Origin: an uncultured Opitutales bacterium
Lineage (GTDB): Bacteria > Verrucomicrobiota > Verrucomicrobiia > Opitutales > Intestinicryptomonadaceae
NCBI GenBank assembly: GCA_934660865.1
Contig: CAKUIA010000008.1
Location: 68,359 to 100,358, forward strand
Length of the DNA: 32,000 nt
Reading direction: 5' to 3'
Shown: piece after piece, positions 1-32,000 of the stretch
Layout of the letters: each line of letters opens with the position of its first letter
Position numbering within the stretch: the first letter of the stretch is position 1
The notes under the pieces: model-generated
Databases searched by the model: none
Told to the model about the DNA's origin: nothing
The model's input: the letters and a program-made list of their open reading frames with translations, nothing else
Translations under genes and position numbers: made by a program

Positions 1-1331
1 TGAATGTCTTTTTCCATACCGACATCTATGGTTACCGCCATTTCAACATTCTTCATTTTGTCGGCAACAATGCGCTGCTGCTCTCTTACAACCGGCCAGT
101 TTGCCCTTGTAGAAAACGACGTCAGCTGCACAAAATAAAACGGCATATCCGGCTTATTCCAATACTTGCGCCAGGAGTCTATTAAGCGTTCGAACTTGCC
201 GGAAAACAGTGTCGGGTCTGCCGAGTCGCTTTCGCCCTGATACCACAAAAAGCCTTTTGCGGTATATCCCGCAATGGGGGCAACTTTTGCGTTGTACAAA
301 AACTGGGGCATTTCCTGCGGGCGCATCGGGCCTTCGACAAAAGGCTTGCGCGGGGCGTGTTTTGCGAATTTTTTGCCCGCCTTTTTTGCGGCCGCTTTTT
401 CGGCGTTAAACTTTTCCAACGCCTTTTTGTAGTTTGCCAAGGCCTTTTGGTAGTCGTAGTTTTTGGCCAGTTTATCGTATTCGGCAATCTGCTTGTCGAA
501 ACCGGCAACGCCTTTGGCGTCTTGCCTTTCAAGGAATGTTACCATTCTTGCCCCGCCCAACTCGGTTTCAACAATGCCTACGGGAACGTTAAATTCCTTC
601 ATGATTTTTTCGGCGAAAAAGAACGCCACCGCGCTAATGCCGCCCGCGGTTTTGGGGGTGCAAACCCTCCAGTTTGCGCCTTCGGGAACGTCGAACGCAG
701 GGGCGGTTTTAATTGCGTCGTACTTCATTATAAACGCCCTCATTAAGGGATAGTTTGCACGCGACATTGCCTCTTTTGCATTGTCGGTATCCCTTAAGGA
801 AAACTGCATATTCGACTGGCCGCCCGCGGTTTTGGGGGTGCAAACCCTCCAGTTTGCGCCTTCGGGAACGTCGAACGCAGGGGCGGTTTTAATTGCGTCG
901 TACTTCATTATAAACGCCCTCATTAAGGGATAGTTTGCACGCGACATTGCCTCTTTTGCATTGTCGGTATCCCTTAAGGAAAACTGCATATTCGACTGGC
1001 CGCCCGCTATCCAAACCTGGCCTACCAAAACATTCTTTATCGCCTTTTGCTCTACGCCGTTTTCGGATATGTGCATTACCCTGTCTTTGCAGTTGGGTTT
1101 CATTGCGGGCAAATACAGGCTCCATTTGCCAAATTCGTCGGCCTTAACGCTTTTTGAAATGTCGGCAAACTTTACCGCAACTTTTGCGTTGGGCAAAGCC
1201 TTGCCCCAAATTTTTACAGGCTCGCCGCACTGCAAAACCATATTGTCCGAAAAGATTTTCGGCATAGTTATTTCGGCATTAAGGGCAACTGCCGCCGCCA
1301 AGCCGAACAAAGCTAACATTGTCTTTTTCAT
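1..1331 (-). CDS. Sialate O-acetylesterase-like (SASA/DUF303-type) secreted esterase. The N-terminal ~443 codons are in the window and the C-terminus lies beyond the left edge. Carries an internal 60-aa tandem duplication.
   Basis: My own minus-strand translation from ATG 1331..1329 is stop-free to position 1. It is absent from the ORF track, presumably because it has no stop in the window. It starts MKKTMLALFGLAAAVALNAEITMPKIFSDNMVLQ (signal peptide). It contains the GQSNMQF catalytic-Ser block (twice), LGGARM, and GFLWYQGESD. It is collinear with the paralog at 1380..2963. Confidence 0.8.
   Translation of the reverse strand, partial: MKKTMLALFGLAAAVALNAEITMPKIFSDNMVLQCGEPVKIWGKALPNAKVAVKFADISKSVKADEFGKWSLYLPAMKPNCKDRVMHISENGVEQKAIKNVLVGQVWIAGGQSNMQFSLRDTDNAKEAMSRANYPLMRAFIMKYDAIKTAPAFDVPEGANWRVCTPKTAGGQSNMQFSLRDTDNAKEAMSRANYPLMRAFIMKYDAIKTAPAFDVPEGANWRVCTPKTAGGISAVAFFFAEKIMKEFNVPVGIVETELGGARMVTFLERQDAKGVAGFDKQIAEYDKLAKNYDYQKALANYKKALEKFNAEKAAAKKAGKKFAKHAPRKPFVEGPMRPQEMPQFLYNAKVAPIAGYTAKGFLWYQGESDSADPTLFSGKFERLIDSWRKYWNKPDMPFYFVQLTSFSTRANWPVVREQQRIVADKMKNVEMAVTIDVGMEKDI
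639..1007. repeat. Perfect 180-bp tandem duplication (copy 1 639..818, copy 2 819..998) plus a 9-bp junction microhomology GCCGCCCGC (999..1007 = 639..647).
   Basis: Base-by-base comparison shows 639..827 identical to 819..1007. The first mismatches are 638 vs 818 and 828 vs 1008. 180 nt equals 60 codons, so the host ORF stays in frame. Confidence 0.97.
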
Positions 1332-1379
1332 ACTAAACATAGGTATCTTTCTTATTAAAAAAATTGCAATATATAAATT

Positions 1380-2963
1380 CTATTCGCCGTCTTTGTTTGT
1401 AAAAGACATTACCGGCAGGCCGTCTTCGTTAAACAGGCAGGCGTCGGGAGCGGCCCAGCTTGTCCACAAATAGCGTACGCCCTCGACATCGTCGCCGTCT
1501 TTGCCTTTTACTATTACGGTGTTTGTCTTTTGGTCGAACGAAACGTCGCCGGCCTTTACCCATTTTTTGCCGTTAAACACTTCAAAGCCGCGCGGCTCGC
1601 CCTTTAGAACCATCTTTTTGCCGAACGAGTCGAACTTAATTGCAACCCTGTCGCCGCCGTATTCAAAGCTTTTAAATGCGGGACCGTAAACAACCAAATT
1701 CTTTTTGCCGTAAACTTCCTTTAAGGCGATATTTGCCGCTCTATAGCCTACGTCTATTTTGTTTTTCGGGTGAATGTCGAACTTTTCGCCCAAGTCGATA
1801 GTTACAACCATATAGGTATTTTTAACATGCTTTGCGGTGTTGTACTGCGCCCAGCGAACACCCTCCCACGGGGGACATTTCATTCTGTCGTTGTGGGCAT
1901 ACCACGAAGGCAGCTGCATAAATACAAAGGGCAGGTTTTCGTCGCCCCAATATTTGCGCCAGCCGTTTATTATTGCGGTAAGCTTTTCCTCGAAAACATT
2001 CGGGCCGTAGCCGTCGTCTTCGCCCTGATACCACAAAAAGCCCCTAAGCGCGTAGCCGCTTACGGGGGCTACGTTTGCGTTGTACAAATACCCAGGCATG
2101 CGCGTTACCCTGCCGCTGGCCAAGGGGTGCGGCTCTCTGGGAGGATATTTGTCGAAATGCTTGCCCGCCTTTTTTGCCTCGGCCTTTTCGGCGTTGTAGG
2201 CGGCAATGTCTTTCTTGAACTTTTCCTGAGCTTCTTTGTAGTTGTAGTCTTTGTTTTCCTTGTCGAATTTTTCCAAATCTTTGGCGTGGCTTTTTACGTT
2301 GTTTAAGTCTTCGCGCGCAATCCACGTAATCATTGCCGACCCGCCCAAAGCCGATTGAATAAGCCCTACGGGAACGCCCTTAAGCTCTTTTGTAAGCTTT
2401 TCGGCAAAGAAAAAGCCAACCGCGCTTTTGCCGCCAATATGGTCGGGGCATACAACTTCCCAATTAGAGCGTTCGGGGTTTACAAAATCCTTAAGCGGCT
2501 TTGTTGCCACCCTGCCCGCCGGGTGCATAAAAAACCTTATTTGCGGGTAGTTTGCGCGGGCGTTGGCCTCTTTGTAGTTGTCGGCGCCGCTAAGTCCGAA
2601 CTGCATGTTCGACTGCCCCGAAATAAACCAAACTTCGCCCACAAGAACTCCTCTTATTGTTTTGCCCTCTTTGCCGTTTTCGAACACCTGCATGGTTGCG
2701 GGCTTTGCGTTTATTTTTAGGGGTTTTAGATACAGCGACCATTCGCCGTTTTTGTCGGCGTTTGTAGAGACGTTTTGCCCCGCAAATTTTACCGAAACTT
2801 TTGCATTTGGCTGCGACTGCCCCCAAACTTTTACCTGTTTGCCGTTTTGCAGAACCATATTGTCGGAGAACAATTTGTTCATTTTTATTTCGGCATTAAG
2901 CGCAAACGCAAAAAGCGCGGCAAAAACCGCAACCGATGTTTTTAGGAATACTCTTTTGCTCAT
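1380..2963 (-). CDS. Sialate O-acetylesterase-like (SASA/DUF303-type) secreted esterase, 527 aa.
   Basis: Signal peptide MSKRVFLKTSVAVFAALFAFALNA. Motifs: GQSNMQF block, ALGGSAM, GFLWYQGEDD, DIHPKNKIDVG. Paralog of the gene at 1..1331; the two share a 24-nt identical stretch at 229..252 / 2019..2042, encoding WYQGE. Confidence 0.85.
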   Translation of the reverse strand: MSKRVFLKTSVAVFAALFAFALNAEIKMNKLFSDNMVLQNGKQVKVWGQSQPNAKVSVKFAGQNVSTNADKNGEWSLYLKPLKINAKPATMQVFENGKEGKTIRGVLVGEVWFISGQSNMQFGLSGADNYKEANARANYPQIRFFMHPAGRVATKPLKDFVNPERSNWEVVCPDHIGGKSAVGFFFAEKLTKELKGVPVGLIQSALGGSAMITWIAREDLNNVKSHAKDLEKFDKENKDYNYKEAQEKFKKDIAAYNAEKAEAKKAGKHFDKYPPREPHPLASGRVTRMPGYLYNANVAPVSGYALRGFLWYQGEDDGYGPNVFEEKLTAIINGWRKYWGDENLPFVFMQLPSWYAHNDRMKCPPWEGVRWAQYNTAKHVKNTYMVVTIDLGEKFDIHPKNKIDVGYRAANIALKEVYGKKNLVVYGPAFKSFEYGGDRVAIKFDSFGKKMVLKGEPRGFEVFNGKKWVKAGDVSFDQKTNTVIVKGKDGDDVEGVRYLWTSWAAPDACLFNEDGLPVMSFTNKDGE

Positions 2964-3136
2964 ATATACTTATATACTGTTGAGATTTTATAAAACGATA
3001 AAAAAGAATAGCCGCATTGCCCCTTCTTGTAAAGATTTTTCGCCCGCAACAAACTTGTGGACAATAAATAAACTTTTGTGTGGCAATTTTGCCGCAACTT
3101 TGTTTATATGATGGCATATTTTTATTATTTAAGAAG

Positions 3137-4234
3137 ATGAAAACGTTAAAATTCTCGGTATTGGCGGGCGACGGCATAGGCCCGGAGGTTATGGAACAGG
3201 CTTTGCGCGTTCTTAAATGCGCATGCGACAAGCACTCTATTGCTTTAGACTACACCAAGTGCGATGTTGGCGGGGCTGCAATAGACAGCCAGGGCGAAGC
3301 GTTGCCGAAATCTACGCTGGACGTCTGCCACAATTCCGACGCAATTCTTTTCGGCTCGGTAGGCGGCCCGAAGTGGGAACACCTGCCCCCCAAGCAGCAA
3401 CCCGAAAGGGCTGCATTGTTGCCGATCCGCAAAGAGTTCAAGCTTTTTGCTAATTTGCGCCCCGGCCTGTTGTATAGGGAAATTACCGCAGCAAGCCCCC
3501 TTAAAAGCGAGCGCATACCCGAAGGTATCGACATTGTCTGCATAAGGGAACTTACCGGCGGCATATATTTCGGCGACAAGCAGACAAAAACCTTGCCCGA
3601 CGGCGACATTTACGCGAGCGACACAATGGCCTATAAAAAGAGCGAAATAGAGCGCATTGCCGAAGTTGCGGCGCAAACCGCAATGAAGCGCACAAAGCGC
3701 GTATGCTCGGTAGACAAGGCAAACGTTTTGGAAACCTCGGTTTTGTGGAGAAACACGGTTAAGGAATTTTTCGAAAAGAAATATCCGCAAATAGAGCTTT
3801 CGCACCTTTATGTAGACAACGCCGCAATGCAGCTGGCAAGAGACCCGAACCAGTTCGACGTTCTCTTTACCGAAAATATGTTCGGCGACATTCTTTCCGA
3901 CGAAATGGCAATCATCTGCGGCTCGATGGGCATGCTGTGCTCGGCGTCGCTGGGCGTTGCCGAAAATTCGAAGGGCTTTAAGTTCGGGCTATACGAACCC
4001 GCGGGCGGCTCGGCCCCCGACATTGCGGGCAAAGGCATTGCCAACCCCTGCGCGCAAATATTAAGCGCGGCCCTTATGTTGCGCCATTCTTTCGGCGAAG
4101 ACGAAATTGCAGCCCAAATAGAAAGCGCCGTTAAAAGGGCGGTTTGCGAGGGCGTGCGCACAATAGACATCGCATTCGGCGGCAAATCGGTTTCCACAAA
4201 GGAAATGGCCGACGAAATCATTAAAAGGCTTTAA
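3137..4234 (+). CDS. leuB: 3-isopropylmalate dehydrogenase.
   Basis: MKTLKFSVLAGDGIGPEV..., GSVGGPKW, NLRP, and SAPDIAGKGIANP are typical of IPMDH. I place the start at ATG 3137 (AAGAAG just upstream) rather than the ORF-track start 3080, whose extra 19 aa are hydrophobic junk. Confidence 0.9.
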   Translation: MKTLKFSVLAGDGIGPEVMEQALRVLKCACDKHSIALDYTKCDVGGAAIDSQGEALPKSTLDVCHNSDAILFGSVGGPKWEHLPPKQQPERAALLPIRKEFKLFANLRPGLLYREITAASPLKSERIPEGIDIVCIRELTGGIYFGDKQTKTLPDGDIYASDTMAYKKSEIERIAEVAAQTAMKRTKRVCSVDKANVLETSVLWRNTVKEFFEKKYPQIELSHLYVDNAAMQLARDPNQFDVLFTENMFGDILSDEMAIICGSMGMLCSASLGVAENSKGFKFGLYEPAGGSAPDIAGKGIANPCAQILSAALMLRHSFGEDEIAAQIESAVKRAVCEGVRTIDIAFGGKSVSTKEMADEIIKRL

Positions 4235-4249
4235 TAACTTTTACAGTGT

Positions 4250-6907
4250 ATGACCTCCCTTGAAATAAGAAAAAGCTTTCTCGAATTCTTCAAGAACAAG
4301 CACCATTCGATAGTGCCGTCGGCGTCGTTAATGCCCACGTCGCCGAATCTGCTGTTCACCAACGCGGGAATGAACCAGTTTGTTCCCTACTTTTTGGGCG
4401 AAGCGCAATCTCCGTTTGCAAGGGCGGCCGACACTCAAAAGTGCATACGCGCGGGCGGCAAGCACAACGACCTCGAAGACGTCGGTTTCGACACCTACCA
4501 CCACACCTTCTTCGAAATGCTGGGCAACTGGTCTTTCGGCGACTACTTTAAAAAAGAGGCCATACAGTGGGCGTGGGAGCTTTTGGTAGACGTATGGAAA
4601 TTCCCCAAAGAAAGGCTGTATGCCACGGTATACAAACCCTCCGAGGGCGAGCCGGCCTCTTTCGACGAGGAAGCCTACAATATTTGGAAGGGCGTTTTCG
4701 AAAAAGAGGGAATGGACCCGCTTGTTCACATAAAGTTTGGCGGCAAAAAAGACAACTTTTGGATGATGGGCGAAACGGGCCCCTGCGGCCCTTGCTCGGA
4801 ACTGCATATAGACCTTACCGAAAACGGCGACACAAAAGGCGAACTTGTAAACAAAGACTCGCCCCTTTGCATAGAAATTTGGAACTTGGTGTTTATGCAG
4901 TTTAACGCCCAGCCCGACGGGTCGTTTGTTCCGCTAAAAAACAAGAACATAGACACGGGCATGGGGCTTGAGCGCGTTGCCGGCATTATGGCAAGCACCA
5001 ACAATTTTAGCGACTTTTCGAAGCTAAGCTCGAACTACAATAGCGACTTGTTTACCGACATTTTCACCCACATTTCGGCAATGTCGGGCAAAACATACAA
5101 GGGAACGGTACCCTCTTCGCGCGACGACATGTCGGCGCAGGAGCTTATCGACTGCGTATTTAGGGTGCTTTCCGACCACATAAGAACGCTGTCGTTTTCG
5201 ATTGCCGACGGCATTTTGCCCGGCAACGAGGGACGCAACTACGTTCTAAGGCGCATTTTAAGAAGGGCGGTTATGTATTCAAAGCGCATTGGCCTGCCCG
5301 CCGGGTCTTTCACCAAATTGGCGGCCCCGCTAATAGCAAAAATGGGCCCCATTTTCCCCGAGCTTGAAGAGCAAAAAAAGCTTATTGTAAACATAATAGA
5401 CTCCGAAGAAAAATCGTTTGAAAGAACTTTGGACAGGGGCTTGGCGTTGCTCGACAACATTACCGAAACCCAAAAGCGCATTACGGGCGAGCAGGCATTT
5501 GTTTTGTACGACACATACGGCTTCCCGCTGGACCTTACCGAGCTTATAGCACGCGAACGCGCCATGCAGGTAGACGTTAAGGGTTTTGAAGCTGCAATGG
5601 AAAAGCAGCGCCAAAAAGCCAGAAGCGCGCAAAAGAAGTCTATAATAAGCGTTGCCGACACAAAAGACCTTGCAAACACGACGCAGTTTGTAGGCTACAA
5701 CATTGCAAACCTTACCGACTTTGAAACGACAATCAGCGCAATTATAGAGGGCAAAGACTGCGACTTTTTGATTTTCCCGCAAACGCCGTTTTACGCCGAA
5801 AAAGGCGGCCAGGTTGCGGACACGGGCTTTGTGGAAATAGACGGCACTGCGCGCGAAATTTTCGACACCAAAGCCGACGCCGCCGGCCACATTTTGCACA
5901 GCGTGCGCAAGGGCGTTTTCAACGCCTCGCACATAGGCAAAAAGGTGCTTCTTAATGTGGACAAGCAAAAGAGGTTTGCAATTCAGCGCCACCACAGCGC
6001 AACCCACGTTTTGCACTGGGCGCTAAGAAGGGTTTTGGGCAAGCATGTTCGCCAGGCGGGCTCTTATGTAGACGCCGAAAGATTAAGATTCGACTTTTCG
6101 CACTACGAAGCCCCCACAAAAGAACAGCTTAAAGAGGTTGAAGCCCTGGCCAACGCCAAGATTTTGGAAAACGCGCCCGTTAAGTGGTTCGAAGTTCCCT
6201 ACAAGGAAATACCCGAAGGCTGTTTGGCTTTCTTCGGCGAAAAATACGGCCTTATTGTAAGGGTTGTAAAAATGGGCGACTTTCACGCCGAGCTTTGCGG
6301 CGGAACGCACGTTTCGGGCTTGGGCGAAATCGGCCTTATAAAGATTTGCGGCGAGGGCGCAATTTCGGCGGGCACGCGCAGGCTTGAAGCCGTTGCGGGC
6401 ACGGTGGCGCTAAGGCAGTTCGAAGACCTGCAAAAGTCGGCTTCGGCAATTTCGCAAAAGCTTTCGTGCAAAGCCAACGAGCTTGAGCAGGCGGTAGACA
6501 AGCTTATAGCCCAAAAAGACCAGCTTGAAAGCCAACTAAAGCAGTTTAAGCTGCAAAACGCGGGCAACGAGGCAAAAGAACTGGCAAAAAAAGCCGTCGA
6601 AAAAGACGGCATTAGCTATGTTGTAGCCAAAGTTTCGGCCTCGGGCAACGACCTAAGGCAGCTTGCCGTAAAAACCGCAAAAGAGCTTAAGGAATCGGCC
6701 ATAGTTTTGCTTTCGAAAAACGGCGAAAAGGCGGCCGTGTTGGCAATGCTTTCGCAGGGCGCTTTAGACAAGGGCCTTAAGGCGGGCGACATTGTAAAAA
6801 ACATTTGCGCAATGCTCGAAGGCAAAGGCGGCGGCAAGCCCGACTTTGCAATGGGCGGCGGCAAGGCCTCGCTTATAGACAAAGCCATTGCCGACTTTAA
6901 AATATAA
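4250..6907 (+). CDS. alaS: Alanine--tRNA ligase, 885 aa.
   Basis: FTNAGMNQF, the class II core, the editing-domain HxxxH (HHSATHVLHWAL) and CGGTHV, a C-terminal coiled coil and a DHHA1-like end GGGKPDFAMGGG. Confidence 0.97.
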   Translation: MTSLEIRKSFLEFFKNKHHSIVPSASLMPTSPNLLFTNAGMNQFVPYFLGEAQSPFARAADTQKCIRAGGKHNDLEDVGFDTYHHTFFEMLGNWSFGDYFKKEAIQWAWELLVDVWKFPKERLYATVYKPSEGEPASFDEEAYNIWKGVFEKEGMDPLVHIKFGGKKDNFWMMGETGPCGPCSELHIDLTENGDTKGELVNKDSPLCIEIWNLVFMQFNAQPDGSFVPLKNKNIDTGMGLERVAGIMASTNNFSDFSKLSSNYNSDLFTDIFTHISAMSGKTYKGTVPSSRDDMSAQELIDCVFRVLSDHIRTLSFSIADGILPGNEGRNYVLRRILRRAVMYSKRIGLPAGSFTKLAAPLIAKMGPIFPELEEQKKLIVNIIDSEEKSFERTLDRGLALLDNITETQKRITGEQAFVLYDTYGFPLDLTELIARERAMQVDVKGFEAAMEKQRQKARSAQKKSIISVADTKDLANTTQFVGYNIANLTDFETTISAIIEGKDCDFLIFPQTPFYAEKGGQVADTGFVEIDGTAREIFDTKADAAGHILHSVRKGVFNASHIGKKVLLNVDKQKRFAIQRHHSATHVLHWALRRVLGKHVRQAGSYVDAERLRFDFSHYEAPTKEQLKEVEALANAKILENAPVKWFEVPYKEIPEGCLAFFGEKYGLIVRVVKMGDFHAELCGGTHVSGLGEIGLIKICGEGAISAGTRRLEAVAGTVALRQFEDLQKSASAISQKLSCKANELEQAVDKLIAQKDQLESQLKQFKLQNAGNEAKELAKKAVEKDGISYVVAKVSASGNDLRQLAVKTAKELKESAIVLLSKNGEKAAVLAMLSQGALDKGLKAGDIVKNICAMLEGKGGGKPDFAMGGGKASLIDKAIADFKI

Positions 6908-6947
6908 AAGGCTGCGCTTTTAAAAACTTAAAGCGCATATAAATGGA

Positions 6948-6987
6948 AATCCCGAATTTGAATTTCTCCAAATTCGGGATTTTTTTT
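6948..6987. terminator. Rho-independent terminator between convergent alaS and the thioredoxin-like gene.
   Basis: Stem AATCCCGAATTTG (6948..6960) pairs with CAAATTCGGGATT (6969..6981), followed by a T-run to 6987. A second 8-bp hairpin, TGCGCTTT/AAAGCGCA, lies at 6913..6937. Confidence 0.7.
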
Positions 6988-7024
6988 AGTTTCGCCAATA
7001 TTAAGCCGTGTATATAAAAATCGA

Positions 7025-7579
7025 TTATTTAGACTTTTCCTTGAAAACCTCTATTTGCTCGATAAACCCTTCGGGCGTTTGAGACGGAACGCCCAAAAGC
7101 TTTTCTGCCTTTTTGGTTTTGGGGTTTATTAGAACTATTGTGGGAAACCCCTCTATTTGCAGCTGCTCCATTAAAGCCGCATGCTGCTTTGCAAATTCCT
7201 TGGATTTGGGCGCGCGGTTTTCGTCCCAATCGGAAAAGACATATACCAGCTTTTCGTTTGCGTATTTTTTAAATTCTTTGGTGTCTATAACAAACTTGTG
7301 CAGCGCCTTGCACGGCATACACCAGTCGGAACCCGAAAAATGCAGCATTAAAATTTTGCCCTCTTTTTCGGCATCGGCAAAGGCTTTGTCGAAATCCTCG
7401 CGCACCTTCAATTCCGCCCTTTCGCCCGCCCTTTCGGCCTTGGCAATGTCGGCTTTTACGCTCTGTTGCACGCTAGCTACAGGTTCGGGTTTTCCATTAC
7501 AGGCGCCCTTTTCGCAGCACGCCGAAAACAAGTTCAAGGCAAAACCCATAACCGCAATCGAAAATATAATCTTTTTCAT
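7025..7579 (-). CDS. Thioredoxin-fold lipoprotein (periplasmic thiol:disulfide oxidoreductase-like).
   Basis: Lipobox LNLFSAC, the CxxC active site in SGSDWCMPCKAL, and a GFPT cis-Pro loop. Confidence 0.75.
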   Translation of the reverse strand: MKKIIFSIAVMGFALNLFSACCEKGACNGKPEPVASVQQSVKADIAKAERAGERAELKVREDFDKAFADAEKEGKILMLHFSGSDWCMPCKALHKFVIDTKEFKKYANEKLVYVFSDWDENRAPKSKEFAKQHAALMEQLQIEGFPTIVLINPKTKKAEKLLGVPSQTPEGFIEQIEVFKEKSK

Positions 7580-7624
7580 TTTTTCCTTTCGTTTGCCTAA
7601 GCTATCGTAACAAAAAAGCGCAAA

Positions 7625-8035
7625 TTAAGGCTTTGTATATTCGGCGACAACTTTAATGGCTATGCCGCCCCTCGAATTAAATTCGCCTATAACCGTGCAA
7701 AAGCGCGGGCTTAGCGCCTTTACCAAGTCGTTTAAAATCACGTTTGTAAGGTGTTCGTGAAAACACCCCTCGTTGCGGAAAGACCACAAATAAAGCTTTA
7801 GCGATTTGCTTTCTACAATCTTTTGGTCGGGAATATATTTTATTGTTATCTTTGCAAAATCGGGCTGGCCCGTTGCGGGGCACAAACACGTAAATTCCGA
7901 CGTTGTAAGCTCTATGGTATAGTCTCTTTCGGGATTTTTATTGGGAAATGTTTCGAGCTTTTTGGAGGGTTTGTTTTTGTGCATACCCAGCAATGTAAGC
8001 CCTTTTAAGTCTTTTTTTTCGGTTTTGTTTGCCAT
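7625..8035 (-). CDS. queF: NADPH-dependent 7-cyano-7-deazaguanine (preQ0) reductase, unimodular type.
   Basis: Catalytic Cys in FTCLCPATGQPDF and the QueF motif ESKSLKLYLWSFRNEGCFHE. Confidence 0.9.
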   Translation of the reverse strand: MANKTEKKDLKGLTLLGMHKNKPSKKLETFPNKNPERDYTIELTTSEFTCLCPATGQPDFAKITIKYIPDQKIVESKSLKLYLWSFRNEGCFHEHLTNVILNDLVKALSPRFCTVIGEFNSRGGIAIKVVAEYTKP

Positions 8036-8041
8036 TGTTTT

Positions 8042-8650
8042 TTATTTTGCGTTAAAGAGTTTGTGAAGTTGCCAGCCTGCCCTGAATTTGCCGCCCTTTT
8101 GCACCACAAAGTCTGAAATTGCATTTAGCAGCGCCTTGTCGTTCGATTTCGAAGCCTCACAATGCAGCCAATAAGCCTTTGCATTTGCAGTTAACTTTGC
8201 AAAATTTTCGTATTCGAGCAATTCCGAAATGCCTGAAACTATAAATTTTACCTCGTTTGCCGACTCCAAAAAACGCCGCTTTACGGGTTTGCCCAATTTC
8301 GGGCTAAGGGTTATCCAGTCGAAATCGGCAAGGCTTTCGCAAAAGCCGCTTGTTTCCAAATGCGTTTTTACGTTGGCGCTTTTTAGGGCGCTTGCCAATT
8401 CGCGCAAATCCTGCGCGCAGGGTTCGCCGCCCGTTATAACGGCAAAGTTTGCATGCGAATCTTTGGCCCTTTGCGCAAGCTCTTCGGCTTCGGCGTAAAA
8501 GACATCGGCCGATGTATCCCAGGCATATTTTGTGTCGCACCAGGCGCATTTAACGGGGCAGCCGAAAAGCCTTATAAAATAGGCCTTTTGCCCCGCAAAA
8601 CACCCCTCGCCCTGAAAGGACAAAAACTCCTCGCTTACAACGTATTTCAT
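8042..8650 (-). CDS. queE: 7-carboxy-7-deazaguanine synthase (radical SAM).
   Basis: FxSxQGEG N-terminus (FLSFQGEG), a CPVKCAWC Cx3Cx2C cluster, and VITGGEP. Confidence 0.9.
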   Translation of the reverse strand: MKYVVSEEFLSFQGEGCFAGQKAYFIRLFGCPVKCAWCDTKYAWDTSADVFYAEAEELAQRAKDSHANFAVITGGEPCAQDLRELASALKSANVKTHLETSGFCESLADFDWITLSPKLGKPVKRRFLESANEVKFIVSGISELLEYENFAKLTANAKAYWLHCEASKSNDKALLNAISDFVVQKGGKFRAGWQLHKLFNAK

Positions 8651-9078
8651 TTTTCGCTATAGCGCGCCGTGTTCTTTTCGTCTTCGCTTACGCTAATGCA
8701 GTCTACAAAAGCCCTGTTGTTCGTCTTTTGGCGCACAAGGGCATCGAACACAAAAAACAGGTGCTTTGCCAAACCCTCGCACGAGCACGATTCCACAAAA
8801 TAGGGTTTATACACCTCCGGGCACGCCGAAATTATTTTGTCTTTTAAAGGGTCGCTTTTCGACAGGACAATGGCGTGGTCGAGATTTTCCGAAATCCAGT
8901 CTTTTATAAAGCCGAGCTTGCCGAAATCCACAACAAAGTCGTTCTCGTCGGTGTTGGTGCAGCCGAAGGTTATGGAAATACCCCAGTTGTGTCCGTGCAC
9001 AAACGAGCAGTGCCCGTCGTGCAAATGTTGGCGGTGGGCAAACGGAATGCCGGCGTATGTTTTTGTGCAGGTAATCAT
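8647..9078 (-). CDS. queD: 6-carboxy-5,6,7,8-tetrahydropterin synthase.
   Basis: FAHRQHLHDGHCSFVHGHNW (Cys plus HGH zinc motif). A 4-nt overlap with queE indicates translational coupling. Confidence 0.9.
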   Translation of the reverse strand: MITCTKTYAGIPFAHRQHLHDGHCSFVHGHNWGISITFGCTNTDENDFVVDFGKLGFIKDWISENLDHAIVLSKSDPLKDKIISACPEVYKPYFVESCSCEGLAKHLFFVFDALVRQKTNNRAFVDCISVSEDEKNTARYSEK

Positions 9079-9106
9079 TTTACTGTTATATGCTTTTGTT
9101 TATCGG

Positions 9107-9862
9107 CTAAATGTCAAGCATTAGGGGGCAGTGGTCCGAACCCAAAACATTGTCGAGAATATCGGTATTCTTTACATTTTCGACCAAGTTAGGCGAAACC
9201 AAAAAGTAGTCTATTCTCCAGCCCACATTCCTTGCGCGCGCGCCTCCCCTAAAGCTCCACCACGAATATTTGTCGGTTTTTTCGGGGTTAAGTTTTCTCC
9301 AAATATCCACAAGGGGAACTTCCCTTAAAAGCAAATCCATACCCCTTCTTTCCTGCTCGGTAAAGCCCGCGCTCATTGTGTTGTCTTTGGGGCGCGCCAG
9401 GTCTATTTCGGTGTGGGCAACGTTCATATCGCCGCAAACAACAATGCCGTTTGTTTTCGATTCGGCCGCCAAATAGTTGCGAAAATCGCAATCCCAGCAC
9501 TTTTCGCGGTAGTCAAGCCTTTGCAGGTGGTCCTGCGAATTGGGCACATACACGCTGTACAGCGAAAATCCGTCGAACTCGGCCCTGGTTATGCGCCCCT
9601 CTTCGGGGTGGTTTTCAAGCCTTATGCTTTGCATGGAAAGCGGCTTTACGTTGCTTAGAATTGCAGTTCCCGCATATCCGGGCTTTTCGGAAAAGCCGAA
9701 CTGCGCATACTTAAACGGAAGCTGTATTTTTGCCAGCTCCTTTTGCGGTATGCGCGTTTCCTGCAGGCACAAAACATCGGGTTTATACTGCTCTACAAAT
9801 TCGTAGAAATTCTTTTTTACAACGGCTCTAAGCCCGTTTACGTTCCAGCTAAATATCCTCAT
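9107..9862 (-). CDS. xth: Exodeoxyribonuclease III (AP endonuclease).
   Basis: MRIFSWNVNGLRA, LCLQETR, GDMNVAH and a SDHCP end are the classic ExoIII/EEP blocks. Confidence 0.9.
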   Translation of the reverse strand: MRIFSWNVNGLRAVVKKNFYEFVEQYKPDVLCLQETRIPQKELAKIQLPFKYAQFGFSEKPGYAGTAILSNVKPLSMQSIRLENHPEEGRITRAEFDGFSLYSVYVPNSQDHLQRLDYREKCWDCDFRNYLAAESKTNGIVVCGDMNVAHTEIDLARPKDNTMSAGFTEQERRGMDLLLREVPLVDIWRKLNPEKTDKYSWWSFRGGARARNVGWRIDYFLVSPNLVENVKNTDILDNVLGSDHCPLMLDI

Positions 9863-12344
9863 AGTTGTCGCAAATATTGTTGTTGTCGAATGCGTTTAAA
9901 ATAAGCGAAAGCGTCTGCGCAAATTCCGAGCTTTCCGAAACGTTTTTTATGTTGCCGAACATATTTTCGAAAAGCTCTTTTTTGCCTATTTGCAGGCGGC
10001 GCACCGCGTCTTCCACCGTGCCGCGCGCGTACATTTTGTATACAAAAACGTCGCATTTTCGGCCTATGCGGTGCACTCGGTCTATTGCCTGCTCTTCAAC
10101 CGCGGGGTTCCACCACGGATCCATAAAGAAAACATAGTCGGCCTCGGTAAGGGTTATTCCCGTGCCGCCCGCCTTTAGGCTTACCAAAATCAGGGCCGAA
10201 TTTTTCGTTTCCTGAAAGGACTTTACGGGCAGCACCCTGTCGCGCGTAGAGCCCGTAAGCTCGTAGATTTCCATTTGCGGCACTTTTGTTTTTACCGCCG
10301 CCTTTATGCGCCTTAAAAAGCTTGTAAACTGGCTGAACACCAAAACCTTTTTTTGCCCCAAATAAAGCTCTAAAAGCTTGTCGGTAAGCGCCGAAATTTT
10401 GCCGCCGTCGAAAAGCGGGCAGTTTACGCCCGGCAAAAGCGACGCATCGCAGCACGCCTGGCGCAGCCTTGTAAGCAGCGCCAAAACACCCATTCTCGAC
10501 TGCGGATTTTTGCCCGCCATAGATTCGGCCAAATCGGCCTTTGCCAGGCGCAGGTACTTTTCGTATTCGGATTTTTGCAGGGGGCTAAGCGGGCAAAGCA
10601 GGTCAGAATATATCTTTTCGGGCAGCTGGCTGTCGACGTCTTTTTTAAGCCTTCTAAGGCAAAACGGCGCAATCTGCCTGCGGATTTTTTCCACCGCAGC
10701 TTTGGGGTCTTGCACATACATTTCCGCAAAGGCGGTTTTGTCGGGCAAAAGGTTCGGCATAAGCCAGCGGAATATCGTCCACAAATCCAGAATGTCGTTT
10801 TCAAGCGGCGTGCCCGTCAGCGCGATTTTGCGCTTTGCGCTTATCGACATGCACGCCGCCGTTGTTTTCGCCTCGGGATTTTTTATAAACTGCGCTTCGT
10901 CGAGCACCGCCAATTCGAAGTTTGCCGATTCTATTTTGGCCCTGTTTTTTCTAAGCTGCGTATAGCTTGAAAGTATAAGCTGGGCTTTATTTGCGGCAAA
11001 GTCGAAGGCCGAATTTAAAACGGCGCATTTTATGTTGTCGAAAAACTTTGCGCACTCGCCCTCCCATACGGGAATTACCGAGGCCGGGCACACAACTATC
11101 GCGGAAGACGCCGTGTCTTTGCAAAATTCACCTACAAGCGAAAGCGTCTGCGCGGTTTTGCCCAAACCCATTTCGTCGGCAAGAAGCGCCGAGCAATTCC
11201 ACGAAAATAACTTTTCCGCCCAGCGCACGCCCTTTTTTTGGTAGTCGCGCAAAAAGGCGGGAGCTTGCCCCGCATCTAATTTTGCGTTTTCAAAATCGTA
11301 CAGATTGTGCCTTAGCTCGTCCGAAAACTTCGCGTTCGAGAACTCCGAAAAAAGCGACAAAAGCATATACGACGGAATTTCGTTTGTGTCTTTGTTGCGC
11401 GCCTTTTCCAAAGCCGAGTAAAAGCGGCCGTATTCGGCGTTTAGCCTTACAGCCCCTAATTGCGGCACCAAAACCGCATTGCCGGAGCTTAGCTGTTTTA
11501 AAAACGAATTGTCTATCGTCTCGCCGCCGAGCACCAGCGACCAATCCAGACAAAACGAAGTCTTTTTGCCGTCCTTAAGCGAAAGGCTTGCCGACAAATC
11601 GGCGTTTCTTACGCCCTTTGCCAAAGCCTGCAAATTGCCGTTGCTTTCTATTTTAAAAAACTTTTTCCATACGGGCAGATACTGCCTTGCAAAGCTTTCT
11701 ATTTTCCCTATGTCGCCGCAGTAGTGGGTATTCTTTTCGTACGAAAAGCCCGCCTTTTTCGAAAACGCCGCCAGCCTTACCAGCTGCTCTTTTTCGGCGG
11801 TGTTAAGCGTAGAAATTGCGGCGTTTTTGCCGCCGTATACGGCAAGCCTTTTTTTGCCGTCCAGCAAATGGCATACAAAGCGCAATCCTCTGGGATATAT
11901 GGTAAAAGAAAGCAGAAAATCGCGCGCCTTTTCGGGTTCTTCTTCGACGGGCGTTTGCTCTTGCAGATTGTCTTCTGGTTTGGCCTGCTGCGGCGTATCG
12001 GGCAAAGACGGCATTGCGTCGCACACAAGCTCCTGTATCTCGTACATGGCAGCGCAACAAAGCGCGTAGGTGGCGTCTTTTTCGGCAATGCTCGACCTAA
12101 ACGTAAGGCCGCCGCCCTCAAGCCCCACAACGCAGTAGGGCTGCGAATTGTCGGGAAGCTTAAAGTTAACAAAAGCCTCGCTTTCGCCCAAGTCTATAGA
12201 GCTTACAAAACCCTGCTTGTAGAACTGCCTGCCCTTTTCAAGCTGCTGCGGCGAAAAGCGCTTTTCCCAATCGCGCAACAGGGCGTCGAGCCAAGCGCGA
12301 ACAGCTTTGCCCGAATAGTTGGCTTTTGCCTTGCGAAGAAACAT
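9849..12344 (-). CDS. SNF2-family DNA-dependent ATPase/helicase (RapA/HepA-like) with an SNF2-associated N-terminal region, 831 aa.
   Basis: LADEMGLGKT (motif I), LDEAQFIKN (motif II), LTGTPLEN, and C-terminal helicase blocks LVSLKAGGTGITLTEA and QAIDRVHRIGR. Its 3' end overlaps the xth start by 14 nt. Confidence 0.85.
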   Translation of the reverse strand: MFLRKAKANYSGKAVRAWLDALLRDWEKRFSPQQLEKGRQFYKQGFVSSIDLGESEAFVNFKLPDNSQPYCVVGLEGGGLTFRSSIAEKDATYALCCAAMYEIQELVCDAMPSLPDTPQQAKPEDNLQEQTPVEEEPEKARDFLLSFTIYPRGLRFVCHLLDGKKRLAVYGGKNAAISTLNTAEKEQLVRLAAFSKKAGFSYEKNTHYCGDIGKIESFARQYLPVWKKFFKIESNGNLQALAKGVRNADLSASLSLKDGKKTSFCLDWSLVLGGETIDNSFLKQLSSGNAVLVPQLGAVRLNAEYGRFYSALEKARNKDTNEIPSYMLLSLFSEFSNAKFSDELRHNLYDFENAKLDAGQAPAFLRDYQKKGVRWAEKLFSWNCSALLADEMGLGKTAQTLSLVGEFCKDTASSAIVVCPASVIPVWEGECAKFFDNIKCAVLNSAFDFAANKAQLILSSYTQLRKNRAKIESANFELAVLDEAQFIKNPEAKTTAACMSISAKRKIALTGTPLENDILDLWTIFRWLMPNLLPDKTAFAEMYVQDPKAAVEKIRRQIAPFCLRRLKKDVDSQLPEKIYSDLLCPLSPLQKSEYEKYLRLAKADLAESMAGKNPQSRMGVLALLTRLRQACCDASLLPGVNCPLFDGGKISALTDKLLELYLGQKKVLVFSQFTSFLRRIKAAVKTKVPQMEIYELTGSTRDRVLPVKSFQETKNSALILVSLKAGGTGITLTEADYVFFMDPWWNPAVEEQAIDRVHRIGRKCDVFVYKMYARGTVEDAVRRLQIGKKELFENMFGNIKNVSESSEFAQTLSLILNAFDNNNICDNYEDI

Positions 12345-12359
12345 AGACTTATGCGGCGG

Positions 12360-13823
12360 CTAAAAGCCCTTTGCGCGTTCGGCAACCGCCCACTTGTATA
12401 TATTTGCGTATTCGGTAGCCGACTTCGACCACGAAAAATCCTTTTTCATGGCGTTTTGCTGCAAAAGCAGGTAGTCGGGCTTTCTGTCGTACCAAGTGGC
12501 AACCGCCCAGTCCATAGTGTTGTACAGCGCCCATGGGGTGGCTTCTATAAACGAAAATCCGCAGCCTGTCCTGTCTTTTTGGGAATAGTTTTGCACCGTA
12601 TCCGAAAGCCCGCCCGTTGCCCTTACAAGCGGCAAAGTTCCGTAGCGCATTGAATACATTTGGTTTAGACCGCAGGGCTCGAAACGGCTTGGCATAAGGA
12701 AAAAGTCGCTGCCCGCCTCTATCAGGTGGGCAAGCTCGTTGTTGTAGCCTATATATACGCCCATTTTGCCTGCATGGCGCGCAGCCAGGTCGTTAAAGGC
12801 GTTTTCCAAATTCCTGTCGCCGCTGCCCAAAAGCACAATCTGAACCTTCATATTGTCGAGCACGGCGTCGCCTATATTGGCAAGCAAATCAAGCCCCTTT
12901 TGGTCGAACAGGCGCGAAACTACGCCGAAAACGGGAAGCTCGGAATTTTGCGCCAAACCCATTTTCTTTTGCAAAGCCTTTTTACATTCGGCCTTGCCCG
13001 CAAGCTGCGCCGCCGAAAAATGAGATGGTATAAACCTGTCTTTTTCGGGATTCCACTCGTCGGTATCTATGCCGTTTAAAACGCCGACAATGTCGGCCGA
13101 CTTAAAGCGAACAATGCCGTCCAGCCCGCAGCCGAATTGGGGTGTTTGAATTTCCCTTGCATAAGTGGGGCTGACAGTGCTTACCTTTGTTGCGTTATAA
13201 AGCGCGCCCTTCATCAGGTTTACAACGCCGAAATGCTCGCAATTATAGGGGTTGTAAACCGACTGCGGCAAACCCGCATATTCCAAAATGCCCCTGTCGA
13301 ATACGCCCTGGTGCTGCATATTGTGTATGGTAAATACGCTTGCAGCCCTGCCCAGCTTAAAGTTTCTGAAATTGTTGTTTAGGTATAGAGGTATGTAGCC
13401 CGTCGGCCAATCGTGGCAATGCACAACGTCGGGGTACCATTCGTTTGCAACGCAAAAATCCAAAGCCGCCCTGCACAAAAACGCGTAGCGCGCCCCGTTG
13501 TCGTTGTACGAAACATCGCCGAAATTGTAAATGCCGGGCCTGTCGAAATAGCGGTTGAACTCAAGAAAATAAACTTCGGCTTTGCCCAGCGCGGTTTTCC
13601 AGACCTTGCAGTATTCCTCTATGCCAAGCCCCATGTGCACGCTAAGCACCGGCATGGCTTCTTCAAACTTATCCTTGTTCTTTATCGAAGAATACAAGGG
13701 TGTAATTATTTTTACTTCGTTTTTAGAGTCCGCCATCTCTTTCGACAGCGAAGCAACCATGTCGGCAAGCCCGCCAACTTTCGAAAACGGAGCAAGTTCG
13801 GAGGAAACCATTAATATTTTCAT
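12360..13823 (-). CDS. glgA: Glycogen (starch) synthase, ADP-glucose type.
   Basis: MKILMVSSELAPFSKVGGLADM (KxGGL motif), HCHDW, and PSRFEPCGLNQMY. I place the start at ATG 13823, because the ORF-track start 13907 adds 28 non-homologous residues. Confidence 0.9.
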   Translation of the reverse strand: MKILMVSSELAPFSKVGGLADMVASLSKEMADSKNEVKIITPLYSSIKNKDKFEEAMPVLSVHMGLGIEEYCKVWKTALGKAEVYFLEFNRYFDRPGIYNFGDVSYNDNGARYAFLCRAALDFCVANEWYPDVVHCHDWPTGYIPLYLNNNFRNFKLGRAASVFTIHNMQHQGVFDRGILEYAGLPQSVYNPYNCEHFGVVNLMKGALYNATKVSTVSPTYAREIQTPQFGCGLDGIVRFKSADIVGVLNGIDTDEWNPEKDRFIPSHFSAAQLAGKAECKKALQKKMGLAQNSELPVFGVVSRLFDQKGLDLLANIGDAVLDNMKVQIVLLGSGDRNLENAFNDLAARHAGKMGVYIGYNNELAHLIEAGSDFFLMPSRFEPCGLNQMYSMRYGTLPLVRATGGLSDTVQNYSQKDRTGCGFSFIEATPWALYNTMDWAVATWYDRKPDYLLLQQNAMKKDFSWSKSATEYANIYKWAVAERAKGF

Positions 13824-13913
13824 AGCCAAAGTAGATTGTCTCATATAGCCGTTTATTTTGCAACCGTTTTTCTTGAAGAAGCGCAAAAAATATGCTTTGC
13901 TTTGCAAAGTGCT

Positions 13914-14819
13914 ATGAAAACGCTTTTTACCATTACAGGCAACCTTTTGGCGGAATATACATTTAATACAAAGCCCTTTAAATCGGGCGAAACCGTCCGC
14001 GCCGAAAGCTCGTCGTTTCAGGTTGGCGGCAAGGGGGTAAATGTATCGAAAGCCGCGAAAATTTTGGGTCTAAAAAGCGAGGCCATTATATTTGCCGCAG
14101 GCATAGAGGGCCAAAAGTGCAAAAACTGCCTTGCAAAAGAAAAGCTCGCCTTTAAGGCGTTCGAAATAGACGGCAATACGCGCACGGGGCTAGTTGTACG
14201 CGCAAACAATACCGAAACGACCTTTTTGGGCAAAGACGTTCCCGTTTCGGAAAGCGCGTTTAAAAAGGTCCTTTTACATATCAAAAAAACGGCAAAACCA
14301 GGCGATATTGTGGCCGTTTGCGGGTCTTTTCCGGGGTGGAAAGACTCTTTCGGCAAACTTCTTTTAAAACTTTGCGAAGAAAAAAATCTTGTTTTGTGCG
14401 CCGACACCTACGGAAAGCCCCTAAACTTTTTTGCATTCTGCAACAATGCAAAGGGCTTGGGCATTTTAAAGATGAATAAAAAAGAGCTTTTGGGGCTTTT
14501 CGACAAAAAAGTCGCATACGAAAAGGCTTTCGAAAAACTGGTAAACACAAACTGCGCAAAGATATTTGCCGTTACAAACGGCGGGGAAAATTCGTTTATT
14601 TTCGAAAACGGCAAAACTTTTGAAAACACCCCCAAAGCCGTAAAGAAAATCGTTTCGGCAACGGGCTGCGGCGACATTGTTTTTGCCGGCCTTATAAAAT
14701 TTATATACTGCGACAATGCGCCGGCAAAAAAGGCCTTTGAAACCGCGCAGAAAATCGCGTCTCATTCGGCGCAAAGCCCAAAAGCAATAGACATTCCGAA
14801 AAAATATTCGGCAAAATAA
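13914..14819 (+). CDS. PfkB-family sugar/sugar-phosphate kinase (1-phosphofructokinase / tagatose-6-P kinase-like).
   Basis: GGKGVNVS N-terminal motif and SATGCGDIVFAG (PfkB signature 2). Start chosen at ATG 13914 (MKTLFTITGNLL). The stop abuts the queA start. Confidence 0.7.
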   Translation: MKTLFTITGNLLAEYTFNTKPFKSGETVRAESSSFQVGGKGVNVSKAAKILGLKSEAIIFAAGIEGQKCKNCLAKEKLAFKAFEIDGNTRTGLVVRANNTETTFLGKDVPVSESAFKKVLLHIKKTAKPGDIVAVCGSFPGWKDSFGKLLLKLCEEKNLVLCADTYGKPLNFFAFCNNAKGLGILKMNKKELLGLFDKKVAYEKAFEKLVNTNCAKIFAVTNGGENSFIFENGKTFENTPKAVKKIVSATGCGDIVFAGLIKFIYCDNAPAKKAFETAQKIASHSAQSPKAIDIPKKYSAK

Positions 14820-15890
14820 ATGCACATTTCACAATTAGACTACAATTTAGACCCAAAATTTATTGCGCAATTCCCGAGCGACAAAAGGGATATGGCAAAA
14901 CTTTTGGTATACCACCGCAAAAGCGGCGAAATTTCGCACCATATTTTCAGAGAGTTGCCCGACTTGCTCGACACCAACTACCATATGTTCAGGAACAAAG
15001 TTGCCGTTTTAAAGGCGAGGATTATGGCGCAGCGCGAAAACGGCTGCAAATGCGAATGTCTTATCTTAAACCCCGCCAAAGAGTTGGGACACTGGTATTG
15101 TCTGTTAAAACCCGCAAAGCGAATGAAAATTGGCTCGCATTTTTCGGTTGCGGGCAGCTTTACCGCCCAAATTGTGGAAAAGTTTGAAGACGGCCGCGCC
15201 CTTGTGCGCTTCGACACCGAAAACGGGCAAAGCGTTGTAGACGTAAGCGAGAAAATCGGCTATGTGCCGCTTCCGCCCTACATTCACCGCAACATAAATT
15301 CGCCCGAATACGACAGAAATTTCGACAACAACCGCTACGAAACCGTATATGCCGACATTCACAAAAGAATGGCGGTTGCCGCCCCCACGGCGGGGCTTCA
15401 CTTTACAAAAGAGCTTAACGAGACCCTGCAAAAAAGGGGAAATTCGTTTTGCGACGTAGTTTTAAGGGTGGGCATTGGCACCTTTAAGCCGCTTACTTCC
15501 GACATAGTGGAAGAACACAAAATGCACACCGAGCTTTACGAAATCCCCCAAAGCTCCATAGACGTTTTAAGGGATAAATCGGTAAAAAAGCTGGCAATCG
15601 GAACCACCTCGCTAAGGGCAATAGAGGACTTTTGCCGAAAAAACCCGCAGTGCGAAAACGGCTATGTGGGCGAAGCTTCGCTTTTTGTGTATCCGCCGCA
15701 AAAAATCGTAAGCTGCGACGCGCTAATTACAAACTTCCATTTGCCGCGCTCTACGCTGATGTGCTTGGTTGGGGCCTTTCTAACCCCGGGCGAAAGCTCC
15801 GGCATAGAAATTTTAAAGGAAATATACGCCAAAGCCATGGAAAACGACTACCGTTTCTTTTCGTACGGCGACGCAATGCTTATCCAATAA
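14820..15890 (+). CDS. queA: S-adenosylmethionine:tRNA ribosyltransferase-isomerase.
   Basis: LDYNLDPKFIAQFP, GYVPLPPYI, AAPTAGLHFT, IGTTSLRA, TNFHLPRSTL and FFSYGDAMLI are QueA blocks. Confidence 0.92.
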   Translation: MHISQLDYNLDPKFIAQFPSDKRDMAKLLVYHRKSGEISHHIFRELPDLLDTNYHMFRNKVAVLKARIMAQRENGCKCECLILNPAKELGHWYCLLKPAKRMKIGSHFSVAGSFTAQIVEKFEDGRALVRFDTENGQSVVDVSEKIGYVPLPPYIHRNINSPEYDRNFDNNRYETVYADIHKRMAVAAPTAGLHFTKELNETLQKRGNSFCDVVLRVGIGTFKPLTSDIVEEHKMHTELYEIPQSSIDVLRDKSVKKLAIGTTSLRAIEDFCRKNPQCENGYVGEASLFVYPPQKIVSCDALITNFHLPRSTLMCLVGAFLTPGESSGIEILKEIYAKAMENDYRFFSYGDAMLIQ

Positions 15891-15953
15891 AATTTACAGC
15901 TTGTTTGTATTTTGCAAATTACACCCGCGTTTACATAAGCGAAAGCCAGCGTT

Positions 15954-16000
15954 AAAAAACAAAAAATCCGCAACCGGTAAAAGTTGCGGATTTTGTTTTT
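15954..16000. terminator. Bidirectional rho-independent terminator between convergent queA and the oxidoreductase gene.
   Basis: A perfect 12-bp stem AAAATCCGCAAC (15963..15974) / GTTGCGGATTTT (15983..15994) with an 8-nt loop. An A-run lies on the left and TTTTGTTTTT on the right. Confidence 0.78.
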
Positions 16001-16018
16001 GCGAAAAGCCTTTGGCTG

Positions 16019-17392
16019 CTATGCTATGGGCTTTGTCTGCCAGCCTTCGCGCACGGGCTCTTTAATGAACTGCGCAATTTCGGGCCTGTTGGGCGACGAC
16101 ATTGTTTTGGCGTCCCATTCGATTTTGCCGCCAACTCTTTGCGCCAAAGAACCGAGCAATGCAACTTCGGTAAGCTGGGTTGCATACGTAAAGTTCGAAC
16201 CGCATTCGGGGCCGTCGCCGCGTATTGCGTCGAACCATTCGCAATAGAGATTGCCCTTTCTTACTCTGGGAATCGTCTTTGCGGGCTGGTGGCGGCGGAA
16301 TTCCTTGAAGAATTCGGTGTTCGACATTCTGGGGCTGTGGTTCGGGCGCGAACCCGTTTCCATTGTATGCTTGTCGCCCACCATAAGCATGCCGCCGCCG
16401 AATTTAAAGGGTCTGTCGCTAGGCCAGTCGTGCGGTTTTTTGGCGGGAATTTTGCCGCCGTCGTACCAATACATATCGCAGGCCGCCCTCTTGTCGGTTT
16501 TCGGGAACGACCATTTTACAACCGAGCGGTTCGGTATAAACACCTTGCTGTCGAAAATATAGTCGGCTTCGACCAATTCCACGGAAACGGGATCTTTTAA
16601 GTCAAGGCACCATACTGGAGCGTCGCCCGTGTGGCAGAACCAGTCGCCCAACATACCCGTGCCGAATTCCCAGAAACCGCGCCACGAAAGGGGTGCATAA
16701 ATGTGGTTATAGGGGGTGTCTTTCGCCTGGTTTAGCCACAAATTCCAGTCTAAGTTGGAGGGAACTTGTTCCTTTTTAAGCGGGAAAATTTCGGGCGTTC
16801 TAAAATATATGTTGCCCCACTTCGGGCCCGAGCACATAACGTGAACTTCGCGCACATCGCCCAAAATGCCCGTATCGTACCATTCCTTAAGCATTCTTAT
16901 CTGCTCGGTGGCATGCCCCTGGTTCATCATCTGGGTTTGAACTTTGTAGTAGTTCTTGGCTTTCGCCAATTCCCTTGCCTGCCAAATGTTGTGGGTAAGG
17001 GGCTTTTGCACCGCAACGTGCTTGCCGCACTGCATTGCGTCTAGCGTGATTTTAAAGTGCGAATGGTCGGGGGTGGAAACGCAAACGGCGTCTATATCCT
17101 TGCCCATTTTGTCGAGCATTTCCCTGTAATCGGTAAAGAAGGGAGCGTCGGGGGCATACTTTTTGCGGTTATGGGCGGTATATGCGCCAGTATCTACGTC
17201 GCACAGGGCAACAATGTTAACTTCCTCTTTGGGCATGCCGTTAAATGTCATCGCCCCAATGCCGCCTACGCCGACGCAGGCAACATTTATCTTTTTAGAG
17301 GGATTTTTGCCCGAAGCTATCGAAAAGCTCGGAAGCACAAAGGCCGCCGCCGCCGAAACTCCGACATTTTTTATAAACTTTCTTCTGTCCAT
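16019..17392 (-). CDS. TAT-exported Gfo/Idh/MocA-family NAD-dependent oxidoreductase (GH109-like glycosidase candidate).
   Basis: Twin-arginine signal MDRRKFIKNVGVSAAAAFVLP and a Rossmann VACVGVGGIG motif. The length (457 aa) and layout fit the GH109-like subgroup. The GH109 assignment itself is an inference. Confidence 0.75.
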   Translation of the reverse strand: MDRRKFIKNVGVSAAAAFVLPSFSIASGKNPSKKINVACVGVGGIGAMTFNGMPKEEVNIVALCDVDTGAYTAHNRKKYAPDAPFFTDYREMLDKMGKDIDAVCVSTPDHSHFKITLDAMQCGKHVAVQKPLTHNIWQARELAKAKNYYKVQTQMMNQGHATEQIRMLKEWYDTGILGDVREVHVMCSGPKWGNIYFRTPEIFPLKKEQVPSNLDWNLWLNQAKDTPYNHIYAPLSWRGFWEFGTGMLGDWFCHTGDAPVWCLDLKDPVSVELVEADYIFDSKVFIPNRSVVKWSFPKTDKRAACDMYWYDGGKIPAKKPHDWPSDRPFKFGGGMLMVGDKHTMETGSRPNHSPRMSNTEFFKEFRRHQPAKTIPRVRKGNLYCEWFDAIRGDGPECGSNFTYATQLTEVALLGSLAQRVGGKIEWDAKTMSSPNRPEIAQFIKEPVREGWQTKPIA

Positions 17393-17476
17393 TTTGTATG
17401 TGTATTTTTTATGTTCCGTTTTAAGTTAAGTGCGCTTAAACCCTAGCACTAGTTTGCGCGCCATTACAATATTATT

Positions 17477-19021
17477 TTATTTGTTTTTGGCGATGTTTAA
17501 CGGTTTACCCGTAAAATAGTTCCAAATTTCGGCATATGTTTGTTTTGCGGTGGGCAAAACGCCCGTCTTTTTCAGGTAGGCGTTTTGTATTGCGTCAAGC
17601 GCCTCAATCCACCTGTAGTAGCGGAACTCGTGCAATTCGTCTTCGCCCTTAAATTGGGGGAACTTCTTCTTAAATTCGGGCCCATTCATAATGCTTCGGC
17701 GGAAATCGTCGCCCGACGGCTTTTCGGGAGAATTTAAGTAGGCTATGGATTTTTCAAGCTCGGCGCTGCCGGGATTCCTGCCAAGCATTTCAACAAAGGC
17801 CGTTTCTACAACCGCCTCGGCTTCGGGGCGGGTATATTCGTATTTGCAGAATTTTGTGGTGGGCTTGCGCTCTACTTTGCCGTTGCGCAAAAGACGCACA
17901 AAATAGCCGTCGCTTACAACAAACTCTTTTTGCAAAGTGCAGTTTGTGTAGGTGTCTTTTACGGCGTAAAACGCGGCGGCCTTTGGCGGCGTTAAATTGC
18001 CCGTACCGTCGCCTACGCCCGAGTGTACGGCCGTGCTTTTGTTGTTTATAACCTTAAAATTGTCTACCTGGAAAACCACAAAGCCGTAGCCCATTGCCTT
18101 GCCCGTAATAAGGTTGTTTTCTACGGTAGCGCCGCGCAAAATCATATTCTTTTCGCCGAAGCCCCAAATTTGCCTGCCCATGGGGAAGGCTATGTGCACT
18201 TTGGCACCCCTTGCGTCTACAATGTTGTTTCTAAGAACCAAGCCGTCGTACGAATATGTTTCGCCAGCATTGGGAACTTTGTAGGGGGCGGCTCTGTCTA
18301 CCATATTAAACCCGCCCAAAGGCTCGCGCGAAACGCCCGCTACAACATTTTCCTCGATAAGCGAATCGGGCGCGCAAAATATGGCAATACCCACGTCGCT
18401 GGGGTCTATCATAAGGTTGTTTTTTATGTGGGTTTGCTGGGCCGAGCATGTCATTGTGTCGCCCCAATACGAAATCGGCTCGCCTTGGGCGGCTCCGTTG
18501 CCGCGGCAGTCGCCGCCGCCGCCGAACATTATGCAGTCGAAAACCTTTATGCCCTTCGCGGGGCTGTCGAGCTTAAGCAGGGTGCCCATTCTGCCGTAGG
18601 CAAAAAAGCATTCTTTTACCTCGCAATCTCCCGAATCTTTGCCGCCTACATGCACCATGCCGTCGCCCCTGCGCGGCGAAAGCTCGTAGCGGTTGCCGTG
18701 AAAAATTACGTTTTTGATTTTCTGGTTTTTGCCGCGGCTGACCAAAGTGGCGGTCATTTCGGGATTGTCGGCTTTCAGAGTGGCGTAGTCTTTTACGGTT
18801 TTTGCGTCGGCCGTATATACCTTTTGGCCGTTTCTACGCAAGGCAAGCGTTCTGCTTATATAGTAGGTTTCGCCCTTTTTTAAGACAAGGTCTTTGCCCG
18901 AATCCAGGATTTTTTGAAGGTCGTCGTTCGGCAAGGCGTTGGGTTCTTCGGCGCCTGCCGAAAAGCCCAATGCAAAAGTTGCCGCGAATAAGAATATGGT
19001 TTTAAAATAGCCGTGTTTCAT
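17477..19021 (-). CDS. Secreted right-handed beta-helix protein with a C-terminal DUF4214-like module.
   Basis: Signal peptide MKHGYFKTIFLFAATFALGFSAGA. Repeated xNNxIxG/VxNN turns (IKNNLMI, IEENVVAG, LRNNIVDA, VENNLITG, VINNKST). The C-terminus AFVEMLGRNPGSAELEKSIAYLNS...RRSIMNGPEF resembles the DUF4214 consensus. Confidence 0.6.
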   Translation of the reverse strand: MKHGYFKTIFLFAATFALGFSAGAEEPNALPNDDLQKILDSGKDLVLKKGETYYISRTLALRRNGQKVYTADAKTVKDYATLKADNPEMTATLVSRGKNQKIKNVIFHGNRYELSPRRGDGMVHVGGKDSGDCEVKECFFAYGRMGTLLKLDSPAKGIKVFDCIMFGGGGDCRGNGAAQGEPISYWGDTMTCSAQQTHIKNNLMIDPSDVGIAIFCAPDSLIEENVVAGVSREPLGGFNMVDRAAPYKVPNAGETYSYDGLVLRNNIVDARGAKVHIAFPMGRQIWGFGEKNMILRGATVENNLITGKAMGYGFVVFQVDNFKVINNKSTAVHSGVGDGTGNLTPPKAAAFYAVKDTYTNCTLQKEFVVSDGYFVRLLRNGKVERKPTTKFCKYEYTRPEAEAVVETAFVEMLGRNPGSAELEKSIAYLNSPEKPSGDDFRRSIMNGPEFKKKFPQFKGEDELHEFRYYRWIEALDAIQNAYLKKTGVLPTAKQTYAEIWNYFTGKPLNIAKNK

Positions 19022-19071
19022 AATGCTTTGCAGGTAATTAGATTACAAACAAAGCCGTTGCAACAAAAAAA

Positions 19072-21834
19072 CTACCTTACAACCGATTTTCTTGTTTCGT
19101 TTTTGCCCGCCTGCACCTGCCTTAGCAGCGAAACCTGCGCGCTTAGCCCCACAAACAGCACCCTTTGGCAGTCTTTAAAGAAAGATTCAAACGAATCGAA
19201 CGCCTCGCGCTCGAATTCGCAATAGGGGTCTTTTTGTGCGTACGAGCGCAAATATATGCCCTCCCTTATGTCGTCGAGGCGCGCAATATGGCGTCTCCAG
19301 GCCGAGTCTACGGCATACAGCATTGCGTCTTTTTTCGCCTGAGCCGGGTTTTGCATATTCTCGAAGGCCGAATCGAAAAAGCTTTTTGCGTCCTGCTTAA
19401 GCTTTTGGGCTATGGCTTTTGAATCCATACTCTTTAGCGACTGTACCGACGCGAAAACGGGCACGCACTGCTTAATCATATCCACCGCGTTTTGCAGGGC
19501 GTTGTCGTCCGGCATGCAATCGTCTTCGGGCAGATATTCGCCGCAGGCACTGTCTATTGCCTCCGAAAGTTTGCGCTCGAACAACACATTCGGGTCTTTT
19601 GCGAATATGATTTCGTCGCGCATGGCGTAGGCAACAGCCCTTTGCTTGTTCGACGGGTTGTCGAATTTAAGCATTTGCTTGCGGGCTGCGGTGTAGTCGC
19701 TTTCCACGCTTTCCTGCGCCTTTGCTATTGTGCGGGCAATAAGCGGGTGGCTGAACGGAACGCCGTCTTGGTGCCTGTTTTTCATTACATACTGATACGG
19801 CGACAAGTCGGCGTGTATTCGCAAAAGGTCGTCCTGAAAGCTTACAACAAAAACCGTTTCGCCGTTGTCGCCCTGGCGCGCGCACCTGCCCATAAGCTGG
19901 CGGTCTACCCTGGGAGAATGGTGGTGGTCTACCGCAATTATAAAGAGGCCGCCAAGCTCGTTTACGCCGTCGCCCAGCTTTATGTCGGTGCCCCTGCCCG
20001 CCATGTTTGTCGAAATTGTTATCTGCCCATTTTGCCCCGCCTGCGCTACAATTTTAGCTTCAAACTCGTCGTTTTTGGCGTTTAGAACATTGTGGGGAAT
20101 ATTCTGCATTTTCAGCATTTTCGAAAGCAGCTCGGAATCTTCCACGCTTGAAGTGCCGACAAGCACGGGTCTGCCCAAAGAGCGGGCGTTTACAATAAGC
20201 TTTACCGTTGCCAAAAACTTTTCCCTGCGGCTTAGATATACCAAATCGGGCAGGTCTTTGCGCACGCACGGCTTGTTTGTGGGAATTGCAACGGCGGTCA
20301 TTTTATAGACGTCGGCAAATTCCTGCGCCAACTCCATAGCCGTTCCCGTCATGCCCGACAGGAACTTGTACATCTTAAAATAGTTTTGTATGGATATTGT
20401 CGCATACGTTGCGTCTTCCGCCTGGATTTTCACGTTTTCCTTGGCCTCTACCGCCTGGTGCAATCCGTCGCTCCACCTGCGCCCCTCCATAACGCGCCCG
20501 GTGTTGGGGTCTACAATCTCTATTTTATTGTTGCGCACAATGTAGTCTATGTCCCTTTCGTACAGCGAATAGGCCTGCAGCAACTGCGAGACAATGTGTA
20601 TGCGGTACGACGCCGCAAAGCTCAGCTCGCGCAACTTGTGCTCGGCGGCAAGCTTTTCCGACTGCGGCATTGTTTTGCTTGCCCTAATTTCGGCAATCTT
20701 GCCGTCTATTTCGGGAATGGTAAAGGCATTTGGGTTTTCGGGCGAAAGGAAGTTTTGCCCCTTTGCAGTAAGCGTTGCGCTGTGGGTGCGCTCGTCTACA
20801 ACATAGTATAAATGCTCGCTAATTTCGTTTACAATGGCGCGGCTTAAAGCAACCGTAAGCATTGTCTGGAATTTTTCGAAAGCGACATTTACAACGCCCA
20901 GTTTTAAAATCTGCTTGAGTATTTTGTTTTTGGGGTCTGCATATTTTACCTGCATTAGTTTTCTAAGCAATGCGTCGTCTACCGTTGCCGATTTTTGGAC
21001 ATCGCTTAAAACCTCGCGCGCGGTTCTGTTTGCAATTTGAGCCTGCGAAGCCACCAAACTTTTAACCTGCGGCAGAAATGTTTTGTATGCGTTTTCCGAA
21101 GTGTCCTCCTGCGGGCCCGAAATTATAAGCGGGGTTCTCGCTTCGTCCACCAAAATGGAGTCGGCTTCGTCTACAAGACAGTAAAAGAAACCCCTTTGCA
21201 CTTTTTCCTCCGGCGTTTCGGCGGTTGAATTGTCGCGCAAATAGTCGAAGCCGAACTCGCTTGAAGTGCCGTAGGTAATGTCGGCCAAATAGGCACGCTT
21301 TTTTTCGTCCAACGTTTGGTCGGCATATACGCAGTCGCACTTTAGCCCCAAAAGGGAGTATAACGGGCGCATCCATTCGCAGTCGCGCTTTGCCAAATAT
21401 TCGTTTACCGTGGCAATGTGGCAGCCCTTGCCGTATAGGGCGTAAAAATAGGAGGGCAAAGTGGCGATAAGCGTTTTGCCCTCGCCTGTGGCGATTTCGG
21501 CAACCATATTTTTAAGCAGCGCCAAACCCGCCAAAAGCTGCACTTTGTAGTGCTGCATATTCCAAATATGCGGCTGGCCCAAAACCGTAAAATTTGTTCC
21601 CTGCAAAAATTTTGCCGCCTGCCTGACAAGCGCAAAGGCGTATATTGCCACGTCTTCGGGCTTTTCGCCAAGGGCAAGCCTCTCCCTTAATTTTTCGGTT
21701 TCCGCCGCAAAATCGGCGGCGTTAAAATTTGCGTATTTTAGTTGCTGTTTTTCTATTTTGGCTATTGCGCCTTGTCCTTTACGCATAAAGCGCTTGCTGC
21801 TTACCGCGTCCAGGAACTTATCTATAAAAGACAT
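19072..21834 (-). CDS. secA: Preprotein translocase ATPase SecA, 920 aa.
   Basis: The sequence from MSFIDKFLDAVSSKRF... aligns with the SecA N-terminus as I recall it. Motifs: AEIATGEGKTL (Walker A), LVDEADSILVDEARTPLIISG, TNMAGRGTDIKLG, GRCARQGDNG. Start at ATG 21834, preceded by AAGGAAACAAA. The ORF-track start 22008 adds 58 junk residues. Confidence 0.93.
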   Translation of the reverse strand: MSFIDKFLDAVSSKRFMRKGQGAIAKIEKQQLKYANFNAADFAAETEKLRERLALGEKPEDVAIYAFALVRQAAKFLQGTNFTVLGQPHIWNMQHYKVQLLAGLALLKNMVAEIATGEGKTLIATLPSYFYALYGKGCHIATVNEYLAKRDCEWMRPLYSLLGLKCDCVYADQTLDEKKRAYLADITYGTSSEFGFDYLRDNSTAETPEEKVQRGFFYCLVDEADSILVDEARTPLIISGPQEDTSENAYKTFLPQVKSLVASQAQIANRTAREVLSDVQKSATVDDALLRKLMQVKYADPKNKILKQILKLGVVNVAFEKFQTMLTVALSRAIVNEISEHLYYVVDERTHSATLTAKGQNFLSPENPNAFTIPEIDGKIAEIRASKTMPQSEKLAAEHKLRELSFAASYRIHIVSQLLQAYSLYERDIDYIVRNNKIEIVDPNTGRVMEGRRWSDGLHQAVEAKENVKIQAEDATYATISIQNYFKMYKFLSGMTGTAMELAQEFADVYKMTAVAIPTNKPCVRKDLPDLVYLSRREKFLATVKLIVNARSLGRPVLVGTSSVEDSELLSKMLKMQNIPHNVLNAKNDEFEAKIVAQAGQNGQITISTNMAGRGTDIKLGDGVNELGGLFIIAVDHHHSPRVDRQLMGRCARQGDNGETVFVVSFQDDLLRIHADLSPYQYVMKNRHQDGVPFSHPLIARTIAKAQESVESDYTAARKQMLKFDNPSNKQRAVAYAMRDEIIFAKDPNVLFERKLSEAIDSACGEYLPEDDCMPDDNALQNAVDMIKQCVPVFASVQSLKSMDSKAIAQKLKQDAKSFFDSAFENMQNPAQAKKDAMLYAVDSAWRRHIARLDDIREGIYLRSYAQKDPYCEFEREAFDSFESFFKDCQRVLFVGLSAQVSLLRQVQAGKNETRKSVVR

Positions 21835-21841
21835 TTTGTTT

Positions 21842-21924
21842 CCTTGATTTTTTGTTGTTGTGTTCGCCGCGGCGCAGAACGGTGCACCGAGGTGTGTATT
21901 AAACGCAAAAACAAAAATCAAAGG
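21842..21924 (-). promoter_or_regulatory. Candidate secA translational control helix. The 5' arm spans the stop codon of the upstream small ORF and the 3' arm covers the secA Shine-Dalgarno.
   Basis: On the RNA (minus strand), CCUUUGAUUUUU (21924..21913; UGA = 21920..21918) can pair with AAAAAUCAAGG (21852..21842). That gives 11 bp with one bulged U. The AAGGA of the secA SD is 21845..21841, 6 nt before the AUG. The 60-nt loop contains a GC-rich palindrome CGCCGCGGCG. Confidence 0.35.
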
Positions 21925-22289
21925 GTAAACACGCACAAAAGCGAACGCCTTGCACTCGGCAAAATCGCCCGTTTTAAAGGCGCAACAAACAACGGGGCAA
22001 AGCGGCAACTAGATATAAATATTTTGTAAAATTTTGTCGAAGACAGCGCCGCAAACAAAACCGGCAAAAGCAAAAACAGCGAAACCGGGCGTTTCTTGTC
22101 TTTCTTCTTTTTGCCCGACAACACGCTGCAAGTTTCGGGCGCCTTGGTAAAGGCCTCGTTTTCGGCGCAATATGCCGACGACGGAGCGTTAACCGCCCCC
22201 ATATATTCGCGGGCAAAAACGCCCGCGCTTTTAAGCGGCGCAAACAATGCGGACAACACCGCAAGCATCATAACGCCAATATAACTCAT
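21918..22289 (-). CDS. Small hydrophobic protein encoded immediately upstream of secA on the same strand (123 codons). Candidate secretion/insertion monitor. The coding status is uncertain.
   Basis: N-terminal hydrophobic segment MSYIGVMMLAVLSALFAPLKSAGVFA, then a basic stretch GKKKKDKKRP followed by a second hydrophobic segment VSLFLLLPVLFAALSS. The C-terminal tail is ...RFAPLFVAPLKRAILPSARRSLLCVFTL. It ends 83 nt before the secA ATG. No clear SD, and I recognised no homology. Confidence 0.4.
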   Translation of the reverse strand: MSYIGVMMLAVLSALFAPLKSAGVFAREYMGAVNAPSSAYCAENEAFTKAPETCSVLSGKKKKDKKRPVSLFLLLPVLFAALSSTKFYKIFISSCRFAPLFVAPLKRAILPSARRSLLCVFTL

Positions 22290-22410
22290 AAACAGAATTT
22301 AATCGCCGTTTTGTAAAAACTTGTCAAGCGATAAAACATTGAAAAAGAGTGTTTAAAGCAATTTGCCCTCCCCGGATTCGGCAAAGAGCGAAAAACACAC
22401 TAAAAAGCGC

Positions 22411-22959
22411 CTATCGGTTTTCGTTTTTTTGCAGCTGGGTACTTTGCAGAATTTGCAACTCGGTTTCTTTTATCCTTTTGCCATACCGCTCTTTTACAAC
22501 GGCTATATCTTTTGCCTGTAGCAAAATTTCAGAAAACTGCTCGTTTAAATGCGCATCTTTCCTGATTGCATCTTCAATAAATATCAACGCGTCTAAAAAA
22601 TTTTTGTGGCGTTTATATTTTAATATATACTGCAAATCTACTGCGCAAAAAATTCTGTCTATCTGCCAATCGTATGTGTTGCCGGGCCACGCCAAATAAT
22701 GCGCAAAAATAAAAGCCTTTGCAAATTGCAGTGGGTCGCTAAAACGCGAAAGACGTTTTTGCATATCGTAGTTGTATGTATATTTGCGTTCAGCTTCGTT
22801 GTATTGCGAAGTTTTTGCCAAATCCAGCGAATTGATTTCAAGCAAAAACGAAATAATTTCGGCATTAGCGGCCTGCTTTTTGCGGCTGTCTTCCAAATCG
22901 GCAAAAGCAAGAGGCTGCAAAACAAGCAACCATAGCGAAAATATGCAACGAAATTTCAT
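22411..22959 (-). CDS. Hypothetical secreted protein (orphan) in an AT-rich islet.
   Basis: Starting at ATG 22959 gives a classical signal peptide, MKFRCIFSLWLLVLQPLAFA|DLED. I recognised no family. Hand GC counts on lines 22441, 22501, 22561 and 22621 give 38, 37, 30 and 33%. Confidence 0.55.
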   Translation of the reverse strand: MKFRCIFSLWLLVLQPLAFADLEDSRKKQAANAEIISFLLEINSLDLAKTSQYNEAERKYTYNYDMQKRLSRFSDPLQFAKAFIFAHYLAWPGNTYDWQIDRIFCAVDLQYILKYKRHKNFLDALIFIEDAIRKDAHLNEQFSEILLQAKDIAVVKERYGKRIKETELQILQSTQLQKNENR

Positions 22960-23074
22960 GCCGCAAATTATTGTAGCAAACACTATATATTTCAAGGGCA
23001 AAAATTTTCGGCGGGCTTTAAGGCTTGCATATGTGCATTAAAAACAAACACTGTTTTGCAAATTACAAAAATTT

Positions 23075-24553
23075 ATGCAGGCAAACTTTTCATACACCGA
23101 CACCGTTGTTTTAATTCTATACTTTTTGGCGACTATGGGCTTTGGCTTTGCGTCGCTAAAAAAAAGCTCTACAGTAGAGGGCTTTACGGCGGCAAAACGC
23201 TCAATGCCGGGGTGGCTTACGGGGCTTTCCATTTTGGGCTCGTTTGTTAGCAGCATAAGCTTTTTGGGCTACACGGGCAAAGCCTACGCGGGCAACTGGA
23301 ACGCCTATGTTTGGTGCTTTTCAATGCCCGTTGCAACCTTTTTTGCAGCGCGTTATTTTGTGCCTTTCTACCGCAAAATAGGCAGCGTTTCGGCGTACGA
23401 AAATTTGGAAAAGCGCTTCGGAACTTGGGCAAGGCTTTATGCCGACATTTGCTATTTGCTTACGCAGATAGCCAGAATAGCCTCGGTTTGCTACCTTATG
23501 GCGCTGCCTATGAGCGCGCTGTTTAACTGGAATATATACTACATTGTGCTTTTAACGAGCGCGGCCGTAATTTTATATTCGTTTGTAGGCGGCATTGTTG
23601 CCGTTATTTGGACGGAGGCAATGCAAACCGTGGTTTTAATTATCGGCGCCATTGCGTGCGCTTTAATTTTAACCTGTTCCGTACCCGACGGCTTTGGCGG
23701 CGTCTGCAAAATTGCGGGCGAAAACGCAAAATTTTCGTTCGGCAGTTTCGACATTTTCGATTTTGCGCAGTCTACTTTCTTTGTGGTTTTGATAAACGGA
23801 ATTTTCATAAACCTGCAAAATTTCGGCATAGACCAAAACTATGTGCAGCGCTACATAACCGCAAAAAGCGACAAAGAGGCCATAAAGGGCTTGTGGATAA
23901 ACGGGCTAATCTACATTCCGCTTTCGGCCGTATTTTTTTATATAGGAACGGCGCTGTTTTGCTACTATACGTCTTTCCCAAGCCGCCTGCCGGCCGAATA
24001 TGCCGCAAACCACGCCGACTATGTTTTCCCCTACTTTATGGTGTCGGAGCTGCCCGTGGGCTTTAAGGGGCTTTTAATTGCCGCCGTTTTTGCCGCTGCA
24101 ATGAGCACAATTTCGGGCAGCTTAAATTCGTCGGCGACTATAATTTTAACCGACTTTTTTAAAAGATTTTGCAAAAAAAGCGTCGGGCAAATGGCGGTTT
24201 TAAAGATTTCCACCATAATAATAGGCGCGCTTGGCACGCTTATAGCATTGCTTTTGGCGTATGCAAAACCCGCAAACGCGCTGGACGTTTGGTGGACGCT
24301 TTCGGGCATATTCAGCGGCGGAATGTTGGGGCTGTTTTTAATGACATTTTCGCCCAAAATTTCGCCTAAAATTGCAATTTTTGCGGTGGCTGTGGGCATA
24401 ATTTCCATAGCGTTGCTTACATTTTGCGACGGCACAATTTTGCCCGTAAACATACCCATGCACAAATTCACAATCCCCGCCGTGGGCACATGCGTAATAC
24501 TGCTAACCGGCTTTGTAGCTACAGCCGCAGCCGGCAAAAGAAAACAGCTTTAG
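23075..24553 (+). CDS. Sodium:solute symporter family (SSF) transporter, 492 aa.
   Basis: About 13 hydrophobic segments. SSF-like blocks GFTAAKRSMPGW (cf. FLAGR), MQTVVLIIGA, and AAMSTISGSLNSSATI. The substrate cannot be determined from the sequence. Confidence 0.85.
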   Translation: MQANFSYTDTVVLILYFLATMGFGFASLKKSSTVEGFTAAKRSMPGWLTGLSILGSFVSSISFLGYTGKAYAGNWNAYVWCFSMPVATFFAARYFVPFYRKIGSVSAYENLEKRFGTWARLYADICYLLTQIARIASVCYLMALPMSALFNWNIYYIVLLTSAAVILYSFVGGIVAVIWTEAMQTVVLIIGAIACALILTCSVPDGFGGVCKIAGENAKFSFGSFDIFDFAQSTFFVVLINGIFINLQNFGIDQNYVQRYITAKSDKEAIKGLWINGLIYIPLSAVFFYIGTALFCYYTSFPSRLPAEYAANHADYVFPYFMVSELPVGFKGLLIAAVFAAAMSTISGSLNSSATIILTDFFKRFCKKSVGQMAVLKISTIIIGALGTLIALLLAYAKPANALDVWWTLSGIFSGGMLGLFLMTFSPKISPKIAIFAVAVGIISIALLTFCDGTILPVNIPMHKFTIPAVGTCVILLTGFVATAAAGKRKQL

Positions 24554-24586
24554 CAAAAAAACCGGACAAAAACGGGCGCAAAAAAA

Positions 24587-24610
24587 GTTCCGTATCTTGC
24601 GATACGGAAC
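24587..24610 (-). terminator. Hairpin terminator closing the nine-gene envelope operon.
   Basis: GTTCCGTATC / GATACGGAAC is a perfect 10-bp stem with a TTGC loop, 21 nt after the stop at 24632. A 7-nt A-run on the plus strand (24580..24586) becomes a U-run after the hairpin on the minus-strand transcript. Confidence 0.6.
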
Positions 24611-24631
24611 TTACCGTTTTACTTTTACCGC

Positions 24632-24856
24632 CTATTGCTGAACCCTTTTTGCCTGCGCGTCGTATAAAAACGCGGGCTCGCTTGTAACGGTTTTTTCGTG
24701 GGGGTTTTGCTCGCCGTCCCATGTACGCACCTGCGTTTTGGCGCTTACTCCGGGGGTGAAAAACTCCGAAAAGGCGTCCCAGCTAAACCCCGCGCTTTCG
24801 CACGAAGTCAGCAAGGCCGCAACCGCGGGCAACAATGCAAATACAAGATATTTCAT
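24632..24856 (-). CDS. Small lipoprotein (74 aa), last gene of the envelope operon.
   Basis: Lipobox AALLTSC. The start overlaps the upstream stop by 1 nt (TAATG). I recognised no family. Confidence 0.5.
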   Translation of the reverse strand: MKYLVFALLPAVAALLTSCESAGFSWDAFSEFFTPGVSAKTQVRTWDGEQNPHEKTVTSEPAFLYDAQAKRVQQ

Positions 24857-25422
24857 TAAAACCCGAACGTGCTTCTATCCGACTGCTTCGAGATTTGCTC
24901 TTGGCCAATCCATCGAGAAGTGCCGTTCATATTAAGTTCGAGAGTGAACGTATAGGTAACTTCCCTCTTGTCGGAATTGATTTCCCTGTCTTCGGAAATC
25001 GACCCCGTAAGGGTGATTTTCGCCATACCGATTTTCTTGCCCGACATTTCGGCCTCGTACTGCAAAAGCTCCTGCGTTGCCTTGTCGTCTTTAATTACTA
25101 TAACCTTGCCGGAATTTGTAAGGTCCATAATAATCTTGTTGGTCAGCATGCCCGTGTCGATAACCTCCGAAGTCTTGTTCTTTACGTTGCTAACAAGCAT
25201 TTTTATGGGCTGTTTAAGCTTTAAATTGTCCAAAACGCCCGAAGCAAGCATATCGGTTGTCAGCTTTGCCGCGGCATTGTTCCAGTCGGCAATGTTTATT
25301 TTTCTGGTAGAGACGATGGAATTTGCGCCGCCCGCCTGAATGTACGAAGCGTTATTGCTTGCACACCCCGAAACTATTGCGGCCAATGCCACCAAACATA
25401 GCGATATCGATTTAACATTCAT
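24856..25422 (-). CDS. LpoB/YcfM-family (COG3417-type, TolB-N-like fold) outer-membrane lipoprotein.
   Basis: Lipobox AAIVSGC. KMLVSNVKNKTSEVIDTGMLTNKIIMDLTNSGKV and KITLTGSI...YTFTLELNMNGTSRWIGQEQISKQ follow the LpoB family pattern as I recall it from E. coli LpoB (xNKT...L...I...L.NSGKF). Confidence 0.6.
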   Translation of the reverse strand: MNVKSISLCLVALAAIVSGCASNNASYIQAGGANSIVSTRKINIADWNNAAAKLTTDMLASGVLDNLKLKQPIKMLVSNVKNKTSEVIDTGMLTNKIIMDLTNSGKVIVIKDDKATQELLQYEAEMSGKKIGMAKITLTGSISEDREINSDKREVTYTFTLELNMNGTSRWIGQEQISKQSDRSTFGF

Positions 25423-25427
25423 ATTCT

Positions 25428-25841
25428 CTAATCTCGTTTATTGGGTAATAATTTAAGTGTAAAGTCGCACGCATTTGCATTCGGGGCAACGGCCGACACC
25501 ATGCCCGATTCGCCGCCCTCCAAAACCAGCGTTCTCCATGCCGCAGTTGCCGACGGCACTTCCATTCCGTTTTTGTCTATCCAGGTAAACTTGTAGTTTA
25601 TCGAGCGCAACGCCGATGTCGAATTTACAATTCTGGCCTGAATCATAAGCAAATTTCCCCTCTTTGTTTCGTTTACCGAGGCAACATAGGCGTAGTCGTT
25701 TAGGGTGCTGTCGGTAATAACGCGCTTGTCGTTAACCAAAGTAGGCGAGGATTGCGGATTGGCACGCTCAACGGTGTTAACCGTTGAACATGCCGACGTT
25801 AAAAACAATGCTGCAAGCAATGCAAATAATGCGATTTTCAT
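25428..25841 (-). CDS. YcfL-like (DUF1425-type) lipoprotein.
   Basis: Lipobox LFLTSAC and 137 aa. INYKFTWIDKNGMEV...W..L.L.GGES resembles the YcfL pattern (YRFYWYDxxGLEM). Its position next to an LpoB-like gene matches the E. coli ycfL-lpoB arrangement. Confidence 0.55.
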   Translation of the reverse strand: MKIALFALLAALFLTSACSTVNTVERANPQSSPTLVNDKRVITDSTLNDYAYVASVNETKRGNLLMIQARIVNSTSALRSINYKFTWIDKNGMEVPSATAAWRTLVLEGGESGMVSAVAPNANACDFTLKLLPNKRD

Positions 25842-25851
25842 TTATAGTCGA

Positions 25852-27276
25852 CTATTTTTTCGGATTAAAATCCATAACCTTTACGAGATTCGGGCCCGTC
25901 TGGGACATGGATTTTACGTAAACGATGTTTATACCCTCCTTATTGACCGAAATGGGGGTGCTGTCAACTACAATATTTCCGTCGGCGGGAGTGGCAACCT
26001 TTGCAATTTTTATTTGTTTGGGAAGTGTTGTCCATGTCCTTAGGTCGGCGTCGTTTGTCAATGCCTGGAAGGCGGTTCCCGCAATATTTACAAAAACTCC
26101 GTAGTCGCCTGCGGCCTTGGCTGCAAAATATTGGGCCGTTGCCTTTGCCGCCGAGCTAAGCAGCGTTTTTGTGATTACCGTCGGAAGTTCGATATAAAAT
26201 TCCTCCTCTATAATGTCGTCCATATTCGCTACGGTGTCGAATGTCAGCAATTTGCCGTCGGCAACAACGTCGATATTGTCCTTAAAGTTGCCCTGCTTTT
26301 CCAGATACGGGAAGTTTACCGACACTTGCGGCAGGTTTTTGTTTATAATCCACAAGGGCAAATCCAAACGGAACTGTCTGCGCAGGGGAGCTACGCCCGT
26401 TTCCAAAACAACGTATGTGTAGTTGCCAAAGCTTTTTCCCTCCTGAACGGCTTGGCCGTCGCTTGCGTCGGAATTTAAAACGCCGGATTTCTTGCCGAGC
26501 ATTTCGGCGCAAATTCTAAACGAGTCGCCCGCCATTTTCCTGTCGTCGTTGTCGCCCGTTGCCATCATGCAAACGCCGTAAAGCCAGTATCCGAACGGAT
26601 TTGCATATATGCTGGCGGCCTGTTGAAGCGCGGCGTTGGGGTCTGCCTTATACTTGTCGCCGTAGTACTTCGACATAAGGCCCGAAGTATTCGAATCGGT
26701 CAACAGTTTGCTTACGTCGTAGTTGGCGTTCTTGTTCTTTTTCTTTGCGTCGTCAATGGCCTTCGCTTCGTCTTCTATTCTTTTTTGGTTTACGGCTTTC
26801 GCTTCGTCTTGGGCCTGTTGCAAGCGCTTAAGCTCCACTTTTGCCCTGTCGAAATCCTTTGTGTCGATATAGTTTAGCGACTGGTAAATAGACAGCATAA
26901 CCTTGTCGTAGTTATACCCCTTATAGGCTATGTACGACTGGTTTGTAAGGAACGCCGCGGTTTCTTCGCCCAGCTTTACCTTTGCCTCTTCGTCGTACTT
27001 CTTTATTTTTTCGTACGCGCCGTCCAAAGCCTGCATGCTTGTTTTTATGTCTCCGTTTGCGCGGCTAACCGAGCCTTGTTCGAGCAGCCATATAACCTCG
27101 TCGCCCGAGTCTTTTTTATCGGGAACAATCTCGTTTATAAGCGTTTCGGCCTGTGCCGTATTGCCGGCAACCCATGCTTTTCTAACGTCTTCGGTTTCGC
27201 TTCTGTGTGTAGCGCAGCCAACCATGCCTATAGACACAAGCGCAAACGCCAGTTGTATTATGTTCTGTTTTTTCAT
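25852..27276 (-). CDS. Large lipoprotein (474 aa), COG3014-like, with a TPR-like N-terminal half.
   Basis: Lipobox SIGMVGC. Helical-repeat N-half (AWVAGNTAQAETLINEI..., YDKVMLSIYQSLNYIDTKDFDRAKVELKR). C-terminal DADLRTWTTLPKQI. The family call rests on my recollection that COG3014 proteins co-occur with YcfL and LpoB-like genes. The CDS itself is solid. Confidence 0.55.
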   Translation of the reverse strand: MKKQNIIQLAFALVSIGMVGCATHRSETEDVRKAWVAGNTAQAETLINEIVPDKKDSGDEVIWLLEQGSVSRANGDIKTSMQALDGAYEKIKKYDEEAKVKLGEETAAFLTNQSYIAYKGYNYDKVMLSIYQSLNYIDTKDFDRAKVELKRLQQAQDEAKAVNQKRIEDEAKAIDDAKKKNKNANYDVSKLLTDSNTSGLMSKYYGDKYKADPNAALQQAASIYANPFGYWLYGVCMMATGDNDDRKMAGDSFRICAEMLGKKSGVLNSDASDGQAVQEGKSFGNYTYVVLETGVAPLRRQFRLDLPLWIINKNLPQVSVNFPYLEKQGNFKDNIDVVADGKLLTFDTVANMDDIIEEEFYIELPTVITKTLLSSAAKATAQYFAAKAAGDYGVFVNIAGTAFQALTNDADLRTWTTLPKQIKIAKVATPADGNIVVDSTPISVNKEGINIVYVKSMSQTGPNLVKVMDFNPKK

Positions 27277-27319
27277 ATCTGATTTTTTGTTGTATATAGT
27301 ATATATGGAGTTGTGTAAA

Positions 27320-28258
27320 TTATAGTTCTTCGTCTTTGTCGGAGGCCGAAGCCGCGGGTTCGGCGCTTTTTTTCGGGCGCAATATCTGCCCTTTTTCTAT
27401 GCCGTTGTCGGCGCCGACAACCGTGCCCTTCGAAAATTTTGGCAAAACCGAAGTTACCCTTATTTCGCCTATCAAAATTTCCTCCGCGCCCAAATCCTCG
27501 CCCGTGTCGGGGTCTACCATAGATTCTCCCACGGCGAAAACTTCGTAGGTGTCGCCCACTTTAACGCCCGTGTCTTTTGCGCGGTTAAATGTTACAACCT
27601 TGCCGGATTTGCCTATTACTTTGGCGGGATATATTATGTCGGATATCCTGAAGGCTATGTCGCGGCACATAGTTCTTGCCAAAGCGGCTATTGCGGAATC
27701 GGTCAAATCGCCGCCGCTTATGTTGGCGTCGGCGTCGCGGTCGGCATGGGCTTCGTTCGATATTACAAAATTTGCCGACTCTTTTATACTGCCCGTTGTC
27801 GCGTCTATAAGGTTTGCAACTGCGCCGTACCTTATAATTCTGGTTTGCGTGCTTTTGTTTAGCGAGGCGAACTCGCGCTTGCGTATAAAGTCTTGGTAGT
27901 CGTCTACAAAAACCGTAACTATGTATTTTGCGCCCTTAAGCTTGCCGATTTTTGGTGCCGTTGCCTTGTCAACATTTCCCGATTCGCCGAACTGCTGTTC
28001 GCTTATTACGGCGTCTATGTCGGAGCGTGAAATTACGTCGAATTTTCTGGTAGCCAAAAACGCCGACGACAAATTCGCGTTCATCGATTCGAGTATTCTG
28101 TCTAAAGATTCTGTTCCCGAACGCGACTTAAGCGACTTTTTAAGCGCGTTTGTGGCAACTACCTTTGTTATGGCTATGCTCGCCTTTTCGGCTTTGGGAG
28201 CGGCTATGCCCGCGGCGGCCGCGGCGAGCGAAAGCATTAGTATAAGTATCTTTTTCAT
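27320..28258 (-). CDS. CsgG/HfaB-family-like periplasmic/outer-membrane protein with a C-terminal FlgT_C-like beta-barrel module (tentative).
   Basis: Signal peptide MKKILILMLSLAAAAAGIAA, with no lipobox Cys. SIAITKV..., FLATRKFDVISRSDIDAVISEQQF and GKLKGAKYIVTVFV follow the CsgG-family pattern (F.V.ER..L..L..E). C-terminus: AKVIGKSGKVVTFNRAKDTGVKVGDTYEVF...DPDTGEDLG...GEIRVTSV. Confidence 0.6.
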   Translation of the reverse strand: MKKILILMLSLAAAAAGIAAPKAEKASIAITKVVATNALKKSLKSRSGTESLDRILESMNANLSSAFLATRKFDVISRSDIDAVISEQQFGESGNVDKATAPKIGKLKGAKYIVTVFVDDYQDFIRKREFASLNKSTQTRIIRYGAVANLIDATTGSIKESANFVISNEAHADRDADANISGGDLTDSAIAALARTMCRDIAFRISDIIYPAKVIGKSGKVVTFNRAKDTGVKVGDTYEVFAVGESMVDPDTGEDLGAEEILIGEIRVTSVLPKFSKGTVVGADNGIEKGQILRPKKSAEPAASASDKDEEL

Positions 28259-28262
28259 ATCG

Positions 28263-29708
28263 TTAGGGAATTTTAACTTTTGCGTCTATCTTAAAGCCCG
28301 ACTTTTTCAGGGCTTCGAAAATGCCCTTTGCCTTTAGGTATTCGGCCTGCGACAATATAATCTTGGCGGTGGAATTCGCCTGCGACTCTTCCACATAAGC
28401 GTCCGTCATTTTTTTGCTGTTCGCAGTTTCCGCGTCCATTGCGCGTATTTGCGCCTGCGCAATTTTCGCGTCGGTTTTGGTTTGCGAATTTATCCTTGCA
28501 ACGTCGGCTGCGGCGTAATTTTTGTCTATTTCCATTTGCGCCTGCCTTTGGGCTATGTCTACTTTTGCGTTGTCGATTTTAATGTCTACGTCGGCCGACT
28601 CGCTTCTGGCCAAAGTGCGGCGCCTTTCAAGCTCGATTTCGCGGATTTTGTCTTTATTTGCGCTATCTTTATACTTTTCTACAGTAGCCTGCATCCATTC
28701 CATATCCTTTTTTAGGCGCTCTTTTGCCGCGGCGGTTAATATGCCCTCGTAGGTGTGCCTGTCTTGGCTTGCAATGCCCGTTACGTTTATGGCTACGTCT
28801 ATGGGCTCAAGGTCTTTGTGCGAAATTCTCAGATGGTGCGGGCCTCTTTTAAGCTTTATGGGGGTGTTTGTGTTTATCGTGTGGCTAATGCCGTCTATTT
28901 CGGCGTTTATGGTCATCAGTTCAAGAGGAACCATAGATTCCTCTATCGCATACGAGCCGTCGTCCTCCTGGAAAACCTGCGGGAAACGCATTGCCGTTAC
29001 CTTTACGGAAATATACACATCGAAATTGTTGCCTATTTTGGCTATTATCTTTTTGTTGTTTAAGTCGCCCGCCAAGGCCTGCGCCATTTGCGTTGCGCAG
29101 TCTTGCATAAGCTCGTTAAAAAATTCCTCGTCTACCTCTACATTCATATTCTCGGTATTTCTTATAAGCTTTTCGCTTTTTACCGATTTGCCCGAAGTAC
29201 CCACGCCCATGCCGCTTTCGCACAGGTTGTAGTTGCAGCGCATTGTAAATATGTTGTTGACGGTTTTTACCCCGTACAAATTCGAAGTGATTCTTTTTTC
29301 GGACACGCTGGCAATAGACGCCACCAAAATATAGTCGGCGCCTACCATTTCGGCCAAATTTATGCCCGATATGTTTTCGAAAAGCTCCTGGTCGAATTTT
29401 TTGTTTGTAGAGATGTCCCTTTTAAGGGTTTCGGCAACGTTTCTGTATTTTGCGTTGTCGTCGTTTAAATAGGAATTTAGGTTGCGCAACACAAGGTCCA
29501 TGCTAATTACGCCAAAACCGGAATTGTTGATGTCTGCCGCCAGATAGTTTTCCAGGTTTTTTTTGTTTGCGTCCAAAAACTTTACGTATTTTGCGCTGTC
29601 GTTCCTAACTAAAATGGCAACCGTTTTTTTGGGCGCTTGTGCAAACGCGGCGGCGCCAAGCAACAACGCAAGCGCAGCCGCAACCATAAATTTTATATAC
29701 GTTTTCAT
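28263..29708 (-). CDS. Secreted multidomain protein with a CsgG/TolB-N-like N-domain, a PEGA-like beta-sandwich and a long C-terminal alpha-helical (coiled-coil-like) region.
   Basis: Signal peptide ...LLGAAAFAQA. KKTVAILVRN...INNSGFGVISMDLVLRNL...MVGADYILVASI follows the same fold pattern as the neighbouring gene. INAEIDGISHTINTNTPIKLKRGPHHLRISHKDLEPIDVAINV is PEGA-like. The last ~130 aa are A/Q/K/E/D-rich heptad-like sequence. Confidence 0.55.
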   Translation of the reverse strand: MKTYIKFMVAAALALLLGAAAFAQAPKKTVAILVRNDSAKYVKFLDANKKNLENYLAADINNSGFGVISMDLVLRNLNSYLNDDNAKYRNVAETLKRDISTNKKFDQELFENISGINLAEMVGADYILVASIASVSEKRITSNLYGVKTVNNIFTMRCNYNLCESGMGVGTSGKSVKSEKLIRNTENMNVEVDEEFFNELMQDCATQMAQALAGDLNNKKIIAKIGNNFDVYISVKVTAMRFPQVFQEDDGSYAIEESMVPLELMTINAEIDGISHTINTNTPIKLKRGPHHLRISHKDLEPIDVAINVTGIASQDRHTYEGILTAAAKERLKKDMEWMQATVEKYKDSANKDKIREIELERRRTLARSESADVDIKIDNAKVDIAQRQAQMEIDKNYAAADVARINSQTKTDAKIAQAQIRAMDAETANSKKMTDAYVEESQANSTAKIILSQAEYLKAKGIFEALKKSGFKIDAKVKIP

Positions 29709-29710
29709 AA

Positions 29711-30538
29711 TTATCTTATTTCCAATAACGAGCTTTTTATTTTGTTTGCTTCATTAAAAAGGTTCATTACCGCTTTCGTGTTCTTTTCGGAATACGGCAT
29801 AAGCGCAATCTTTTGCTGTATTTCCAGTATTTTGTTTATGCTGTTGAAATTTTCGACCGCGTTTTTCGCCGTATTAAGCAAAACTTTCGTGTCCGAAAGG
29901 GTAAGCTTTTCGTCCATATTGTATTTGTGCCTTAGCTTCGATTCGTCGAACTTGCCCATTGCCTCGCAGTATAATTTCTTGAAATCTTGAACCGACTTGC
30001 CGACATTCGAAGAATCCATTTCGTCTATTTTCTCCAGCAGGGCGTTTTGGTAGCCGTTTATAGACGAAACAAGCTCGCTTTTGCACTCGCTAAAATGGCA
30101 GTCTTTGGCCGCGGCATTGCCCGCCGCGCCGCCTTCGGCTTTCGATTTTTTTGCGTCGGCAAGCTTTTTATCGTCTACCTTTTGAATCGAAACCGAATCT
30201 TTTTGAACTTTGTATGTATAAACTATCTCGTCGTTTTTTTTGCCCTGCGTGCGCCCCAGCATAACCCTGCCCGAGTACACAACGGCATAGCCCTTTTGCA
30301 CATTCAAATGCTTTGCCAGCGTTTTGTTCAATATAATCTCGGAATAGGCATAGTCGGCCTGAATATTGCGGGATTCCGAATAGGCGGTTGTCTTTTTTAG
30401 GGCAATTTTCGCAATATAGGCTTGTCCGTCGTCAACAAGCTCTACATTACACTCTACCGGCATACGAAAGGAATAATCTTTTGCATACGCTTGTATGCAA
30501 AAGATTGAGCATATAACGAATATGAAAATTCCCTTCAT
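29711..30538 (-). CDS. Secreted hypothetical protein (275 aa) with a small alpha/beta N-domain, a K/A/G-rich linker and a helical C-domain.
   Basis: Signal peptide MKGIFIFVICSIFCIQAYA|KD. The stop lies 2 nt from the start of the next gene. I recognised no family. Confidence 0.6.
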   Translation of the reverse strand: MKGIFIFVICSIFCIQAYAKDYSFRMPVECNVELVDDGQAYIAKIALKKTTAYSESRNIQADYAYSEIILNKTLAKHLNVQKGYAVVYSGRVMLGRTQGKKNDEIVYTYKVQKDSVSIQKVDDKKLADAKKSKAEGGAAGNAAAKDCHFSECKSELVSSINGYQNALLEKIDEMDSSNVGKSVQDFKKLYCEAMGKFDESKLRHKYNMDEKLTLSDTKVLLNTAKNAVENFNSINKILEIQQKIALMPYSEKNTKAVMNLFNEANKIKSSLLEIR

Positions 30539-30571
30539 TACGCTGGTAAGCGTGCGTATTTTTAGTGCCGA

Positions 30572-31312
30572 TTACAATCCGGCGGGCAAAACGATTTTCT
30601 GCTTGGGGTTGCCCTTTACCTCTTCGAACTTGCCCGTTTTTGGGGCGGGAAGCGACGAAGCGGCAGCTTCTGCGGCATTGGCCTGCGACGATTGCATATC
30701 GCCCGTTGCCGACGCCCTTTTTGCGTCTGCATAATCCGTCAGGCTCTGTTTTGCGGTTTCGGCCGAAATTTTAGAAACTTCCTTAAGCTGTTTTGTAATG
30801 TTTCTATTCCATACAAACACCGCAACATACGAGCCGTTGCGGTTCGGGTCTACCGCCAACTGCATAAGCCCCGCCTGCGCCGACTTTGTTACGCTGTCCA
30901 TAACTTCGCTAACCTGGCTTGTCATTGTCGACTGCGTAGAACCGCTGCCCTGGTTGTCGCCTGCGGCTTCGCCCTTTACGGTTACATTCATTTCTCCGTT
31001 TGCCGACTGTTTTGCCGTAAACATGCTGTTTAGGGTTTTAGAAAGCGTATTTTCCGCGTCCAATCTCGACTGCGTTGCGGCCATTTTCTTTGCATACGCC
31101 TGAGGCAATGCCTTGTTTAGGGGGGCTACCCCTACAATAAACAGGCTTTTCAACGAGCCGTCTTCGTCCAAAGTCCACGACGCAGCACCCGATTCTCCGC
31201 TTGCAAGCAAATTTTCCACAATCTTTTCCTGCGACGAGCCCGTCGCGTTATTGCCCTGCGCAAACGGTACAATCGAAGACAGCGCCAACAATATTCCGAT
31301 GATTTTTTTCAT
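30572..31312 (-). CDS. Secreted protein (246 aa), long paralog of 31349..31879. Tentatively LPP20/FlgP-like fold, with a G/S/T/Q/N-rich insert and a C-terminal extension.
   Basis: Signal peptide MKKIIGILLALSSIVPFAQG. SD AAGGAA lies upstream. Shared blocks with the upstream gene are listed in the findings. Confidence 0.6.
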   Translation of the reverse strand: MKKIIGILLALSSIVPFAQGNNATGSSQEKIVENLLASGESGAASWTLDEDGSLKSLFIVGVAPLNKALPQAYAKKMAATQSRLDAENTLSKTLNSMFTAKQSANGEMNVTVKGEAAGDNQGSGSTQSTMTSQVSEVMDSVTKSAQAGLMQLAVDPNRNGSYVAVFVWNRNITKQLKEVSKISAETAKQSLTDYADAKRASATGDMQSSQANAAEAAASSLPAPKTGKFEEVKGNPKQKIVLPAGL

Positions 31313-31348
31313 AGAGTTTCCTTTTATATTTTTGTTTTTGGTAAAATT

Positions 31349-31879
31349 TTATTCCTTTATAGTTTCGTTGTACGTTTTTTTCATCGAAGACGAAACATTC
31401 CTTAAAGCCGCATTTGCGGTGTTGTTCCATGCGTAAACTGCAACGTAGCTGCCGTCCCTGTCGGGTATTGAGGCAATATTCATCACGCCCGAAATGCTGC
31501 CTTTCGACTGCGAGGCAATATTTTCCGAATATTTTGTTTCAAATTCGGCTTGCGAGACGCTGTCTAAAGCTTTGCTACCCATCGTCGAAGACGACGCCAC
31601 TTTGCTGTTTAGAAATTTAACCAAAGTCTGCTCGGCTTGAACCTGCGCTATTTTCGCCGCAATCTTCTGCGCCCTGGCCTTTCTGTAGTTCTGGCTTAGG
31701 GGAACAACGCTTGTTATGTATATTGTTTTTATTGTCGTGTTGTCGCGCTCGTACACCAACATTATCTGCCCGTGGTAGCCGGAATCTAGCAGGGCCGAAA
31801 CAATTTCCTCGCTGCTGGGCTGCGCATAAACAACCAGCGACAGGAACGTAAATATAATGGCAATTAAAACCCTTTTCAT
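31349..31879 (-). CDS. Secreted protein (176 aa), short paralog of 30572..31312 and first gene of the envelope operon visible in the window.
   Basis: Signal peptide MKRVLIAIIFTFLSLVVYA|QP. Blocks EEIVSALLDSG, IKTIYITSVVPL, AEQTLVKFLNS and DRDGSYVAVYAWN match the downstream paralog. Confidence 0.6.
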   Translation of the reverse strand: MKRVLIAIIFTFLSLVVYAQPSSEEIVSALLDSGYHGQIMLVYERDNTTIKTIYITSVVPLSQNYRKARAQKIAAKIAQVQAEQTLVKFLNSKVASSSTMGSKALDSVSQAEFETKYSENIASQSKGSISGVMNIASIPDRDGSYVAVYAWNNTANAALRNVSSSMKKTYNETIKE

Positions 31880-31923
31880 GGGAAATACCTTTTTAATAAT
31901 TCTTATTCGATAAAGTGATTATT

Positions 31924-32000
31924 TGTATGTATGTATGTATGTATGTATGTATGTATGTATGTATGTATGTATGTATGTATGTATGTATGTATGTATGTAT
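31924..32000. repeat. (TGTA)n tetranucleotide microsatellite, 19 complete units plus 1 nt, truncated by the window edge.
   Basis: Direct reading shows perfect TGTA periodicity from 31924 to 32000 with no interruption. It begins 44 nt upstream of ATG 31879 of the minus-strand operon. Confidence 0.97.

Follow-up and report, generated by a model that had tools for sequence, protein, structure and literature searches.

What could nine consecutive genes build when every one of their products is exported? The window that we analyzed is a stretch of 32,000 nucleotides from a gut bacterium that belongs to the Opitutales (Verrucomicrobiota) and is close to Intestinicryptomonas, and near the end of the window lies such a set of genes, which we number g1 to g9 in the direction of transcription. 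The original prediction saw in them a candidate outer membrane assembly or secretion module.

Organization of the operon

Direct reading confirms the predicted layout of nine consecutive open reading frames on the minus strand, with intergenic gaps of 36, 33, 2, 4, 43, 10, and 5 nt from g1 onward and a 1-nt TAATG overlap between the g8 stop and the g9 start. The expected five cleavable signal peptides and four lipoboxes are also present: g1 to g5 have leaders of the signal peptidase I type (VYA↓Q, PFA↓Q, AYA↓K, AFA↓Q, and GIA↓A), and g6 to g9 have the lipoboxes GMVGC, LTSAC, IVSGC, and LLTSC. No 19-residue window beyond residue 30 reaches the hydrophobicity of a transmembrane helix in any of the nine products, and none of them matches an ATPase or other cytoplasmic family in Pfam or NCBIfam, in agreement with the claim that nothing in the operon is cytoplasmic, ATP-binding, or an obvious inner membrane protein. 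The operon ends in an intrinsic terminator (24585..24612, minus strand), the sole convincing one within the window, which begins 21 nt past the g9 stop, as had been described, and consists of the hairpin GTTCCGTATC-GCAA-GATACGGAAC followed by a T-run; the stem has 12 pairs, versus the 10 bp claimed, and GCAA forms the loop. Gene spacing and this lone terminator suggest that the nine genes form one transcription unit.

Conservation across genomes

Recurrence of the gene order in other genomes shows, far beyond chance, that the genes are genuine and form a set. The complete nine-gene order is also found in Intestinicryptomonas porci and in GCA_944389315.1. Conservation was counted in 85 fetched loci, at least 60 of which keep the order g4-g5-g6-g7-g8, in two phyla (Verrucomicrobiota and Planctomycetota); the loci with this core span Opitutales, Limisphaerales, Verrucomicrobiales, Brocadiaceae, and Phycisphaerae. 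Members of the operon are thus found together in other genomes as well.

The operon is made of two conserved submodules, the g4-g5 pair and the g6-g7-g8 trio, and of lineage-specific additions (g1, g2, g3, and g9). At least three loci (L049, L055, and L072) have the pair without the trio, and therefore the submodules need not act as one machine. As operon members, g1, g2, and g3 are restricted to the closest relatives; g1 is limited to a window-like contig, I. porci, and GCA_944389315.1, and homologs of g3 to the three closest genomes. The small lipoprotein g9 (24632..24856, minus strand, 74 aa) has homologs in the same position at seven Opitutales loci and at locus L094. Glycine-zipper lipoproteins, likewise envelope proteins, take up the lineage-specific slot in other Verrucomicrobiota, and these and housekeeping genes are the only recurrent flanking families at the 85 loci.

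The lipoprotein trio and a possible link to peptidoglycan synthesis

The middle gene of the trio, g7 (25428..25841, minus strand, 137 aa), codes for a YcfL/DUF1425 lipoprotein (Pfam DUF1425, 2e-21, 76 bits versus a cutoff of 28.3). It matches the structures PDB 3o0l at 1e-8 and 4gio ("putative lipoprotein") at 0.11; we take the latter to be Cj0090. The last gene, g8 (24856..25422, minus strand, 188 aa), codes for an LpoB-family lipoprotein (Pfam LpoB, 1.3e-16, 61 bits versus a cutoff of 22.3), and its family profile matches 2mii and 4q6z, two structures of LpoB from Escherichia coli, at 4e-7. Both families had been correctly named from the sequence. The TPR-like lipoprotein that was also proposed would be g6 (25852..27276, minus strand, 474 aa), a few relatives of which give weak TPR matches; no Pfam model matches g6 itself. 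The g6 family has an invariant C-terminal motif, D..R.W..LPK. Outside the Planctomycetota-Verrucomicrobiota-Chlamydiota (PVC) group, the trio occurs beside nonflagellar genes in Aeromonas and Azospirillum, where clear homologs of g6 (tblastn; 22.6% identity at 90% coverage and 2e-16 in Aeromonas, 1e-11 in Azospirillum) sit directly before ycfL and lpoB genes.

The trio is a widespread set of TPR-like, YcfL/DUF1425, and LpoB proteins, already known from cj0089-cj0090-cj0091 of Campylobacter jejuni. There too, three lipoprotein genes follow one another in this order, with YcfL/DUF1425 in the middle and the LpoB family last, and their products have 453, 122, and 207 aa, versus 474, 137, and 188 aa here (PMC3100323). 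Helicobacter pylori has the homologs HP0018, HP0444, and HP1457, and g6 probably occupies the Cj0089/HP0018 position, as judged from gene order, from protein size, and from the intermediate genes in Aeromonas and Azospirillum. Unlike in the C. jejuni operon, the trio is here preceded by the g4-g5 pair, and in this clade also by Lpp20-like paralogs and an orphan, and is followed by g9.

Adhesion, colonization, and vesiculation phenotypes have been described for the Campylobacter and Helicobacter genes. [quoted passage not shown] Cj0091 was found in the outer membrane fraction, and Cj0089 in the inner membrane fraction and not the outer one (PMC3100323).

The operon could also be read as a set of peptidoglycan synthase regulators, in which g8 acts like LpoB on a class A penicillin-binding protein and the other products are adaptors. 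The Pfam and structural matches of g8, the annotation of its proteobacterial orthologs as lpoB, and the partners of HP0018 all point in this direction, but the score of g8 for the NCBIfam LpoB equivalog is 71 bits, under the cutoff of 110.55, and the g4-g5 pair and the Lpp20-like paralogs are left without a role. To our knowledge, moreover, only enterobacteria pair LpoB with PBP1B through the UB2H domain. We consider this reading unlikely, and it overlaps with, and does not exclude, a scaffold beneath the outer membrane.

Lpp20-like and FlgT-like proteins

The first two genes, g1 (31349..31879, minus strand, 176 aa) and g2 (30572..31312, minus strand, 246 aa), code for exported paralogs (34% identity, E value of 1e-24 in BLASTP). 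The AF2 model of g2 (pLDDT of 76) has Lpp20 HP1456 as its best Foldseek match (5ok8; probability of 0.99, weak E value of 0.016, TM-score on target of 0.53), which suggests an Lpp20-like fold; a long helix and a disordered tail come after this domain. Tip-alpha is also among the top matches, and FTT1539c (4qvr) ranks ninth and is matched by the g2 family profile as well (E value of 0.0057). By extension from the g2 model, g1 would have the same fold. Neither protein matches Pfam LPP20, and the g2 family is rare, with 7 clusters in a set of 5.8 billion sequences and 54 representatives in one of 1.84 billion. Two or three LPP20-like modules had been expected; g1 and g2 account for two, while the exported orphan g3 (29711..30538, minus strand, 275 aa) shows no relation to the g1/g2 profile and no Pfam or NCBIfam match. 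H. pylori also encodes an Lpp20-fold protein with an LpoB-family lipoprotein, in HP1454-HP1456-HP1457 (PMC11394524, PMC11756786). Unlike Lpp20, however, g1 and g2 are not lipoproteins but are exported as soluble proteins; they are far diverged and have an additional long C-terminal helix and tail.

The pair consists of g4 (28263..29708, minus strand, 481 aa), which combines a TolB-N/LpoB-like N-domain with a PEGA domain and helices at the C terminus, and g5 (27320..28258, minus strand, 312 aa), in which a TolB-N/CsgG-like domain precedes a beta-barrel of the FlgT_C/TsaP type. Both are exported and are paralogous across their N-terminal ~200 residues (hhalign, 97.6%, E value of 3e-12); with g8 they provide the three TolB-N/CsgG-like modules that had been counted from the sequence. 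The PEGA domain is likewise real, being matched in 13 of 20 members of the g4 family, a few of which match LptE, FlgT_M, CsgG, and LpoB. The long coiled coil listed as a further module is not a family feature, as it is found (~aa 325 to 460 of g4) only in the window and in I. porci and is a clade-specific insertion. At five planctomycete loci (including Kuenenia), a single open reading frame joins a g5-like part (aa ~63 to 352) to a g4-like part (aa ~420 to 760) through a Pro/Ala linker. Relatives of g5 number at least 543 in genome_contigs, and the best 80 are almost all labeled as PVC group.

The AF2 model of g5 (pLDDT of 76) aligns over ~290 of 312 columns to the LPHT ring (8z5n, 2.9e-14) and to FlgT (3w1e, 1.0e-13), the best structural matches in Foldseek, and has the same two-domain body as Vibrio FlgT, a TolB-N-like domain and then a small beta-barrel. 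The fold of Lpp20 is common to the disk-forming FlgP and FlgT (PMC11756786), so that g1 and g2 would stand beside g5 as FlgP-fold proteins do in flgO/flgP/flgT, and among Helicobacter species HP0018 occurs only in those whose flagella are sheathed (PMC11394524). A flagellar outer ring of the H-ring or basal-disk kind, serving a flagellar motor, nevertheless appears improbable. Unlike Vibrio FlgT, g5 lacks FlgT_N and matches FlgT_C below the Pfam threshold (0.015), and it is linked to the YcfL/LpoB trio, itself beside nonflagellar genes in Aeromonas and Azospirillum, and not to flgO/flgP. There is no flagellar gene among the genes scanned in the window or among the recurrent flanks of the 85 loci, and flagella or motors remain normal in deletion mutants of hp0018 and hp1456 (PMC11394524, PMC11756786).

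A related combination is found on plasmid p1 of Azospirillum sp. TSH100 (E6C72_RS31085-RS31105), where g6-like, YcfL, LpoB, DUF6844, and g5-like genes follow on one strand. The DUF6844 protein belongs to the FTT_1539c family (2.6e-24) and is distantly similar to g1 and g2, and the g5-like gene is related to g5 (hhalign, 97.9%, E value of 3.6e-13); therefore, the same kinds of parts recur in an alphaproteobacterium. The order differs, with the trio first and the FlgT-like gene last, the PEGA paralog is missing, and the DUF6844 protein has 448 aa and several domains.

Secretion channel or scaffold

The TolB-N-like periplasmic fold of g5 is also that of CsgG (csgDEFG) and HfaB (hfaABD), which raises the alternative of a CsgG-type outer membrane secretion channel with accessory factors, for curli- or holdfast-like export of a putative substrate. 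The Pfam CsgG match of g5 is above the gathering threshold (3.6e-9, 36.7 versus 20.8 bits), NCBI calls the I. porci ortholog a "CsgG/HfaB family protein," and Foldseek also finds CsgG (4uv3, 3.6e-6). The Pfam match, however, covers only profile positions 30 to 101 of 210, a third of the profile, and FlgT surpasses CsgG by eight orders of magnitude across the whole of g5. Unlike in CsgG, a lipobox cysteine is absent from g5 and from all 23 aligned relatives; the long hairpin of the model (aa 112 to 152, DDYQDFIRKREF...TRIIRY) is charged and not amphipathic, and no beta-barrel or amphipathic hairpin of the membrane pore kind is seen. CsgE, CsgF, curlin, Hfa partners, and any other candidate substrate are absent from the operon. 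We regard this channel as quite improbable, and the pore or secretion function in the original prediction is not supported by these features; its statement that the operon does not match the gene complement of curli, holdfast, or flgOPT holds.

Least probable is a TsaP-analogous periplasmic ring around the secretin of a type II secretion system or type IV pilus: the g5 C-domain resembles TsaP repeats by sequence (3jc8, E value of 0.0025) and in I. porci the operon follows genes for a secretin, T2SSE, and T2SSF at a distance of ~1 kb, all on one strand, but this adjacency is not conserved (upstream genes code for an ECF sigma factor and a giant Sel1-like protein in GCA_944389315.1, and xseB lies upstream in freshwater loci), no secretin family recurs in the flanks of the 85 loci, and a LysM domain is missing from g5.

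The folds are more in keeping with a scaffold that is anchored beneath the outer membrane than with a pore of the curli type. With moderate confidence, we propose that the operon encodes an energy-independent scaffold for envelope or peptidoglycan upkeep. The four lipoproteins, g6 to g9, would anchor the assembly at the periplasmic side of the outer membrane. FlgT, FlgP, PelC, and the periplasmic portion of CsgG, structural relatives of the modules found here, oligomerize into rings or lattices, and the TolB-N-like and Lpp20-like modules are predicted to do the same in the periplasm. Such an assembly would run without an energy source, may stabilize the outer membrane or couple it to peptidoglycan remodeling, and would form no secretion channel. 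What emerges is a five-gene core that recurs across Verrucomicrobiota and Planctomycetota, in which the g6-g7-g8 set was known beforehand but uncharacterized.

GC content and upstream repeat

A GC content below that of housekeeping genes (~57%) had been taken as a sign of accessory status. This fails, as the operon has 47.0% GC versus 48.5% in the remaining window, the housekeeping genes for AlaRS, SecA, and IDH have 50 to 51%, and only g3 is somewhat low (42.3%, the operon minimum). Accessory status is unsupported because the operon does not differ in GC content from the genome background and its core is conserved in two phyla. We do not read the operon as a horizontally acquired accessory.

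Upstream of g1, 44 nt from its start, lies an (ATAC)n tetranucleotide repeat (31924..32000) of at least 19 copies (19.2 perfect copies in tandem repeat finder), which extends off the end of the window. It is absent upstream of the I. porci operon and is possibly a simple-sequence repeat of the putative promoter region; contig L001 ends in the same repeat.

Organization of the operon

The nine genes, g1 to g9 in transcription order, form a single operon-like unit on the minus strand in which every product is exported. They code, in this order, for proteins of 176 aa (g1, 31349-31879), 246 aa (g2, 30572-31312), 275 aa (g3, 29711-30538), 481 aa (g4, 28263-29708), 312 aa (g5, 27320-28258), 474 aa (g6, 25852-27276), 137 aa (g7, 25428-25841), 188 aa (g8, 24856-25422), and 74 aa (g9, 24632-24856). 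The spacing from g1 to g8 is 36, 33, 2, 4, 43, 10, and 5 nt, whereas 1 nt is shared by g8 and g9. The sole convincing terminator across the window, a GCAA-loop hairpin that has a T-run, starts 21 nt past the g9 stop. The leaders of g1 to g5 are of the signal-peptidase-I type, and the remaining four products have lipoboxes (GMVGC in g6, LTSAC in g7, IVSGC in g8, and LLTSC in g9). The ORFs, gaps, overlap, terminator, five signal peptides, and four lipoboxes of the original prediction were thus all reproduced by direct reading. Downstream of the leaders, none of the nine products has a hydrophobic segment at the level of a transmembrane helix, and none matches a cytoplasmic or ATPase family in Pfam or NCBIfam. 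The operon had also been considered low in GC, in keeping with an accessory status. The GC statement proved wrong, as the GC content of the operon is 47.0% versus 48.5% in the remaining window and 50 to 51% in the AlaRS, SecA, and IDH genes, with g3 as its only low-GC gene (42.3%). Horizontal acquisition or accessory status on the grounds of low GC was rejected.

Conservation and gene neighborhood

The operon consists of a phylum-spanning core of five genes, g4 to g8, and clade-specific additions. As expected from the original prediction, the genes co-occur elsewhere, with the g4-g5-g6-g7-g8 order found in at least 60 of the 85 loci in which the nine proteins were mapped, most of the exceptions being contig ends. 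The closest named relative of g5 is from Intestinicryptomonas porci (Verrucomicrobiota, Opitutales; 65% identity), and the complete nine-gene order is identical in this species and in GCA_944389315.1, with flanks that differ among all three genomes. A scan of species-representative genomes recovered at least 543 relatives of g5, and nearly all the loci of the best 80 carry labels of the Planctomycetota-Verrucomicrobiota-Chlamydiota (PVC) group (Opitutales, Limisphaerales, Verrucomicrobiales, Brocadiaceae including Kuenenia, and Phycisphaerae). Three loci (L049, L055, and L072) contain the g4-g5 pair without the three-lipoprotein set g6-g7-g8 (hereafter, the trio), so pair and trio can be considered separable submodules. 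An Azospirillum plasmid codes for the trio, then a DUF6844 protein, and then a g5-like gene that aligns with g5 over 237 columns including the barrel (hhalign 97.9%, E 3.6e-13); such a combination thus also exists outside the PVC group.

The families that recur in the flanks of the 85 loci are glycine-zipper lipoproteins, a GT11 glycosyltransferase, and 6PGD, the remaining flank genes being unrelated housekeeping ones. In I. porci (L002, 1-5361), a secretin gene together with T2SSE and T2SSF lies on the same strand ca. 1 kb upstream, which would fit a collar for a secretin, but this adjacency is not kept in other relatives and we give such a role a low probability. No link was established with the mucin-utilisation loci of Akkermansia (MUL1 and MUL2) from papers other than the primary one, in which the genes covered are different ones (Amuc_0544 and Amuc_1099-1102).

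Upstream of the operon, 44 nt 5' of the g1 start codon, there is an (ATAC)n tract (31924-32000) in which at least 19 perfect copies follow one another and which runs past the end of the window. An independent contig (L001) terminates in the same repeat, which is missing upstream of the I. porci operon. The tract may act as a phase-variable repeat in the promoter, or it may just mark a breakpoint of the assembly.

Three-lipoprotein set g6-g7-g8

The order of the trio in the window, a large TPR-like lipoprotein followed by YcfL-like and LpoB-like ones, is common to Aeromonas and Azospirillum. To our knowledge, there is no agreed function for this set of genes, which is distributed in Proteobacteria and Campylobacterota and is here extended to Verrucomicrobiota and Planctomycetota. 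g7 is a small lipoprotein with a YcfL/DUF1425 domain (Pfam, 2e-21, 76.2 bits versus a cut-off of 28.3) that matches PDB entries 3o0l (1e-8) and 4gio (0.11), the latter deposited as a "putative lipoprotein" which we take to be Cj0090. No Pfam model matches g6, and its profile retrieved nothing among the PDB sequences. Using tblastn, we found g6 homologs in Aeromonas caviae (22.6% identity, 90% coverage, 2e-16) and on the Azospirillum plasmid (1e-11), both located immediately 5' of DUF1425 and LpoB genes.

LpoB is an activator of PBP1B that binds and activates this class A PBP via the UB2H domain. g8 is a lipoprotein of the LpoB family that exceeds the Pfam cut-off (61.2 bits versus 22.3), and a profile of 20 orthologs matches the E. 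coli LpoB structures 2mii and 4q6z at 4e-7; a single-sequence search of the PDB with g8 gave nothing, and its NCBIfam TIGR02722 score (71.2 bits versus a cut-off of 110.55) falls below the equivalog level. A role of the operon purely in PBP activation is possible, with a low probability.

The trio also agrees in order, lipoprotein nature, and sizes with cj0089-cj0090-cj0091 of C. jejuni (453, 122, and 207 aa), whose products are membrane associated and in which a cj0091 mutant shows defects in adherence and in early colonization (PMC3100323). The link of g6 to Cj0089/HP0018 is indirect and would run through the trios of Aeromonas and Azospirillum, to whose first genes g6 is homologous. In H. 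pylori, deletion of the homolog HP0018 results in chains of outer-membrane vesicles and a changed cell shape, and the tagged protein coprecipitates with MltD and AmiA (PMC11394524).

The g4-g5 pair

The AlphaFold2 model of g5 (pLDDT 76, from a 24-sequence alignment) resembles flagellar ring proteins along most of its 312 residues, its best Foldseek matches being the cryo-EM LPHT ring 8z5n (2.9e-14, 293 columns) and Vibrio FlgT 3w1e (1.0e-13, 289 columns). As in FlgT, a TolB-N-like middle domain is followed by a C-terminal beta-barrel (Foldseek, 3w1e and 8z5n), which also resembles TsaP by sequence (0.0025). Unlike FlgT and the flgOPT genes, g5 has no Pfam match to FlgT_N, remains below the threshold for FlgT_C (16.1 bits versus a cut-off of 27), and shows no flagellar linkage, as the scanned genes of the window are housekeeping or unrelated and the flank families of the 85 loci are nonflagellar. 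A flagellar role for the operon has a low probability. The FlgT-like genes of Cupriavidus and Caballeronia lie within unrelated clusters of hypothetical proteins.

The original prediction had listed CsgG-like modules and considered the operon a candidate module for outer-membrane assembly or secretion, with a scaffold or pore. CsgG is an outer-membrane lipoprotein with an N-terminal lipobox cysteine, and its full domain includes two transmembrane beta-hairpins. In contrast, the g5 leader (...AAAAGIA/APK) lacks a cysteine, a lipobox is missing from all 24 proteins of the family alignment, and the Pfam CsgG match that speaks for the channel is limited to profile positions 30 to 101 of 210. The long hairpin of the model (aa 112 to 152) has many charged residues, so we saw no evidence for a membrane-spanning barrel, and CsgG appears among the Foldseek matches (ca. 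4e-6) far behind FlgT, followed by HpaA, GNA1162, and PelC. The channel is disfavoured. We rejected the curli, holdfast, and Pel systems because their partner genes are absent (no match to csgE, csgF, or a curlin substrate in Pfam or NCBIfam among the nine products), because g5 is no lipoprotein, and because its structure is matched better by FlgT. The "CsgG/HfaB family protein" labels in PVC genomes probably correspond to FlgT-like periplasmic proteins and not to curli-type channels.

g4 is paralogous to g5 across its N-terminal ca. 200 residues (hhalign 97.6%, E 3e-12). Beyond this region, a PEGA domain was matched in 13 of the 20 aligned members of its family (best 5.9e-11), in a region that aligns with the g4 of the window, which itself has no Pfam match to PEGA, and a few of the 20 match LptE, FlgT_M, CsgG, or LpoB. 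The long coiled coil noticed in the original prediction is present in g4, as an insertion that the window shares with I. porci alone. In five loci of Planctomycetota (L038, L040, L063, L079, and L082), we found one ORF of ca. 750 to 830 aa in which a linker rich in Pro and Ala connects a g5-like part to the g4-like part that follows, in the reverse of the gene order of Verrucomicrobiota. This fusion argues that g4 and g5 act together.

A different cluster built of similar parts was found on a metagenome contig (L088, 3999-4907 and neighbors), with a FadL/Toluene_X outer-membrane protein, an LPP20 lipoprotein, a FlgT_N/CsgG-like protein, a g5-like protein, a FecR-domain protein, and a protein that combines CsgG, TPR, and FlgT_C.

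Lineage-specific genes

The paralogs g1 and g2 (34% identity, 1e-24) belong to a rare family, for which a set of 5.8 billion sequences contains 7 clusters and one of 1.84 billion contains 54 representatives. The Lpp20 fold is a three-stranded sheet packed against helices. Lpp20 is reported to have its fold in common with the disk-forming proteins FlgP and FlgT (PMC11756786). The top Foldseek match of the g2 model (55 sequences, pLDDT 76) was H. pylori Lpp20 5ok8, with a probability of 0.99, a target TM-score of 0.53, and a weak E value of 0.016; Tip-alpha was also among the best matches, and FTT_1539c (4qvr) ranked ninth. The first alignment of the family gave nothing against PDB sequences. 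The family profile matches 4qvr at 0.0057 and the corresponding part of the Azospirillum DUF6844 protein, a homolog of FTT_1539c (2.6e-24), at 0.0014. These three signals (the Lpp20 model match, 4qvr, and DUF6844) are weak and in agreement, and they would fit an Lpp20-like fold for g1 and g2. Pfam LPP20 gave no match at threshold in either protein and matched 2 of the 55 relatives at 0.0088 or weaker. Their leaders, of the signal-peptidase-I type, provide no lipoprotein anchor.

An LPP20-like nature of g3 was not supported, as hhalign against the g1/g2 profile gave nothing, and g3 is an orphan. Within its signal-peptide codons there is an inverted repeat, perfect over 14 bp and with 4 nt in the loop (30475-30506, minus strand; AATCTTTTGCATAC-AAGC-GTATGCAAAAGATT), without a good T-tail. 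The small lipoprotein g9 is retained in a few Opitutales.

In 27 loci of other Verrucomicrobiota (L003, 8324-8722, and 26 others), the slot of g1 to g3 directly 5' of the g4 homologs is filled by a conserved Gly-rich lipoprotein of ca. 130 to 190 aa, with a zipper-like stretch, the C-terminal motif DPSYHMVRYWKTETT.DGR.IQVP, and no Pfam match. A glycine-zipper protein of ca. 240 aa flanks 10 loci.

Putative role of the operon

We infer that the four lipoproteins would anchor an assembly beneath the outer membrane, in which the TolB-N-like and Lpp20-like modules may oligomerize in the way known for their relatives in FlgT/FlgP rings, in PelC, and in the periplasmic portion of CsgG. Because of the HP0018 phenotype and the relationship with LpoB, this assembly could support outer-membrane integrity or peptidoglycan remodelling. 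It is a rather unlikely extension that the core plus lineage-specific Lpp20-like or glycine-zipper additions builds a stand-alone nonflagellar ring or disk under the outer membrane, an evolutionary sibling to the flagellar H-ring and basal-disk scaffolds that acts as a principal outer-membrane tether and organizer, or as a gate for peptidoglycan remodelling, in the PVC group and some Proteobacteria. If true, it would provide a structural role for the long-orphaned YcfL/LpoB-like/Cj0089-like trio.

The trio as an operon type and the FlgT-like, PEGA, and Lpp20-like folds are already known. We did not find their fixed association described in the literature searched, nor the fusion seen in planctomycetes or the operon in its nine-gene form. 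On present evidence, the operon is not a new kind of machine. The tight linkage of the trio to a FlgT-like/PEGA pair and to putative Lpp20-fold proteins gives it concrete partners, and with them a structural hypothesis that can be tested, namely a ring or lattice beneath the outer membrane. As PVC envelopes are poorly understood, this module conserved in two phyla would be a sensible subject for genetic and cryo-ET work.

Other features of the window

Between secA and a sodium:solute symporter gene, there is an ORF of 196 aa with a hydrophobic N terminus (22411-23001, minus strand) and no Pfam match. Either a real in-frame duplication or else an assembly artefact would account for a perfect 180-bp tandem duplication (2.0 copies, 100% identity, 60 codons) located at 639-1007, in an apparent minus-strand coding region.
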